From: an uncultured Gammaproteobacteria bacterium | GTDB lineage: Bacteria; Patescibacteriota; Microgenomatia; 2-02-FULL-39-11 | Direction of reading: 5' to 3' | DNA length: 64,000 nucleotides | Assembly (NCBI GenBank): GCA_964520615.1 | Contig: CAZFNL010000137.1 | Span: 148,898 to 212,897 of the forward strand | Shown: positions 1-64,000 of the stretch, one piece after another | How the letters are laid out: every line of letters starts with the position of its first letter | Position numbering within the stretch: position 1 is the stretch's first letter | Program-made: the position numbers and the translations under genes | Notes under the pieces: model-generated | Told to the model about the DNA's origin: nothing | The model's database searches: none | The model's input: the letters and a program-made list of their open reading frames with translations, nothing else

Positions 1-623
1 ATATTTGTCGGCGTCATCTTTTGGGTTATTTTATAAATTAAATATACGTTTAGAAGATATGATAGTAAAAACATCAGCTTGAAATTTAGAAGTGTCGGAA
101 CAAACTTTCCAAATCCCAAAAAAGAAAAAGGTAATGTCACGAGTATCCATATCGGTCCGTACGGGTAGGTCCTGTGTGTCCAATGCATAAATCTGGTCCA
201 AAGGTCATTGGGATAATTGAGTGCTGAGTGGCTATAGGGATTGGCATGATAAAGTGTAATAATTCTGGCGTCAAACATATAATTGAATATATCATACGAA
301 AAAGCCGGGTATGAAAAGAAAAGAAAAACGCATGCTAAAGTAATTATGGTTATTATCTGACGGAAATTTATCTTCTTTTTTCCTATCAAAAACAATGTCA
401 AAGAATACAAAATATATAGACTACCCAATATTACACAATAAACTGCCACTGATATTGGCCTTTGGTAATAACCCAGATATATCAGTTGTTTTTGGAAAAA
501 CTGGTAGATATGGTTTGAGGAAAGCGTAAGGTTTAAGTCTATCTGAGAATATGAATAAACCGACAAAAAAAGAAAAACAGAAATATAAAGTGCGAGGAAA
601 AATAAAAATTTAGCTCGGTTCAT
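1..623 (-). CDS. Polytopic membrane protein, partial. The C-terminus lies beyond the window start. It is missing from the ORF track because it has no in-window stop.
   Basis: Hand translation of the minus frame (forward triplets = 0 mod 3) is open from 650 down to position 1. There is an ATG at 621-623, and it overlaps the upstream GT2 gene by 14 bp. The protein reads MNRAKFLFFLALYISVFLF...YDIFNYMFDARIITLYHANPY...: several hydrophobic helices with membrane-protein composition. Confidence 0.45.
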   Translation of the reverse strand, partial: MNRAKFLFFLALYISVFLFLSVYSYSQIDLNLTLSSNHIYQFFQKQLIYLGYYQRPISVAVYCVILGSLYILYSLTLFLIGKKKINFRQIITIITLACVFLFFSYPAFSYDIFNYMFDARIITLYHANPYSHSALNYPNDLWTRFMHWTHRTYPYGPIWILVTLPFSFLGFGKFVPTLLNFKLMFLLSYLLNVYLIYKITQKMTPTN

Positions 624-1386
624 AATCTTTCTTCTCAATGTAAGTGCCGTTTATACTATTCCACCTGATTCTTAAAAGATCCAAGAAACTTTCAATTGAA
701 TCCTTTATCGGATTAATGTGCCGTGTTTCCTGGTAATGCCACTCAACAGGAACTTCAATAATCTTATATCCCAAAAGCTTTGCCAGATAGAGTACTTCTA
801 CATCAAAACCTGCAGTAACTGTGGACCCGCTGACCCGACGTTTTAGGCTAAAAACTTGCAGCCTAGGAAAAATATCCAAAGCTGCCTTCCGGCTGAAAGC
901 CTTAAAGCCACATTGGGTATCAGAAATTCCCAGATTAAGTATAAAATTGCGTAAAAAAACAAATCCCCTTGCCATGGCCAAACGGAAAATTGGAGCTCCT
1001 TTTCTTTTGTCTTTGCGGGAACCGATGACGATGTCAATTTTTTTTTCAAAGTACGGCAAGAGGCTATTTATCTGACTAATGGGAGTTGCCTGATCCAAAT
1101 CAGAAAATAGAATTACTTTGCCCTTAGCATGCAAAACTCCTGCAGTAACAGCTGCTGCTTTACCTTGGTGTTTTTTTCTTAACAAACTGAATTTTTTATG
1201 GTCTTTGATAAAACTCTTTATAAGTGAAATACTATCATCAATACTACCGTCATCTACCAATATCACCTCATATGAAAAATTCCTTTTCCTCAGAAAATGT
1301 GAGACGCTTTCCAACGCACCCAACCTAATATTTCTTTCTTCGTTATAACAGGGAATAATGACTGATAAAAAAATTTCTTCTTGCAT
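610..1386 (-). CDS. Family 2 glycosyltransferase (dolichol-phosphate/polyprenol-phosphate sugar transferase-like)
   Basis: The N-terminus VIIPCYNEE...ILVDDGSIDDS carries the GT2 DXD-region signature. Size is 258 aa. Confidence 0.8.
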   Translation of the reverse strand: MQEEIFLSVIIPCYNEERNIRLGALESVSHFLRKRNFSYEVILVDDGSIDDSISLIKSFIKDHKKFSLLRKKHQGKAAAVTAGVLHAKGKVILFSDLDQATPISQINSLLPYFEKKIDIVIGSRKDKRKGAPIFRLAMARGFVFLRNFILNLGISDTQCGFKAFSRKAALDIFPRLQVFSLKRRVSGSTVTAGFDVEVLYLAKLLGYKIIEVPVEWHYQETRHINPIKDSIESFLDLLRIRWNSINGTYIEKKDYEPS

Positions 1387-1392
1387 GTCGGA

Positions 1393-2901
1393 TCAACCTT
1401 GATAATGTTTTAACAAAAAAACTCTAACTGTAACAACTTTCCATTCTTTCACTACTTCTGCCCTCCCGAATCCGGCTATCTCCCAAAGAGGATTACCCAG
1501 AGGATTGCACTCTTTATCTTCACATACCACAATGAGTGTATCTGTAACGGTTTTACGTGCAGGATCAACCGATGGAGTCTCAATTACCTGCGGTGGACGC
1601 CCCCACACCTCCAGAAAATATCTGTAAGCCTGGTCAGAGTTCCTCAGTGCAATAAGAGCGAAATTATAAGGTTTTCCGTCTGCCATTTTATAGACAAACC
1701 TGGAAACATCTTCAGTATTTTTGAGCATATTATTTGGAGGAATAAGAAGCGGATTTTTCTGGAGATTAAAAAAGGACAAGGCGATAATTACCAACACAAC
1801 CGCAATCTTACCAATATTCCTATGCTGCCATATGATAGAAAATGCAATACCGGTTATAAGAAACGGTGCGGCAAAAAGAGAACCGAAATAATAATCATAT
1901 ATTACTCCCCTATATATCCCAAAAGCGATAATTCCCGCAATAAACCAAATTCCTAAGATCGAAATGGACGATATTTGTTCTTTTTTCATTCTCACCTTAT
2001 TCCAGTAAAAATAAATTAGAACTGCTAAAAAAAGTATAAAAATTTTAGTCAAGTCAGCATCGGAAATAACAACCAACCTCCAGAAAAGTCTAACAAATAC
2101 ATCTGAAACAGTATTCCAAAAAGAAATTATAAAGGGCACGTTATGCACGTGTTGCTCCTCTACCAAAAACCTAAGGACAGCTTTGGTGTTTACAAAACTG
2201 TGCCGCAGTTCAAATAGAACGAATGGGGAATACGTCAGTAAAAATCCAAAAAAAGAATAGATATAATATTTCAACGGGATCCGAAATCTGATAAGAAAGA
2301 GACACGCTAATATGATTGGTAAAAACATGAATGTCACGTAGTGAAGCTGCAAAAGTATCCCCAAAGACAAAGCTATAATCACTAACCATCGGTTTTCTCG
2401 TCTTATGATAATTTTTAGAAGTCCGTAAATGATAAGAAGGGCAAAAAAAGGCACAACGTTGGGATTCCAAGACGATCTACCGTATGTTATCGTCAATGGA
2501 GATATTGCATAAAGAAAAGACGCTACCACTCCTGTAAACGGATTGAAAAAATCATTGCCTGTTCTGAATAAAAGATAAATCGTAGCTACGCTAAAGAGAG
2601 CCACCATGACAGCCGGACCGACTGGGTTTAACCCCCACAGAAAAAGAAAAGGAACCATCATATAGTAATATATTGGCCCCATATACATGGCTCCAACACT
2701 GGTGATTGGACCCAAAAGAGTCAACTTATGATCCACTATAATCCTTTTGACCACCAACACATCCCGCCCCTCATCTCCTAGAAATGTCATATATTCATTT
2801 ATCCTGTAAAGCCTAAGGAATGCACCCAAAATGAGTATGCCAAAAAGCAGCAAAAGTGGTATATATTTTTTCCAATTGGCGGATTTTTTTGATTTATCCA
2901 T
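1393..2901 (-). CDS. GT-C superfamily membrane glycosyltransferase (ArnT/PMT-like), 502 aa
   Basis: It has >10 predicted TM helices, an N-terminal RLYRINEY...FLGDEGRD loop motif typical of ArnT/PMT_2-type enzymes, and a C-terminal soluble domain. Confidence 0.55.
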   Translation of the reverse strand: MDKSKKSANWKKYIPLLLLFGILILGAFLRLYRINEYMTFLGDEGRDVLVVKRIIVDHKLTLLGPITSVGAMYMGPIYYYMMVPFLFLWGLNPVGPAVMVALFSVATIYLLFRTGNDFFNPFTGVVASFLYAISPLTITYGRSSWNPNVVPFFALLIIYGLLKIIIRRENRWLVIIALSLGILLQLHYVTFMFLPIILACLFLIRFRIPLKYYIYSFFGFLLTYSPFVLFELRHSFVNTKAVLRFLVEEQHVHNVPFIISFWNTVSDVFVRLFWRLVVISDADLTKIFILFLAVLIYFYWNKVRMKKEQISSISILGIWFIAGIIAFGIYRGVIYDYYFGSLFAAPFLITGIAFSIIWQHRNIGKIAVVLVIIALSFFNLQKNPLLIPPNNMLKNTEDVSRFVYKMADGKPYNFALIALRNSDQAYRYFLEVWGRPPQVIETPSVDPARKTVTDTLIVVCEDKECNPLGNPLWEIAGFGRAEVVKEWKVVTVRVFLLKHYQG

Positions 2902-2910
2902 AAACCGGTT

Positions 2911-4044
2911 TTAGCTTTTAATATGGGTTTTCCATATAAAACGGCTGTAAGCAAAATAACTGTAAGGTATAACAAGGAAAACTATTGAAAGCACCATAAA
3001 TACAAACCAGCTGCCCACTCCAAAGAAATGAGTTCCCACCCCGACAACAACTCCTTGAATCAGGATAGCACCGACTGAGACAAGATTAAACTGTATGAAT
3101 TTTGAAACAATACGGTTGTTGTTTATTTTCTTATGGGAAAAGGTCCACAAGTTATTCAGTATGAAATTGGAGATTATTGCACCTTCTGCTCCTACTGATA
3201 CGGAAACACCCGGATTAAAAGACGACAATATAAGAATTTTGGAAACAAATGTCTGAATTAGAAATCCTATACCTCCGACTACAACATATTTGAAAAAACT
3301 GGCCGAACGTTCCAGTCTGATAGAAATACTGTTATTGACATATTCAACAATATCACGAAAATAATAACGGTTAAATCCGATTTTTGACTTTCCAAACCGT
3401 CTTTCCTTAAATACCACCGGCACTTCGCAAAACTTAGCTTCGGTTTTTGACAGTTCATAAAGTATTTGCAGCTGAAAGGAAAAACCGGCATTCTTCATCC
3501 TATCCAAATCCACCTTATCAAGAATCTTTTTTACCCTGATCGCCTTAAAATTACCAGCGTGATCTTTGACTTCACGAACGCCTGCCACAAACCACGCAAG
3601 AAGGGTATTTGATACATCATGATTTAATTTCCTAAACCAATTCCAACCCAACACTTTGCCACCGGCAACGTGACGGGAAGCTACCACCACATCAAATCCT
3701 TCATCAATTTTTTTGACCAGTTTGGGATAATCAGCAGGATCCCATTGGAAATCGGCGTCATTGGGAATGACGATATCCGCCCCCAATTTCGTCATGGCAT
3801 ATTTATATCCAAGGATAAGCGCCTTACCCAATCCTTCCTTTTTTTTCAATAACAATCTTACGTTCTTACTTTTCTCCATATATTTCTTCGCTACATTTGC
3901 TGTACCGTCAGGAGAATGATCGTCAACAACAAGTATCATATTTTCCCATTTAGGATATTTTTTCCCAACGCTGTTTATCATATCGATCATTTTGCCGATA
4001 TTTTCTTTCTCGTTGTACGTGGGAATTATATGAACAATTCTCAT
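2911..4044 (-). CDS. GT2 glycosyltransferase fused to a C-terminal GtrA-like 4-TM domain
   Basis: The N-terminus HIIPTYNEKENI...VVDDHSPDGT is GT2. The C-terminal roughly 120 aa has 4 hydrophobic helices with a GtrA-like pattern. Confidence 0.75.
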   Translation of the reverse strand: MRIVHIIPTYNEKENIGKMIDMINSVGKKYPKWENMILVVDDHSPDGTANVAKKYMEKSKNVRLLLKKKEGLGKALILGYKYAMTKLGADIVIPNDADFQWDPADYPKLVKKIDEGFDVVVASRHVAGGKVLGWNWFRKLNHDVSNTLLAWFVAGVREVKDHAGNFKAIRVKKILDKVDLDRMKNAGFSFQLQILYELSKTEAKFCEVPVVFKERRFGKSKIGFNRYYFRDIVEYVNNSISIRLERSASFFKYVVVGGIGFLIQTFVSKILILSSFNPGVSVSVGAEGAIISNFILNNLWTFSHKKINNNRIVSKFIQFNLVSVGAILIQGVVVGVGTHFFGVGSWFVFMVLSIVFLVIPYSYFAYSRFIWKTHIKS

Positions 4045-5003
4045 ACTTTCTTAAAATAGGTTACTGTTCTGACCAAACCTTCCGAAAGGGGAACCTGCGG
4101 CTGCCACTTTAGAAGTCGTTTAGCTTTTGTGATGTCGGGCTTTCGCCTGTCTGGATCGTCTATCTCCTTATCTTTCACATTTATTAGATGTGACTTTGAT
4201 CTTGTAAGTTTTAGTATATATTCTCCAATTTCTCTTATGGTTTTTTCATCAGGATTACCCATGTTTATTACTTCTCCATCCAATCCTTCTTTCTGTCCTG
4301 CAATAAGCAGTCCTTCAACCATATCGCTAACATAGCAAAAAGATCTCGTCTGAGAACCATCTCCATATATCGTCAAGGGCTTATCCGATAGGACCTGGTT
4401 GATAAAGTTTGAGACAACGCGGCCATCATCAGGTTGCATTCGCGGTCCATAAGTATTAAAAATTCTCACTATCCTTATCGGCAACTTAAACTTTCTGAAA
4501 AACTCCATAGTGAGCGACTCGGCAAAACGTTTCGCCTCGTCATAACATGAACGTGTTCCGACAGTGTTTACATTGCCGTAATATGTCTCCTTTTGTGGGT
4601 GGACATGGGGATTACCGTATACTTCTGAAGTGGATGCTAAAAGAAATTTAGACCCGTTTTGACGGGCTATCTGAAGTATGTTAAAAGTACCCTCAGAATT
4701 GACTCTAAGTGTTTCTATAGAATATCTTCGGTACTGGGGCGGGCTGGCGGGAGAAGCAAGATGATATATACACTTTGTCCCACCAAGTTCTTTTTGGACT
4801 TTTTGTGATAAAGGAGAAATGATATCGTGTTTGATAAAATGAAAAGATGTATTTTTGAAGAGGTGGCTGATGTTCTTCTGGCTTCCGGTCAAAAAGTTAT
4901 CAATACAATACACTTCAAATCCTTGCTCCAGGAGCCTGTCACATAAATTTGATCCTATAAATCCCGCTCCACCTGTAACAATGCATTTGTTTGATTTCTT
5001 CAT
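4041..5003 (-). CDS. UDP-glucuronate decarboxylase (UDP-xylose synthase)
   Basis: GGAGFIGSNL Rossmann motif. HLASPASPP...LLASTSEVYG...YDEAKR...IFNTYGPRM...DGRVVSNF motifs match UXS/ArnA-decarboxylase-type SDRs nearly residue for residue. There is a 4-bp overlap with the upstream gene. Confidence 0.85.
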   Translation of the reverse strand: MKKSNKCIVTGGAGFIGSNLCDRLLEQGFEVYCIDNFLTGSQKNISHLFKNTSFHFIKHDIISPLSQKVQKELGGTKCIYHLASPASPPQYRRYSIETLRVNSEGTFNILQIARQNGSKFLLASTSEVYGNPHVHPQKETYYGNVNTVGTRSCYDEAKRFAESLTMEFFRKFKLPIRIVRIFNTYGPRMQPDDGRVVSNFINQVLSDKPLTIYGDGSQTRSFCYVSDMVEGLLIAGQKEGLDGEVINMGNPDEKTIREIGEYILKLTRSKSHLINVKDKEIDDPDRRKPDITKAKRLLKWQPQVPLSEGLVRTVTYFKKV

Positions 5004-5063
5004 TATTTGACATTTGCTGATAATTTCCTTTTTTTATCTCCCGACTATTCAATAAAATTATTC

Positions 5064-6056
5064 TTATACCCTTGCCCTCCAATAATTCAAAAGATCTTCC
5101 ATTGTCTTTTCAAAAGGGATTTGCGGTTTCCAGCCGGTTTTCTTCATGAATTTTTGTGCGTCTCCCTTGAGTACCTCTACGTCTGACGGCCGCATCCTGC
5201 TTTTATCCTGCATAACTCTGATTTTCTTTTTAGACATCGATAAAAGAAGATCAAGTACATCTCTTATTTTTATTGTTTTTCCTGAGGCTATATTGTAGAC
5301 TTCTCCAGGATCACACTTTTGCACTGAAAGATAATAAGCCTTAACCATATCCCTCACGTCGGTATAATCCCTTTTTGCTTCAAGATTACCAACATACACT
5401 ATCGGCTCCGCCTTACTCTTTTCTATCTCAGCTATCTGCTTGGCAAAAGTTGACTCGGCAAAAACATTTCCCCTTCTAGGACCGGTGTGGTTAAAACCTC
5501 TGGTGCGTATTACCCGCAATTTATAGCTTTCCCAATACTGATACCCCAAATAGTCCATCGCCAGCTTGGATACGGCATAAGGTGATAGTGGCCTGAGCGG
5601 ATTTGTCTCTCTTATGGGCAACTCATTTGCAAAGACACGTCCGTATTCTTCAGATGAACAGGCAATCTGAATAGGTATATCAAGCTGGCTTTTTCTTACA
5701 GCCTCAAAAAGATGTACAGTCCCCGTAATATTAACCTCCAAAGTGTTTGCAGGCGACTGCCAAGATGACTGGACATAAGACTGAGCGGCAAGATGGAAAA
5801 TATAGTTAGGCTTTATCTCATCAACTACCGTATAAAGGGAGTGTGCATCCAGCAGATCTGCTTCATGTAATTTGACCTTATTTTTAATATGGTCAATATT
5901 GTCGCTTTTTGATCTCCAGCGTTGCACTCCATGCACTTCCACTCCCTCGGAAAGCAACAGTTCCGCCAAATGGCTGCCTGCAAATCCGGTAATTCCTGTT
6001 ATTAACGCTATTCTATTCCCTTTCTTAGACATATAGCCCTCCAAATATACGCGCAA
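5064..6056 (-). CDS. GDP-mannose 4,6-dehydratase family SDR (Gmd/Rmd-like)
   Basis: ALITGITGFAGSHLAELLL, HLAAQS, and GNLEAKRDYTDVRDMVKAY are characteristic of Gmd / GDP-4-keto-6-deoxymannose reductase. The true start is likely the MSKKGNR methionine near 6032. Confidence 0.7.
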   Translation of the reverse strand: MRVYLEGYMSKKGNRIALITGITGFAGSHLAELLLSEGVEVHGVQRWRSKSDNIDHIKNKVKLHEADLLDAHSLYTVVDEIKPNYIFHLAAQSYVQSSWQSPANTLEVNITGTVHLFEAVRKSQLDIPIQIACSSEEYGRVFANELPIRETNPLRPLSPYAVSKLAMDYLGYQYWESYKLRVIRTRGFNHTGPRRGNVFAESTFAKQIAEIEKSKAEPIVYVGNLEAKRDYTDVRDMVKAYYLSVQKCDPGEVYNIASGKTIKIRDVLDLLLSMSKKKIRVMQDKSRMRPSDVEVLKGDAQKFMKKTGWKPQIPFEKTMEDLLNYWRARV

Positions 6057-6118
6057 AACCAGTGATGCCAGTAATTAGCGCAACCTTTTTAGCTGATTTT
6101 TTCATAAATTCCTCCTTT

Positions 6119-7414
6119 TTATTCCCTTCCAACGCCTTTATAAGTAAATCCAAGATTTTTAACCTTCTGAGGGTCGTAAATATTGCGCCCGTCAAAAAGA
6201 AAGAAATGTCTCATCACTGATTTCAATGCAGATAGATCTAACTGCTTAAACTCATTCCATTCAGTCAATACCAATACAGCATCAGTTCCCGCTACTGCAT
6301 CCATAGCGCTTTTAGCATAAGTGACATCTTCTGGCAACACTTCACGGGCTTTATCCATAGCTACAGGGTCAAACGTCTTTATATTGGCGCCCTCCTGTTT
6401 CAGTTTTTTTATGACGTCAATTGAAGGAGCCTCTCTCATATCATCAGTATTTGGCTTGAAAGCTAAACCCAATACAGCAATAGTCTTACCTTTTACTCCC
6501 TTTAGAGTCTTTATCACTTTTTCAATAAACCTTTTTTTTGCTTCTTGGTTTATTTTATATACTGCCTTCAGAAGCTCAAAATCATAACCTTTATTCTGGG
6601 AAATGGCAATAAGCGCCTTCACATCTTTTGGAAAACAGCTTCCACCGAAACCCACTCCTGGGTAAAGGAAACTCCTTCCCAACCTTTTGTCTAGCCCCAC
6701 ACCCGTCAAGACCACTTCCACATCCGCCCCTACATGATCACAGATAAAGGCCATTGCATTGGCAAAAGAAATTTTAGTTGAAAGAAGCGAATTTGAAGCG
6801 TATTTGATCATCTCTGCGGATTCAATAGAATTCACAATTCTTTCTCCATCTATCGGTTTATGGAGATCCAGAAGTAAATCTTTGGCTTTCTGGCTATCTG
6901 CACCAATCACTATTCTATCCGGGTTGAGCGTATCCTGTAAGGCTGTCCCTTCACGCAAAAATTCAGGACACGATGCAATGTCATAACTGGATTTTTTGGG
7001 GGCAAACTTTTTCAAAATTTTGGTTACCTCTCTGTTGGTTCCCACAGGCACTGTGCTTTTAGTGGCAACCACAGTATAACCGCTTAGGCTTTTGGCAATT
7101 TCACGGGAAGCTGCAAAGACGCTTGAGAGATCCGCCTCACCGTTTGTCTTGGGTGGTGTACCGACACAAATAAATACTATCTTTGAGGATGGAACTGCTT
7201 CCTTATATTCTAGGGTAAAATGGAGTCTGCCTGCGACAATATTGCGCTTGACCATCTCAGCAAGCCCCGGCTCAAAAAAGGGCATAACACCCTTTTTCAG
7301 CTTCTCAATTTTTTCTTTTGTCCGACCTACTACCCATACATTATTGCCCAGATCGGCAAAAACCGCCGCTGAAACTAGCCCTACGTAACCATGTCCAATT
7401 ACTGCTATTCTCAT
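6119..7414 (-). CDS. ugd: UDP-glucose 6-dehydrogenase
   Basis: MRIAVIGHGYVGLVSAAVFADLG N-terminus, CVGTP, GGSCFPKD catalytic Cys motif, and a C-terminal UDPG_MGDP_dh domain. Size is 431 aa. Confidence 0.85.
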   Translation of the reverse strand: MRIAVIGHGYVGLVSAAVFADLGNNVWVVGRTKEKIEKLKKGVMPFFEPGLAEMVKRNIVAGRLHFTLEYKEAVPSSKIVFICVGTPPKTNGEADLSSVFAASREIAKSLSGYTVVATKSTVPVGTNREVTKILKKFAPKKSSYDIASCPEFLREGTALQDTLNPDRIVIGADSQKAKDLLLDLHKPIDGERIVNSIESAEMIKYASNSLLSTKISFANAMAFICDHVGADVEVVLTGVGLDKRLGRSFLYPGVGFGGSCFPKDVKALIAISQNKGYDFELLKAVYKINQEAKKRFIEKVIKTLKGVKGKTIAVLGLAFKPNTDDMREAPSIDVIKKLKQEGANIKTFDPVAMDKAREVLPEDVTYAKSAMDAVAGTDAVLVLTEWNEFKQLDLSALKSVMRHFFLFDGRNIYDPQKVKNLGFTYKGVGRE

Positions 7415-7530
7415 ATTTCTCTAGGTTTATCTAAAGAGATACCATCTTTTGATTTTTCAGAGGTTTCTCTGACATAAGGTCAATTATGAGCGAAAGTTGT
7501 CATTTCTGTAAAAAGAAGAGACTGTTTTGC

Positions 7531-8475
7531 TTACAGTAATGCTAATTGCCTTTTTACTTCCATCAAACCTTCGCAAAATGTGCGCATTTTAGCACCCAAT
7601 TTGGTTATTTTATCATTTTTCAAAGCCAGCCGACAAGGGCGAAATGCCCTACCTGCAAAATATTTATGACGCGTTACCTTTTCGTATTTTCCGTTCAAAT
7701 TGAAAGTTTTCGCAATCATACCAGTAGCCTCATAAGGAGAAAGGTTTTGGCTGCCCACTACATGAAAAATACCCTGAAATTCCCTTTCTATGAGCATATC
7801 TAGCGCTCCGGCAATATCATCGATAAAAGTGGGTGTGAAAATATGATCAGTAAGAGAAAGAAGTTTTTCGCACTTTGCCATCTTTTCCATAATCCGGCGG
7901 ACAAAATCAGTTCTTTCATCAAAAGAAGACCTATATGGATAAGACAGCCTGACTACCGCATGGGATATACTTGCGCCAAGCACAGTCGTCTCCCCTTCAT
8001 GTTTGGTATATCCGTACCAGTTGACGGGATTAGGTTCATCTTCTTCTGTGTAAAAATCTTTTGTTCCGTCAAAAACAAAATCAGTTGATATGTAAAGTAC
8101 CCTAAGGTTTAATTTTTTGGCGGCATTGACAATGTTTTTTGTCCCTTCCACATTTACCATGTACGCGGGACCGTCTTCCCCGAGTATCTTGTCATCTTCA
8201 CACCCGTCTACATCTGTTTTTGCAGCCATGTGAAGTATAGTTTTTGCTGCCGAGCCTTCACAGACATTAAAAACTTGGTCGTAATCGGTAATATCCACTC
8301 CTGTCTTGAAACTCAAATCGGTAAAATCGTATTTATCTTCCAAAAGCTCCACAACTCGCGTCCCTACGAGTCCCGACAGCCCGGTACCCAAAATAGGAAT
8401 TCTCATAAGTTTTATATATCGCTGTATTGCTCTCTGTAATATTTCTGAAATATCTCGGACTTCAATCTTTTCCAC
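7531..8475 (-). CDS. rmlD: dTDP-4-dehydrorhamnose reductase
   Basis: RmlD-like SDR (ILGTGLSGLVG...YISTDFVFDG). The annotated start overlaps rmlB by 64 bp. The true start is probably the MRIPILGTG methionine at about 8406. Confidence 0.75.
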   Translation of the reverse strand: MEKIEVRDISEILQRAIQRYIKLMRIPILGTGLSGLVGTRVVELLEDKYDFTDLSFKTGVDITDYDQVFNVCEGSAAKTILHMAAKTDVDGCEDDKILGEDGPAYMVNVEGTKNIVNAAKKLNLRVLYISTDFVFDGTKDFYTEEDEPNPVNWYGYTKHEGETTVLGASISHAVVRLSYPYRSSFDERTDFVRRIMEKMAKCEKLLSLTDHIFTPTFIDDIAGALDMLIEREFQGIFHVVGSQNLSPYEATGMIAKTFNLNGKYEKVTRHKYFAGRAFRPCRLALKNDKITKLGAKMRTFCEGLMEVKRQLALL

Positions 8476-9425
8476 CAGTCTTCATTTTTTTGGTACCAGT
8501 TGACAGTTTTCTCCAAAAGGGTATCAAAATCAGTAGCAGGCACCCAACCTAGTTCGTCTTTAATCTTAGACCAGCCCACGGCATATTTCCTGTCATGCCC
8601 AGGACGGTCTTTCACAAAAGTGATAAAACTTTCGTCTTTACCCAATATCCTGAGAATTTTCTTGATAATTCCCAGGTTTGATATATCGCAAGTCAGACCT
8701 CCCACGCAGTAAGTCTCTCCAATTTGGCCATCATGCAATACCAAATCAATAGCTTTGCAATGATCTTCTACATACAACCAATCACGAATATTTTGCCCAT
8801 CCCCGTATACAGGAACCTTCTTTCCTTCAAGAATGTTTGTCACTGCAAGGGGAATAAGCTTCTCGGGATACTGGTAAGGGCCGAAATTATTGGAGCAATT
8901 GGTGATGGTGATAGGCAAACCATATGTATGGAAATATGCCCGTACCAGATGGTCTGAAGCGGCTTTGCTGGCTGCATAGGGACTTCTGGGATTATAGGCA
9001 GTCTCTTCACTAAATTTACTTTTATCATCGAGTTCCAGCGAACCGAAAACTTCGTCTGTTGAAATATGGTGGAATTTTTTGACTTTATTTCTCAGGGCCG
9101 ACTCCAAAAGTACATGGGTACCGATAATATTTGTCTCTATAAAAGCCGAAGGTTTTTTTATCGACCGGTCTACATGGCTTTCTGCGGCAAAATGGCAGAC
9201 AATATCCGTATCACTCATCAATTTATCAACCAGTTCCCTATTGCAAATATCCCCTTTTACAAATTTGTAATTCTTCTCATTTTCGACACTCTTGAGGTTT
9301 TCCTGGTTTCCGGCATAAGTCAACTTATCAAGGTTTATGATCTCATCAGCCGGGTATTTCTTCATCCAATAAAGTATAAAGTTGCTTCCTATAAAACCGG
9401 ATCCACCAGTAACCAAAATAGTCAT
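8412..9425 (-). CDS. rmlB: dTDP-glucose 4,6-dehydratase
   Basis: MTILVTGGSGFIGSNF..., HFAAESHVDRS, and YAASKAASDHLVRAY are a classic RmlB. Confidence 0.9.
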   Translation of the reverse strand: MTILVTGGSGFIGSNFILYWMKKYPADEIINLDKLTYAGNQENLKSVENEKNYKFVKGDICNRELVDKLMSDTDIVCHFAAESHVDRSIKKPSAFIETNIIGTHVLLESALRNKVKKFHHISTDEVFGSLELDDKSKFSEETAYNPRSPYAASKAASDHLVRAYFHTYGLPITITNCSNNFGPYQYPEKLIPLAVTNILEGKKVPVYGDGQNIRDWLYVEDHCKAIDLVLHDGQIGETYCVGGLTCDISNLGIIKKILRILGKDESFITFVKDRPGHDRKYAVGWSKIKDELGWVPATDFDTLLEKTVNWYQKNEDWWKRLKSEIFQKYYREQYSDI

Positions 9426-9459
9426 AAATTATTCATGCTGATTTTATAAAAGTGAGAGC

Positions 9460-9972
9460 TTAAATCTTTTTCCAGTCAAAGCCAATTATTCTGTCGTCCT
9501 CCGGTATCCTTCCCTCCTCATCAATACTGTACGTTCCCGATGTGACATAAAAAAGTTCTGAGTCAGGGGAAATTACCTTGCATCCATGGGCTACTCCTGG
9601 CGGTATCTTTAGGACAACATTTTCCCCTTTTTCGCCAAGTATGAATTCATTTAATACTCCAAATGTCGGAGATCCTTTCCTCTTATCATAAAGGCCGACA
9701 TGTAAAGTTCCTTTTGCCACGTACCACCAGTCAACCTGGGTTTTATGTATATGCCAGGCTTTCACTACCCCTTTGTGCATATAGGAGTGGGACAACTGAC
9801 CGAACCCCTCGGCAAACATATCGTCAGTCACCCGTATCAGTTCTTCAAAATAACCCCGCGCGTCATGATGTCTGACAAGTTTTTTTATTATTATCCCTTC
9901 AATCATTTTTTTATTTTTCATTTGCTCTCCCTTTCTCGGCCCAATATTTATTTGCCTGGTATAAAGTATCAA
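9460..9972 (-). CDS. rmlC: dTDP-4-dehydrorhamnose 3,5-epimerase
   Basis: Cupin with the RmlC His-Lys motifs (GYFEEL...KAWHIHK...DWWYV). The true start is probably the internal Met at about 9921 or 9906, since the listed start overlaps rmlA by 62 bp. Confidence 0.85.
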   Translation of the reverse strand: MILYTRQINIGPRKGEQMKNKKMIEGIIIKKLVRHHDARGYFEELIRVTDDMFAEGFGQLSHSYMHKGVVKAWHIHKTQVDWWYVAKGTLHVGLYDKRKGSPTFGVLNEFILGEKGENVVLKIPPGVAHGCKVISPDSELFYVTSGTYSIDEEGRIPEDDRIIGFDWKKI

Positions 9973-10654
9973 AAGTTCCTGTATCCGACCAAAAACCGTC
10001 CAGCTTCGCCCATCTTAAAGTCGACCGTTTTATATACTGGTTATTTACGTCTGAAATCTCAAGTTCATTTCTCCATGACGGTTCACAATCCCTAATATAA
10101 TCAAATACATTATTATCATATATATAGACTCCAGGGACGACGTAATTACTTTTTGGCTCTTTAGGTTTTTCCTCGATTGCCGCTATTTTACTTGGGTCTT
10201 TGGTATCAAAGACGGGGACTCCAAAACGTCCCAGTTCCTTTTTATCCCCGACTTTCTTAAGAAAGATAAGGGCACCTTCCTTAAATGAGTCCACATCTTT
10301 CTTGATATTAGCATCAGTCGTATTGTCGCCAAGAATCACGGTAATATTACCGTTGTCAGAAAAGTCCTCAGCCAGAAGTAAAGCGTCGGCTATTCCCCCA
10401 TCCGGCCTTTCCTGGTAAGCATATTCCAAATGCTTGACCCCTAACTCTTTCCCGTTTTTCAGGACACTTATAAAGTCACCTGAGTGCGGACCGCTTGTGA
10501 CAAGGATTATTTCGGAAATACCCGCTTCAACCAAAGTCCTTATGGGATAAAAAACCATCGGCTGGTTATAGACCGGCAAAAGATGTTTGTTGGTGGCAAA
10601 TGTCAGAGGATAAAGCCTTGTTCCTAATCCGCCTGCGAGTATGACGCCTTTCAT
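9911..10654 (-). CDS. rmlA: Glucose-1-phosphate thymidylyltransferase (short form)
   Basis: MKGVILAGGLGTRLYPLTFATNKHLLPVYN is the nucleotidyltransferase signature. Size is 247 aa. Confidence 0.9.
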   Translation of the reverse strand: MKGVILAGGLGTRLYPLTFATNKHLLPVYNQPMVFYPIRTLVEAGISEIILVTSGPHSGDFISVLKNGKELGVKHLEYAYQERPDGGIADALLLAEDFSDNGNITVILGDNTTDANIKKDVDSFKEGALIFLKKVGDKKELGRFGVPVFDTKDPSKIAAIEEKPKEPKSNYVVPGVYIYDNNVFDYIRDCEPSWRNELEISDVNNQYIKRSTLRWAKLDGFWSDTGTFDTLYQANKYWAEKGRANEK

Positions 10655-10674
10655 AATTGGTACTTTACACGCTT

Positions 10675-10938
10675 TTAATGATAAATCGCACCTCTCAATA
10701 ATATTACTGCCAAAAGCGAGATGAGTAGATATTCTACCACAATTTTGGGATGCAGGTCATCTTCAGCCTGGTGATGTATGACCCCCCATATAAAGTAAGC
10801 AATACTTGTGCCTATCGCGACCAAAAACTGGCGATCCGGATATCCGGCAAAAAAGGAAAAAGTCAAAAGGCCTATGGCCAGAATAAAAATTAAAATCATA
10901 TAGTGCATCACATGGACATGTGCGTTTGTGCTTTTCAT
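10675..10938 (-). CDS. Small His-rich membrane protein, function unknown
   Basis: 87 aa with 2-3 hydrophobic helices and HVHVMH / HHQAEDDLH motifs. Confidence 0.4.
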   Translation of the reverse strand: MKSTNAHVHVMHYMILIFILAIGLLTFSFFAGYPDRQFLVAIGTSIAYFIWGVIHHQAEDDLHPKIVVEYLLISLLAVILLRGAIYH

Positions 10939-11027
10939 AAGAATACTCCACTAAATTATAACGTAACTCCGATACACGAAGCGCCTAAATATTGCCAACT
11001 GCATAAATAAACAGACTTATCAAAAAA

Positions 11028-11933
11028 TTACAATATTACCCCAATACCGGTAGCACCCATCGCCCCAATAAGAGCTGCCAGAAATATTATGTGAGCGAGA
11101 CTATGGCCTGAAATCCTGGCTGGCTTAAATTTCCACATATAAAGGCTGTCCAGGAAAAGCACGATCAGAAGAACCTCTGCCAGTACTAGTGATACTGATT
11201 TGGAGACAGAGGCAGAAAGGATCAGAGGTTTGTTGCTGACCACGCTTGCTGGCGGTGGATTCTCCGCCTTGGTTTGTGTTGAGACTACAGGTAGGATTGT
11301 TGGAGTAGCTGTCGGTTCAGGCAAAGGATTATTTGAAGCAATATTATTTGTCTGTGGCTGGGATTGGGATCCAAACTCCTCAACCACGAGAGTAGTATCC
11401 TCACCTGTAAGCCTGCCGTTCATGACGGCAATACCGATATCAGTATATTCGGGCTTTAGAATATTTTCCCTGTGTGAGGGAGAATTCATCCATGCATCCA
11501 CCACTTCCTTGGAGGTATTAAAATCCTTGGCCAAGTTTTCACCTGCATAGACATAATGGTAGCCTGAGGCTGTAATAAAAGTCCAAGGAGTTGTCCCCGT
11601 AGGGGAAATATGGGCCCAATAATTTTTGTCAAACATATCTGTTGCTTTTTGTGTTGCGGCCGCGTCCAACTCGGAATTCAGTTTCAGGGATGAAAGCCCC
11701 CTACTGGTGCGCTCCTGATTGACATAGTAGAGTACCCTGTCGATATTTATATCTGTTGCATACCCCAGGACATTACCTCCGCTTCCTTTGTACAAACCGA
11801 TAATCATCTGAAATACGATAAGGAGCATGATGTAATAGACTATTACCCTGTGATGGAGGAGCCGCGCCCGGAAGTTATTGCTCTCATGAGGGAGAAAATA
11901 ATGATGAACGATGCGTCTGAATTTTTTCAGCAT
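11028..11933 (-). CDS. CAP/SCP/PR-1 domain secreted protein with N- and C-terminal TM segments
   Basis: YWAHISPTG...GENLAKDF...AWMNSPSHRENIL matches the CAP (YkwD-like) core. It has a Pro/Thr-rich linker and a C-terminal hydrophobic anchor. Confidence 0.7.
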   Translation of the reverse strand: MLKKFRRIVHHYFLPHESNNFRARLLHHRVIVYYIMLLIVFQMIIGLYKGSGGNVLGYATDINIDRVLYYVNQERTSRGLSSLKLNSELDAAATQKATDMFDKNYWAHISPTGTTPWTFITASGYHYVYAGENLAKDFNTSKEVVDAWMNSPSHRENILKPEYTDIGIAVMNGRLTGEDTTLVVEEFGSQSQPQTNNIASNNPLPEPTATPTILPVVSTQTKAENPPPASVVSNKPLILSASVSKSVSLVLAEVLLIVLFLDSLYMWKFKPARISGHSLAHIIFLAALIGAMGATGIGVIL

Positions 11934-11988
11934 TAATTACCATTTTTGCAGAATTTTCCCTTCAGTTCAAGACAAAGATTAAAGTGGT

Positions 11989-12942
11989 TTAATAATTCGC
12001 AGATTTGGGAGTAGCCAGCTCAATTGCTCCGGAGTCAAGATTTGCTGAACCGGTTGATGTAAACCAGTTTTCGGCAAGTATCCCGTCACCTGGTGGATCA
12101 GCCCTCACCATGGAGCTTTTGGGGTCGATAGAACTACCTTCAAACCAACCTCCGGTATCATTTGCCACATCTATCACCGTATCCTTATAATCTCTAAGCA
12201 CCAACTGTTCCCCGCCATTGGAAAGATTCATAGACGGAAAAATAAAGTCTGGATCAATATCCAGTACAGAATTATCTTTATTGTAATGAGAGATAAGAAA
12301 ATATCCTTTCCCTAATATGGTACTTTCGGGCAAAACCGCATTAAGCGTTGTGGCGTTACCCAAATTTTCCACTGTCCATCCGGTCAAATCTATACTATGT
12401 GTGGTGGTATTTCTCAGCTCTATCCACTCATCTGCAGTGCTTTTACTGCTGCCTCCCCACATCACCTCATTTATGACTACATCTCCCGGTTGGGCCTCCA
12501 TCGTCACTGTAGATGTAGGAGTCGGAGACGGAGTCATCGAGAGTGTCGGAGTTGGAGTAGAAGAAGGAGTCGCTGTCGTTGTGGGAGTAACTGATGGTGT
12601 AACTGTGGGTTCGGGATTTCCTGTTGGAGATGGTGCAACTGTAGGTTCGGGAATGTTTGTTGGAGTCAAAGTCGGCGCAGGAACGTCTCCTGGAAGCCGC
12701 GGGAGCGGTCCTAGCGCCGGCAAAGGACGAAGTGTAGGTAGCGCCCGAAGAGTCGGCAATGGCGCGAATGTAGGAAAAGGATAGAGCCTGATTGTATCAA
12801 AATAATTAGTTGCCGGAGAAAATAAGGAAACAGAACCGGATGGTAAATACTGGGCATTTACAGTCATTACCTGACTAAAAAGTGTAAGCAATCCTAGAAA
12901 GGCTCCGAGTAAAAAATAACCTATTTTTATCTTGGGCAGCAT
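11989..12942 (-). CDS. Secreted lamin-tail-domain (LTD) protein with P/T-rich linker
   Basis: Signal peptide, then a PFPTFAPLPTLRALPTLRPLP repeat module, a long PT-rich linker, and the LTD core GDVVINEVMWGG...DEWIELRN...DLTGW. Confidence 0.7.
   Translation of the reverse strand: MLPKIKIGYFLLGAFLGLLTLFSQVMTVNAQYLPSGSVSLFSPATNYFDTIRLYPFPTFAPLPTLRALPTLRPLPALGPLPRLPGDVPAPTLTPTNIPEPTVAPSPTGNPEPTVTPSVTPTTTATPSSTPTPTLSMTPSPTPTSTVTMEAQPGDVVINEVMWGGSSKSTADEWIELRNTTTHSIDLTGWTVENLGNATTLNAVLPESTILGKGYFLISHYNKDNSVLDIDPDFIFPSMNLSNGGEQLVLRDYKDTVIDVANDTGGWFEGSSIDPKSSMVRADPPGDGILAENWFTSTGSANLDSGAIELATPKSANY
12688..12780 (-). repeat. Second copy of the FPTFAPLPTLR(A/P)LPTLRPLP module at the N-terminus of the LTD protein
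   Basis: 10 identical residues (FPTFAPLPTL) are shared with the C-terminal region of the gene at 13079..13747. Confidence 0.65.
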
Positions 12943-13011
12943 TTTTTCTAATAATCAATTTTAAGGACAGTAATTCCCTACAATACATGAAACAAAAATA
13001 AATATCAGTAA

Positions 13012-13040
13012 CTTATCATACGTAAAAGCAAACGTGACAA
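13012..13040 (-). promoter_or_regulatory. Candidate sigma70-like promoter for the LTD-protein gene
   Basis: On the minus strand, TTGTCA-17nt-GATAAG about 70 nt upstream of the ATG at 12942. Only 4/6 match to -10. Confidence 0.25.
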
Positions 13041-13078
13041 TTATTACAATAGATGGCCAAATCCTATGAAAAAAGGGG

Positions 13079-13747
13079 TTACCTCAGGGAACGGAGAGTG
13101 GGCAGAGGCCGGAGAGTCGGCAGCGGTCTTAGTGTCGGCAAAGTTCGTAATGTCGGCAAGACTGTATTTAATGTAGGCAAAGGTTTGAGTGTCGGCAAAG
13201 GCGCAAATGTCGGAAATGCCCGGTCGGCAGAATCCACTCCCGCAACAATGTCAAAAATTGTGCTTTTATCCTGGTACTGGTTGCCGGCGGCGGGATCCAT
13301 GCTAACCGTAAAAACATATGTTGTCTTTGACCTTTTGGCTACCTTGGACAGCCAGACTGGACCGCCATTATAGAAATCCGAAAGGGTTTTTATCCCCGTC
13401 TCACTGCCTTGTCCGTAAAGGACTGTGCCGTTTTCGGATATGATAATAAAAAGCGCCTGCGACAATTCCGGGGTGCCGGAATCGGAAAAATTGTAAGCCT
13501 CTATCCCCACAGTCCTTGTGTAAAGGTCAGTATTTTCCACCTCAATACTTTTTGTCACTGTTTTACCCGGCAACCAGTTGGTCTCGGAAAACATCGGGGT
13601 GGAAGGGAATGTCACTTTCAGCGGGCCAAAAGCGCGCACTATACTCATCGTATCACGGCTGGTCTGGTAGGCATTTATAGCTATACCCAAAAGTATAATT
13701 GCCAAAAAAAGTGTGATTATCCTTCTTATTATTTTTATTTTATTCAT
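13079..13747 (-). CDS. TasA/camelysin-like secreted protein with C-terminal PTLRPL tandem repeats
   Basis: Signal peptide. NWLPGKTVTKSIEVENTD parallels the TasA NLKPGDxLTKxFxFxNNG motif. The C-terminal 38 aa are PTL(K/R)PL repeats. Confidence 0.55.
   Translation of the reverse strand: MNKIKIIRRIITLFLAIILLGIAINAYQTSRDTMSIVRAFGPLKVTFPSTPMFSETNWLPGKTVTKSIEVENTDLYTRTVGIEAYNFSDSGTPELSQALFIIISENGTVLYGQGSETGIKTLSDFYNGGPVWLSKVAKRSKTTYVFTVSMDPAAGNQYQDKSTIFDIVAGVDSADRAFPTFAPLPTLKPLPTLNTVLPTLRTLPTLRPLPTLRPLPTLRSLR
13082..13195 (-). repeat. 18-bp (6-codon) tandem repeat encoding PTL(K/R)PL, about 6 units
   Basis: C-terminal PTLKPLPTLNTVLPTLRTLPTLRPLPTLRPLPTLRSLR. The DNA shows reiterated ...gtcggcaa(a/g)g... 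units. Confidence 0.7.
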
Positions 13748-13780
13748 GGTTTCTCTTTTCAGCTTCTTTTCCCGCTTTTA

Positions 13781-14095
13781 TTATTGGTTCCCGCTGCCCG
13801 TACTTTCACCTGTAGTATCCGGCAAAAGTCCTGCTGATACTGTAGCGGCATTACTCTCGCTTACTACATTTGGTGTTGGCGTCGGCGCGGATGTTGCAGC
13901 CGGTACTGAAAGATTTCCGGCAGCCAGCGTCCGGACGCTTGTAGTGAGATTTGCCGTCCAAGTGCCTGTGGTAAACACGTTTCCCGTGACTTGCGTATGA
14001 GCGGTAAACTGCGCGTATGACACACCCACAAGCATATCCAAAACCAACCCCAGCATGATTGTCAGAAAAAATATCTTAGGCGAAAACTTTATCAT
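13781..14095 (-). CDS. Small secreted protein with SipW-cognate-type signal peptide
   Basis: AQFTAHTQVTGNVFTTGTW after a hydrophobic segment mirrors the N-terminus of the TasA-like protein at 14697..15182. It overlaps the 3' end of sipW by 20 bp. Confidence 0.5.
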   Translation of the reverse strand: MIKFSPKIFFLTIMLGLVLDMLVGVSYAQFTAHTQVTGNVFTTGTWTANLTTSVRTLAAGNLSVPAATSAPTPTPNVVSESNAATVSAGLLPDTTGESTGSGNQ

Positions 14096-14624
14096 TTTTT
14101 ACTCTTTCCTCCAGACTCCTGATATAGCGAGTCAGTGAATAAAGTTCTGAAAGTATCAGAACTCCCCCGGGCAGCAATATGAAAAGCGCAAATCCCTGCA
14201 ATGTCTTTATAAATGCCACAAGATAACCTATACCGGGGATGACATTTATCATCCTGCCTTTAACTGCCGCAGCCGGCACTTCCCATGTGTCGGCGGCCGT
14301 GTTGGCATCCCCCTTCGTCCGGAAAAACTCTTGATTTCCTTTTTTTTCAAAAGACGCAATTCTATGCGTTATTATCCTGCCCGGAATATTGGGATCGTCA
14401 AAAGCAATAATATCGTTTACTTTAAGAGAAGATACAGGCGTTTTTGCCACCATCACTATATCGCCCGCTTCAAATACCGGACTCATGCTGCCTGAAAGGA
14501 CCACAAAAGATGAAAGCCCCAATATGGGTATCCTTTGCGCGAAAGTGATGAATGTAAAAAAAACCAGAAGGACCATCATCGTCCCGAAAAAGACATCCTT
14601 TATATAGTCAATGATATATTTCAT
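14076..14624 (-). CDS. sipW: Signal peptidase I, SipW (archaeal/ER) type
   Basis: VLSGSMSP (catalytic Ser box) and RTKGDANTAAD match B. subtilis SipW boxes (ILSGSMEP / KTKGDNNAAAD). It has a C-terminal TM helix. Confidence 0.85.
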   Translation of the reverse strand: MKYIIDYIKDVFFGTMMVLLVFFTFITFAQRIPILGLSSFVVLSGSMSPVFEAGDIVMVAKTPVSSLKVNDIIAFDDPNIPGRIITHRIASFEKKGNQEFFRTKGDANTAADTWEVPAAAVKGRMINVIPGIGYLVAFIKTLQGFALFILLPGGVLILSELYSLTRYIRSLEERVKNDKVFA

Positions 14625-14696
14625 AATTTATTTTTTAATTTATCCCTGGTAGGGGATAGACCTCGTACCAATCGTCTATCCCCCACCATCGTCCGC

Positions 14697-15182
14697 TTAC
14701 AACTGACTACCGCTAAAGTTAAATGTTACGTTTGATGTTTGATTCTGTACCGTATTGCCTGCGTCCAGTAACTGAACATGGAAAGTCAATTGATCCTGTA
14801 ACCCATGATTCACATTCCTATTCGGTATTACCAATGAATTTACACCGGTAGGTCCAGCTATTATTGTGCTATTTGATGTATCATAAACACTAACCTCAAG
14901 ATATGGATCCAGTGTGGGATTAGTTCCGGCCGCCGTCCCGTTATATGTCATATTTAATGACCCGCCGTTAATGACGTTTAATGTAGCGTTCACGGTGTCT
15001 CCCGGCTTCATATTTGACGCTGAGATAAAACCGGATGAATTACTTGTTGATAGAACTAGATTTCCTGTTGTAAATACGTTTCCAGAATTTGTTGCTGATG
15101 CTGTAAACGTAGCAAAGGTTGCTGCACCGATAAAAAGACTGACCGCCCCGATAGACAGGACACTTGTAAGTATCCTTTTCAT
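14697..15182 (-). CDS. TasA/camelysin family (peptidase M73-like) secreted protein
   Basis: GAATFATFTASATNSGNVFTTGNLVLS...SNMKPGDTVNATLNVINGGSL aligns with the TasA N-terminal region (AAFNDI...FASGTLDLS...NLKPGD...ENNGSL). Confidence 0.8.
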   Translation of the reverse strand: MKRILTSVLSIGAVSLFIGAATFATFTASATNSGNVFTTGNLVLSTSNSSGFISASNMKPGDTVNATLNVINGGSLNMTYNGTAAGTNPTLDPYLEVSVYDTSNSTIIAGPTGVNSLVIPNRNVNHGLQDQLTFHVQLLDAGNTVQNQTSNVTFNFSGSQL

Positions 15183-15653
15183 TTATTTCTCACCTCCTTC
15201 CCGCAAAAAAATACCACTCCATAAGGAGCGGCTTTCACCATTGATAATTCTATATTTAGTTGTGGAACCGGAGGCGGGCAGAGCCATCGTATAAAATAAA
15301 AAATTTACCTCCGCTGGCGGTCGGCAAGTATTAAACCGTTCCCCATCATAATGTAAAAAAAATGAATGTCAACTGTGAAATAATAGAGAAAAATATGAAA
15401 AAGTATATCAATTTTCAGAACCGATATAGTGTGTTCTTTTTATTTATATTTTGTTCCGTATGATCTTCTACGGACGTTCACAAAGGCACAAAATGGAGCG
15501 CTGTATCCGATTTTATTGAAAAGTTGTGTTATACTTCTTGCACTTGAAATTGCAATCAGCATGTACCCTTCTAGACTGATTTAGTAACATTTTTCTTGCG
15601 AAAAAGTTTCAAAATACAGTAAGAAGGGTATATACTCTATTACTCATATTGAT

Positions 15654-17153
15654 ATGAAAGACTGGATCAAACAGCTTTTTAGCGTATATTTTGTCCGATT
15701 ATTCCCTCTTGCAGTTGTCTTCGTAGGATCACTTTTTAATCCGGCCGATTCGGACCTGGGCTGGCACTTGCGATACGGCGAGTATTTTTTCCGGCACCAT
15801 GCCATCCTCACCAGAAACCTCTTTTCCTCAGAAATGGTAAATTACGACTGGGTCAACCACTCATGGGGGACTGATATCATCACTTACTTTACATACCACC
15901 ATTTCGGCTTTTTCGGCCTCTCTGTACTGGGGGCTCTGGTGGTAGTAGCAACTATGTATTTTTTCTCCAAGGCGGCAAAACTCAACTTTTGGCAACAGGC
16001 AGTACTTTTCCCTATCCTTTTATACCTTGAAGAACCCCTGACAATTATCTCTTTCCGCTCGCAGCTGATGACTCTGGGATTTATTGGACTTGTATATTTT
16101 TTCATCTCCAAATTTGAAGAAAAAAAATACAAATGGCTTTTTGGGGTAGTACCAATGTTTCTTGTCTGGAGTAATCTTCATGGGGAATTCATACTGGGGC
16201 TGGGAGTTTTTGCCGGCTGGATAGGGATATACACATTGAGGCTTCTTTATGACAAATATATCAAAAAGCTGGAAACCGATTTCAGAGAATGGCGGATACT
16301 TACCACATCATTCCTGCTTTCTTTTGCCGCTACATTTATAAATCCTTTTACATGGCGCGTCTACCAGGAAGCGATGCACCACTTTGACAATCCTCTGCAG
16401 AAATATATTGTCGAGTGGACGCCTTTTGATACCGGCAGCACCCTCTGGTGGCGACTGGTCTATTGGGGAATACTCCTTGCCCTAAGCCTTATTATAATTG
16501 CCAAAAAGAAACAGCTAAAAAGACTCTTTCCGTATATAAGCCTCATGCTCCTTCTTTTTGTTTTTTCCTTTTGGATGAGGAGATATACCTGGCCGATGTT
16601 TCTTGTTTCCATCCCTGTTGTCGCTGTATTTGTCAAAGCCATAGAACCGCCAAACAAAAAAATATCGGCAATCTTTGCTACGTTCCTTTTGGCTGCTTAT
16701 TACTTTTATTCCATATTTATACACAACCAGTCAGCACTCCTAAGGTCCATGTCTTGGGATTTTTACTGCAAGATATATATATTCTGTTCACCCAAATCAG
16801 CCCAATATCTTGTGGAACACAAACCTGCCGGCAAAATGCTGACTTTTTACAACTGGGGAGGCTGGCTCATCTGGAATTACCCCGATATAAAACCGTCAAT
16901 GGACGGACGCATGCCTTTCTGGAAAGATGACCACGGCTATAGTGCTTTTGCACATTATTACCCTCTCGAGCAGAATATGGCAAATGTCGACGCTTCCGAA
17001 TATGACGAAATCTATATCCCGCCGACCAAACCCATATACAAACAGATGCTCAAACTTGTAGATGAAGGGCGCTGGAAAATAGTCTACCAGGATATATATG
17101 CGGGTATATTTGTCCGCAACGATATAAAACAAACAATCGGACCCCCGCTTTAG
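15654..17153 (+). CDS. Polytopic membrane protein, putative GT-C-like glycosyltransferase
   Basis: 499 aa with about 11 TM helices. It has an N-terminal DLGWHLRYGEYF loop and a C-terminal soluble domain. No specific family is recognised. Confidence 0.45.
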   Translation: MKDWIKQLFSVYFVRLFPLAVVFVGSLFNPADSDLGWHLRYGEYFFRHHAILTRNLFSSEMVNYDWVNHSWGTDIITYFTYHHFGFFGLSVLGALVVVATMYFFSKAAKLNFWQQAVLFPILLYLEEPLTIISFRSQLMTLGFIGLVYFFISKFEEKKYKWLFGVVPMFLVWSNLHGEFILGLGVFAGWIGIYTLRLLYDKYIKKLETDFREWRILTTSFLLSFAATFINPFTWRVYQEAMHHFDNPLQKYIVEWTPFDTGSTLWWRLVYWGILLALSLIIIAKKKQLKRLFPYISLMLLLFVFSFWMRRYTWPMFLVSIPVVAVFVKAIEPPNKKISAIFATFLLAAYYFYSIFIHNQSALLRSMSWDFYCKIYIFCSPKSAQYLVEHKPAGKMLTFYNWGGWLIWNYPDIKPSMDGRMPFWKDDHGYSAFAHYYPLEQNMANVDASEYDEIYIPPTKPIYKQMLKLVDEGRWKIVYQDIYAGIFVRNDIKQTIGPPL

Positions 17154-18595
17154 AATCTTCCCTTGCAAAAGTTAGGGAATCTTACGCACCAGCGCGCAAA
17201 TGGATTATACGGAGTAGGTGTCGGTGTTGATACTGATGGAGGATTGAAATTCGGTGTCGGAGTAAGTGTTGCAGTCGGTCTGGGAGTCGGAGTCAATGTC
17301 GGTGTAGGTGACGGAGAAGGAGTCGAGGTAGCTGTAGGAATCGGTGTAGCGGTAGGTACAACAATCTGGTTGTCCAATGCTTTTTCTATGCTGGATAAAG
17401 CATCTATCCTGCCGTACTGCCAGTAAAATCCCGTGCCGGGTATGTAGTCGGCCCCGCTTTCAATATCGTTTACCGCCGCTGTATTTGTCATCCCGTTTAT
17501 ACCAAAAAGAAGACCGGCTAGACCGGCCACGTGAGGAGAAGCCATGGAAGTACCGGAAAGATAACCGTAATTTTCCATCCCGATGGCATTTGGATGGTCC
17601 GGAAGAGTCGAGTAGACAGATACGCCGGGTGCGGCAACTGCCACCCAGCGGCCAAAGTTGGAAAATGAAGCACGGGAATCATTAATATCAGTAGCTGCTA
17701 CCGCAATCACATGGGAATAATAGGCCGGATAGAAAGGATAGGGTGAATTGTTGTTTCCTGCTGCAGCCACTACCACCACACCTTTATTCCAGGCATAATT
17801 TACCGCATTCTCAAGAGTCTGTGATGGATAAGGCCCGCCCAGGCTCATGTTTATCACGCTGGCTCCGTTATCGGCAGACCAGATGATACAATTTGCCAAC
17901 CACGAATAATATCCTGAACCGTCATCTCCTAGAGCTTTGGCGTTTATAAGAGAGGCATTGTAACCAACTCCCGCCACACCCACGCCATTGTTTGTTTCGG
18001 AAGCAGCGATTCCTGCCACATGCGTTCCATGTCCGAAAAGGTCATCCACTGTAGGACTATCAGTGCAATTGTGATTGGCGACAATCTTTCCCTTCAAGTC
18101 TTCATTGCTTTGGTCGATACCCGTATCCACTATGGCAATTCCCACTGAAGGACTACTTTTAACCAGACTCCAGGCGCTTCTACCCCTTCCGGCAGCATTT
18201 ATTTTATACATCCCCCACTGTAATCCCTGCAAAATCCCCGGATCATTGGTTTCCTCAGCTGTATATACCTTGTAGTCCGGCTCTGCATAAGCGACTCTGG
18301 GATCTTTACCCAATAATCCAACTGCTTTTTCCGGCGTCTGGCCGGAGGATAACCTGACCACTTCGGCGTCAAGCTTGGCTATATCTCCTTTTATTCTTTG
18401 GACTCTAATAAGCCGGTGGACGGAAAGTCTCTCATCTGAAGATAAATTCCTCTTGTATTTGATGATTACCGAATCAGTCTGTTCGTGCAAGTTGGGAGGA
18501 GATGGTAATTCCAAAGCGGTCAGTTTTGCCGGAAAAAAAAGGAAAACCAATAAACAGGATAAAAAGGCAAAAAGGAATATGGGCAGTTTCCTCAT
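17150..18595 (-). CDS. Subtilisin-like serine protease (peptidase S8) with I9 propeptide and C-terminal PT-rich tail
   Basis: Catalytic D (VDTGID), H (HGTHVAG) and S (GTSMASPHVAG) boxes. Signal peptide. C-terminal PTATPIPTATSTPSPSPTPTLTP linker. Confidence 0.9.
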   Translation of the reverse strand: MRKLPIFLFAFLSCLLVFLFFPAKLTALELPSPPNLHEQTDSVIIKYKRNLSSDERLSVHRLIRVQRIKGDIAKLDAEVVRLSSGQTPEKAVGLLGKDPRVAYAEPDYKVYTAEETNDPGILQGLQWGMYKINAAGRGRSAWSLVKSSPSVGIAIVDTGIDQSNEDLKGKIVANHNCTDSPTVDDLFGHGTHVAGIAASETNNGVGVAGVGYNASLINAKALGDDGSGYYSWLANCIIWSADNGASVINMSLGGPYPSQTLENAVNYAWNKGVVVVAAAGNNNSPYPFYPAYYSHVIAVAATDINDSRASFSNFGRWVAVAAPGVSVYSTLPDHPNAIGMENYGYLSGTSMASPHVAGLAGLLFGINGMTNTAAVNDIESGADYIPGTGFYWQYGRIDALSSIEKALDNQIVVPTATPIPTATSTPSPSPTPTLTPTPRPTATLTPTPNFNPPSVSTPTPTPYNPFARWCVRFPNFCKGRF

Positions 18596-18659
18596 GCTTT
18601 CTAAAGCGTACTACCTCACAAAACTCTTGTCAAACTGATAGGAAATTAGGACCTGATTG

Positions 18660-18980
18660 TCACTCGTAAACCGGCTCTACTTGAGAATCTTTACCCCCAT
18701 TGACCGGTATAACCAACAATTTGCCCAGAGCGTTTGCTACCGCGACCCCCACACGCAGTCCCGTGAAGGACCCGGGCCCGCGTACCACTTCAATTGCGTC
18801 TATATCCATTGGCTTAAGTTTATGCTGTTGAAGAATATTTCGTAAAAGAGGAAGAAGTGATTGCGATACCCAAAAGTCTTTCGTTTCCTGTGATATCTGA
18901 AATTTCTTTCCGCCGGTCACAAGGCTGACTGCAGTTTTTTTATTGTCGCTGGTATCAATATAAAGAATATTTTTTAGCAT
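18660..18980 (-). CDS. tsaB: tRNA t6A biosynthesis protein TsaB, short form (N-terminal domain only)
   Basis: GPGSFTGLRVGVAVANAL is the YeaZ/TsaB signature. It is only 106 aa. Confidence 0.6.
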   Translation of the reverse strand: MLKNILYIDTSDNKKTAVSLVTGGKKFQISQETKDFWVSQSLLPLLRNILQQHKLKPMDIDAIEVVRGPGSFTGLRVGVAVANALGKLLVIPVNGGKDSQVEPVYE

Positions 18981-18982
18981 GA

Positions 18983-19588
18983 CTAACTTTTTTCAAATAT
19001 GTCGGCATACCTGTAACGTACGTCTACCGCGCCCTGCCTTATAATTTTCCATTTTTCGCCTGAACAGTCAACAACAGTAGAAACATTACCCCCACTGCAT
19101 TTGCCATTTATCACATAATCAACCTTTCTAATCAATAAACTATCAATATCCTCAAAACGATAGGGAGTAGGCTGTCCGTGAAAATTGGCGGAAGGACCCA
19201 AAACCGGTACTCCCGCTCCGGAAATTAATTTCAGAGCTATTTTATGATCCGGTATTCTCAGACCTATATTTTCCCCGTTGCCCCGCACTGACGGGGGAAT
19301 GCGGTCAGTTTTCCCGGGCAAGACTATAGTGAGCGCACCCGGCCAATAATCATTTATCATATGTCGCACAATATCCGAGATGGGGTAGAGCAGGTAGTCT
19401 TGAGCCATCCTAACGCTATTAACAAGAACCGGTGTTGCTTGTGTCAGCGGACGCTCCCGCAGCTTAAACAGTCTTGAAACAGAGTCAGGAAGATCTATCC
19501 TGCAACCTATACCATACGCCGTATCTGTTGGATATATTACTATCCCGCCCTGCTTGAGTATTTTTATTGCTTTTTTTATTTCTTCCAT
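18983..19588 (-). CDS. tsaC: L-threonylcarbamoyladenylate synthase (YrdC/Sua5 family)
   Basis: YPTDTAYGIGC...RLFKLRERP matches the YrdC domain. Confidence 0.8.
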   Translation of the reverse strand: MEEIKKAIKILKQGGIVIYPTDTAYGIGCRIDLPDSVSRLFKLRERPLTQATPVLVNSVRMAQDYLLYPISDIVRHMINDYWPGALTIVLPGKTDRIPPSVRGNGENIGLRIPDHKIALKLISGAGVPVLGPSANFHGQPTPYRFEDIDSLLIRKVDYVINGKCSGGNVSTVVDCSGEKWKIIRQGAVDVRYRYADIFEKS

Positions 19589-20007
19589 CCGCTTATTTCA
19601 AAAAATCTTTTATTATCCTTCGTCTCTATATGAATATCTATCCTTTTCTGGGGCAAAAACCCTCCCAGCCTGCCGGCCCATTCGATGATATAGACTTTAT
19701 CTTTATTTTTCAACATATCCGGCAAACCCAATCCTTTTATCTCAGATTCATTGTTTATCCTATATAAGTCTATATGCAATATCTCTTTTATTTGACTTTT
19801 TTGTGGATAATAATGTCGCACAATGATGAAGGTAGGGGAGAGGACGCGTTTTCCGGGAAGAAAATAATTGATCACGCTTGAGGCAAAAACAGTTTTACCC
19901 GCGCCCAAATCGCCATAAAGACAGACCACTTCTCCACCGGAAAGCGTGGCGGCAAATTCTGCCGCCAGTTTTCTTGTCTTCTCTTCCCTATTTGTCTGAA
20001 TGTTCAT
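19576..20007 (-). CDS. tsaE: tRNA t6A biosynthesis ATPase TsaE (YjeE)
   Basis: LYGDLGAGKTVF P-loop in TsaE context. 143 aa. It overlaps tsaC by 13 bp. Confidence 0.8.
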   Translation of the reverse strand: MNIQTNREEKTRKLAAEFAATLSGGEVVCLYGDLGAGKTVFASSVINYFLPGKRVLSPTFIIVRHYYPQKSQIKEILHIDLYRINNESEIKGLGLPDMLKNKDKVYIIEWAGRLGGFLPQKRIDIHIETKDNKRFFEISGWKK

Positions 20008-20185
20008 AAATTCAATTTGTATGCAAAAAAAGCATTTTTTACGAAAAGGGTGATATTTTATGATACCAGAAGATGTGAAGTAAACGCATCAATAAGATTT
20101 CCCATCCTCACGAGCTTAGAAATTTGCACTACGAGTATCTTTTCCTGTCAGAATCAACAAGTATGATCAGTGTATAATATAATTC

Positions 20186-20665
20186 ATGCGTATACGCCAC
20201 GCAACTATTGCTGACACTCCCAATATCGTCAAACTTGGCCGACAACTCTTGGAATTGCACACCGGTTTTGACTTTGAATATTACCAACTGGAACCTGACT
20301 TTGACACCCAGTTTGCGCGATGGGTACACCAGCAACTTGGTACCCCTTACCAATTTATATTTGTATCGGAGGAAGAAAATGGCGGACAACCGATCATTTC
20401 CGGTTTCATCTCAGGTTTTATGAAGGCTTTGTATCCCTGGTTTAAAACCAAAAGTGTTGGCCACATCTCATACCTTATCATCAACCCAGCATATAGGAAA
20501 AAAGGCGTAGGCAAATCCCTGGAAAAGATGGCAAACGCATGGTTTAAGGAAAAAAATGTCCGGTATGTTGAGCTTTATGTCGAGGAAAAAAATCCAGTCG
20601 GCCAGAGGGCCTGGAAGTCTTATGGCTATATGCCTTTTAAGAAATTCCTGAGGAAAATGATTTGA
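20186..20665 (+). CDS. GNAT family N-acetyltransferase
   Basis: INPAYRKKGVGKSLE acetyl-CoA binding motif. 159 aa. Confidence 0.8.
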   Translation: MRIRHATIADTPNIVKLGRQLLELHTGFDFEYYQLEPDFDTQFARWVHQQLGTPYQFIFVSEEENGGQPIISGFISGFMKALYPWFKTKSVGHISYLIINPAYRKKGVGKSLEKMANAWFKEKNVRYVELYVEEKNPVGQRAWKSYGYMPFKKFLRKMI

Positions 20666-21559
20666 CTATTCCACTTGCGGTTTTTTAATTTTTTTCAGAC
20701 TTACAAACGCCGCGCTTCCCATAAAAAGTCCGCCTAAGGCCAGAAATATTGCGGGGAAATTTATATCAGCCTTTAGATCACCTATTTTCTCCATCTTTCC
20801 ACTTACTGAAACCTCTTTCCCACTTTTGGTAGAAACAAAACCTGAAGATAATGTCGACACGACACTGGTGGAATCACCCGTTTCAGCAGCGGCCTCATTT
20901 TCTAAGGATAAGACTTCCCCATCATCATTGAACATTTCCGCAGTGGGAAAAATAGATTTTTCTGTGGCCTTTGGCAAAGGAGTGTCTGTTGGCCGAGGGA
21001 TAGACTTTGTAACTGAAGGTTTGTCGTTGATTGGGGTAATACTTGGCGGCACGGCTGTAGGAGGAATTTTAACATTTACAGAGAGCATATTCTGATTGTC
21101 AAAACTGGAGGAACCAGATTGGGTATACCGCTGGATCTTAAAATTGTAGACACCATTCCTTTGACAGCGGGAGTCATCCGAGTCAAGTTTGGCTTTCAGA
21201 TTGACTGAGGCTGATGAAGACGACATGGTGACAGCCATTAGTTTTGTCCAACCCTCCCCTGATGTATATGGACCATTATACCAGTCTGAACCATTCCAAG
21301 TGTAACCGCAGTACCGGCTAGTATCCGGCTCGAAAAATACGCCTCTTAAGTAGTACTTGGTACCATCTGCAGAATTAATATCTATTCTGACACCTACTTC
21401 ATATTCATCTTCATACCCTTCAATTTCCGAATCGCCGTAGTTATCTATAATGATGTTAGCAGAAATTACTTGGGATCCCGTCAAAAAAAGACAGGCAGAA
21501 AAAACAAACAGTAAAGAAATTATTGCCCTGAAAATAAACATGCTGCCACCATCTATCAA
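20666..21559 (-). CDS. Secreted hypothetical protein with C-terminal TM anchor and basic tail
   Basis: Signal peptide, then a Ser/Thr/Pro-rich central region, then a C-terminal FPAIFLALGGLFMGSAAFVSLKKIKK. Confidence 0.4.
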   Translation of the reverse strand: MIDGGSMFIFRAIISLLFVFSACLFLTGSQVISANIIIDNYGDSEIEGYEDEYEVGVRIDINSADGTKYYLRGVFFEPDTSRYCGYTWNGSDWYNGPYTSGEGWTKLMAVTMSSSSASVNLKAKLDSDDSRCQRNGVYNFKIQRYTQSGSSSFDNQNMLSVNVKIPPTAVPPSITPINDKPSVTKSIPRPTDTPLPKATEKSIFPTAEMFNDDGEVLSLENEAAAETGDSTSVVSTLSSGFVSTKSGKEVSVSGKMEKIGDLKADINFPAIFLALGGLFMGSAAFVSLKKIKKPQVE

Positions 21560-22773
21560 TTGGCTAGATGCCAGTATAATGTCATTTTTCCATTGGGATG
21601 GAATATAAATACTCCATTTCCGGCAGTCTGGCCACCGTGATAATAATATGCGTCGCCCGAATCCACTGCCCTTATGAGCGTATCTGAATCATCATACATA
21701 TCCACTCCGCTATGGATACCCGATTGGTATCTCCATGAATAGGGTGTATGTCCGAAACATTGGGATATGATTGGGTCACTAAGAGGCCAATCCCATGACC
21801 CGCTGCCTATAGGCTTTACAATTCTGCCAGTTGCCGACACATCATCACATGAATTTGGCTCAAATATAAGCGGTCTGGTAACAAGATCGTTCAAGGGGTT
21901 TTCGTACCCGCTCTCAAAATTGAATTTATTCAAATCTGCCTCGTTCAGATTATATACGGCAAAGTGAAGATGCGGACCCGTAGAAAAACCGGTATTACCC
22001 ATTATACCTATCACATCTCCTTTGGAAACATATCTGGGTACACCAGCTTGGGACAATATAGAGGCAGCCTGCTGGATGCTCTCAGCCTCCTTTTGTGCAG
22101 CTTCAAGTTCGCTTCTATAGATATTTTCGTTGTTTTGGGTTGTCTCCAGAAAAAGTTCCTTTTCTTTTTTCTGTACTGCTAATGTCGCCTGTTCTGCCTG
22201 CAATGTGGTTTGAGCCCGGTTCAATTCCACTTTTTTTTCTTCCCGCAGCTGCTTTTGGTCCTGATAGTTTATCTTGCTGTTTTGCAACTGAAAAAGAAGC
22301 CTCCTGTCATGGGCTTGAACTATCTGGACATATTTATACCTATTGAAGAAATCTGAAAATTGGTTACTTTCCAAAAGCAGATTGAAGAAAGAAAAGCCAC
22401 CGTATTTATATGTTGCCACCACCCGATCAATAAACATGGATGATATAGTAGTCAACGAATTCTCTAATTGGCTAATTTTACTGTCTAAGTCAGCTATCTG
22501 CTGTTCCAACTGATTGATATTGTCTTGTGTTGCGGCAATTTTGGCATTGGTTAATTCAATTCTCGTTGTCAGGTAAACTATTTGCGATGCCATACTCTCC
22601 CTTTGACTCGCACAGGCATTAACCACATCCGTATAACAGGATACTCTTTCATTTGGATCAGTCCTTATTGAACAAGGATCTGTTTGCGGACATGATGAAG
22701 CTTTTAAGCTTTTAACATTCAGGAAAAGAAAAAGGGGAATGCAAAGAAGTATTGGTAACCAGAATTTCCTCAT
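21556..22773 (-). CDS. M23 family metallopeptidase with N-terminal coiled-coil (EnvC/PcsB-like)
   Basis: GNTGFSTGPHLHFAVY is the M23 motif. About 200 aa of coiled-coil sit upstream. It is located immediately downstream of ftsEX. Confidence 0.8.
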   Translation of the reverse strand: MRKFWLPILLCIPLFLFLNVKSLKASSCPQTDPCSIRTDPNERVSCYTDVVNACASQRESMASQIVYLTTRIELTNAKIAATQDNINQLEQQIADLDSKISQLENSLTTISSMFIDRVVATYKYGGFSFFNLLLESNQFSDFFNRYKYVQIVQAHDRRLLFQLQNSKINYQDQKQLREEKKVELNRAQTTLQAEQATLAVQKKEKELFLETTQNNENIYRSELEAAQKEAESIQQAASILSQAGVPRYVSKGDVIGIMGNTGFSTGPHLHFAVYNLNEADLNKFNFESGYENPLNDLVTRPLIFEPNSCDDVSATGRIVKPIGSGSWDWPLSDPIISQCFGHTPYSWRYQSGIHSGVDMYDDSDTLIRAVDSGDAYYYHGGQTAGNGVFIFHPNGKMTLYWHLAN

Positions 22774-22820
22774 ACATAAGGAGGTGTATCACATTATTAC
22801 TGCGCGATATCCAATCTTGA

Positions 22821-23774
22821 TTAATATCTCAAATATCTGGACACTGCTACCAAACTGCTAAAAAGTCCGATAATAAGACCTGACAAAAGCAGTACCACCC
22901 AAAGAAGAAGAAAGATTGCCCCAGAAAACGGCCATATTTGCAGGGTAAATCCTGACATTTCCAAAAGCGGCAGGGCTGGGATGCCTTTCAAAAATGAGGT
23001 AATAAAAGGAGATAAATAAAGCATTATGACAGAAACTATCACCCATGCGCCCGTGGCACCCATAAGTCCGTAAGTTACGCCTTCATAAATGAAAGGTTTT
23101 CTGATGTACCAGGGAGTTGCCCCAACAAGTTTCAGTATCTCTATTTCTTCTTTTTTCAGCGCTATCTTCATGCCTATGCTGGTAAAGAGTATAAAAAATG
23201 TGGATATAAAAAGGAAAAATATAAAGACTATACCAATCTTTCTAACCGTTGAAGTCCAAGATACTAATGTATCAACAACATCTTTCTGGAAAACTACCTC
23301 ATCTATACCGGGTTCTTTTTTTACTATATCTGCAAGGCCTGACAGATACTCTGGAGAGGTAGCTGATATTTCAAGGGATGCCGGAAGTATATCCGCTGTC
23401 ACCATCTCCAATAGAAGCGGGTCATTCTTGTTCTGTTCACGATATATGGCAAGCGCCTGATCTTTTGATATATATTTGTAAGTAGCAACCCTACCGGTTG
23501 CTTTTAATTTATCAATTAAAGCATCTATCGAAGCTTTATCTTTCTCATCTTTGAAAAATACGGTCAGTTGCGGCTTTGACTCAAAATAAGTCAATATACC
23601 CGAAAGTCCTCCAGCAATAAATAGAAATACTCCCATCACAAAAAGCGTGACAAAAATCATAAATATCGCGGCAATAGACTGGTATGGCGTGCGACGCAAT
23701 CTTTGAAAGAAAGAAATAGATGATATTGAACGGCTTTTGGGCATATTAAGAATATTTTCCCTTATGTTCATCAC
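22821..23774 (-). CDS. ftsX: Cell division permease FtsX
   Basis: 317 aa with an N-terminal TM, a periplasmic domain and a C-terminal 3-TM FtsX-like permease domain. It is downstream of and overlapping ftsE. Confidence 0.8.
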   Translation of the reverse strand: MMNIRENILNMPKSRSISSISFFQRLRRTPYQSIAAIFMIFVTLFVMGVFLFIAGGLSGILTYFESKPQLTVFFKDEKDKASIDALIDKLKATGRVATYKYISKDQALAIYREQNKNDPLLLEMVTADILPASLEISATSPEYLSGLADIVKKEPGIDEVVFQKDVVDTLVSWTSTVRKIGIVFIFFLFISTFFILFTSIGMKIALKKEEIEILKLVGATPWYIRKPFIYEGVTYGLMGATGAWVIVSVIMLYLSPFITSFLKGIPALPLLEMSGFTLQIWPFSGAIFLLLWVVLLLSGLIIGLFSSLVAVSRYLRY

Positions 23775-24423
23775 GAATTATTTTTCCAGACGATAATACA
23801 ACAACTCTTTTTTTTAGACTGTTTACTATATCCACGTTATGGGTAGCCATCACTACAGTCGTTCCGCTTTTGTTTATATCGCTTATGATTTTAAGAATTT
23901 CCCACGATGTTTTTGGGTCCAGATTACCTGTAGGCTCGTCAGCCAGAAGTATTTTTGCCTCCCCAGCTATTGCACGACCGATTGCAACCCTCTGCTGTTC
24001 TCCATACGATAATTGCCCTATAAAATGGTTTTCCTTACTATCAAGATGAACAATTTTAAGTACCTCGTCAATTCTCCTGTCTATATCGCTTCGGGATTTA
24101 CCCAATATCTCCAAAGATACGGCTATATTTTCTGCTACAGTCCGATCCGATAAAAGCTTAAAATCCTGAAAGACAAATCCAACTTTTCGGCGCAGGTATG
24201 GCAATTTCCTCACTGGCAACTTATTTATCTCCCAATCATCCAAGAGAATAGTCCCATGGTTTGGTAATATATCCCGTATCAATAGACGCAATATGGTAGT
24301 CTTACCTGCTCCGGATGGACCTACCAGAAAAACATACTCACCATTTTCAACTTTCAAATTGATATCATCCAAAGCGGTAGTACTCCTGGAGTATTTTTTG
24401 CTGACAGAGTCAAAAAGAATCAT
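23746..24423 (-). CDS. ftsE: Cell division ATP-binding protein FtsE
   Basis: ABC ATPase with Walker A GPSGAGKTT, signature LSYGEQQRVAIGRA and Walker B LLADEPTGNLD. 225 aa. Confidence 0.9.
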   Translation of the reverse strand: MILFDSVSKKYSRSTTALDDINLKVENGEYVFLVGPSGAGKTTILRLLIRDILPNHGTILLDDWEINKLPVRKLPYLRRKVGFVFQDFKLLSDRTVAENIAVSLEILGKSRSDIDRRIDEVLKIVHLDSKENHFIGQLSYGEQQRVAIGRAIAGEAKILLADEPTGNLDPKTSWEILKIISDINKSGTTVVMATHNVDIVNSLKKRVVVLSSGKIIRDEHKGKYS

Positions 24424-24548
24424 AAAAGAGGAAAATATATATAGTCAAAAAACGAGTTTTCTACAATCAAAACTTTCTGTTTAATCTTCTACTTCCACTT
24501 TTCCTATAGCCGTTAATCAGCCGGCTTTTGCAAGTTTAACTCACTATT

Positions 24549-25031
24549 TTAATTTTCTACCTCTAACTTACCAACATCCATAAACCATCCAGCTTGTTGT
24601 GCTGCAAAAGTCTCACCCCACACCTTCACTTTCTTCCCTACAAACTGATTTAGATCAAGTACAGAAGAAGTCAGGTAGACGTTTTGACTGGGACCGCCCG
24701 GCCTGACCAGATGATGTGTCCCTTCTCCATCTACACCACCGGCTTCAAGCGTACCCTCTGCAGAATCCTTGAAGTTTTTGGCATTACTTGATCCCACTAC
24801 CACTTTACCCCCGCTGACAGATCCTCCTGAAGAACCTCCAATTATAGCATTTCTTGATACTGCTCTTGATAATAGATAGCCTGTCAATCCACCCGCAAAC
24901 ACAATAGTCAAAAGTACTACAAGAGACTTTCTGGTAAGAGTTTTGCTTGCAGAACTGGATAATTCATGTACCAAAGGCTTACTGGGAATATCATTCACAC
25001 TTATCCTTTTGGAACCGAATAATCTTTTCAT
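24549..25031 (-). CDS. Hypothetical membrane-anchored protein
   Basis: 160 aa with an N-terminal TM and Gly/Ser-rich linker. No recognisable domain. Confidence 0.35.
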   Translation of the reverse strand: MKRLFGSKRISVNDIPSKPLVHELSSSASKTLTRKSLVVLLTIVFAGGLTGYLLSRAVSRNAIIGGSSGGSVSGGKVVVGSSNAKNFKDSAEGTLEAGGVDGEGTHHLVRPGGPSQNVYLTSSVLDLNQFVGKKVKVWGETFAAQQAGWFMDVGKLEVEN

Positions 25032-25041
25032 ATAATCTATA

Positions 25042-26058
25042 CTATACGACAGTGGCGTATTTTTTCAAGTAGTTTATTATAAAATCCTCAATTTGTCCGT
25101 CAAGCACTCTTTTACTATCAGAAGTCTCATACCCTGTTCGCAAATCTTTCACCAGATGGTAAGGATGAAGCACGTATGAGCGGATTTGGTTACCCCACGA
25201 AGCCATCTTGAATTTCCCCCTAAGTTCCGATAGATGTTTTACTTTTTGCTCTTCCATTATTTGCCATAGTTTTCCCCGTAGTATACGAAGGGCAGTTTCC
25301 CGATTTTGTCCCTGATAGCGCTGCTCCTGACATTCAACAATAATGCCGGTAGGTTTATGTTTCAATCTCACAGCGGTTGAAACTTTATTTACATTTTGCC
25401 CTCCTTTACCACCGCTTCGGAAAAACTCCCATTCCAATTCATCGTCTTTTATTTCCACCTCTCCCGTATTTTCGAGTATGGGAATAACCTCAACGAGTGC
25501 AAATGAAGTCTGCCGCAATTTGTCTGCGTTAAAAGGAGATTGTCTAACAAGCCTATGCACTCCCGCCTCCCCTTTCAGAAATCCGTATGCCAAATATTCA
25601 CCGACCGAAAAAGTCACGCTTTTTATACCTGCTTCATCTCCCGCTACGGAATCAATAATCTCGTAACTCCAACCTTTGGATTCGATAAAGCGCATATACA
25701 TTCTCATAAGCATCTCAGTCCAATCCATTGCTTCTGTCCCACCCTGCCCGGCATGTATGGACACTATTGCTCCCTCTCCATCATGAAGCCCTGAGAAATA
25801 AAGTTCCATCTCTAGAGATGACAATTTTTCATTGGCTTCATCTAGCTTGCCCCCACTTAGTAACCCGCGAACTTCGTCTATTTCTTTTACTTGCTTAGTA
25901 AGATGGGTCAGCCTCTTCATCTTCTTGGTAGAGTTTTCCCTATCCTGCCAAAAAGCAGGGTTTCCTGATGCCGTTTCAATCTCTATAATCTGCTTTTTTT
26001 TCTCTTCAAGATTCATTTTTAGGATGATATCCTGAAGTCTTTTCTCCAAGTCTTCCAT
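25042..26058 (-). CDS. prfB: Peptide chain release factor 2
   Basis: GGQ motif ([12 protein letters not shown]) and the RF2-specific SPF motif (VRQSPFN). The ORF is continuous, with no programmed +1 frameshift. Confidence 0.9.
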
Positions 26059-26267
26059 AGCTCACAATTTTCTCATAAAAAATTCAAATAGTAAACTCAT
26101 ATCTTGAAATCTGGCTGAAAAAGAGTTAAATATACACGTTTTGTATAAAAATAACTGATACAATTACACCTTCCTATTGCATTAGGCAAAAAGCTGAGAG
26201 TAGACTGAAAATATATTAACAATCAGTAATTATTAGATAGAATAACAAGATTCAAATAATTATTGAT

Positions 26268-27542
26268 ATGAGAAAATTTCTTAATTCAATCAAAAATAAA
26301 CTTACCAAACTGGGGCCTGGCTTTATCACTGGTGCTGCCGATGACGACCCTTCTGGAATTGCCACCTACTCTATCGCCGGAGCGCAATTTGGATACCGTC
26401 TGAATTTCCTCTCCCTTTTCCTCACTCCAATGATGATAGCAGTCCAGGAAATGTGCGGAAGGATCGGTATGGTCTCTGGTATGGGACTGGCAGGAACTAT
26501 AAGAAAATACTATTCCAAGAAACTTCTTTTTTTTTCAATCATACTTCTTTTTATAGCCAATACTGTAAATATCGGAGCAGACCTTGGTATTATGGCTGCT
26601 TCCCTTGAAATGCTTCTGGGAGTTCCTTTTGTATTCTGGCTTTTTACGGTAACAATTTTCACCATACTAATGGAAGTTTTTGTCCCCTATGATAAATACT
26701 CACGATATCTTAAATGGATGGGACTGACTCTTCTTGTATACGGTATTACGGCAATTCTGGTAAAACAAAATTGGCTGGATGTAATTAAATTTACACTTAT
26801 ACCTCACATCGAATTAAACATGACTTATCTTATGACTATGGTCGGATTCTTGGGCACCACTATATCCCCTTACCTCTTTTTCTGGCAGGCGGCAGAAGAG
26901 GTGGAAGAAGAAATAAAAGAAGGCAAGATACAGGAATTTGAAGAAACCCCGGCTGTAATTGAAACTGAGGTAAACCGGATGAAAAAAGATACCATCGCAG
27001 GCATGATCTTTTCAAATCTCATTACAGTTTCAATTATACTCACTACAACCGCCACTCTTTATAACCACGGCCTACATGATATCCAAACTCCCCAACAGGC
27101 AGCTTTTGCGCTCAAACCTCTTGCCGGAAACTTTGCCTATATACTCTTTGCTTTTGGAATCATCGGCATCGGGCTGCAAACTGTCCCTATATTAGCCGGA
27201 AGCGTAGCCTATGCATTTTCTGAGGCTTTTGGTTTCAAGGAAGGTCTGGCCAAAAAACTAGCAGAAGCCAAAGTATTTTACGGTACCATCGGTCTTGCAA
27301 CCATCATCGGGGCGCTTATGAATATTATTGGTATAAACGCAATTAAAGCACTTTATTACACTGCAATATTAAATGGCATTATTGCCGTACCACTTATTGC
27401 CATAATCATTAGATTAGCTGATGACGAAAGGATTGTAGGCAGATATAAAAGCGGAAAATGGTCCAGAATTATTGCCTGGATTACTTTTGCCTTTATGGCT
27501 ATTGCTTCAGCCCTCATGATCTATTTCCTTATCAGGGCTTAA
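26268..27542 (+). CDS. Nramp-family divalent metal cation transporter
   Basis: 424 aa with about 11 TM helices. N-terminal GPGFITGAADDDPSGIATYSIAGAQFGY resembles the Nramp TM1 region. Confidence 0.6.
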   Translation: MRKFLNSIKNKLTKLGPGFITGAADDDPSGIATYSIAGAQFGYRLNFLSLFLTPMMIAVQEMCGRIGMVSGMGLAGTIRKYYSKKLLFFSIILLFIANTVNIGADLGIMAASLEMLLGVPFVFWLFTVTIFTILMEVFVPYDKYSRYLKWMGLTLLVYGITAILVKQNWLDVIKFTLIPHIELNMTYLMTMVGFLGTTISPYLFFWQAAEEVEEEIKEGKIQEFEETPAVIETEVNRMKKDTIAGMIFSNLITVSIILTTTATLYNHGLHDIQTPQQAAFALKPLAGNFAYILFAFGIIGIGLQTVPILAGSVAYAFSEAFGFKEGLAKKLAEAKVFYGTIGLATIIGALMNIIGINAIKALYYTAILNGIIAVPLIAIIIRLADDERIVGRYKSGKWSRIIAWITFAFMAIASALMIYFLIRA

Positions 27543-27544
27543 TC

Positions 27545-28864
27545 TTATAATATCAAATTCTTTATCCATTCCCCCAACTGGCTCGGCTTTTCAACTACTC
27601 TATCTTTAGTTTCTATTCGAGATATTTCTGCATCTTCACTTTTGACAAAATGTTCGCTCCGGCGGGAAAAGATGAATTCTCCTTTTTCAAGTAAATAAGG
27701 TTCGTATTCATCCCGTAAATACACTGCCGTCTTACCCTCCATCCTGAAAACTCCAAAATTTCTTCCCGAAATATATTTTGGTTGAACCGAAGAATTACGA
27801 AGGATAAGCTGTGAAGCGGACAAATTTTCATTTTGTGAATAGTGAAATGGATAATCTCTGCCTAAAAAAGTCGCCAGGTGAAAAGAGACCATTGGTACTA
27901 GACCAGCTTCAGCTTCAAGCCTGCTAAAAAAAGCAGATGATGCAGTAAACCTGGCGTTGCATTCCGAAATATATATTTTACCGGAGTTTTTTTCCACCAT
28001 AAAATCCAATCCGAAAAAACCTCTGAAACCATCTATAAACATTAATTTCCCTACTTTTTCAGTTATTTCCTTTATCAGCTTATTCTGATCAGCCTCAATA
28101 AAACCAACCAGCCACTGTCTGCCGCAGGTCACACCTTTCTTTTCCCGCAGCTCGGGAATATCGCTTATTTGCAGTGCAACAGGACTCACTAGAATATTTC
28201 CGTCACTCAAAACACAAACATTATTCAATAATGTATAACCATCGATATATTTATTTACTTTAACTGTTGTATAAGGAAATCTGTCTGCTATCTTTTCAAA
28301 GTCATCCTCCGAGCTGATAAAGAAAGTCGTCTTACCAGCCCATCCGTGGGCAAACTGCACTACAAAGGGAAGATTCAATTCCTTGGCCATCATTTCAAAC
28401 TTCAGATCATTTAACTTACCAGTTAATCCCGGAATACTATTTTCTACTATTTTGTCTCTAACCAATTCATAAAAAAGCACCTTATCTTCAAACCGATCGT
28501 TTAGTTCTCTTGTGTTCACCAAAGGTCTATAACCCCTTTTGCTGCATAAGAATTCCACTTTCTTTGACGGCTTAAAAACCAAAATATTTGGACGTTTGCT
28601 GTGTATTTCAATATATTGGGAGACTAAAGGATGTGCCAGAAGGCCTCCGGATGTGGCATAAGATCCCAATTTAACCAATTCTTCATTTTCAGAAAGACAA
28701 AATATATTGGCTCCTTTTTTTCTCAACAGTGGAATTATAGGGTCCGGATACAAACATACTATATGATAATTTGACAATACAGTGTCCAATCCTATACCCC
28801 TTTTTACATCAGGAGTGATGTAAAAAATTTGTTCACCTGAGAAGCTATCTTGCCATTTATTCAT
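27545..28864 (-). CDS. ATP-grasp domain protein (carbamoyl-phosphate-synthase-like subgroup), substrate unknown
   Basis: C-terminal ISECNARFTASSAF parallels the CPSase/biotin-carboxylase motif IEVNPRxSRSSAL. GLDFMVE is upstream of it. 439 aa. Confidence 0.55.
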   Translation of the reverse strand: MNKWQDSFSGEQIFYITPDVKRGIGLDTVLSNYHIVCLYPDPIIPLLRKKGANIFCLSENEELVKLGSYATSGGLLAHPLVSQYIEIHSKRPNILVFKPSKKVEFLCSKRGYRPLVNTRELNDRFEDKVLFYELVRDKIVENSIPGLTGKLNDLKFEMMAKELNLPFVVQFAHGWAGKTTFFISSEDDFEKIADRFPYTTVKVNKYIDGYTLLNNVCVLSDGNILVSPVALQISDIPELREKKGVTCGRQWLVGFIEADQNKLIKEITEKVGKLMFIDGFRGFFGLDFMVEKNSGKIYISECNARFTASSAFFSRLEAEAGLVPMVSFHLATFLGRDYPFHYSQNENLSASQLILRNSSVQPKYISGRNFGVFRMEGKTAVYLRDEYEPYLLEKGEFIFSRRSEHFVKSEDAEISRIETKDRVVEKPSQLGEWIKNLIL

Positions 28865-28877
28865 AACAACCAGAATA

Positions 28878-29798
28878 TTAGTAATTTTTCCCCGTCAAGA
28901 TGCACAAAGGATTCTTATATTTATAACCATTCTTTGCTGCTTTCCTCACCGCCCCCAAAGTAAGACCGCCTTCTATGGAACAGTTATAACCTTTGCCCAA
29001 AAGGTATCTACATTCTCCTTCCGCCTCTTCATCGGATATAACCCAACCAAAACCTTTACTCCTTTCTACAATATCTGATACCTGAAGTTGTCTTGGAGTA
29101 AAACGAGCGACAATCGCATCCACAACACTTTTTTTACGCTCAATAAAATCTCTGTCATATAATCCGGCCAAAGGATGAATAGATTGCGATTGGACAAAAT
29201 GAATGGCAGGATGGTAACCCCACTTCTTGCATCCCATCGAAAAACCAACAAGAGTCGTACCGCTACTGACAGGCAGAAATACAGCGTCCGGCTTTTCCTC
29301 GAAATTGCCTTCTGTAAACAGTTCATAAGCTAAAGTTTCATATCCGAAAAGCGCATTTTCGTCTTTGGATTGTCTGAGATTATATACATTATTCTCCTTT
29401 GCAAACTTAAAAGCATTACTGACTGGTTTATCACTTATCTCCAACCTACATTCTGATTTTTTCAATACTTCAAGTTTTCTTTTGTTTATATTGGGAGAAA
29501 CGAAAACCGTTAACTTGATCCCATGAAGATTGCAATAACAGGCTGCAGATATGGCTGCATTTCCAGATGATGAGATAACTGCAGAATTTATGCCTTTCTC
29601 TTCCAACACTGCCGTTTGATAAGCAAGACTTCTGTCCTTTACGGAACCAGTAGGATTTTCGTATTCGCACTTAAAATAAGTACTATTATCCCTTTTTAGA
29701 GATGTACTTCCCTCACCCAATGTCTTTTGAAAATTCCTCTCTACTTTTGGAAGTAATTTTTGGTATTCCCAAATCCCTTTTTTCACTTGTCTGTCCAT
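28878..29798 (-). CDS. PLP-dependent enzyme, tryptophan-synthase-beta superfamily (cysteine synthase/threonine synthase-like)
   Basis: NPTGSVKDRSL carries the PLP lysine. SSGNAAISAACY is the Gly-rich PLP phosphate loop. Confidence 0.75.
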   Translation of the reverse strand: MDRQVKKGIWEYQKLLPKVERNFQKTLGEGSTSLKRDNSTYFKCEYENPTGSVKDRSLAYQTAVLEEKGINSAVISSSGNAAISAACYCNLHGIKLTVFVSPNINKRKLEVLKKSECRLEISDKPVSNAFKFAKENNVYNLRQSKDENALFGYETLAYELFTEGNFEEKPDAVFLPVSSGTTLVGFSMGCKKWGYHPAIHFVQSQSIHPLAGLYDRDFIERKKSVVDAIVARFTPRQLQVSDIVERSKGFGWVISDEEAEGECRYLLGKGYNCSIEGGLTLGAVRKAAKNGYKYKNPLCILTGKNY

Positions 29799-29821
29799 AT
29801 AAAATATGATTTAATTATAAT

Positions 29822-29998
29822 ATGGATAACCCTTCGGACAAAGACATCAGTGCAAAATGTCCTGAATGTGACACGCCTCTTACCCTTCTTCAAGATACAA
29901 AAGCCGGGCAGGTAGTGGAATGCCCTGCTTGCGGCACTGAAAGCGAAGTTGTTAGCCTCGAGCCTCTGCAGCTCTCCCCTTTGGAGGAAGAGAAATAA
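29822..29998 (+). CDS. LysW-like zinc-ribbon protein (amino-group carrier protein family), 58 aa. Absent from the ORF track because it is <60 aa.
   Basis: MDNPSDKDISAKCPECDTPLTLLQDTKAGQVVECPACGTESEVVSLEPLQLSPLEEEK has two CxxC pairs. Its overall pattern matches Thermus LysW (CPECGAEL...VVxCxxCGAELEVVxLDPLRLEP...EE), but it ends in EEEK rather than EDWGE. Confidence 0.6.
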   Translation: MDNPSDKDISAKCPECDTPLTLLQDTKAGQVVECPACGTESEVVSLEPLQLSPLEEEK

Positions 29999-31388
29999 TT
30001 ATATCTTTCAGCGACTTTTTCCCTTTTATAAATTTTGTATAGAAAAATGCTGCTGCCGGAGAGACAAGAATTGAATCTCCATTTTGCGATTGTAGGAAGC
30101 AATTTCTGAGTGCTGATTCTAAATTATTTTCAATTATCAAATAATCATCGTCTAAACCCTTATTTTTCAAAAAATCCGATAATTGGCTTGACAAAGCGAA
30201 TATTTTTTTAATATTTCCTTTCATTTTTTTAATCCTTTCAAAAAATGCCAGATAATCTATACCTTTTGTATTACCCCCAACAATTAGGAATATACCGTTA
30301 GAAATTCTCTCCAAGGCCGCCATAGTCGCCCAGGGTGTAGTACTTTTGATATCATCATAGATTCCTATACCAGACACTGTATCAATCAATTGAAGCCTCG
30401 CTGGTAATGATTGAGTTTTTCCTAATGACTTTAATATCTCCTTATTTGGAATATTCAATAAATTTGCTACAGTTGATGCAGCAAGTATATTCCCAAAATA
30501 TTGATCACTATTTATATTCTTTAGTATATGGAATGAATTTTGAATACTTATATTGTTCTTATCTTGAGATTTAACGCTGTAATATATGATTTGTGATTTA
30601 ATTTGAGCATCAATATTCCTCAATTCTAAATTGTCATAGTTTAATACGACATAATCACTTTCTGTTTGACGCGATAAAAGAGATAGTTTTAATTGCTTGT
30701 ATCTATCCCAACTCACTTCATCTTGATGATTGGGAAAAAGATTGGTGACTACCGCAATATGGGGACAACGACTTATTCCATCCTGAAGCTGACGGTGGGA
30801 AACTTCAAGCACAAGATAGTCATCTTTTGTCATACCGTCAAGCTTCTCGGCTATCTGAGTCATCCAGGTATCATTCCCTGCAAAATAGACACTTTTACCT
30901 GCTGACTGTAATATGTTAACTATTAAATTTACAACACTACCTTTCCCGACTGTTCCTGTCACGCCTATTATGATTGCCTGGGTCAACTCAAGATAGAGCC
31001 TGGTGAGAGAAAAGAAAGGAATTCTTTTTTTTATTGCCTGCCATAAAGGTGCGTTTTCTTTAGGATAAAGCCTCCAGGACTGGGGAACAAAAATAATATC
31101 GGCTTCCAATACATCTGATAAATAATCTTTTCCGAATCTGCCTTTAACAAGATTAAGATCAGACATGAATTGACTAAACATTCTCTTTCTTTCATCCTTT
31201 GAGACACCCTTATGCCAAAGTTTGTAACTTTTTTCCAATGTCTCAGAAGTTGAAAAATCGTGAACTGTAATATTTCGCACCTCATTCTTCTGAAGAAAAC
31301 GTAGTATTCCACTACCTTCAGAACCCGTAACACCAACAATATGTATTTTTTTACTGTGTAGAGAATCAATAAATTCCGTTACGGCCAT
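29952..31388 (-). CDS. murD: Mur ligase family protein, MurD-like (UDP-MurNAc-L-Ala:D-Glu ligase-like)
   Basis: N-terminal Rossmann IHIVGVTGSEGSGILRFL, Mur P-loop IIGVTGTVGKGS, central LVLEVSHRQL (compare MurD VLELSSFQLE) and VTNLFPNHQD. Its 3' end overlaps the lysW-like gene convergently by 47 bp. Confidence 0.6.
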   Translation of the reverse strand: MAVTEFIDSLHSKKIHIVGVTGSEGSGILRFLQKNEVRNITVHDFSTSETLEKSYKLWHKGVSKDERKRMFSQFMSDLNLVKGRFGKDYLSDVLEADIIFVPQSWRLYPKENAPLWQAIKKRIPFFSLTRLYLELTQAIIIGVTGTVGKGSVVNLIVNILQSAGKSVYFAGNDTWMTQIAEKLDGMTKDDYLVLEVSHRQLQDGISRCPHIAVVTNLFPNHQDEVSWDRYKQLKLSLLSRQTESDYVVLNYDNLELRNIDAQIKSQIIYYSVKSQDKNNISIQNSFHILKNINSDQYFGNILAASTVANLLNIPNKEILKSLGKTQSLPARLQLIDTVSGIGIYDDIKSTTPWATMAALERISNGIFLIVGGNTKGIDYLAFFERIKKMKGNIKKIFALSSQLSDFLKNKGLDDDYLIIENNLESALRNCFLQSQNGDSILVSPAAAFFYTKFIKGKKSLKDIIISLPPKGRAAEARG

Positions 31389-31390
31389 AC

Positions 31391-32119
31391 TTAGGAGAAA
31401 ATTCTTAAACGATAGATTCCGTCTTTTGACTCAGGATGGAAATATTTTCTTCCAAAGTTTTCACCTTTTCGAGTGATTTCTTGCCATTTTTGCTTTTCAA
31501 GAGATTTTGACCAATCCTTTATTTTTATTATCCCTTCATGAACACCATAAATTTCGGTCGATTTAGATGAATGGATATATTTTATTTCCGTGCTATTTTT
31601 TGCAAGTATGACAAGCATGTGCTTTCCTCTCATCATGCGTATGATATCACCCAATTTAACTTCTGAAATCTTTTCTACTGGAACGGCATATTCACTACTT
31701 GTAAACCTGATCACATTGGTTCTATCGATTCCCCCGGAAAATACTTCATCTAAAGAAAATCCCGGCATTGTCTCTTTTGCATAACCCATATCCGAAAGCT
31801 TATCCAATATTCTGTATGATAATCCTGAACAGTCAATACCTATTCTTTCTCTTTTAGCCAGCTTGTATAAACTGTTTTTATCATCCATATATGCTTGCAA
31901 ATCTTTAATATTCCTTAGAATCTCTTCTTTTATTTCACCTGCCGTTCCCTTTCCGTTGGCAAATCCCCTCAGTACCACCTTTCCTTCTCTTATCTTATTC
32001 ATCCAGTAAGGACATGCTATTTCTATTCCATTAATTTCCATCCTCAGATATTCGTCCAAAAAAGGCCTGATTAAACTATAATAGTCATTCATATTCTTAC
32101 CAGAAACTGAGTGAAGCAA
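31391..32119 (-). CDS. Putative NlpC/P60-family cysteine peptidase/amidase
   Basis: IGIDCSGLSYRIL (Cys box) followed by GDIIRM...GKHMLVIL (His box). 242 aa. Confidence 0.4.
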   Translation of the reverse strand: MLHSVSGKNMNDYYSLIRPFLDEYLRMEINGIEIACPYWMNKIREGKVVLRGFANGKGTAGEIKEEILRNIKDLQAYMDDKNSLYKLAKRERIGIDCSGLSYRILDKLSDMGYAKETMPGFSLDEVFSGGIDRTNVIRFTSSEYAVPVEKISEVKLGDIIRMMRGKHMLVILAKNSTEIKYIHSSKSTEIYGVHEGIIKIKDWSKSLEKQKWQEITRKGENFGRKYFHPESKDGIYRLRIFS

Positions 32120-32735
32120 AAGCTATTCCTGTCCCTAAAAGCGTCCCTCCCAATACATCTGATGTCCAGTGCTCAGCAAGATAAATCCTACTGATAAACA
32201 TCAGAATAATAAAAGAAAATATTAATAAAGCTATTATTTTCTTAGTTCTCTTACTCCACCCAGACGTAAAAACTATAAAAAAGGCGATAATAGCGATAAA
32301 GGAAGTTCGAGCCATATGCCCCGAAGGATAGGAAAAATTTGTATCAATTATCGAACCGCTTGGCAAGCTGAAACTCAAGGCGTATCTATGGAACACTTCA
32401 GGAGTGACGGGATGGTTTATATACATTTTGCCAAAAACCTCAAAGACGAAAATAAGAAAATAAAGAGCAAGTCCGATAAAAATATGATGCCTTTTGAATA
32501 GGAAATAAAAAAACAACAATATTAAAATTAAAATTGTCGCTTCCGTTGAACCTGCTAGCGAAAACAAAGAAAAGGGCATATCAAATAATCTACTCAAGTG
32601 ATTTTGAAGAATAAGAAGAAAATTGTAATCAAAAGCGCGGAAAATATCTCTGTTTACAAGTATGCTTAGAGAGAGAAAGCACAGTATAAGGATTAATGCC
32701 AATCTGATAAAAACCCATCTCAGCCTGTCAGTCAT
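32097..32735 (-). CDS. PAP2-family membrane phosphatase (undecaprenyl-diphosphatase/BcrC-like)
   Basis: PSGH and SRx5Hx3D-like motifs (YPSGHMARTS, AEHWTSDVLGG). 6 TM. Confidence 0.7.
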   Translation of the reverse strand: MTDRLRWVFIRLALILILCFLSLSILVNRDIFRAFDYNFLLILQNHLSRLFDMPFSLFSLAGSTEATILILILLFFYFLFKRHHIFIGLALYFLIFVFEVFGKMYINHPVTPEVFHRYALSFSLPSGSIIDTNFSYPSGHMARTSFIAIIAFFIVFTSGWSKRTKKIIALLIFSFIILMFISRIYLAEHWTSDVLGGTLLGTGIAFASLSFW

Positions 32736-32795
32736 AATTTAATCAAAATTACTATGTAGTACACCACGTTATTCTATTTTAAGTTATGGGGAAGT

Positions 32796-33404
32796 TTATT
32801 TCCAATTATAGTGACCATCTTTAATTTCCAATATGGTAAAAGCAGCGGTTTTTAGGTAATTATCCTTTTTATATTTCCAGGTGAAAGGAGTATGGTTGAT
32901 TTCTGCCTTTAATATTACAATCGGATCACCATGGGAAACCACAAGAATTTCTTGACCATTGTGTCTTTTTTCAATCATTTTCAAGAATTTTCTCATTCTT
33001 TCTGTGATTGACTCCACACTTTCCTGACCTTTAAGGTAATATTTGTTATCATATAGACTAGGCTGGATTTTTGCCTTATATTCCACAAGGGGCATCCCTT
33101 CAAAAATAAGTTTGACTTCGTTTAAGAAACTTGAGATCTTAACTTTAATTCCCAATTCTTCTGAAAGTATTTTTGCGGATTGTCTTGTTCTAAGCATTGA
33201 ACTGGCATAAATAAAACTAATCTTTTTCTTTTTCAGATTTTCAGCCTGAAGCCTAACGCTTTCTCTACCATACTCTGATAATCTAAAACCGGGCATCCGC
33301 CCGTATAAAATTCTTTTTGGGTTGCGGACTTCACCGTGCCTCATAAAATAAATTTTAGTTTTCATATAGAGTTCAATTTGCTCCGAATTTTTTATAAACT
33401 TCAA
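32796..33404 (-). CDS. Histidine phosphatase family protein (phosphoglycerate-mutase-like)
   Basis: FMRHGE catalytic RHG motif. 202 aa. Confidence 0.75.
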   Translation of the reverse strand: MKFIKNSEQIELYMKTKIYFMRHGEVRNPKRILYGRMPGFRLSEYGRESVRLQAENLKKKKISFIYASSMLRTRQSAKILSEELGIKVKISSFLNEVKLIFEGMPLVEYKAKIQPSLYDNKYYLKGQESVESITERMRKFLKMIEKRHNGQEILVVSHGDPIVILKAEINHTPFTWKYKKDNYLKTAAFTILEIKDGHYNWK

Positions 33405-34572
33405 CCACCTTTTGCGACTGCTTATCCCAGCAATAATTTAGGCTTTCCCCTACTGCATTTTTCCCCAATTCTAGACGATATTTTTTGTCGTGTAATAATT
33501 CCCAAAGCACCGACGAAAGTTCTTTCATATCGTTATTTCTGAAAAATCTTCCGCTTTCACCATCTCTGATGATATACTTCATACCTCCCGTCTTTGAAGC
33601 TATGACCGCGCATCCACATGCCATGGCTTCAAGTATCACAAGACCAAAAGACTCATATAAAGAAGGTAAAACAGTTATATCAGCAGCCGAATAATAATAG
33701 GGTAATTTAGAATGAGGTTTGCTACCTATGAAATGAATACAGCATTCCAGTTCCTTCTCTTTAATCAATTGTCTTATTTTTTTTACTTCGGTATTTTCCC
33801 AAAATTTACGATTTTCTATATCTCCTCCTATAAGAAGCACTCGGAATTTCTTTGAAAAAGATGAGTATAATCTAGTCAATTTTCCAATCGCCTCAATTAG
33901 AACACTTAAGCCCTTGATAGGATCGATTCTTCCCACAAACAATATAATTTTCTTTTTCAGGGGTAATTTTAATTTCAGTCTAGAAAATATTTTATTTCTG
34001 GGAAAAAAAAGGTGATGATTTACACCCGGCGGCACAATAAATATTTTATGATTATATGCACCATAAGTTTTTATCAGATCTACTTTTTCCAACTCTGTTG
34101 ATGCAATAATTCCGTCACTTTTTTCTACTACTTTCCGTTCGTTTTTTTTCCTAAAATTATTCTTTTGTCCGACATATACTTCTTTTGCAATTTCCAGACT
34201 GTGAAAGGTAGTTATAAAAGGAATTTTCAACTTGTTTTTGATCTGAATTGCTACTAAACCTGAAAAATAATAATGCGCATGTATAATGTCGTAATTTATG
34301 TCTTCCTTTTTAATAAATTTTTCGATTTTTAAGGCAAACTGCTTATAATTCCCCAACTTTCCCGAATCAAGATGAATAATTCTGATATTCTTATTTCCTG
34401 TAAGTATCTTTTCATCTTTTTGGGAATGTACTCTGGTATAGACATCAACGTTGTGACCCAATTTACCTAGGTTATTTACCAGGTTTATCACGTATATGTT
34501 CATTCCACCTGCAGTCAAGACACCTGTGGGAGTAAGAGGACAAGACCAATATGATATTATGCATATATTCAT
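33373..34572 (-). CDS. Family 4 glycosyltransferase
   Basis: GT4 C-terminal E-x7-E region ESFGLVILEAMACGCAVIAS and FVGRIDPIKG. Confidence 0.8.
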   Translation of the reverse strand: MNICIISYWSCPLTPTGVLTAGGMNIYVINLVNNLGKLGHNVDVYTRVHSQKDEKILTGNKNIRIIHLDSGKLGNYKQFALKIEKFIKKEDINYDIIHAHYYFSGLVAIQIKNKLKIPFITTFHSLEIAKEVYVGQKNNFRKKNERKVVEKSDGIIASTELEKVDLIKTYGAYNHKIFIVPPGVNHHLFFPRNKIFSRLKLKLPLKKKIILFVGRIDPIKGLSVLIEAIGKLTRLYSSFSKKFRVLLIGGDIENRKFWENTEVKKIRQLIKEKELECCIHFIGSKPHSKLPYYYSAADITVLPSLYESFGLVILEAMACGCAVIASKTGGMKYIIRDGESGRFFRNNDMKELSSVLWELLHDKKYRLELGKNAVGESLNYCWDKQSQKVVEVYKKFGAN

Positions 34573-34714
34573 AACTTACCAGTACTTTATACTCTTGGGT
34601 TTTGACTTTTCCTCAATGTTTGATCCAGAGGATAACATTTTGTAACTAACTACTAGTTGAAGTCAAAAATATAAACCATATAATATCAGAAAAGCGCTAA
34701 AATTTATATCAATC

Positions 34715-35419
34715 ATGAAAAAAACCTCGTTGGTAAGTATTATTTTACCCACATACAATGAATCAGGAAATATCGTTCCCCTGATTTCACAAATCATAAC
34801 ACAAATGAAATCAAATACTTTTGAGATATGGGTTGTTGACGACAACAGTCCTGATGGTACTGCAGAAAAGGTAAAGGAAAAATATAGAATGGATAAAAGA
34901 GTACATATTCTGGTCAAAAAAAACGAAAGGGGTTTAGCCCGCGCAATAAGAAGCGGCTTAGAAATAGCATCCGGCAAGTTGATTATCGTGATGGATACTG
35001 ATTTTAATCACAATCCTTCAGATATCCCATTATTTCTTGAAAATAAAGATAAATACGATTTAATCGTCGGTTCAAGATACATAAGCGGAGGCGGGATGGA
35101 TGATCGGTTGAGATATTTTCTCAGTTATCTTTATAACCGGGCAGTGAGAATTATTCTAAAATTGAATACTACAGATAATCTCAGTGGTTTTTTTCTTATA
35201 AATAAGCAAAAACTGTCTCTGTTGAATTATGATAAAATATTTTTCGGATACGGAGATTATTTCATCAGACTTCTTTACAATGCGCATCAATTCAAATTTA
35301 AGATCAAGGAAATTCCTTCATATTACAAGAATCGTCCAAGCGGATTAAGCAAGTCACAATTCATTCCCATGTTTATCGATTATTCCAAATCAGTCTTGAA
35401 AATTGCTTCCGGCAAATGA
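34715..35419 (+). CDS. Family 2 glycosyltransferase (polyprenol-phosphate sugar transferase-like)
   Basis: IILPTYNESGNI...VVDDNSPDGT. Confidence 0.8.
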   Translation: MKKTSLVSIILPTYNESGNIVPLISQIITQMKSNTFEIWVVDDNSPDGTAEKVKEKYRMDKRVHILVKKNERGLARAIRSGLEIASGKLIIVMDTDFNHNPSDIPLFLENKDKYDLIVGSRYISGGGMDDRLRYFLSYLYNRAVRIILKLNTTDNLSGFFLINKQKLSLLNYDKIFFGYGDYFIRLLYNAHQFKFKIKEIPSYYKNRPSGLSKSQFIPMFIDYSKSVLKIASGK

Positions 35420-36990
35420 CCAAAATAAAAATTAAATTCCCTTTTTACTTAGGGATAACCATCACTCTTTTATATCTTGCAGTTAATCTAATGGTAATAA
35501 ATCACTACGGCGTCACCTGGGATTATACTTACCATTTTAACGCCGGTTTGTGGCATCTGCATCTTCCGCAAACTGATCCCGGCTTTATCATGGGCCCCTC
35601 CCCTCCATTGTCTGATACTTTACCTGTTGTTTCGTACGAAATTTTCTCGCGGCTTTTTCATTTACTGCCTTGGGACAGTGCCTACAACTTGTACTCTGTG
35701 ATATTAGGATCCCTTGGTATCGGATTGCTGTATTTCATGGTTAAAAGGCTTCTGAACTGGCAAATAGCTCTTTTCTCCGCAATCAGTTTGGCTCTTCTTC
35801 CTCGCTATTTTGGTCATCTTCACAATAATATGAAAGACATCCCTCAAGCGGTATTTTTCACCCTTGCCATATTTAGCTTTTGGCTTTTCTATAAAAAAAC
35901 AAACTGGAAAACACTGCTTTTCTCAACTTTTACCGTAGCGCTATCGTTTAACAGCAAAGTCAATGCAATTTTTATCCCCATAATCGCATTTTCATTTCTT
36001 TTTTGCGTCTTTGTCAGAGATAGATACTATGGTAAATTCAGCCTTAAACCCAAAATAAAAATGGTAATTCTTTACTTTATTCTCTCGCCTGTTTTTTCCT
36101 TCATAGTCTGGGCTCCTTTCTGGCCTCATCCCGTTAGCCGACTGATTGAGGCAAGCCATTCTTATACCACTTCCACTATGAATATGCCCATTCTATACTT
36201 TAGTGATATCGTTTTCTCGGGGCAAAATGTCCCCTGGCATTATCCATTCGGTATCCTAGCTGTTACCACTCCGGTAGTGATGCTTATTTTTTCCCTGATT
36301 GGACTTCTCACTATACTTTCTTGGAATAAAATCCGGTTTGAAGAAAAAGTTTTTATACTACTGTGGTTTGTCATACCTGTCTCCCGATATTTCAAACCTC
36401 ATATGATTGTCATTGATGATATAAGACATTTTATGGAAGTCATTTTCCCTTTTGCAGCTCTCTCTGGATTGGGTGTCTACTCTTTTTTTTATTTTGTTAC
36501 AAATAAGCTTAAAAACAAAATAACTATAAAAAACAAGATGTCTATATTTATATGCCTATCATTGATCTACTTTGCTTATCTTTCCTATCAGATAATCACA
36601 TATCACCCATATGAAACGAGTTATTTTGGAGAATTAATAGGTGGAATACAAAAAGCTTCACATAAATTTGATATCGAATTTTGGGCCTCGGCATACAAAC
36701 ATGCCATGGGCTACATCAATAAAAACGCGCCTAAAAACGCGCGAATCATAATTCCGATGGCTCCTGATATCGCCAAGCTTTATCTCAGAGATGACCTAAC
36801 CGCAAAACTTAATACCGCCAATATGGCCGGTGCCCAAAGTTATTTATATTCACAAAGCGACTATACGGTCGTATTAAACCGTGAATCATTCTTCTCCTGG
36901 TATGGGATTTACCCGTATATTCAAACTCATAAACCAATTTACACCTTGTCTGTTCAAAATGTCCCTCTCGTCTCTATTTACAAAAACTGA
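35416..36990 (+). CDS. GT-C superfamily membrane glycosyltransferase (ArnT/PMT-like)
   Basis: 524 aa with about 12 TM. It sits between two GT2 genes that presumably supply the lipid-linked donor. It overlaps the upstream GT2 by 4 bp. Confidence 0.55.
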   Translation: MTKIKIKFPFYLGITITLLYLAVNLMVINHYGVTWDYTYHFNAGLWHLHLPQTDPGFIMGPSPPLSDTLPVVSYEIFSRLFHLLPWDSAYNLYSVILGSLGIGLLYFMVKRLLNWQIALFSAISLALLPRYFGHLHNNMKDIPQAVFFTLAIFSFWLFYKKTNWKTLLFSTFTVALSFNSKVNAIFIPIIAFSFLFCVFVRDRYYGKFSLKPKIKMVILYFILSPVFSFIVWAPFWPHPVSRLIEASHSYTTSTMNMPILYFSDIVFSGQNVPWHYPFGILAVTTPVVMLIFSLIGLLTILSWNKIRFEEKVFILLWFVIPVSRYFKPHMIVIDDIRHFMEVIFPFAALSGLGVYSFFYFVTNKLKNKITIKNKMSIFICLSLIYFAYLSYQIITYHPYETSYFGELIGGIQKASHKFDIEFWASAYKHAMGYINKNAPKNARIIIPMAPDIAKLYLRDDLTAKLNTANMAGAQSYLYSQSDYTVVLNRESFFSWYGIYPYIQTHKPIYTLSVQNVPLVSIYKN

Positions 36991-37012
36991 TTTACCGATA
37001 AAATAATGGTAT

Positions 37013-37798
37013 TTGAAAATGCTCAAAAACCTATCCATAATAATCCCTGCCAGGAATGAAGAACATAACTTAGCCAAAATTATTCCTCTTATAGTCAAAA
37101 AATACCATCAGTACATACTCGAAATTATCATAGTAGACGATAACTCAACAGATGGTACATATTTAAGCGCGCGGGAGCTAAGGAAGCAATATAAAAAGAT
37201 AAAAATAGTCAGAAGAATACGAAATCCAGGAGTTGGTCTAGCAATAAAAGAGGGAATAAAAAATCTCTCTCCAAAATCGGAATATGTCCTTTTTATGGAT
37301 TGTGATTTTTTGACAAACGTTTCCGATATTGCCAAATTCATCAAAAAGATCGACGGCTTTGACGGTATTGCCGGTTCCAGATTTATTACCCGCGGCTCTC
37401 TCAAAAACTATCCATTCATAAAACTGCTTGCAAATCGCTCCTTCCACTTCCTATCCCACCTGATTATCGGTATTCCCCACTCTGATTTGACTAATAATTT
37501 CAAACTTTATAGAAAAAACCTTGTCGACAAGCTTTATCCAATTTTACGCAGCCCGAACTTTGCTATAAACGCTGAATTGGGATATTATCCTGTTATAGCA
37601 GGTGCCTCAATAGGACAAATTCCTGTAAGTTGGAAGGAAAGGACAGAACTTATGGGACTATCCAAATTCAAAATCTTTCGAGTAGGTCCCTCCTATTTTC
37701 TTGTTTTTCTAAGACTAATTGGTATGAAACTCCAACCGGCTATGATTAAAACAATCGCCGCACATCCTAAAAGTGATAGTTTACCCCCGAAAAAGTAA
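37013..37798 (+). CDS. Family 2 glycosyltransferase
   Basis: IIIPARNEEHNL...IIVDDNSTDGT. Its 3' end overlaps the convergent YfhO-like gene by about 106 bp. Confidence 0.75.
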   Translation: MKMLKNLSIIIPARNEEHNLAKIIPLIVKKYHQYILEIIIVDDNSTDGTYLSARELRKQYKKIKIVRRIRNPGVGLAIKEGIKNLSPKSEYVLFMDCDFLTNVSDIAKFIKKIDGFDGIAGSRFITRGSLKNYPFIKLLANRSFHFLSHLIIGIPHSDLTNNFKLYRKNLVDKLYPILRSPNFAINAELGYYPVIAGASIGQIPVSWKERTELMGLSKFKIFRVGPSYFLVFLRLIGMKLQPAMIKTIAAHPKSDSLPPKK

Positions 37799-39900
37799 AT
37801 ATCCGGCTGGTAATAAAATCTGACCGTATGTTTACCTGCTGGCAAATAAATTGCTCTGAAAGCAGTATTGATTAACAGAATCGGTACATTACTACCGTCA
37901 ATTGATGCCTTCCAACCGGGATAGTAGATTTCGCTTGTAGCAAGAATTCCGTTACACTTTGTCTCCGTGGTTAAAACTATTTTGCCTGGAGTATATACAT
38001 CATCATAGATATCAGCACTCGGATAGTTGCCGCAGTCATATACTGCCTTTTGCGGCAGTTTGCTTTGTTCATCTTTTGTTATATATACATTCCTGCGAAA
38101 ATCATCCGATTGGGCAGTAAGAAGTTTTTCTTTGACTGCCGCCGTATTTGTTAAAGCTACAAATCGTGATACAAGAAAAAAACGGGGTAAAACATTATTA
38201 TTCCTGTATATTACATATTTGTCTGAGGAAAGAAGTGTGGAAAATTTTACCGGGCGGCCGCTTTTTTGCCAGTTACGATCCGCTTCAGTCATAATAAATC
38301 CTATATTGAGGAAATCAAAAGCGGAAGAATACGGAGATAGAGGAGGAACTTCCACATTATAATACTCTTGGGACGAACTTCTGTTGCCATTGGCAATATC
38401 AATAAAATCGAAATAATTTCTCAAAATCATCGGGTCATAACCTGTAGTTGATTGTATTGTGTATTCTTCGGTCGAATTGAAATTTAATAATTTTTCCGGC
38501 GCACTTATCACTCCGAAGTCTGGCAGGAAACGTGTTATTTGAGTAGTGGATTTAAGTGTTTTTACCAGATTCTGATCATATTTAATCTCAGGAATATTAG
38601 TATTTATGAAAAATTGCCGGCTGAAGGGTAAAAGTTCTATAACAACCAATATCATAATCAACCAGCTAAACAGTTTATTTTTCACTGATGAAACTGCCAT
38701 ACCAAATATGAGCGGTAAGAGAAATGAAACCATGATAAGATGCTGGGTAGGAATACGAATATTTCTGTAAAAGGGAATTAGAGTATAAAATAAATGATGC
38801 AGGCTATACTTCAACTCCCCACCAGTAGACAACCATATAAAGATACATATCATAAAAAGGTAAAACCAAAAATCATGGTCAATATTGAGAATCTTTTTCC
38901 CAAACATATTCCCTGTAAATAATTTCAACAATTTTAAGATAATAAATACAATTGCTATCAGGAGCACTATCCGGCCGGGATAATAATCAAAAAAGTCCGG
39001 AAGAATAAATCCGGCAAAAGTGTAAGGAAATTTGGCCAACTCCGATACATTGTAAGGGTCTATGAACAACTTCAAAGCTGATGGAGGAAATGATCCCCAT
39101 GAAACCATAGAATAAGGCAATCCTCCACCTCTTATTGATAGATTGATAAACTGCAACGTAGGATACCACTGGATTGCCGTCAAGGCAGCTGCTACGGTAA
39201 ACGACAGGAAAACAAGTAAAAATTTACCTATTTTAATCCGGCGGTATAGCCATAAATCAATAACAAAAGTAAAAACCAAATATGCCGTTACCACCTCAAC
39301 AGTAAAAAGCACAATTGCGGTATACGATGCTAATATCTCCAAAGAGATACTTGCAACCAAAAAAAGGAAATTCTTCGTTGACGGATCTGAAAGCAGTTGA
39401 CGATCCGACCATAACACCCATGGAATCCAAACAGCTGTAGAGATAATATCCACATGCCCAGCGTAGACTCTTGCACCGATAAACCCGGATAGCATAAACG
39501 CGGCAGAAGCTGCAAGCGCGGATAATTCATCTGCTTTATACGAACGCAATAGCAAATACATTCCTAAACCGGCAATTAAAATATGAATGGCATAATTCAC
39601 TGAAAAGGCTATATTTAGAGGAAGGAGAACAAACAGCAAAGTCAGGGGATAAAATGCAGCTGTTGCAGGATGTGCCAGATATGGAGTCCCAGAAAAGTTA
39701 TAAGAATTCCAAAAAGGCACTGTTGCGCTTCGCAAGCTCTGAGCTAAATATCCTTTCCAGAAATAAAACTGGGTAAGTAGATCTCCACCGTATATCACTT
39801 TTCCTTCAGATGGAATTAAAGTTTGTCCGAATTGTAAAAGAATTAGCAGGAGAAGGAATAAAAGTGGTAAAAGTCTGAAAAGAAATGTGTTTTTCTTCAT
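37693..39900 (-). CDS. YfhO-family polytopic membrane protein (GT-C-like)
   Basis: 735 aa. The N-terminus GGDLLTQFYFWKGYLAQSL...FWNSYNFSGTPYLA matches the YfhO family start. It has about 14 TM and a C-terminal TM. Confidence 0.65.
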   Translation of the reverse strand: MKKNTFLFRLLPLLFLLLLILLQFGQTLIPSEGKVIYGGDLLTQFYFWKGYLAQSLRSATVPFWNSYNFSGTPYLAHPATAAFYPLTLLFVLLPLNIAFSVNYAIHILIAGLGMYLLLRSYKADELSALAASAAFMLSGFIGARVYAGHVDIISTAVWIPWVLWSDRQLLSDPSTKNFLFLVASISLEILASYTAIVLFTVEVVTAYLVFTFVIDLWLYRRIKIGKFLLVFLSFTVAAALTAIQWYPTLQFINLSIRGGGLPYSMVSWGSFPPSALKLFIDPYNVSELAKFPYTFAGFILPDFFDYYPGRIVLLIAIVFIILKLLKLFTGNMFGKKILNIDHDFWFYLFMICIFIWLSTGGELKYSLHHLFYTLIPFYRNIRIPTQHLIMVSFLLPLIFGMAVSSVKNKLFSWLIMILVVIELLPFSRQFFINTNIPEIKYDQNLVKTLKSTTQITRFLPDFGVISAPEKLLNFNSTEEYTIQSTTGYDPMILRNYFDFIDIANGNRSSSQEYYNVEVPPLSPYSSAFDFLNIGFIMTEADRNWQKSGRPVKFSTLLSSDKYVIYRNNNVLPRFFLVSRFVALTNTAAVKEKLLTAQSDDFRRNVYITKDEQSKLPQKAVYDCGNYPSADIYDDVYTPGKIVLTTETKCNGILATSEIYYPGWKASIDGSNVPILLINTAFRAIYLPAGKHTVRFYYQPDIYFFGGKLSLLGCAAIVLIIAGWSFIPISLRKTRK

Positions 39901-41270
39901 CTCTTGTTTAACTGATCTATTAAATCGTTTGCCTGTGCTGCCAGTTGCGGATCATCGGATATCATTTTCTTCTGGGCATCTGTCAACCACTGATTAGCTT
40001 GCATCCTTGCAAATATTATTTTAGCATTACTAAGCCTGGTATTTAATATATTTAATAGCTGGTCCAGTTTTGATTGGTTTACGGCTTCTGCACCCTTTGC
40101 GCTTTCCCACGACGGCAATACCTTCTCAATATTCTCAATAAGCGATTGCCAACTGCCAATTTCCTTCTGTGTATAGCTGGGAGGAACATATCCTCCAAGA
40201 TGAGCCACAATTACCTGCGTAGGACAACTGTTTATTTCTCCTAGAACGGGTGCAATACCTATATCCTGATATTCTGAAGAAAAAAGGATTTTCTTCGTAT
40301 CCGGAAACTCAAGAAAATTATCCACCAATTCTTGCGCATCATAATAACCACGGGTATAAACTTCGGCAAAGATAATATTCTCATAACCGGATTCCAATAT
40401 TGATTTTGCCAGAGTCATGCCGCTTCTTGTCGCTTCTGTCGAAAAATCATCAGTCCTTATCATGGCATCCCCCCTAATCTTACCGGAATTTGTCAAAAGG
40501 ACATTGTATTTCAAAGGTGCTATCCCGTCTGCTGCCTGTCTTTTTTCATTCAGAAGTTTTATAAACTCCGAAGCATCCAGTGTCGGAGTATTTGCCAAAA
40601 GCGCATCATCTTTTGTATCCCGCCAAAGTTTATGATAAGTCTCCTGATCGTTCCAAGGCAAAACAAAATGGATATCGGAAATATCGATAAGTCCCAATTC
40701 ATACCTTGAATCCAAGCTTGCTTTTCTATTGTCTCCCATGACAAACACGCGGCCAGCTGGAATTTTCAGGTTAGTACAGTCGGCTAAAAAATCGCCTCCA
40801 TAAGTGGATCTGGGTTTGGCTGTATAAGGTTCATCAATCCTCTCACCGTTTAAGTAAACAAAACCGTCACGCAAATCGATGGTATCACCGGGTAAAGCGA
40901 TAATCCTTTTTACAAAACCGGCGGTATCACCGTATTTCTCCTTTGAAATCCGGTCTGTCTTTTTATTCTCAAATTCCACGATATCCCCATGCTGGAGTTG
41001 GTAGGAAAAAAAATGAAAACCAAATATATTTATCCCTGAGGGATAAACTCTCATCTTTGGCCAGGCAACTGTTTCTTGAGCGCGGACTACGTCAGTTTTG
41101 CCGTTGCCTTTGGGAAAAGTCGGGTACATCGAACCTGTCCCTGCAATAAGTATCTCCTCCTTCACCACTCCTGACTGCAAAAGAAGTTGACGCGCATAAG
41201 GAGTAACATTTACCGAAATTGTCGCAACAATAATAACAAAGAGTATTGTGGTAATAATTTTTCGCAGCAT
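39897..41270 (-). CDS. lepB: Signal peptidase I (S26) with roughly 230-aa C-terminal extension
   Basis: GTGSMYPTF (Ser box), VKRIIALPGDT, and GDNRKASLDSR (box E). Confidence 0.8.
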   Translation of the reverse strand: MLRKIITTILFVIIVATISVNVTPYARQLLLQSGVVKEEILIAGTGSMYPTFPKGNGKTDVVRAQETVAWPKMRVYPSGINIFGFHFFSYQLQHGDIVEFENKKTDRISKEKYGDTAGFVKRIIALPGDTIDLRDGFVYLNGERIDEPYTAKPRSTYGGDFLADCTNLKIPAGRVFVMGDNRKASLDSRYELGLIDISDIHFVLPWNDQETYHKLWRDTKDDALLANTPTLDASEFIKLLNEKRQAADGIAPLKYNVLLTNSGKIRGDAMIRTDDFSTEATRSGMTLAKSILESGYENIIFAEVYTRGYYDAQELVDNFLEFPDTKKILFSSEYQDIGIAPVLGEINSCPTQVIVAHLGGYVPPSYTQKEIGSWQSLIENIEKVLPSWESAKGAEAVNQSKLDQLLNILNTRLSNAKIIFARMQANQWLTDAQKKMISDDPQLAAQANDLIDQLNKR

Positions 41271-41324
41271 GATTTTTCTGGTTTTAGTATATGAGAAAAA
41301 GTAAAAAAAGTGAACAACAAATAA

Positions 41325-41355
41325 GTCGTTAGTTTGTGGTTAGTCTTTGGTCGTT
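41325..41355 (+). repeat. GTTAGT/GGTTGG-like repeat copy in the lepB to giant-gene intergenic spacer
   Basis: gtcgttagtttgtggttagtctttggtcgtt. Confidence 0.35.
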
Positions 41356-41417
41356 ATTCTATCGTCTAATAATTCTTCTTACAACAGTCTTGAATCTGAA
41401 TTTGGTTTAACCTTACA

Positions 41418-44400
41418 CTATTCAATATTCTCTGTTATTTGTTCATCAAATTTCTTCGTCTCAGGATAAAATATCACAAATAATATGCCAAAACCCAACA
41501 ATATAAACCCTATATACTCCAGATATTGTGGTAAATAAACGATAATTATTGTCGCTTGTTGCTGATCGCTGGTCGCTGGTTGTTGAAGCTGCCAACCATT
41601 TTCCCAATTGTTTACCAAAACATGATTTTTCAACTCTGTCCCAAACCAGAACGGGAAAGCTTCTAAAAGAAAACCCTTAATTCCTGATTCTTTATTCTTT
41701 ATTCCTACGCTATACGCTTTCCATCCATCATCATAACTTTGTGAAAATGCTAAGATCGTGTTTTTTTCTACCATATTTGAATTAATTTGAACAGAGTAAT
41801 CTGAAATATTATTCTTAGTGAATTGCAGAATTATTTTATTTTCATTTTTCATTTCTGAGGTAGAAGAAGTCAAACTAATTTCCGTAAGGTATTTATAAGG
41901 TATTGGATCTAAAGAGATATCTTTTATTTCATTTACCGAGGGTATCTGATTGAAAGAGCTATCTGTAAATTGTATTCTAACTCCATCATCAAACTGATAA
42001 ATAGGCGGCAAAATATATCTTGAAATGTCGAAGTTTGTACTTCTCGACATAAGAGTATACACATAAGTGGTATCGTTTTTTACAGTAGTAGTCTTCAGAG
42101 TTAGCGGAAATCCGTTAATTAACTTAGTACTTATTGATAACAAATATCCTACGCCGGAAGGTAAATTATTTTGTTCAAATAAATAATTTAACAAATAATT
42201 TTTGGAATATAATAGTAGACTTTTATCATTGTCCGGATAAATATGTTCTGACAGGTAGAAGTCCCCATCAACAGGATTATATTCCCGAGGGTTCCTTCTA
42301 TACTGGTTGTCGTTTATAAGATTACTCCACTCATAACTTCCAGAGATTTTAGGTACATCCACTTTAATTATGGAATCTTTATCCAAGTTAAGTTTAAATC
42401 CTCTTACCGGATTGCTATTTATCGATGTCGTATCGAAATTAAACGATGATATATAAGGGTACGAAAAAACTTCTATATTTTGATAAGATATTGCTTTCTC
42501 TTCAAGTGCTGATTTATCATACCCCGGTTCAAGAATAAATGAAAAAGTATTCGTATTGTTTACTCCGCCGCTATTCTCAAAAAATTCATTATTCCTGAGA
42601 AAATTTGAGGAAAAACTCACTTTGTTATTATTTGACTGGTTTATACAATTACCTGAGGATAAATTTCTTAGGCAGAATTTTGGAAATTCATCGTATTTGG
42701 ATTTATAGATAAAGCTTACCCTATCCAAGCTTTTGGTCGGCAAGGTGGTTAATGGAAAGCTGTATGGTACACAAGTAGGAGTACCTTGCGCAGCTATTGT
42801 CAGTATGTTATCCGATACTTCTGCCGAGTTGAACTTGCCTGGCTTTCCCGAATCGCAATCAACCGCAGTACTGAATGCTTGCGGTTCCAAATCCTGAATC
42901 GTAGGATTGCTTCCCGAATATAGAGATACGGAATTACCAATTAGACTATTAATTAAATATGCATCACCAATAAACCCGTAATTATAAGAAGGGTTTATTA
43001 TGCTTAAAAAGTCCCTATTATTTATACTAAGTAAATAATAGTTCCCGCTAAATTGTACCGGAATAGGAATTGCGAATTGCTTGGATATAGGATTATTATT
43101 GACTTCCACATTGTCTACGTATACTTCCGGATTTTTCAATTGAAAGTTTAAAATTAAGCTGCCACCTTCTATCTTCGCGTAAATAGCAAAAGGCAAAATT
43201 TTTTCTTCATTTATTAAAGAGGGGATATTCAAATAATAATTACCTTTTGGTATTTCCTTCGTAAAACTGGTATCATTGGCTGTGTCCGAAACCGAAAATT
43301 TGACCTCATCCTGGAATCGATTTGTAAATAATGACTCAAAAGGATAAATGTAATCAATTTTTGGACTAGTTTTATCTTGATAATAATTTTCTACGGATCT
43401 ATACAAATTGTCCGTATTACTAAACCTTTCGGTCTTTGCGGTCTGGGGAATGTTATTGAAAAGGCTAAGTGTCCCGGATTCGGAATTATTATTTAGTTTA
43501 TATATGCTTACTGTGCCAAAATTAGCTACCTTAACAAATAGCGGATTATTGACCAGTAGCTCTTTCTGCTGATTTATCCATTTTAAGCTATTGTAATCAG
43601 ACGGAATATAACTTTCATCATACAATATATAAGTAATACCGTATTTTTTTATTGTTGAATTAAATAGACTTTGGTCTCTAGTTCTCAAATCATAAATTAA
43701 TTCCCAATAATACTGCTCCAGGTAATTACTCCAGACGTCAAAGGCTCTATCCATAATCGGCTGTTCTATTCCATACCAAAGAAATCCTGATCCTGTTAGT
43801 CCCCATTTATATGAACCCCATCCCCAATAAGTATCCTGAGGAAGATTCATTATTCTGGCGTTGGTGTCTCTTGTCTTAAAGTAATCAAATACCTGAAAAT
43901 AATAATCAGGAATTTTGATTCTTAACCGATCGGAGAATAAATGTCCGGTAAATACCGGTAATCCGTATATCAATACCATCAATAGGAACAGGAGGAATAT
44001 TGCTTTCTCTATTCTTGTTTTTGTTCGACCGATAAATTCGAAAATAACCGATAAACCAAATCCCAAAAGAAGCGTAAATACTACAGTTGTGGGGACAATG
44101 AATTTGGTAAATGGATTGCGGATTATCTGGTTTATAAGGGGTGCTTGCCGTAATAAAAAGTTAGCCGTGGAAATAATTGGAGTATCACTTAAAAAAACTA
44201 CCGCACTCAAGATCGACATTCCGGCAAAATATTTGCTCTTCTTTCCCCGCAACACTCCCAATAGCATCAAGAGAAAAAATATTATTCCTTCTATTCTAAC
44301 TGGTAAAAGTGAATAATAATCCCTCCATACCTGCATCATATAGACGGGTTTTCCAGGAGTCTGTGTATCATCCTGAGTATCCAGATTAAATCCTTTCAGA

Positions 44401-45251
44401 AATATAAAATCACTTATGTGGCCTCTTTTAAGATTCGTTTCAAAAAACCTGTCATTGTTCATTCTGTTATTCATGGCATTTTGAGTTACTGAAACACTGG
44501 TAAAAATAAAGTAAGCATTCGGAAGAAGCCAGAAGGAATTAATAAGGAAAATAGTTCCGGCAATCACAAAAATTTTCTTTAAAGTCAAAAAGCTCTTATT
44601 TGTGAAGAAATAAATCAGAAATATAATCGAAATAAAAAGCAAATATACAAGAAATATTGTTTCCACATACGCTTGAGGAATCGCTAGTATATTTACCAAG
44701 ACAAACCATATAAAAGCTTTTTTGTTTGGTTTACTTAAATAATTAAATAATCCCCATAACTCCCATGGAAAGAACCCCCAAAAAGTACTGAAAGGTTCAA
44801 AGGGAAAGAAAAAATTCTGTATGGTCCCCAGATTTAACAGATAGAATAAACTGCAAAGCAGCGCTATCTTTCTTACTGATGAGTCTTTTAATCTATCGCT
44901 AAGAAAGAATGTTACGAGTTTGTAGATTCCCAACACACCGATAATAAGCATCAGATATTGATAAAAATATCTTAAAAAGTTTACCGGAATAATTATTGAA
45001 AAAACCGACAATAATAATTGTCTTGGCAGGTCTGCAGCATGAGCCATTCCGCCAAGAAGTCCCAATCCCTGATATTCCTGCCAGACAGCAAAAATAGACC
45101 TGTTTATATTCATGGAAAAATTAAATTCAGGGTGCAAATTATCCCAACCGGCCAGCCATGTCCCCGGCTTATAGTTGGTAAAACAGATTACAGTAACAAC
45201 TGATATGAGGAATAATAAATAAAAAAAATGTTTATTCTTAATAATTGACAT
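41418..45251 (-). CDS. Giant (1277 aa) polytopic membrane protein, putative GT-C/AftD-like glycosyltransferase with large extracytoplasmic domain
   Basis: About 450-aa N-terminal multi-TM block, then about 750 aa of beta-rich Asn/Ser/Tyr-rich sequence, then a C-terminal TM. The architecture resembles DUF3367/AftD-type proteins. Confidence 0.4.
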   Translation of the reverse strand: MSIIKNKHFFYLLFLISVVTVICFTNYKPGTWLAGWDNLHPEFNFSMNINRSIFAVWQEYQGLGLLGGMAHAADLPRQLLLSVFSIIIPVNFLRYFYQYLMLIIGVLGIYKLVTFFLSDRLKDSSVRKIALLCSLFYLLNLGTIQNFFFPFEPFSTFWGFFPWELWGLFNYLSKPNKKAFIWFVLVNILAIPQAYVETIFLVYLLFISIIFLIYFFTNKSFLTLKKIFVIAGTIFLINSFWLLPNAYFIFTSVSVTQNAMNNRMNNDRFFETNLKRGHISDFIFLKGFNLDTQDDTQTPGKPVYMMQVWRDYYSLLPVRIEGIIFFLLMLLGVLRGKKSKYFAGMSILSAVVFLSDTPIISTANFLLRQAPLINQIIRNPFTKFIVPTTVVFTLLLGFGLSVIFEFIGRTKTRIEKAIFLLFLLMVLIYGLPVFTGHLFSDRLRIKIPDYYFQVFDYFKTRDTNARIMNLPQDTYWGWGSYKWGLTGSGFLWYGIEQPIMDRAFDVWSNYLEQYYWELIYDLRTRDQSLFNSTIKKYGITYILYDESYIPSDYNSLKWINQQKELLVNNPLFVKVANFGTVSIYKLNNNSESGTLSLFNNIPQTAKTERFSNTDNLYRSVENYYQDKTSPKIDYIYPFESLFTNRFQDEVKFSVSDTANDTSFTKEIPKGNYYLNIPSLINEEKILPFAIYAKIEGGSLILNFQLKNPEVYVDNVEVNNNPISKQFAIPIPVQFSGNYYLLSINNRDFLSIINPSYNYGFIGDAYLINSLIGNSVSLYSGSNPTIQDLEPQAFSTAVDCDSGKPGKFNSAEVSDNILTIAAQGTPTCVPYSFPLTTLPTKSLDRVSFIYKSKYDEFPKFCLRNLSSGNCINQSNNNKVSFSSNFLRNNEFFENSGGVNNTNTFSFILEPGYDKSALEEKAISYQNIEVFSYPYISSFNFDTTSINSNPVRGFKLNLDKDSIIKVDVPKISGSYEWSNLINDNQYRRNPREYNPVDGDFYLSEHIYPDNDKSLLLYSKNYLLNYLFEQNNLPSGVGYLLSISTKLINGFPLTLKTTTVKNDTTYVYTLMSRSTNFDISRYILPPIYQFDDGVRIQFTDSSFNQIPSVNEIKDISLDPIPYKYLTEISLTSSTSEMKNENKIILQFTKNNISDYSVQINSNMVEKNTILAFSQSYDDGWKAYSVGIKNKESGIKGFLLEAFPFWFGTELKNHVLVNNWENGWQLQQPATSDQQQATIIIVYLPQYLEYIGFILLGFGILFVIFYPETKKFDEQITENIE

Positions 45252-46725
45252 AGATTCCTTGATAAGGATCTAACGCTTTCAGTCCGGCGATAATCAATTT
45301 TTTTTGTTCAACCGGGATATAACCGCACTGATTTACAAGATTATTAAGTTCGCCTGATAAAACATATGCTTTGGTACAATATCCTCTGTATTTATAAAAC
45401 CCTGATGTCGGGTGATCCAGATCAGTCTGATTAGTCCTATCAACAAATATCTCCGGGGTTGGGGTATATAAGGAAGGAAAATTGTCCAAAATATACCCGG
45501 CATAGTAATTATTCCTCAACGAATTTCTGAAGTCCGGATTTACCCACCCGTTCATATTCATGGATAAAGTTTGCAAACCCAAGAGAATAAATAATGTAAT
45601 AGAAGTAATAATATTCAGCTTTCGTTCGTGAAGAAAATAAATAGCAAAAGCTATAAAAAGGGGAAGTATGTAAACAATATGTCTAGTAGGACCGTAACCT
45701 GCAGTACCATAATTCCACGCGGGATTAGTCTGGTAAAAAAAGGCAGTTATAAAATAAATTGCACTTAGAAATATGGCTTTATTGTCAATAATAATCCTTT
45801 TAATCAAATAATAAAATCCGGTCACAAGCGTAAACGGCGCGTACCAAAAAAGTCCCATATTCAAATCAAAAAACTGTTCATAAAGTTTCCGCAAACTAAT
45901 GTTCTGCAGCCCGAATCCGTTAATCTCAGTCCAGCCATTTTGTATATTTGTCCATGGAGTCAACAATCCAAACTGGATATAGCTCAGAAAATAAGGAATC
46001 AGTATAAGAATAAAAACTAGTAAAGGCCTGAATAACCATTCATACCTTCTGAAATTTATCTCCTGTACCGGATTCTTTCGATGCTTCAAAAGATAATCAG
46101 CTACCATATAAATGGTTAACGCAAAGGAAATAATAATTAACGGTTGGCTTTGCCAGGAAGAGAGAGCGGATAAAAAGGCAGAAAGAAAATACTCTTTATG
46201 TAAAAATGCAAATATACTGAGAAATATTAAGCAAATATAGTAAATCTCAGGACCCGGCCAGCCAAGAAAAAAAATCAGCGGGGAAAAGTATACAAGAAAT
46301 AACAAAAAAAGCCTTTCACCCGGCTCTTTCACATATTTTTTGAAAATAAAAATAAGCGCTGCCGCCAATATGATTATATTTGTCACGGGAAATGAAACCA
46401 GAGGATTTATACCAAATATTGAGAGAAGTATTCTGGAAGGAATAAGAAGGTAAGAGTAAAAAACAAAATGGACAGGATACCTGACGTTGTTTTTTCCTGT
46501 CATATAATACTGCGGATCTGAAAAGTAAGTTGCCGGCAAATATTTTTCTATCTCTACTTTATCGTTATTTCTTAGGGAAACATCTCCGTGATTGAGGATT
46601 GACACGGTCATCCCGTAATATTCCGCAACATCACCTGCTATCTGCGCTTTCGCAAAAACGATAAAATAGAATCCTAACAACAAAATTGATGCAATAAGAA
46701 TCAACCAGGGAATTTTCGCGGACAT
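45238..46725 (-). CDS. Polytopic membrane protein, function unknown (possible GT-C)
   Basis: 495 aa with about 12 TM. It overlaps the giant gene by 14 bp, so they are co-transcribed. Confidence 0.4.
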   Translation of the reverse strand: MSAKIPWLILIASILLLGFYFIVFAKAQIAGDVAEYYGMTVSILNHGDVSLRNNDKVEIEKYLPATYFSDPQYYMTGKNNVRYPVHFVFYSYLLIPSRILLSIFGINPLVSFPVTNIIILAAALIFIFKKYVKEPGERLFLLFLVYFSPLIFFLGWPGPEIYYICLIFLSIFAFLHKEYFLSAFLSALSSWQSQPLIIISFALTIYMVADYLLKHRKNPVQEINFRRYEWLFRPLLVFILILIPYFLSYIQFGLLTPWTNIQNGWTEINGFGLQNISLRKLYEQFFDLNMGLFWYAPFTLVTGFYYLIKRIIIDNKAIFLSAIYFITAFFYQTNPAWNYGTAGYGPTRHIVYILPLFIAFAIYFLHERKLNIITSITLFILLGLQTLSMNMNGWVNPDFRNSLRNNYYAGYILDNFPSLYTPTPEIFVDRTNQTDLDHPTSGFYKYRGYCTKAYVLSGELNNLVNQCGYIPVEQKKLIIAGLKALDPYQGIYVNY

Positions 46726-46729
46726 AGTC

Positions 46730-48055
46730 TCAATTTTGAGTATAACCTAGAGTCTGCGGTTTATGAAGAGAGAAGTGATCGTGCGGTGATATTATGCTGT
46801 CGAATATCATTGCCGTATTTCTATATGACCTCTTTTCCCTGATTATACCCGCCATTTTAGTCATTTTGCCTTTCAAACCATTCACCAGCACATTTTCAGC
46901 CGTTGACAAACATGATTTGCTATCAAGCGCAAAAACCATATCGGAAATCTTCAATCCGGACATCTCAAGAGCTTGACGAAAATCATCAGAATCAAACATA
47001 CTCTTCAACTCTTCAGAAATAATAAACGGTTTCCTGTAGGAAAAAACCAAGGATAGCACTCCTGAAGCTGTCATAAAATGCCTGTATGGCAGAACGATAA
47101 GGTCTGCCGCGGAAAAATAGGTCGCCAAGTCTTTTTGCGGTATATATCCGGTCACCTCAACTTTATGAGACCGGCCAGCATTATCCATGATTTTCCCGTA
47201 GTAATCGCGGTAATGCGGCCTGTCTATCATTGTCGGGCTTTCACCGCCCGCCAGTATAAACCTGGTTTTTTTGTTTAATACTTTTTGTACATTTCCGAAT
47301 GCCTCGACAAAGAAATCGGCTCCCTTAAACCAGTTGATATACCCGAAAAACATAACCACATATTCATCTTTCCCGATCCTGAGTTTTTTGCGTGACTCTT
47401 CCTTTTCCGGATTTTGTATTTCCGTATCGACTCCATGCGGGATAGTCAAGATCTTATTCTCATCAACAATTTTCCCTAAATTCTGCCTCAAGGCATCTTC
47501 AAGAACTACTGTTTTGTCTGATAAGCGGCCTGCCAGACGGTAGAATAGGTGAAATATCACATTGTATAAATTTCCCTTTATCCGGCCGGCAAAGTTATCC
47601 TTCAACCCGATATGCCCTTTAAGTTTGAAAGCATCCAATACGACGTGATGCATGACTACCGAAACCTGTCTTCCCAAAAGTTTCAGCACTCCCAGAAAAA
47701 AGATTACGGAGAAAGTAGGGATATTCCCCCCAAAAACGGCAAAATCAAACTGGATAAGTATGTTTTTGGCAGATGAGAAGAGTAATAATTTCTTCAGTAT
47801 TTGAAACCAGAGAAACGGATTATTTCTTTCAAAGCAGCGCAGGACAAGTACCCCTTTCTCTTCATAAATTTCTTCTTTTTTGCCACTTTTATCAGCAAGG
47901 ACCACTACCCGGTGCCGCATATGGGTCACGATGTTTTTGGCATATGAAGCCAATCCGGACGTGCCGGATGAGTAGAGCTCCCCTTTTTTGGGATATAAGG
48001 AAACCACAAGGAGAGTATCCCTGTGGTTATAAGCACGTATCAGTCTTTTCTTCAT
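46730..48055 (-). CDS. Glycosyltransferase, GT4-like
   Basis: 441 aa with two Rossmann-like halves. Assignment rests on the FGYINWFKGADFFVEAF and TGYIPQKDLATYFSAADLIVLPY patterns. Confidence 0.55.
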   Translation of the reverse strand: MKKRLIRAYNHRDTLLVVSLYPKKGELYSSGTSGLASYAKNIVTHMRHRVVVLADKSGKKEEIYEEKGVLVLRCFERNNPFLWFQILKKLLLFSSAKNILIQFDFAVFGGNIPTFSVIFFLGVLKLLGRQVSVVMHHVVLDAFKLKGHIGLKDNFAGRIKGNLYNVIFHLFYRLAGRLSDKTVVLEDALRQNLGKIVDENKILTIPHGVDTEIQNPEKEESRKKLRIGKDEYVVMFFGYINWFKGADFFVEAFGNVQKVLNKKTRFILAGGESPTMIDRPHYRDYYGKIMDNAGRSHKVEVTGYIPQKDLATYFSAADLIVLPYRHFMTASGVLSLVFSYRKPFIISEELKSMFDSDDFRQALEMSGLKISDMVFALDSKSCLSTAENVLVNGLKGKMTKMAGIIREKRSYRNTAMIFDSIISPHDHFSLHKPQTLGYTQN

Positions 48056-48347
48056 ATTTCAAAAATTACTTACTCTACTGTCATGCTGAACTTGTTTCAG
48101 CATCTCATCTCATAAAATATTTATTCTTCTGACCTCAAGTTTCCTTCAGATCAAAAGAACAACCAGAAACGCAAGAAAGAGAAAAAGTGTGACAAAAAGC
48201 CACGACTTGACAGCTTTCGCCGTCTTTCCCTTCCCTATTGGTTGTTTATAGTTTTGTGCCCCTGGCACTTCATCCGGGTGGTATTTTCCCAGAATGGTTG
48301 AACTACTCAACCTTTTTCTCCCCCGGGGAGAAGCGGAGTCGCCTGTA

Positions 48348-48388
48348 AAGGCGGCCCCGCTTGTTGTCCCTTTCGGGGGGGCCGCCTT
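48348..48388 (-). other. GC-rich stem-loop (11-bp perfect stem AAGGCGGCCCC/GGGGCCGCCTT) 25 nt downstream of the high-GC gene. No U-tract follows.
   Basis: Read directly from the sequence. The loop contains a nested ccc-ttt-cggg element. Confidence 0.4.
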
Positions 48389-48412
48389 GTGCGCGTTGCG
48401 ACGTTGCCGGAA

Positions 48413-48976
48413 CTAGTTGTTGGGGGCAATCGGGTGAAACCCGACGCCATCCGCAGAAAAGGTAGCGCCCGGCAAAGGGCACTGCACCGTTCGCGTAGTC
48501 CCATCCCAGCGATCGGATTTCTTCGGGATCTGCACCCAGCAGCCGCGCGCGTTTTGCGGTTCGGCGAATCCAGACCAATAGGTCAACATGCTGTTTTGAC
48601 CCGGGTGCTTAAAGGTAACCGGATGATCCGGGTCCCAATAACCCCACATGGTATGTTCGTCGTTACGCGACGTCCATTTTTCGGGTGAACCACCAATGTT
48701 GGTGCTGAGCCACTTCTGGGCATCAGCCACCGACATGGTATTCAAGCCCCACGGATCTGACTTCGCGACCGGCGCGACGGGCTGAACGGGCGCGACGGGC
48801 GCGGGCGGGTTGACGCTCTGAGTGATCGGCGCGGGTGTCCGCGGCCAGATCACATACGCCACCCCAGCTGTTACCACGCATCCCGCAACCAAGATCAAAA
48901 GGCATCCGCATTCCAAGCACCCGGTCAAAAGCTTGCCCCAATTGCGTTGGAGCCAGCCTTGCTGTTGCTCTTCCAT
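48413..48976 (-). CDS. Membrane-anchored hypothetical protein encoded in an anomalously high-GC segment
   Basis: Strong SD GGGAGG 5 nt before the ATG. N-terminal TM (LLILVAGCVVTAGVAYVIW), a PAPVAPVQPVAPV linker, and a 120-aa Trp-rich domain. Codon third positions are strongly G/C, unlike all neighbours. Confidence 0.5.
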   Translation of the reverse strand: MEEQQQGWLQRNWGKLLTGCLECGCLLILVAGCVVTAGVAYVIWPRTPAPITQSVNPPAPVAPVQPVAPVAKSDPWGLNTMSVADAQKWLSTNIGGSPEKWTSRNDEHTMWGYWDPDHPVTFKHPGQNSMLTYWSGFAEPQNARGCWVQIPKKSDRWDGTTRTVQCPLPGATFSADGVGFHPIAPNN

Positions 48977-48987
48977 TATTACCTCCC

Positions 48988-49009
48988 AAGCCGTTTGAGA
49001 AAACGGCTT
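48988..49009 (-). promoter_or_regulatory. 5'UTR stem-loop (9-bp stem, 4-nt loop) abutting the SD of the high-GC gene
   Basis: aagccgttt-gaga-aaacggctt. On the mRNA strand it ends 2 nt before GGGAGG. Confidence 0.4.
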
Positions 49010-49017
49010 GTGATTGT

Positions 49018-49033
49018 CCCAAAGGCCTTTGGG
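49018..49033. promoter_or_regulatory. Perfect 16-bp palindrome CCCAAAGGCCTTTGGG upstream of the high-GC gene
   Basis: It equals its own reverse complement exactly. It lies about 42-57 nt upstream of the ATG at 48976 on the transcribed strand. Confidence 0.45.
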
Positions 49034-49426
49034 GTCTTTGAGACACTAAGAACTTGACTTTGTCTGCCTCCCTCATCCGGCGCCGGAGCTACAGACACAA
49101 TGATCCCGGGATTGCAGAGAGCAAAAAGCCTCTCTGAATAGGCTAATATTTTTGACCTCCTCAGCCTATACTTTGATTAACCCCAAGATACCGGAAAACT
49201 GTAAATAAGAGCTATAAAAACTACCAACCAGTCTTATTCACATTTTTCCGGCATCAAGAGGATTTCCCTGAAAACTATGTCTGTAAATTTTAACAACCAA
49301 TTTTTTATTGCCCTTCTCCGGCAAAGCCGGATCAGGACAATTTTGCGTAATTCCAAAATTTACATTTTGGAAACGCAATATTGCGTTTCTGGTTTTTAAG
49401 GTGCGATTCCGATGAAACATCGGAAT

Positions 49427-49459
49427 AGTTGATAGTTAATAGTTTATGGTTGGCAGTTG
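49427..49459 (+). repeat. GTTAGT/GGTTGG degenerate repeat, copy (forward type)
   Basis: agttgatagttaatagtttatggttggcagttg, immediately after a 9-bp-stem hairpin at 49406-49426. Confidence 0.5.
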
Positions 49460-49771
49460 CACTTCACTGCGTTTGGTGTAAACAACTGCGCCAAAAACTA
49501 AAACTTCCAACTTTTCAGTCTTTGAGAGTCTGCAATCGCGATAGACTGCTTATCTTCCAGACTGACTCGGGCTTAAACCCAAGATGAAAAGAAATTGTTG
49601 TGGCGGGTTATGATCACACGTCACCCATAACCAATTTCCCTTCATCCTGGATATAATCTCTATTTAATTGTCAATACAGCTCTTACAAAAATATCCTCTC
49701 GCCTGTCGGAGGGGAGGAAACCTTTTACTCCATCCCGTTCCGGGCAGAACAAGAAAAGAGGACAAATTATT

Positions 49772-49848
49772 TTAGTTAGCAGTTGATGGTTGGCCGTTGA
49801 TGGTTCTTTTATTATGTTTCTAACTACTAACCACTAACTATTAACTAG
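49772..49848 (+). repeat. Pair of GTTAGT/GGTTGG repeat copies in inverted orientation (imperfect palindrome) abutting the stop of the gene at 49841..50509
   Basis: ttagttagcagttgatggttggccgttgatgg ... ctaactactaaccactaactattaactag. A 12-mer, tagttaatagtt, is shared with the copy at 49427. Confidence 0.5.
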
Positions 49849-50509
49849 TTACCGCTTTTTTTCTCAGATACAAACCTGATACAAGCGCTGATCCCAAACC
49901 GGCTAGTGACAATAACCAATGTTCGGGTCCGGCTTTAGGAGCGCTAGTGACAGTGATCTGTTTTTCTATACAAAACTGGCTTTCATCGTGGTCACTCTCT
50001 CCACCTGATGCGGCATCAACCGTATTTACCAAACAAACTACATTTTTATCAGACGGCAGGACTGCCGGGTGTACCGTCCTGACTTTTACTTCATACTGCT
50101 GGTCGGTACCTCCGGCAAGATTGTTTACCGTGAATGTTAAAACCCTTGAATTGCTATCATAACTGCCTGGACCCGACATAAAGTCCACATAGGACGGTAA
50201 AGCGTCTTTTACCGTGACGGTATCCAGTGTCTGGTCGCCGGAATTTTGTACATCGATATGGAAAGTGACTACCTGTTCAGGACGATATTTGGGGTCTGCC
50301 GGACCCAGGTTGTCCACAAAAACCCCTGTTGCAGGATTTTGTACAGTCTTGTTTACCAAAACCTGTCCGACCCGCGGACACTGTACTCCTCCACCGTAAA
50401 CTGGAGTACAACCTGTGCCGTATGCGCCGTCAGCAAAAATTGACTGGGGTAAAAATAAAGTTACCGAAAATAAGGTCAAAAAAAATACTGCCTGTTTCAG
50501 ACTTTTCAT
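49841..50509 (-). CDS. Secreted protein with C-terminal TM anchor and basic tail
   Basis: Signal peptide. VTFHIDVQNSGDQTLDTVTVKDALP resembles a DUF11-like repeat domain. C-terminus GPEHWLLSLAGLGSALVSGLYLRKKAVTS. Confidence 0.5.
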   Translation of the reverse strand: MKSLKQAVFFLTLFSVTLFLPQSIFADGAYGTGCTPVYGGGVQCPRVGQVLVNKTVQNPATGVFVDNLGPADPKYRPEQVVTFHIDVQNSGDQTLDTVTVKDALPSYVDFMSGPGSYDSNSRVLTFTVNNLAGGTDQQYEVKVRTVHPAVLPSDKNVVCLVNTVDAASGGESDHDESQFCIEKQITVTSAPKAGPEHWLLSLAGLGSALVSGLYLRKKAVTS

Positions 50510-50583
50510 AAAACTCCTTTTTTTGGGCAGATTAATAAGTTGCGGGGGATTATATCACGCTAAAAAGTAGTTGTCAAGTACTA

Positions 50584-50635
50584 TAGGTCAAAATTAGTTA
50601 GTGGTTGGTCGTTGGTGGTTGATAGTTAGAATTTA
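50584..50635 (+). repeat. GTTAGT/GGTTGG degenerate repeat, copy upstream of the four-helix-bundle gene
   Basis: ttagttagtggttggtcgttggtggttgatagttagaatttatagttgttag. Confidence 0.5.
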
Positions 50636-50673
50636 TAGTTGTTAGAAATAAAAAGTTATTCTAATATACGACT

Positions 50674-51054
50674 ATGGGAAAGATTACAAAACTGGGTGAT
50701 ATTGAAGTCTATAAAGAGGCTTTAACCTTAACTTCAGAGATTTATGCGCTTACAAGGAGCTACAAATTAAGAAAGGATTTTGCGTTAGTCGATCAGGTAC
50801 GACGCGCATCAATTTCAATTGCGGCAAATATAGCAGAAGGGTATGGCAGGAAATCCAAAGGTGATTTCTGCCGATTTCTTTCCATATCCTTAGGTTCAGT
50901 AAATGAAGTCATCACATATCTTGATTTTATAAGCTTTGAATATAAACTCGATACAAAACTGCTAACTGAAAAATTCAATAAACTGGCCAGCAGAGTCGCT
51001 TCATTTCGCAAATATTTAACTACTAACTACAAACTACCAACTGCTAACCAATAA
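50674..51054 (+). CDS. Four-helix-bundle protein (23S rRNA intervening-sequence protein / Avd-like family)
   Basis: ALTLTSEIYALTRSY...QVRRASISIAANIAEGYGRKSKGDFCRFLSISLGSVNEV matches the TIGR02436/PF05635 signature closely. Confidence 0.8.
   Translation: MGKITKLGDIEVYKEALTLTSEIYALTRSYKLRKDFALVDQVRRASISIAANIAEGYGRKSKGDFCRFLSISLGSVNEVITYLDFISFEYKLDTKLLTEKFNKLASRVASFRKYLTTNYKLPTANQ
51017..51051 (+). repeat. Inverted copy of the GTTAGT/GGTTGG repeat forming the last 12 codons of the four-helix-bundle gene
   Basis: taactactaactacaaactaccaactgctaaccaa. Its reverse complement is ttggttagcagttggtagtttgtagttagtagtta (compare 49772 ttagttagcagttg). Confidence 0.45.
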
Positions 51055-51057
51055 ATT

Positions 51058-52293
51058 ATGAAACCGAAGTACCATCCTTTTTTAGCCTTACAATTCCGAG
51101 ATTTCAGACTATTGTGGCTGGGGATGCTCATATCCAGAATAGGATCTGAAATGCAGGTGGTTGCCCTAAACTGGCAGATTTATCTTATCACCGGTTCCGC
51201 TCTTTCCCTTGGACTTATAGGGTTATCAAGATTTTTACCGATTATCTTTTTTTCACTGGCGGGAGGAATGATAGCGGATATCGCGGACCGAAAAAAACTG
51301 ATGATTGCGGCACAAACCGTATCTATGGCCACCGCTTTTATTTTCGCGATCACCACGTTTACCCACAATATCAGTCCCCTCCTCATCTATTTTCTCCTGG
51401 CGATAAACTCCATTGCTACTTCTTTTGAGACTCCCGCACGCCAGTCACTAGTACCCGCGCTCGTGCCTGAAAAATATTTCATCAACGCTGTCAGTCTCAA
51501 TACCATCATGTGGCAATCAGCCATGGTAATTGGCCCTACTATTGCGGGATTTATTATCGCTTTACACGGAGTCGGCGCGGTTTACACTCTCAATGCCTTT
51601 TCTTTTCTGGCGGTAATTTTTTCCCTTTTTGCCATATGTCCTCCGAAATCACCCCGGCCAATCAAGGTTGACTTTAATCTTGATACTGTAAGAGATGGAA
51701 TAAGATTTGTCAAAAACACTCCCATTATCTATTCCACTATGCTTTTGGACTTTTTTGCCACATTTTTTGCCTCAGCCACTGTCCTTTTGCCAATATTTGC
51801 CAAAGATATACTCAAAGTCGGACCCCAAGGGATGGGCATACTTTATGCGTCTGCCTCAATAGGAGCAGTTACCGCCGGTCTCTTTGTCTCCTCTTTGGGC
51901 CACATAAAACACCAGGGGAAAATACTACTTTTAGCAGTTTCAGTTTATGGCCTGGCCACGATTCTTTTTGGCATATCAAAATCATTTTATCTCTCGATAC
52001 TATTCCTCTTTCTGACCGGAGCAGGCGACGTCATCAGTACAATAATAAGAAATACGATTAGACAACTGGCTACACCTGACCATATAAGAGGCAGAATGGT
52101 TTCAATTAATATGATATTTTTTATGGGCGGGCCGCAGCTGGGTGAAACAGAAGCCGGAATTACGGCAGCGATGCTGGGCGCTCCTCTCTCTGTCGTCCTG
52201 GGAGGAGCGGGAACTCTGACCGCAGTGGGGCTTTTAGCTTTGCTTATTCCAAAACTGAGAAATTATCAGGGAGATGAGTTAATTACAAAATAG
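51058..52293 (+). CDS. MFS transporter
   Basis: 411 aa with 12 TM and a DRKKLM motif after TM2 (MFS signature). Confidence 0.8.
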   Translation: MKPKYHPFLALQFRDFRLLWLGMLISRIGSEMQVVALNWQIYLITGSALSLGLIGLSRFLPIIFFSLAGGMIADIADRKKLMIAAQTVSMATAFIFAITTFTHNISPLLIYFLLAINSIATSFETPARQSLVPALVPEKYFINAVSLNTIMWQSAMVIGPTIAGFIIALHGVGAVYTLNAFSFLAVIFSLFAICPPKSPRPIKVDFNLDTVRDGIRFVKNTPIIYSTMLLDFFATFFASATVLLPIFAKDILKVGPQGMGILYASASIGAVTAGLFVSSLGHIKHQGKILLLAVSVYGLATILFGISKSFYLSILFLFLTGAGDVISTIIRNTIRQLATPDHIRGRMVSINMIFFMGGPQLGETEAGITAAMLGAPLSVVLGGAGTLTAVGLLALLIPKLRNYQGDELITK

Positions 52294-52363
52294 TAAAAAA
52301 GTGGCGGGCGGTGTGCTAAAAACAGATAGATGTAATTCATTAGTTGATAATTGTTATTAGTAT

Positions 52364-53872
52364 ATGCCTGATTCTGAAAAAGAAAAATTAATTCTTGAAG
52401 AGTCTGTCTATGACCTCCGGGAGGATTTTGAAGAATTGGAGTATATTGCCCGGTCCGGAATAACTCAACTGAATAGATTTGAACTAAAGCTGAAACAAGT
52501 TAGAAAATCCATTATCCCCGAGATACTAATTGACACAAAGGATAATGTTAATCTTCTTCTCTCTCAATATAATAATCTCCTTCAAAGTTTATCTACCGCC
52601 AAAAAAGACCTAAATAAAGCAAATAAAAGTCAGAAAGCTATATTTGAGGCTTCTTTTCATAAAAGAGTCAACTTTGAAAAATTAAGGACCCTTTATAACC
52701 AAACCGCTGCAGCCCTTACAAGTCTTGACTGGCAATCTCCCACCGCTTCCCACACGCTTTTCTCCCAGGCAGGAAGCCAAACCGGCAAAATAAAAGCCAC
52801 TCTGGTTGATTACAAGCGTGACGCACATCTTGATGAAGCGGAATATGAGAAGAAATTCCTTAATCAATATATCGATTCTATGATAAAAATAGGCATAAAT
52901 ACCTACATGACCGCCAGCGGGATGGCAGCTTTCACCACCATTCTGAACTTTCTTCTGGGAGAAAAAAAAGTTTATGGAAAATTGCTTTTAGGAAGATCAT
53001 CCTACTTCCAATATAAGGATATACTGTTGAAACTATTAAATAACAAAATTATAGAATTTGATGAAACTGACACAGAGAAATTAAAAGCGTTAATCAATAA
53101 GATCAGGCCATCCGCCATATTTATCGACTCGCTTTGCAATGCTAAAAATATACCTGTTCCGGATATGAAAAGGTTGATGGATTATCTGCAAAAAAGATGC
53201 AACTGGGAGTTGTTTCTTGTCATTGACAATACCTGCCTTGCTACATCCTGCCAACCGTTTGACCTCCTTTCCCCTCTAAAAAGAAATATCGGCCTCATCG
53301 TCTTTGAAAGCCTGATGAAATACCACCATTTCGGCCTGGATAGGATAACAGGCGGTATAATTGCCGCAAGAGGAAAAGATATTGGTAAACTTTATGACTG
53401 GAGGAAAAACTCCGGCACCAACATCACTGATATGGGAGTTTATCAATTCCCTATTCCCCACCGGAAAATGCTGGACAGGCGGCTGAGGAGATTCTCAAGA
53501 AACGCCAGCATATTGACCCAAAAACTTCAACAATTTATAGACACTACAAACGGTAAATATGTAAATTCGATAATATGCCCTGCCCAAAAACCTACATTTA
53601 CAGGTAGTTTTTTCAATATCGGCTTCACTAAACCTGATATCAAATTGTATAAACATTTTATCAAAAGCGTCATGGAAGAAACCAAAAGGGCAAAAGCGGA
53701 ACTTCACCATGGAACAAGTTTTGGCCTTAATCACACCAGAATTTACCTTACTTCCTACTGGACCAGGTATGGCGATCCTTTTGTCCGTATCTCAGTTGGT
53801 ACCGAAAACCGGCTGGAGATGGAAAAAATATTGCATGTATTTAAGGAAGTAATCAGAAAGATGAATGATTAA
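52364..53872 (+). CDS. Cys/Met-metabolism-family PLP-dependent enzyme with roughly 170-aa N-terminal coiled extension
   Basis: ASGMAAF, VIDNTCLATSCQPFDLL and FESLMKYHHFGLDRITGGI correspond to SGMAAI / VDNTFATP / SATKYIGGHSD of the cystathionine gamma-synthase/lyase family. Confidence 0.65.
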   Translation: MPDSEKEKLILEESVYDLREDFEELEYIARSGITQLNRFELKLKQVRKSIIPEILIDTKDNVNLLLSQYNNLLQSLSTAKKDLNKANKSQKAIFEASFHKRVNFEKLRTLYNQTAAALTSLDWQSPTASHTLFSQAGSQTGKIKATLVDYKRDAHLDEAEYEKKFLNQYIDSMIKIGINTYMTASGMAAFTTILNFLLGEKKVYGKLLLGRSSYFQYKDILLKLLNNKIIEFDETDTEKLKALINKIRPSAIFIDSLCNAKNIPVPDMKRLMDYLQKRCNWELFLVIDNTCLATSCQPFDLLSPLKRNIGLIVFESLMKYHHFGLDRITGGIIAARGKDIGKLYDWRKNSGTNITDMGVYQFPIPHRKMLDRRLRRFSRNASILTQKLQQFIDTTNGKYVNSIICPAQKPTFTGSFFNIGFTKPDIKLYKHFIKSVMEETKRAKAELHHGTSFGLNHTRIYLTSYWTRYGDPFVRISVGTENRLEMEKILHVFKEVIRKMND

Positions 53873-53946
53873 TACAAGCTAAATCTCAAAGCTCAAATCA
53901 AAATGTAATTAGCGTAAATCTTGCAATCGAACATTTGAGATAAAAA

Positions 53947-54804
53947 ATGAAATCCGTTGCTCTTGTCACCTGGAAAGGTTATCCAAAACTATTTGACGGT
54001 GACAAACTGCTCATTGAACCGTTTCAAAAAAGCGGGTTTGCTCCTGCAGCTATTGCGTGGGATAAGAAAGGTATTGACTGGACCGATTTTGATATTGTGA
54101 TTCTGCGCTCAACCTGGGATTACCATACAAGACTGAAGGAATTCTATAATTGGATCGATCAGTGTATTGAGAAAAAGGTAAACCTTTGGAATCCTCCGGA
54201 AATAATCAGGTGGAATACTGATAAAAGGTACCTTTTTGATCTGCAGAAAATGGGCATCCATATTGTACCTACACTTTTGTGTACCAAAGATTCTATTGAT
54301 GACGCCAGAAATAATGCAATTTTAGCCGGATGGAAAAATATCATCATCAAACCAATTCATGGAGCCTCAAGCTATAAAACACTTAGGATAAATACTGCTG
54401 AATTTACTACTGGTAGTCCTTCTTTTACGAATCTGTCTTCAAAAGAAAACTTATTGATACAACCATTTATGGAAGAGATTATGACTGAAGGCGAATACTC
54501 TTTTGTCTTCATCAACAAAGAATATAGTCACGCCGTCTTAAAGGTTCCCCGAAAAAACGAATTCCGTTCCCAGAGGGAATTTGGCGGAAAGGAAATTGCG
54601 GTCAATCCGACTCAATCACTTATTTTTCAAGCACAAAAAGTACTCGATCACATTCCTTCTACTCTTTTATACGCACGGGTAGACGGAATCAATATAAAAG
54701 AACAATTCCATCTGATGGAACTTGAACTGACCGAGCCGTATCTCTTTTTTGAGAAAAAAGAAGGTTCGGCACAAAAGTTTGTCAAGGCCGCCATCGGTTT
54801 ATAG
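53947..54804 (+). CDS. ATP-grasp ligase, RimK/GshB-like (LysX-sized, 285 aa)
   Basis: RSTWDY...WNTDKRYLFDLQKMGIHIVPT is the pre-ATP-grasp plus grasp N-lobe pattern. C-terminal ARVDGI...MELELTEP. Confidence 0.6.
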   Translation: MKSVALVTWKGYPKLFDGDKLLIEPFQKSGFAPAAIAWDKKGIDWTDFDIVILRSTWDYHTRLKEFYNWIDQCIEKKVNLWNPPEIIRWNTDKRYLFDLQKMGIHIVPTLLCTKDSIDDARNNAILAGWKNIIIKPIHGASSYKTLRINTAEFTTGSPSFTNLSSKENLLIQPFMEEIMTEGEYSFVFINKEYSHAVLKVPRKNEFRSQREFGGKEIAVNPTQSLIFQAQKVLDHIPSTLLYARVDGINIKEQFHLMELELTEPYLFFEKKEGSAQKFVKAAIGL

Positions 54805-55068
54805 CAGATCCTTTTTCATATCCTGGAATTGTCTTTTGGTGATTTCACCCTTGGCATAACGCTCACGCAAAATCTCAACCGCTGTATCCTCTTCTGTTTC
54901 TCTGTTATTTGCCTCTTCACTTCCTGATTTATCCCCTTTATCATGAGAGCCAAGAAGGAGAACGAGTATTAATCCTGCCAGAAATACAATAAAAAGTATC
55001 CAGAAAAGTGAAGGAAAACCCCAACCCATTCCCCCTCCATATCCATAATGCAACCACATATTTGTCAC
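54799..55068 (-). CDS. SHOCT-domain small membrane protein
   Basis: C-terminal LRERYAKGEITKRQFQDMKKDL is the SHOCT motif. N-terminal TM. Confidence 0.6.
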   Translation of the reverse strand: MTNMWLHYGYGGGMGWGFPSLFWILFIVFLAGLILVLLLGSHDKGDKSGSEEANNRETEEDTAVEILRERYAKGEITKRQFQDMKKDLL

Positions 55069-55158
55069 CTTCTTTCTTGCTCCTGTAAATTAAAAACATA
55101 CCCAATATATAACCGGAAGCTGAAAAATTGCTGAAAGAAAAGTTATTGTGGCGTAAAT

Positions 55159-57619
<2,461 letters not shown>

Positions 57620-57621
57620 AT

Positions 57622-59082
57622 TTATTCCTTCAAAAGAATCTCTTTTTTGAAATCTTCGATTATGTCTTTTATCTGACTCTTGACACCGTCATCAAACACT
57701 CCGCTTCCTATCTTCTCCAAAATATGGGGATACTTATTCCTAAGTATTTCCAATAGTTCCCCCTTAAACCTAACCCACTGTTCAGCCTTTAAATCATCCA
57801 GCATTCCTTCTTCTACGGCATAAAAAAGCACTACTTGCTCCTTCCAGGATACATTCTGATGTTTCTCCTGTTTCAAAAGCTCAAGAGTCAACTCTCCCCT
57901 GTATATTTTCTTTTTTGATTCCTGGCTTACCACAGTCTCAAGTTGAGTCAGTTTTTGCAGTTCGTTTTGCTGGGAAAGCACCAATCTTAACCCTGCAGTC
58001 ACCTGTCTTAAAAGCGGAGGTTGAGCCTTCCCGCCGACGCGGGAAACGGATAATCCGACGTTTATGGCCGGTATGAACCCCTTCTGGTATAATCCCCTTT
58101 CAAGATAAATCTGACCGTCGGTGATGGAAATAATATTGGTCGGGATAAAAGAAGTGACGTCACCCTCCTGTGTTTCAACAATTGGAAGCGCCGTAAGCGA
58201 ACCGCCGCCTTTCTCATCTGAAAGTTTGGCAGCCCGTTCCAAAAGCGAAGCGTGAAGGGAAAACACATCTCCCGGATATGCCTCCCGTCCCGGAGCCCTC
58301 TCTAGAAGAAGAGAAACATCACGGTAACACTTTGCATGTTCTGAAAGATCATCATAGACAACAAGTGCATGTTTACCCCTGTCTCTAAAATATTCACCTA
58401 TTGTCACACCGACGAATGGCGACAGATATTTTTCCGCAAAAGCGCTGTTACTGGTAGCTGCTACGACAGTTGTATACAAAAAAGCTCCATATTCTTTTAA
58501 CGTAGAAACTAGATGATTCATATATCTAGTCTTTTTTCCGCATAGGACATAAATGCAATATACGGCTGGATCAGCATTTTTCTGGTTTAACACCGTATCA
58601 AGAGCTATTGTGCTTTTACCCAAATTCCTGTCACCGATAATGAGTTCCCGCTGACCCTTTCCTAATGGCAAAGTAGCATCTATTATCTTAATACCTGTAG
58701 TAATAGGCTCATGCACCTCCTGACGGTCGATTATCCCCGGAGCAGTTGTGAAAACCGGAATTTTATCACCTGACAGAACGGTCTCTTCGTCAAGCGGTTG
58801 ACCCAGACCGTCAATTACCCTACCTACTATTCCATCTGAAATGGGTATGGAAAATCTACGGTGGCTGCGGTATAGGGGATTCTCCAACAAAATATCATCG
58901 TCAAACAAAAGTACCTCGACATTTTTCTCGTCAAAACCAATTACAATCCCTGTTTCTTTTCCAGCTTCGTCAAGAAGGACTTCATGCAAAAAAACATGGG
59001 TAAGTCCATGGACTTTGGCAACTCCTGAAAAGCAGGACACAATATAACCTATTTCAGTGAAATTACTTTCTTCTGGCGGCAT
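57622..59082 (-). CDS. atpA: ATP synthase alpha subunit
   Basis: GDRNLGKST P-loop. 486 aa. Confidence 0.95.
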   Translation of the reverse strand: MPPEESNFTEIGYIVSCFSGVAKVHGLTHVFLHEVLLDEAGKETGIVIGFDEKNVEVLLFDDDILLENPLYRSHRRFSIPISDGIVGRVIDGLGQPLDEETVLSGDKIPVFTTAPGIIDRQEVHEPITTGIKIIDATLPLGKGQRELIIGDRNLGKSTIALDTVLNQKNADPAVYCIYVLCGKKTRYMNHLVSTLKEYGAFLYTTVVAATSNSAFAEKYLSPFVGVTIGEYFRDRGKHALVVYDDLSEHAKCYRDVSLLLERAPGREAYPGDVFSLHASLLERAAKLSDEKGGGSLTALPIVETQEGDVTSFIPTNIISITDGQIYLERGLYQKGFIPAINVGLSVSRVGGKAQPPLLRQVTAGLRLVLSQQNELQKLTQLETVVSQESKKKIYRGELTLELLKQEKHQNVSWKEQVVLFYAVEEGMLDDLKAEQWVRFKGELLEILRNKYPHILEKIGSGVFDDGVKSQIKDIIEDFKKEILLKE

Positions 59083-59084
59083 GG

Positions 59085-59900
59085 TTATTTTTTTACTGCA
59101 GTTTCGATATCATGAAAAAAATTTTCTTCAATAAGTATTCCTCCCAACATCAATCTGAAACCGGCAACTAGATCTTTTTTTTCTCTGACCGTAAACTGAA
59201 TCCCCCTTAACCCGAATTTCTCTTCTATCATCTTCCTCAAATTTCCAACATCATCTTCCGCCAAAGGCCTTGCGTGTTCAAGAGTCAGAATTGGGCCATT
59301 TGCCGCCTCCTGTTTATCCATTCCATTCTGCTCTTCACTTTTTTGAGTTGTCAATCCGGTATAATCTCCAGCCAGAAGCGAAGACGACAATTTTCCTAGT
59401 GCTTCCTGTAATTTGATAAAATACATCGTCTGGAGAGACTTTTTCCTCTCCTCATCCAAAGAAACAATCATTTCCGACGCCACGCCATTAATGACTTTTT
59501 CCATTAAACTATATTTTATCTCCTCCCGTAGATGTTCCTCTGCTCCATTCAAATGTTCTTTAGCTTGCTCTGTCAGTTTTGATACATCTTCTTCTCCTAT
59601 CTTTTGTGCATCTTTTCTTATTTTCTGGGCTATTGTTTGGGCTTCAACCAATATCGTCTGTGATTCTTCCCTCAATTTGGAAAGCTCTCTTTCTTTCTCT
59701 TTATCAAAACTCTTTTTTTCTTTTTCCAGGTCATCTTTTTCTTTTCTGGCTTCACTTAATTCTTTTTCCTCCTTCTCAACTTTTTCTACCATCGGTTTGT
59801 AAAGAAATTTACCAAGTATCAAAAGAAGCAGCGTAAAATTTATTATTTGCGCTGCTAAAAGTTTCAGATCTATACCAATGTTACCCAAAAATCCGGTCAT
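59085..59900 (-). CDS. atpFH: ATP synthase subunit b fused to delta (OSCP) C-terminal domain
   Basis: N-terminal TM plus charged coiled coil (b-like). The C-terminus LAEDDVGNLRKMIEEKFG...LVAGFRLMLGGILIEENF resembles the delta C-domain. There is no separate atpH between atpE and atpA. Confidence 0.6.
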   Translation of the reverse strand: MTGFLGNIGIDLKLLAAQIINFTLLLLILGKFLYKPMVEKVEKEEKELSEARKEKDDLEKEKKSFDKEKERELSKLREESQTILVEAQTIAQKIRKDAQKIGEEDVSKLTEQAKEHLNGAEEHLREEIKYSLMEKVINGVASEMIVSLDEERKKSLQTMYFIKLQEALGKLSSSLLAGDYTGLTTQKSEEQNGMDKQEAANGPILTLEHARPLAEDDVGNLRKMIEEKFGLRGIQFTVREKKDLVAGFRLMLGGILIEENFFHDIETAVKK

Positions 59901-59905
59901 AATTT

Positions 59906-60118
59906 TTATGCCACAAATTTGAGAATTAACGCCACGACCAATGCGTAAATTGCTATAGCTTCCGCAAAAGCGATGGCTATTATCATGGTAATACGAATAT
60001 TATCCGAGTTTTGCGGGTTTCTAGCCATTCCTATTAAACCTGCTGCCCCTACTATCCCTATAGCCAGTGCCGGACCGATAGTGCCTATCGCCATGGTAAA
60101 TGCTGATGGATTTTGCAT
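59906..60118 (-). CDS. atpE: ATP synthase subunit c
   Basis: 70-aa hairpin proteolipid with the loop ARNPQ and a conserved acidic residue in helix 2 (AFAEAIAIYAL). Confidence 0.9.
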   Translation of the reverse strand: MQNPSAFTMAIGTIGPALAIGIVGAAGLIGMARNPQNSDNIRITMIIAIAFAEAIAIYALVVALILKFVA

Positions 60119-60157
60119 ATGATCTCCTTCCTCTTAAAACGTTTGTAAAATCTTGCG

Positions 60158-60889
60158 CTATATTTCAGTTGTAATCGTGGAAGTTTTAATAAATGTCAGT
60201 GTCAAAACGGCAAAAATAAACGCCTGGATTATACCGACAAATATCTCCATAAACATAAATGGTATGGGAATGATATAAGGCACTAGAAATGCTATAACAA
60301 GAAGCAGGATCTCTCCCGCAAATATATTGCCGAAAAGCCTGAAGGAAAAAGAAAGTACTTTAGCTGCTTCACTCAATATCTCAAAAAAACCCAATAATAA
60401 TGATAGAGGAGAAGTGATATTTAAGAACCTGCTTATATATTTTTTTGCGCCAAGTCTTTGAAGTGAAAAATATTGAGTGGCCAATACGGAAAATATTGCC
60501 AGTGCAAATGTTGTATTTACGTCGCTGTTGGGAGAGCGCAAAAGTGCAATCTTATGTCCCCCGGAATAGATATAAAATGACCCCAAAAAACCCGGCAGAA
60601 GCGCAATCAGGTTAGCAGTAACAATATATATAAAGAACGTACAAATTACTGGAAGTATCGTCTTTGTCATTTTTCTATCTCCAGTCACCCTATCAGTCAA
60701 CCTCATAAGTTCATAGATGGTAATTTTCAGTATAGAAAGGGGTAGAATTTTTCTATTTCTGTTGCGGTAAAAAATAAAAGAAAGGACAACCAGGATTAAG
60801 CTGACCACGAATGAAGTCAGGAGGGTATTGGAGAAATAAATTCCCCCAGTTTGGAAAATATATTCAGGCTGCAAGCTAATGTTTATCAT
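60158..60889 (-). CDS. atpB: ATP synthase subunit a
   Basis: FSFRLFGNIFAGE carries the essential Arg. 243 aa, 5-6 TM. Confidence 0.85.
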   Translation of the reverse strand: MINISLQPEYIFQTGGIYFSNTLLTSFVVSLILVVLSFIFYRNRNRKILPLSILKITIYELMRLTDRVTGDRKMTKTILPVICTFFIYIVTANLIALLPGFLGSFYIYSGGHKIALLRSPNSDVNTTFALAIFSVLATQYFSLQRLGAKKYISRFLNITSPLSLLLGFFEILSEAAKVLSFSFRLFGNIFAGEILLLVIAFLVPYIIPIPFMFMEIFVGIIQAFIFAVLTLTFIKTSTITTEI

Positions 60890-61151
60890 GGTTTTTAGTT
60901 AATAATTCAAGCTGATGATAGACATCAAAAATACTAGTTGTTATCCCAGCAACAATCCCAACGACAAGTAATAATGGTGCCGTATGGAAAACATCATCCA
61001 GCCATTTACCCAAAAAAAGGAAACCTACCAAAGGAACAACAATCAAAAAACCCAGTTGTAAGGCAAAAGAAATAGCATACCACAACCTAAATTCATAGCG
61101 CATATAAATATTGCCTGAATTTAGTGTAGATGAATTACCAAAAGTCCGCAA
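60876..61151 (-). CDS. ATP synthase protein I-like (AtpZ/AtpI) small membrane protein
   Basis: 91 aa, 2 TM, immediately upstream of atpB. Confidence 0.5.
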   Translation of the reverse strand: MRTFGNSSTLNSGNIYMRYEFRLWYAISFALQLGFLIVVPLVGFLFLGKWLDDVFHTAPLLLVVGIVAGITTSIFDVYHQLELLTKNHDKH

Positions 61152-61178
61152 GAATGACGATTTGGGGAAATATTTAAT

Positions 61179-63866
61179 CTATCCTGTCTGAGGATAATGA
61201 CATTTTTTCCATTTTTTCCCAGATCCACACCAGCACGGATCATTCCTTCCCAATTTCCTTTTCTGTTCTTCGTTATTTGCTGTTTGTTCCTTGCTTACCT
61301 GTTTTTGAGCTTCCTTTTGGATTGAGGTTTGCTGCTTTATCTGCAGTGCCGCCATCTGGTCCGGCGCAAGTTGAACTTGAATCTTAAAAATCCTGTGTGT
61401 TATCTCATAATCGACTGTAGAAACAAGACGCTCGAACATGGAATAAGCTTCATTTTTATATTCGACAAGCGGATCAAGCTGTCCGTAGCCACGCAAACCT
61501 ATGCCTTCGCGCAAATCATCTATTGCATCCAGGTGATCCATCCACATATTATCTACTACTGACAATCCGGCCCATTTTTCAATCTGGCGCATAATCTCTC
61601 TACCCAGATTTTTCTCCCGCTGTTCATAAACATCATTTACCACTTTTATGAGAAATTCCTCTACCTCCCCCGGAGTGTTACTAACCCCTAATTGTGTCAA
61701 TATCTGCTTCTCAGAGTTGGGATCAAAAGGAACAATCGTAACAAATTCCTTTAATATTTTCTCCTTATCACCCTGATTTACTACGTTGTCGGAAGCGTAC
61801 AAATTTACAAAAGTCCTTATTTGTCCGGCAATCTTTTCCTGCATCATCTCTTTCAGGTTTTGCCCCACGACAATCTGGCGTCTGAGTTGGTATATAATTT
61901 CTCTTTGTTTATTTAAGACATCATCATACTCGACAAGATGTTTCCTGCTGTCAAAATGAAACCCTTCCACCTTCACTTGGGCCTGCTCTATAGCCCGGCT
62001 TACCATGGCATGCTCAAGAGGCACATCCTCCGGCAGCTTAAAGACAGTCATCAGCTTTGCTACCTGGTCGCCGCCGAAAAGGCGCATAATCTCATCATCC
62101 AAAGCGACAAAAAAGCGGCTGGACCCCGGGTCTCCCTGGCGGCCGGATCGGCCCCGAAGCTGATTATCAATTCTTCTTGACTCATGTCTTTCCGTCCCTA
62201 TAACATGAAGTCCGCCCAGCTTCAACACTTCATCATGATTTTTCTTCCATTCTTCCCTCAGCTTGTCATATTCCTTTTTACCCAATTCTGACAGTTCCTT
62301 GTCACTAGGAGGCTGACCGCCAAGTATAATATCCACCCCGCGTCCAGCCATATTGGTTGCAACGGTTACTGCTCCAGCCCGACCAGCATTTGAAATGATA
62401 GTCGCCTCGCTCACATGGTTTTTGGCGTTAAGCACTTCATGAGGTATGCCTTTTCTCCGGAGGAATTCTGAAAGTATCTCGTTTTTCTCTATAGATGTGG
62501 TACCAACAAGGACTGGTTGTCCTCTTTTGTGACATTCTTCAATATCGGCTACAACTGCAGCCAGCTTGGCCCTTGTTGTCTTATAGACAGCATCCGGATG
62601 GTCTATCCTTACCATGGGCCTGTTGGTAGGGATGATAATGACGTCCAGTTTGTAAATCTTGTGGAATTCTTCTGCTTCTGTAGCCGCAGTCCCTGTCATT
62701 CCCGCCAACTTCTCATACATTCTGAAATAATTCTGTAAAGATACTGTAGCCAGAGTCCTCGACTCCTGCTGTATAGGTACCCTTTCTTTTGCTTCTATAG
62801 CCTGGTGCAACCCTTCGGAAAAACGCCTGCCGACAAGAAGCCTGCCGGTAAACTCATCAACTATAATTACCTGATTATCCTTTACCACATAATCCTTATC
62901 CCGCAAAAATAGAGTCCTGGCTTTCAAAGCCGCCTCAATATGATGAACTGAAGCAAAATCTTTCTCATAAAGATTGTCCACCCCCATCATTTTTTCCACT
63001 TTCAGAACTCCGTGCTCAGTCAGGTGGGCAGTCCTTAATTTCTCATCTATTTCAAAGTCAGTTTCTTTATTGAGTTTATCTATCATCTTGGCATACTCAT
63101 AGTATTTCTGGGTAGGCTCAGTATCGGGAGCGGAAATAATATGAGGAGTCCTGGCCTCATCAATGAGAACTGAGTCCACCTCATCCACAATGGCATAGTG
63201 GAAGCCGCGCTGCACCATCTGGGAGGCCTCAGAAACCATATTGTCACGTAGATAGTCAAAACCGAACTCGCTGTTTATACCATAGGTGACGTCTGCCAGA
63301 TACGCTTCTTTGCGCGATATGGGACGAAGGTTTCCCAATCTCCAGTCAATGGCTGATTTATCTGCATATTGCGGGTCAAAAATAAAAGACTGTTCACCAA
63401 TAATTGCCGACACTGACATCCCCAACATGGCAAAAATCGGCCCCATCCAGCCGGCGTCCCTTCTGGCCAAATAGTCGTTGACCGTCACAAGATGTACTCC
63501 CCTTCCACTTAAAGCATTCAAGTATAACGCCGGAATGGCGGAAAGTGTTTTCCCTTCTCCGGTTTTTTGCTCGGCAACAGCCCCGCGGTGCAGCACTATG
63601 GCGGCTATAAGCTGTACATCAAAGTGCCTCTCGCCTATCCTTCTTTTGGCAGCCTCACGCACCAGGGCAAACGCTTCCGGCAAGAGATCGTCAAGATTCT
63701 CTCCTCGGCTAAGTCTTTCCTTAAACTCCGCCGTCTTGGATGAGAATTTATTGTCGGCTAATTTCCTAACCGTCTCCTCCTGTGAGTTTACTTTCTCTAC
63801 TACCGTGCGAATCTTGACTAACTCCCTTTCATTGGCATCCAGAAATTTGGAAAGGAACTTCAACAT
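61179..63866 (-). CDS. secA: Preprotein translocase ATPase SecA
   Basis: The N-terminus FDVQLIAAIVLHRGAVAEQKTGEGKTL is DEAD-motor SecA. The C-terminal Zn finger is CWCGSGKKWKKCH. 895 aa. Confidence 0.95.
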   Translation of the reverse strand: MLKFLSKFLDANERELVKIRTVVEKVNSQEETVRKLADNKFSSKTAEFKERLSRGENLDDLLPEAFALVREAAKRRIGERHFDVQLIAAIVLHRGAVAEQKTGEGKTLSAIPALYLNALSGRGVHLVTVNDYLARRDAGWMGPIFAMLGMSVSAIIGEQSFIFDPQYADKSAIDWRLGNLRPISRKEAYLADVTYGINSEFGFDYLRDNMVSEASQMVQRGFHYAIVDEVDSVLIDEARTPHIISAPDTEPTQKYYEYAKMIDKLNKETDFEIDEKLRTAHLTEHGVLKVEKMMGVDNLYEKDFASVHHIEAALKARTLFLRDKDYVVKDNQVIIVDEFTGRLLVGRRFSEGLHQAIEAKERVPIQQESRTLATVSLQNYFRMYEKLAGMTGTAATEAEEFHKIYKLDVIIIPTNRPMVRIDHPDAVYKTTRAKLAAVVADIEECHKRGQPVLVGTTSIEKNEILSEFLRRKGIPHEVLNAKNHVSEATIISNAGRAGAVTVATNMAGRGVDIILGGQPPSDKELSELGKKEYDKLREEWKKNHDEVLKLGGLHVIGTERHESRRIDNQLRGRSGRQGDPGSSRFFVALDDEIMRLFGGDQVAKLMTVFKLPEDVPLEHAMVSRAIEQAQVKVEGFHFDSRKHLVEYDDVLNKQREIIYQLRRQIVVGQNLKEMMQEKIAGQIRTFVNLYASDNVVNQGDKEKILKEFVTIVPFDPNSEKQILTQLGVSNTPGEVEEFLIKVVNDVYEQREKNLGREIMRQIEKWAGLSVVDNMWMDHLDAIDDLREGIGLRGYGQLDPLVEYKNEAYSMFERLVSTVDYEITHRIFKIQVQLAPDQMAALQIKQQTSIQKEAQKQVSKEQTANNEEQKRKLGRNDPCWCGSGKKWKKCHYPQTG

Positions 63867-64000
63867 AGGTATCTAATTATAGAATTTCAAAACTCAAAGC
63901 TCAAATGCCAAAACCGCAGTTAAAGTCCATAAATCTTTTTAAGGATAAATAGTTTTAAGTCGTGGATTTGGGTAAAGTTACAACCCCAGTTCAGGAGAGA

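Follow-up and report, generated by a model that had tools for sequence, protein, structure and literature searches.

The 64,000-nucleotide stretch of DNA analyzed here (the window) carries a gene for a four-helix-bundle (4HB) protein between two protein-coding genes, with short repeats in both orientations around it, which raises the question of what kind of element the gene and the repeats make up. ORFs of this family (S23p, PF05635) occur in intervening sequences (IVSs) of the 23S and 16S rRNA genes of Leptospira, Coxiella and Brucella, and have been reported from CPR rRNA genes as well. A preliminary description of the window had considered an analogy to such IVSs, a MITE-like mobile module and a REP-like family of terminators. 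The best explanation of the region is one gene-carrying element accompanied by one or two gene-less elements, all of them built from inverted heptamer arrays.

Tandem heptamer arrays in the window

Five tandem heptamer arrays of 4–5 units each, with the unit xRGTTRx or its complement, are present between positions 49424 and 51051. Arrays of the GTT type were designated F and those of the AAC type R. The arrays and the adjacent genes are as follows:

A1, 49424–49460, plus strand: solitary array of the GTT type (F), TAGTTGA TAGTTAA TAGTTTA TGGTTGG CAGTTGC
A2, 49772–49806, plus strand: GTT type (F), forming a local hairpin with A3 (14-nt loop)
A3, 49820–49853, plus strand: AAC type (R), CTAACTA CTAACCA CTAACTA TTAACTA
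DUF11 (PF01345) gene, 49841–50509, minus strand: secreted protein, left neighbor of the cassette
A4, 50594–50645, plus strand: GTT type (F), upstream arm of the cassette, TAGTTAG TGGTTGG TCGTTGG TGGTTGA TAGTTAG and two degenerate units
4HB gene, 50674–51054, plus strand: 126 aa, PF05635/TIGR02436
A5, 51017–51051, plus strand: AAC type (R), downstream arm of the cassette, coding for residues 115–126 (LTTNYKLPTANQ)
MFS_3 transporter gene, 51058–52293, plus strand: starts 4 nt past the 4HB stop codon

Five period-7 runs of at least four GTT or AAC were seen where first-order Markov shuffles lead one to expect 0.02, and all of them fall within 49428–51048; each of the five arrays has a phased run of 4–5 units. 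The pattern RGTTR-N2-RGTTR gave 11 matches on both strands (1.8 expected), 11 of 11 inside the arrays, and TRF reported a period of 7 with 4.0–4.6 copies for A1, A3, and A5. A search of the whole 64-kb window found no further heptamer array outside 49424–51051. The repeats, described at first as a 30–50-bp element in at least six copies, are therefore real but are better defined as tandem heptamers, and five period-7 arrays remain of the six copies. The sixth, at 41325, consists of two GTTAGT 11 nt apart, without period 7 and without a match to RGTTR-N2-RGTTR. When aligned by eye, 17 of 20 positions at this site equal the reverse complement of A5, which makes it a doubtful fragment at most. 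The start of A4 had been placed about 10 nt too far to the left, at 50584.

The 4HB protein and the predicted closing helix

PF05635 is the sole family match of the 4HB protein, with 97 bits over residues 9–115 (cut-off 33.8) in Pfam and 92.6 bits for TIGR02436 (cut-off 24). The protein is similar to PDB entries 2GSC (1.8e-12) and 2RLD, the latter from Bacteroides thetaiotaomicron, both deposited with five chains. The conserved motif of the family, GxxRxxxSxxxNxxE (PMC3936711), is present as Q41-R44-S48-N52-E55, with Q replacing G; across 53 relatives R44 is almost invariant and Q41, S48, N52, and E55 are fully so. Judged by its sequence, the protein is a homolog of the pentameric XCC0516 and of the Avd protein of DGRs. 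The structural homolog XCC0516 of Xanthomonas campestris has been described as a homopentamer of toroidal shape, and Avd is regarded as a homolog with a four-helix bundle, in one CDD family with the PF05635 protein. PADLOC and PHROG gave no match at the locus, leaving an origin from a defense system or a phage unsupported.

The gene-carrying element spans 50594–51051 and consists of a G/T-rich array, the PF05635 gene and a C/A-rich complement of the array. As the preliminary description had it, the ORF is bounded by an inverted repeat pair, with the complementary A4 and A5 on either side, and its last 12 codons are part of that repeat: A5 codes for residues 115–126, and the Pfam match stops at residue 115. 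RNA folding had been suggested as a check on the F/R pairs, and both A4/A5 and A2/A3 pair thermodynamically. For the former the prediction is:

Closing helix, 50586–51065, plus strand: 33 pairs, 50586–50629 with 51023–51065, three of them G.U

The fold spanning the cassette has an MFE of –122.8 kcal/mol (z = –4.3). For the isolated A4/A5 duplex we calculated –36.6 kcal/mol in the sense RNA and –28.5 kcal/mol in the antisense RNA, the sense duplex being 8 kcal/mol stronger. Neither A4 nor A5 is predicted to form a structure alone; the arms are 370 nt apart with the ORF between them, and the predicted 33-pair helix provides the ORF-enclosing stem of terminal inverted repeats that is characteristic of an IVS. 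The base of the helix contains the 4HB stop codon (51052–51054) and the MFS start codon (51058–51060). As only 4 nt separate these two codons, co-transcription of the 4HB and MFS genes is likely. Joint transcription of A4 and the 4HB gene is a supposition, since the gene and DUF11 point away from each other and no plus-strand consensus promoter was found upstream of A4.

Flanking arrays across PF05635 loci

We surveyed 80 unrelated PF05635 loci from many phyla of bacteria and archaea, which were retrieved by a peptide pattern independent of the repeats and among which the source genome of the window does not occur. Arms were scored as the ungapped inverted repeat between upstream and downstream sequence, with 412 displaced windows and mismatched arm pairs as controls. 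The median score was 17 for the loci, against 8 for displaced windows and 7 for mismatched arms; 62 of the 80 loci exceeded the 95th percentile of the controls and 58 the 99th (Mann–Whitney p = 3e-35). An upstream array with its reverse complement downstream was present in 62/80 loci, and its period was 7 in 58 of these 62. The stem-bracketed layout is thus the norm for PF05635 genes across phyla. In the full-text literature outside subscription journals, no publication turned up that connects PF05635 genes generally with flanking heptamer arrays. Duplex energies were rejected as a test of arm complementarity, being driven by G+C and non-discriminating, in favor of the inverted-repeat score with its two controls; closing pairs in MFE folds (median 38 for cognate and 20 for control arms) likewise discriminate poorly, as the control value is high.

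The units vary widely from locus to locus (GGGAATA, GGATTGA, CGGCAGT, GTGAATG, TAACTGA). As they are lineage-specific and the arms are still complementary, both arms must change together. In rhizobia, according to our reading of the flanking ORFs, cassettes occupy one site (L033, L041, L062, and L083), where one nuo-type gene ends and another such gene begins, with units that differ and arms that match. Between close relatives within the CPR, an arm paired with that of another locus scores nearly as well as with its own partner, and covariation is clear only at larger distances; strict covariation is weak among these relatives because a GTT/GTG core is common to their units. As in the window, about a third of the loci have an ORF that continues into the downstream array, and many homologs have repeat-encoded tails. 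Odd N- or C-terminal tails of annotated PF05635 proteins should accordingly be regarded as repeat read-through. Neighboring genes are mostly co-oriented with the PF05635 gene (upstream 58/71, downstream 53/72).

PF05635 genes are often present in multiple copies per genome. In REPIN-RAYT or REPtron systems a gene lies between inverted copies of a short repeat, which also occurs without the gene elsewhere and has a genome-specific sequence. A comparable system acting at the level of DNA, in which the arrays, in DNA or RNA form, are bound by a 4HB pentamer that serves to maintain or spread them, is a tentative alternative that we consider unlikely, if worth pursuing; gene-carrying cassettes would be its "autonomous" and gene-less pairs such as A2/A3 its "non-autonomous" members. 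Gene-less inverted heptamer pairs do occur near many cassettes, and in 22 of 55 cases their unit differs from that of the cassette by at most one mismatch, compared with 166 of 3740 cross-locus comparisons, as is also seen in L085 and in the window. Lineages reported to be heptamer-rich recur among the PF05635 loci with their own units: TAACTGA arrays flank the gene in a Thermoguttaceae MAG (L078), GGGAAT-type arrays in Xanthomonas (L046) and GGGAATA/GGGAACA arrays in cyanobacteria (L011, L024, and L056). The toroidal homopentamer of XCC0516 and the homology to Avd would suit such a role, but PF05635 proteins outside DGRs have no known nucleic-acid binding or catalytic motif, cyanobacterial loci hold several different units side by side, and the window has no array beyond the 1.7-kb cluster.

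Strand bias bears on this alternative in both directions. Mismatches in the arms are balanced family-wide, with 94 G.U (in the sense strand) and 96 A.C, and thus give no sign of selection specifically on the sense RNA, which agrees with an element acting as DNA. The sense strand of the upstream arms, however, has 963 G vs. 252 C, a strong polarity that is unexpected for a purely DNA-level symmetric element. In the CPR subset, which is small and partly non-independent, 20 G.U in the sense RNA stand against 3 A.C.

Age and inheritance of the cassette

The DUF11–4HB–MFS arrangement recurs in L084, L085/L086, and L088 with a protein identity of only about 65%. The unchanged gene context at this identity indicates that the cassette is ancient and vertically inherited here. 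The ORF and its downstream array are gone from the nearest relative, which keeps the upstream array and, of the ORF, the 15 nt at the 5′ end; it is an internal-deletion derivative and offers no clean empty site, which argues against a recently mobile MITE. The upstream array has outlived the gene and the other arm in two lineages (L091 and L094), which fits either an independent role or slow decay. A1 keeps its position in L091 with changed units, A3 is found at the equal position in L091 and L084, and A2 with the loop (46 nt) is absent from L091. A gene-less inverted pair equivalent to A2/A3 is located at 152–215 of L085.

A MITE-like cassette inserted recently between DUF11 and MFS, with the arrays as terminal inverted repeats, is improbable on this evidence. 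It would account for close protein homologs (58–64% identity) in unrelated contexts, for published work in which the family is dispersed over cas operons and several rRNA sites, and for relatives without the gene at this site. Against it, besides the long vertical descent and the deletion derivative, no target-site duplication was visible by eye at the cassette edges, no transposase was found near the cassette among the predicted proteins scanned, and the near-identical metagenome contigs L001–L003 show no polymorphism in array length. The mobile module suggested by the preliminary description finds no support here.

The DUF11 side of the region

Two further features belong to the DUF11 gene:

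Conserved hairpin followed by AUAUUUUUGU, 49681–49764, minus strand: likely intrinsic terminator of DUF11, –29.7 kcal/mol
TTGACA-17-TATAAT, 50549–50577, minus strand: perfect DUF11 promoter, left limit of conserved host sequence

Homology to L091 stops at 50587. A3 extends over the stop codon of the minus-strand DUF11 gene and the three codons before it, and the A2/A3 hairpin has –21.5 kcal/mol in plus-strand RNA and –17.7 kcal/mol in minus-strand RNA (z = –2.75 for both). As the terminator lies downstream of this hairpin, in the interval between A1 and A3, the hairpin is part of the DUF11 3′ UTR. Forward copies had been said to precede the genes, which is correct for the 4HB gene only; the array at the 3′ end of DUF11 is of the GTT type on the DUF11 strand. 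In a predicted 446-nt fold (z = –4.9) A1 can pair with A3, their joint transcription being hypothetical.

Although the A2/A3 hairpin directly follows the DUF11 stop codon and the arrays are simple in composition, it is highly improbable that they are ordinary terminators or mRNA-stabilizing REP-like hairpins unrelated to the 4HB gene, or low complexity: DUF11 has its own, better conserved hairpin and U-run terminator further downstream (the core block is near-identical in the window and L091), A4 and A5 enclose an ORF, and the strict, highly non-random period, far above chance, together with the family-wide association with PF05635 excludes coincidence and refutes this as a sufficient explanation.

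A degraded gene between A1 and A3 was also considered and rejected, as tblastn with 120 homologs and six-frame translation gave no four-helix-bundle remnant. No Rfam family, rRNA included, reached its gathering score anywhere in the window. A sub-threshold match to the cyano-S1 leader at 49419–49536 (24.9 bits, 39.9 needed) is a lead only.

A probable IVS-type element in a protein-coding context

We consider it somewhat probable that the cassette is an IVS-type, stem-bracketed element in a protein-coding context. In a transcript spanning both arms, these would anneal into a helix of about 25–33 bp that closes off the ORF. RNase III may then cut the helix as it does in IVSs and detach the 4HB message from the RNA on either side. 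In the window the helix would also bury the MFS start codon. Since A5 makes up the 12 final codons of the 4HB gene and is translated with it, ribosomes completing this ORF would melt the helix; with the helix having to be melted or cleaved, translation of MFS would depend on helix cleavage or on 4HB translation. For the window we thus predict that MFS transporter expression depends on the state of the helix. Heptamer arrays tolerate shifts in the pairing register and may evolve in concert by slippage, which would let units drift with complementarity kept. The 4HB protein itself may bind the repeats.

S23p-ORF IVSs, the abundant 4HB genes without assigned function and the decades-old heptamer repeats have so far been described separately. 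The survey suggests that they share one architecture of drifting units with matched arms, a layout that may link the long-unexplained heptamer repeats to the PF05635 family. A wider proposal, which we regard as rather doubtful, is that PF05635 genes and bacterial heptamer repeats (STRR, TAACTGA, GGGAATC, and others) are halves of one ubiquitous, unrecognized class of element, in which an Avd-like pentamer recognizes its own lineage-specific array and maintains, homogenizes or spreads it, gene-less arrays being non-autonomous derivatives and rRNA IVSs a special insertion site. Two old questions become testable in this way, namely the role of heptamer repeats and that of S23p/Avd-like proteins outside DGRs.

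Comparison with known systems

Avd forms a pentameric assembly and binds RT and RNA. A DGR has an RT and a TR/VR pair beside Avd, whereas the window gene has chromosomal housekeeping neighbors. The 19 largest predicted proteins between 35.4 and 63.9 kb (about –15/+13 kb) include no reverse transcriptase, and no long direct repeat of the TR/VR type was found within 49000–51400; with neither an RT family nor such a repeat near the 4HB gene, identity with a DGR was rejected. The RAYT protein of REPIN-RAYT systems is an HUH Y1 transposase and the repeats are palindromic REPs, in contrast to the four-helix bundle and the tandem heptamers of the window.

Published bacterial heptamer repeats include the cyanobacterial STRR, TAACTGA (MacGregor 2015, PMC4679880) and GGGAATC of Xanthomonas, which forms 70–75 convergent inverted pairs (PMC4692102). 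They consist of 7-nt units, present in anything from 2 to over 40 copies, that lie between genes and often just before start codons; the passages searched treat them as free-standing, give their role as unknown or as regulatory/G-quadruplex, and make no connection to PF05635 (PMC4679880, PMC4692102). The window arrays resemble the repeats described there in being tandem 7-nt units and intergenic, and with head-to-tail units in at least 2–3 copies in mainly intergenic positions they belong to the STRR/TAACTGA/GGGAATC class; their unit xRGTTRx differs in being degenerate and specific to its CPR lineage.

The rRNA IVSs share with the window cassette the protein family and an ORF inside terminal inverted repeats, with a stem of about 25–30 bp. 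An IVS sits in an rRNA helix, whereas the window cassette lies between the protein-coding DUF11 and MFS genes, both its arms are explicit five-unit heptamer arrays, the downstream arm is translated, and processing is inferred. The sole published precedent that we found is the 23S IVS of Coxiella, in which a terminal stem of 28 bp is combined with tandem GACAGAT heptamers ahead of the S23p ORF, the first heptamer being the place where RNase III cleaves (PMC4990558). The analogy to IVSs drawn in the preliminary description is strengthened on both counts: the layout surrounds most PF05635 genes, and the Coxiella heptamers are an RNase III cut site.

Heptamer Arrays and Genes at the Locus

Within a 1.7-kb stretch of the window we identified five tandem heptamer arrays (A1 to A5), of GTT type (A1, A2, and A4) or of the complementary AAC type (A3 and A5). 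A4 and A5 are the upstream and downstream arms of a cassette around a four-helix-bundle (4HB) gene.

Features of the stretch (window coordinates)
49424-49460: A1, units TAGTTGA TAGTTAA TAGTTTA TGGTTGG CAGTTGC
49772-49806: A2, heptamer array
49820-49853: A3, complement type, units CTAACTA CTAACCA CTAACTA TTAACTA
Left of the cassette, opposite strand: DUF11 gene, secreted protein
50577-50549: DUF11 promoter, perfect TTGACA-17-TATAAT
50594-50645: A4, units TAGTTAG TGGTTGG TCGTTGG TGGTTGA TAGTTAG and two degenerate units
50674-51054: ORF of the 4HB protein
51017-51051: A5, complement type
Right of the cassette: MFS_3 transporter gene, beginning 4 nt past the 4HB stop codon

Tandem Repeats Finder (TRF) assigned period 7 to A1, A3, and A5. 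Five phase-7 runs of four or more GTT or AAC occur in the 64 kb, all in this stretch, where first-order Markov shuffles predict 0.02; the two-unit pattern RGTTR-N2-RGTTR gave 11 matches (1.8 expected), all inside the five arrays. The repeat family of the preliminary description is thus real, being far above shuffle expectation. Its sixth copy, at 41325, contains two GTTAGT motifs 11 nt apart, yields neither a phase-7 run nor a two-unit match, and is at best a doubtful fragment. A period-7 array of GTCGCTG-like units (41549-41586), in the 3′ part of a 1277-aa ORF (41418-45251, minus strand), encodes by eye a Q/P/A/T/S-rich linker and has no sequence relationship with the xRGTTRx arrays. TRF also reported repeats at 12593-12665 (36 nt, 2 copies) and 13116-13213 (18 nt, 5.3 copies).

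The 4HB protein is a clear member of PF05635/TIGR02436 (97 and 92.6 bits; domain residues 9–115) and resembles XCC0516, whose crystal structure is 2GSC, as well as 2RLD. The final 12 codons of its ORF are A5; as many homologues have similar repeat-encoded tails (TTNYPLQTNH, FTTHNS, PTTHNP), the tail is array read-through outside the domain. The gene neighborhood is chromosomal (glycosyltransferases, signal peptidase, ATP synthase operon, SecA), and homologues indicate Patescibacteria (CPR), near Gottesmanbacteria/Microgenomates. The window contains neither rRNA nor tRNA and no member of an Rfam family.

To the right, a conserved three-gene run (51058-54804) comprises the MFS_3 transporter, a Cys/Met-metabolism PLP enzyme (502 aa), and an ATP-grasp protein, whose homologue in relatives carries a DcsG_N domain. 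The run recurs in the related loci L085, L091, and L094, and in a CPR genome could serve the biosynthesis and export of a small molecule. To the left lies a G + C-rich island (48150-49100; 0.475 G + C in the 48001-50000 bin, approximately 0.35–0.39 in neighboring bins) with an ORF of 187 aa (48413-48976, minus strand) that has no Pfam match. The L091 alignment reaches only 48815 (78.8%) and is divergent beyond; metagenome contig L001, which starts with a Nextera adapter (AGATGTGTATAAGAGACAG), has unrelated G + C-rich sequence left of 48981. This has the appearance of a variable gene terminus or of an assembly junction.

Predicted Pairing of the Arms

The predicted RNA fold of 50580-51065 has a closing helix of 33 pairs (50586-50629 with 51023-51065; MFE –122.8 kcal/mol, z = –4.3 against shuffles), the base of which contains the 4HB stop codon and the MFS start codon. 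The isolated A4/A5 duplex is more stable in sense RNA (–36.6 kcal/mol) than in antisense RNA (–28.5 kcal/mol), owing to three G.U pairs; folded alone, A4 and A5 are unstructured. Directly past the DUF11 stop codon, the predicted fold pairs A2 with A3 in a local hairpin. Folding therefore bears out the inverted-repeat pairs proposed earlier, A4/A5 closing around the ORF and A2/A3 forming a local hairpin.

A separate hairpin with a U-run at 49681-49764 (minus strand; –29.7 kcal/mol) precedes AUAUUUUUGU and probably serves as the DUF11 terminator. Its core block is nearly invariant between the window and L091 (approximately 80% overall; surroundings 70–80% identical). Closing sequences like ATATCC...GAGGATAT were also seen by eye in L094 and L095. 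Since DUF11 has its own hairpin and U-run, A2/A3 lie in its 3′ UTR, and the earlier reading of the repeats as terminators is not supported at this locus. Pairing of A1 with A3 is possible in a long fold; as the interval contains the DUF11 terminator and no gene remnant was found in it, A1/A3 was not counted as a cassette.

A plus-strand terminator-like hairpin (49367-49392; 11-bp stem and T-run), with no obvious gene ahead, directly precedes A1, and 49419-49536 (plus strand) has a sub-threshold match to Rfam cyano-S1, a ribosomal protein S1 leader (24.9 bits; gathering score 39.9). MacGregor (2015, PMC4679880) put forward protein S1 as a candidate for binding TAACTGA heptamers.

Comparison of PF05635 Loci

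Scanning one genome per species with a peptide pattern from the conserved protein core gave 80 PF05635 loci from Bacteroidota, Cyanobacteria, Alpha-, Beta-, Gamma-, and Deltaproteobacteria, Planctomycetota, Chloroflexota, Acidobacteriota, Verrucomicrobiota, Nitrospirota, CPR, and two archaea; as the pattern is unrelated to the repeats, the sample is unselected for them. Almost everywhere, a tandem array lies upstream of the gene and its reverse complement downstream. The median inverted-repeat score was 17 for cognate arms, 8 for 412 displaced windows of the same spacing, and 7 for arms from different loci (Mann-Whitney p = 3e-35). The 95th control percentile was exceeded by 62 of the 80 loci and the 99th by 58, fractions that are lower bounds, since frameshifts or visibly degraded arrays are seen in several of the 18 weak loci. 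The period is 7 in 58 of the 62 positive loci and 8 in the remainder.

Units vary widely by locus (GGGAATA, GGGTGTA, GGATTGA, CGGCAGT, GTGAATG, GTGAGTA, GGGAGTC, AGTTTCT, TAACTGA, and others), yet the arms of each locus match, which amounts to large-scale covariation. In rhizobia the gene occupies a single conserved position, where one nuo-type gene has ended and the next is about to start (by our interpretation of the flanking ORFs), with units GTGAGTA, GGCAATA, GTGAATG, GCGAATA, or CGGCAGT, both arms changing together. Read on the sense strand, upstream arms are rich in G (963 G vs. 252 C) and downstream arms in C. The ORF extends into the downstream array in approximately one third of loci, including that of the window.

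Further heptamer arrays were found in 33 of the 6-kb loci examined, often as inverted pairs 50–100 nt apart with no gene between; cyanobacteria have several units side by side. The gene-less unit is within one mismatch of the neighboring cassette's unit in 22 of 55 comparisons, against 166 of 3740 across loci. These pairs match the 70–75 convergent inverted GGGAATC pairs reported for Xanthomonas (PMC4692102), and A2/A3 is placed in this gene-less class.

RNA Helix or DNA-Level Element

Weighing the evidence, we hold an RNase III-type RNA helix to be the most likely model, with a probability somewhat above even. A precedent is the Coxiella rRNA intervening sequence (IVS), with a 28-bp terminal stem and, ahead of the ORF for S23p (the PF05635 protein of IVSs), GACAGAT heptamers, at the first of which RNase III cleaves (PMC4990558). 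Also in favor of an RNA helix, arm polarity relative to the gene is fixed, neighboring genes are mostly co-oriented, and arm mismatches in the CPR subset favor G.U (20) over A.C (3). Over all loci, however, these mismatches are equal (94 vs. 96), no consensus promoter on the plus strand was recognized upstream of A4 in the window, and the upstream array outlives its partner's loss in two lineages. The main rival, to which we give roughly one chance in four, is a DNA-level or protein-recognition element with an architecture like REPIN-RAYT; it and the RNase III-type model are not mutually exclusive.

History of the DUF11-MFS Site

The site in related loci
L084, L085/L086, L088: 4HB protein 64–65% identical; DUF11(-) / 4HB(+) / MFS(+), both arrays present
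L091-L093: MFS 96% identical, DNA 80–86%; without 4HB, degenerate upstream array kept
L094: MFS 70% identical; upstream array only
L095: MFS 65% identical; neither gene nor array

The three 4HB-carrying relatives have different but related units (TAGTGAG/TAGTGGG, GTTGTGG/GTTGTTG, and GGGTTGT), indicating that the cassette is old and vertically inherited. In L091-L093, 89 nt replace window 50588-51056 and retain the degenerate upstream array and AAAGATTACAAAACT (ORF codons 3–7), followed by the MFS start; these loci represent a deletion of the ORF and downstream arm rather than a target site that never received the cassette. Where the DUF11 gene ends, L091 has an A3-type array only and L085 an adjacent forward/inverted pair with L085-type units. 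No change in unit number was found among near-identical metagenome contigs.

Homologues of the 4HB protein (58–64% identity) in other contexts, and published reports that place PF05635 within cas operons and at various positions in rRNA, show that the gene relocates over long times. Nothing indicates recent mobility at the window locus: with vertical inheritance, the deletion in L091-L093, and no target-site duplication seen at the cassette edges, the suggested mobile MITE finds no support there.

In L085, an insertion (1055-1683) between the DUF11 gene and the cassette, with a 160-aa ORF (faint HTH_23/HTH_29 matches) and a 47-aa ORF, may be a transposase fragment. A hairpin at L091 2440-2520 shares conserved arms (GATACCGGAAAA...TTTCCGGCATC) with window 49187-49255; its loop holds extra GT-rich and CA-rich arrays, where the window has only a short CTACCAACC fragment, and this is another site of paired-array gain or loss.

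Comparison With Known Systems

A DGR was rejected, no reverse transcriptase being found among the predicted proteins scanned from approximately 15 kb upstream to 13 kb downstream. Identity with a MITE was rejected by the tests possible on the window and its relatives, and a RAYT system was rejected for the cassette. The repeats fall within the bacterial tandem heptamer class (STRR, TAACTGA, GGGAATC), on which the literature, in the passages searched, does not mention the PF05635 gene family; full-text searches, which cover few subscription journals, yielded no paper stating a general gene-repeat association. The window cassette is an ordinary member of a pattern that itself appears under-described. 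It would work like an rRNA IVS but lacks the defining feature of one, a position within an rRNA gene; the IVS analogy of the preliminary description was nevertheless right and, across the 80 loci, proves a general rule for the PF05635 family. The pattern ties together S23p/Avd-like proteins, rRNA IVSs, and bacterial heptamer repeats, a link that renders the function of all three testable.
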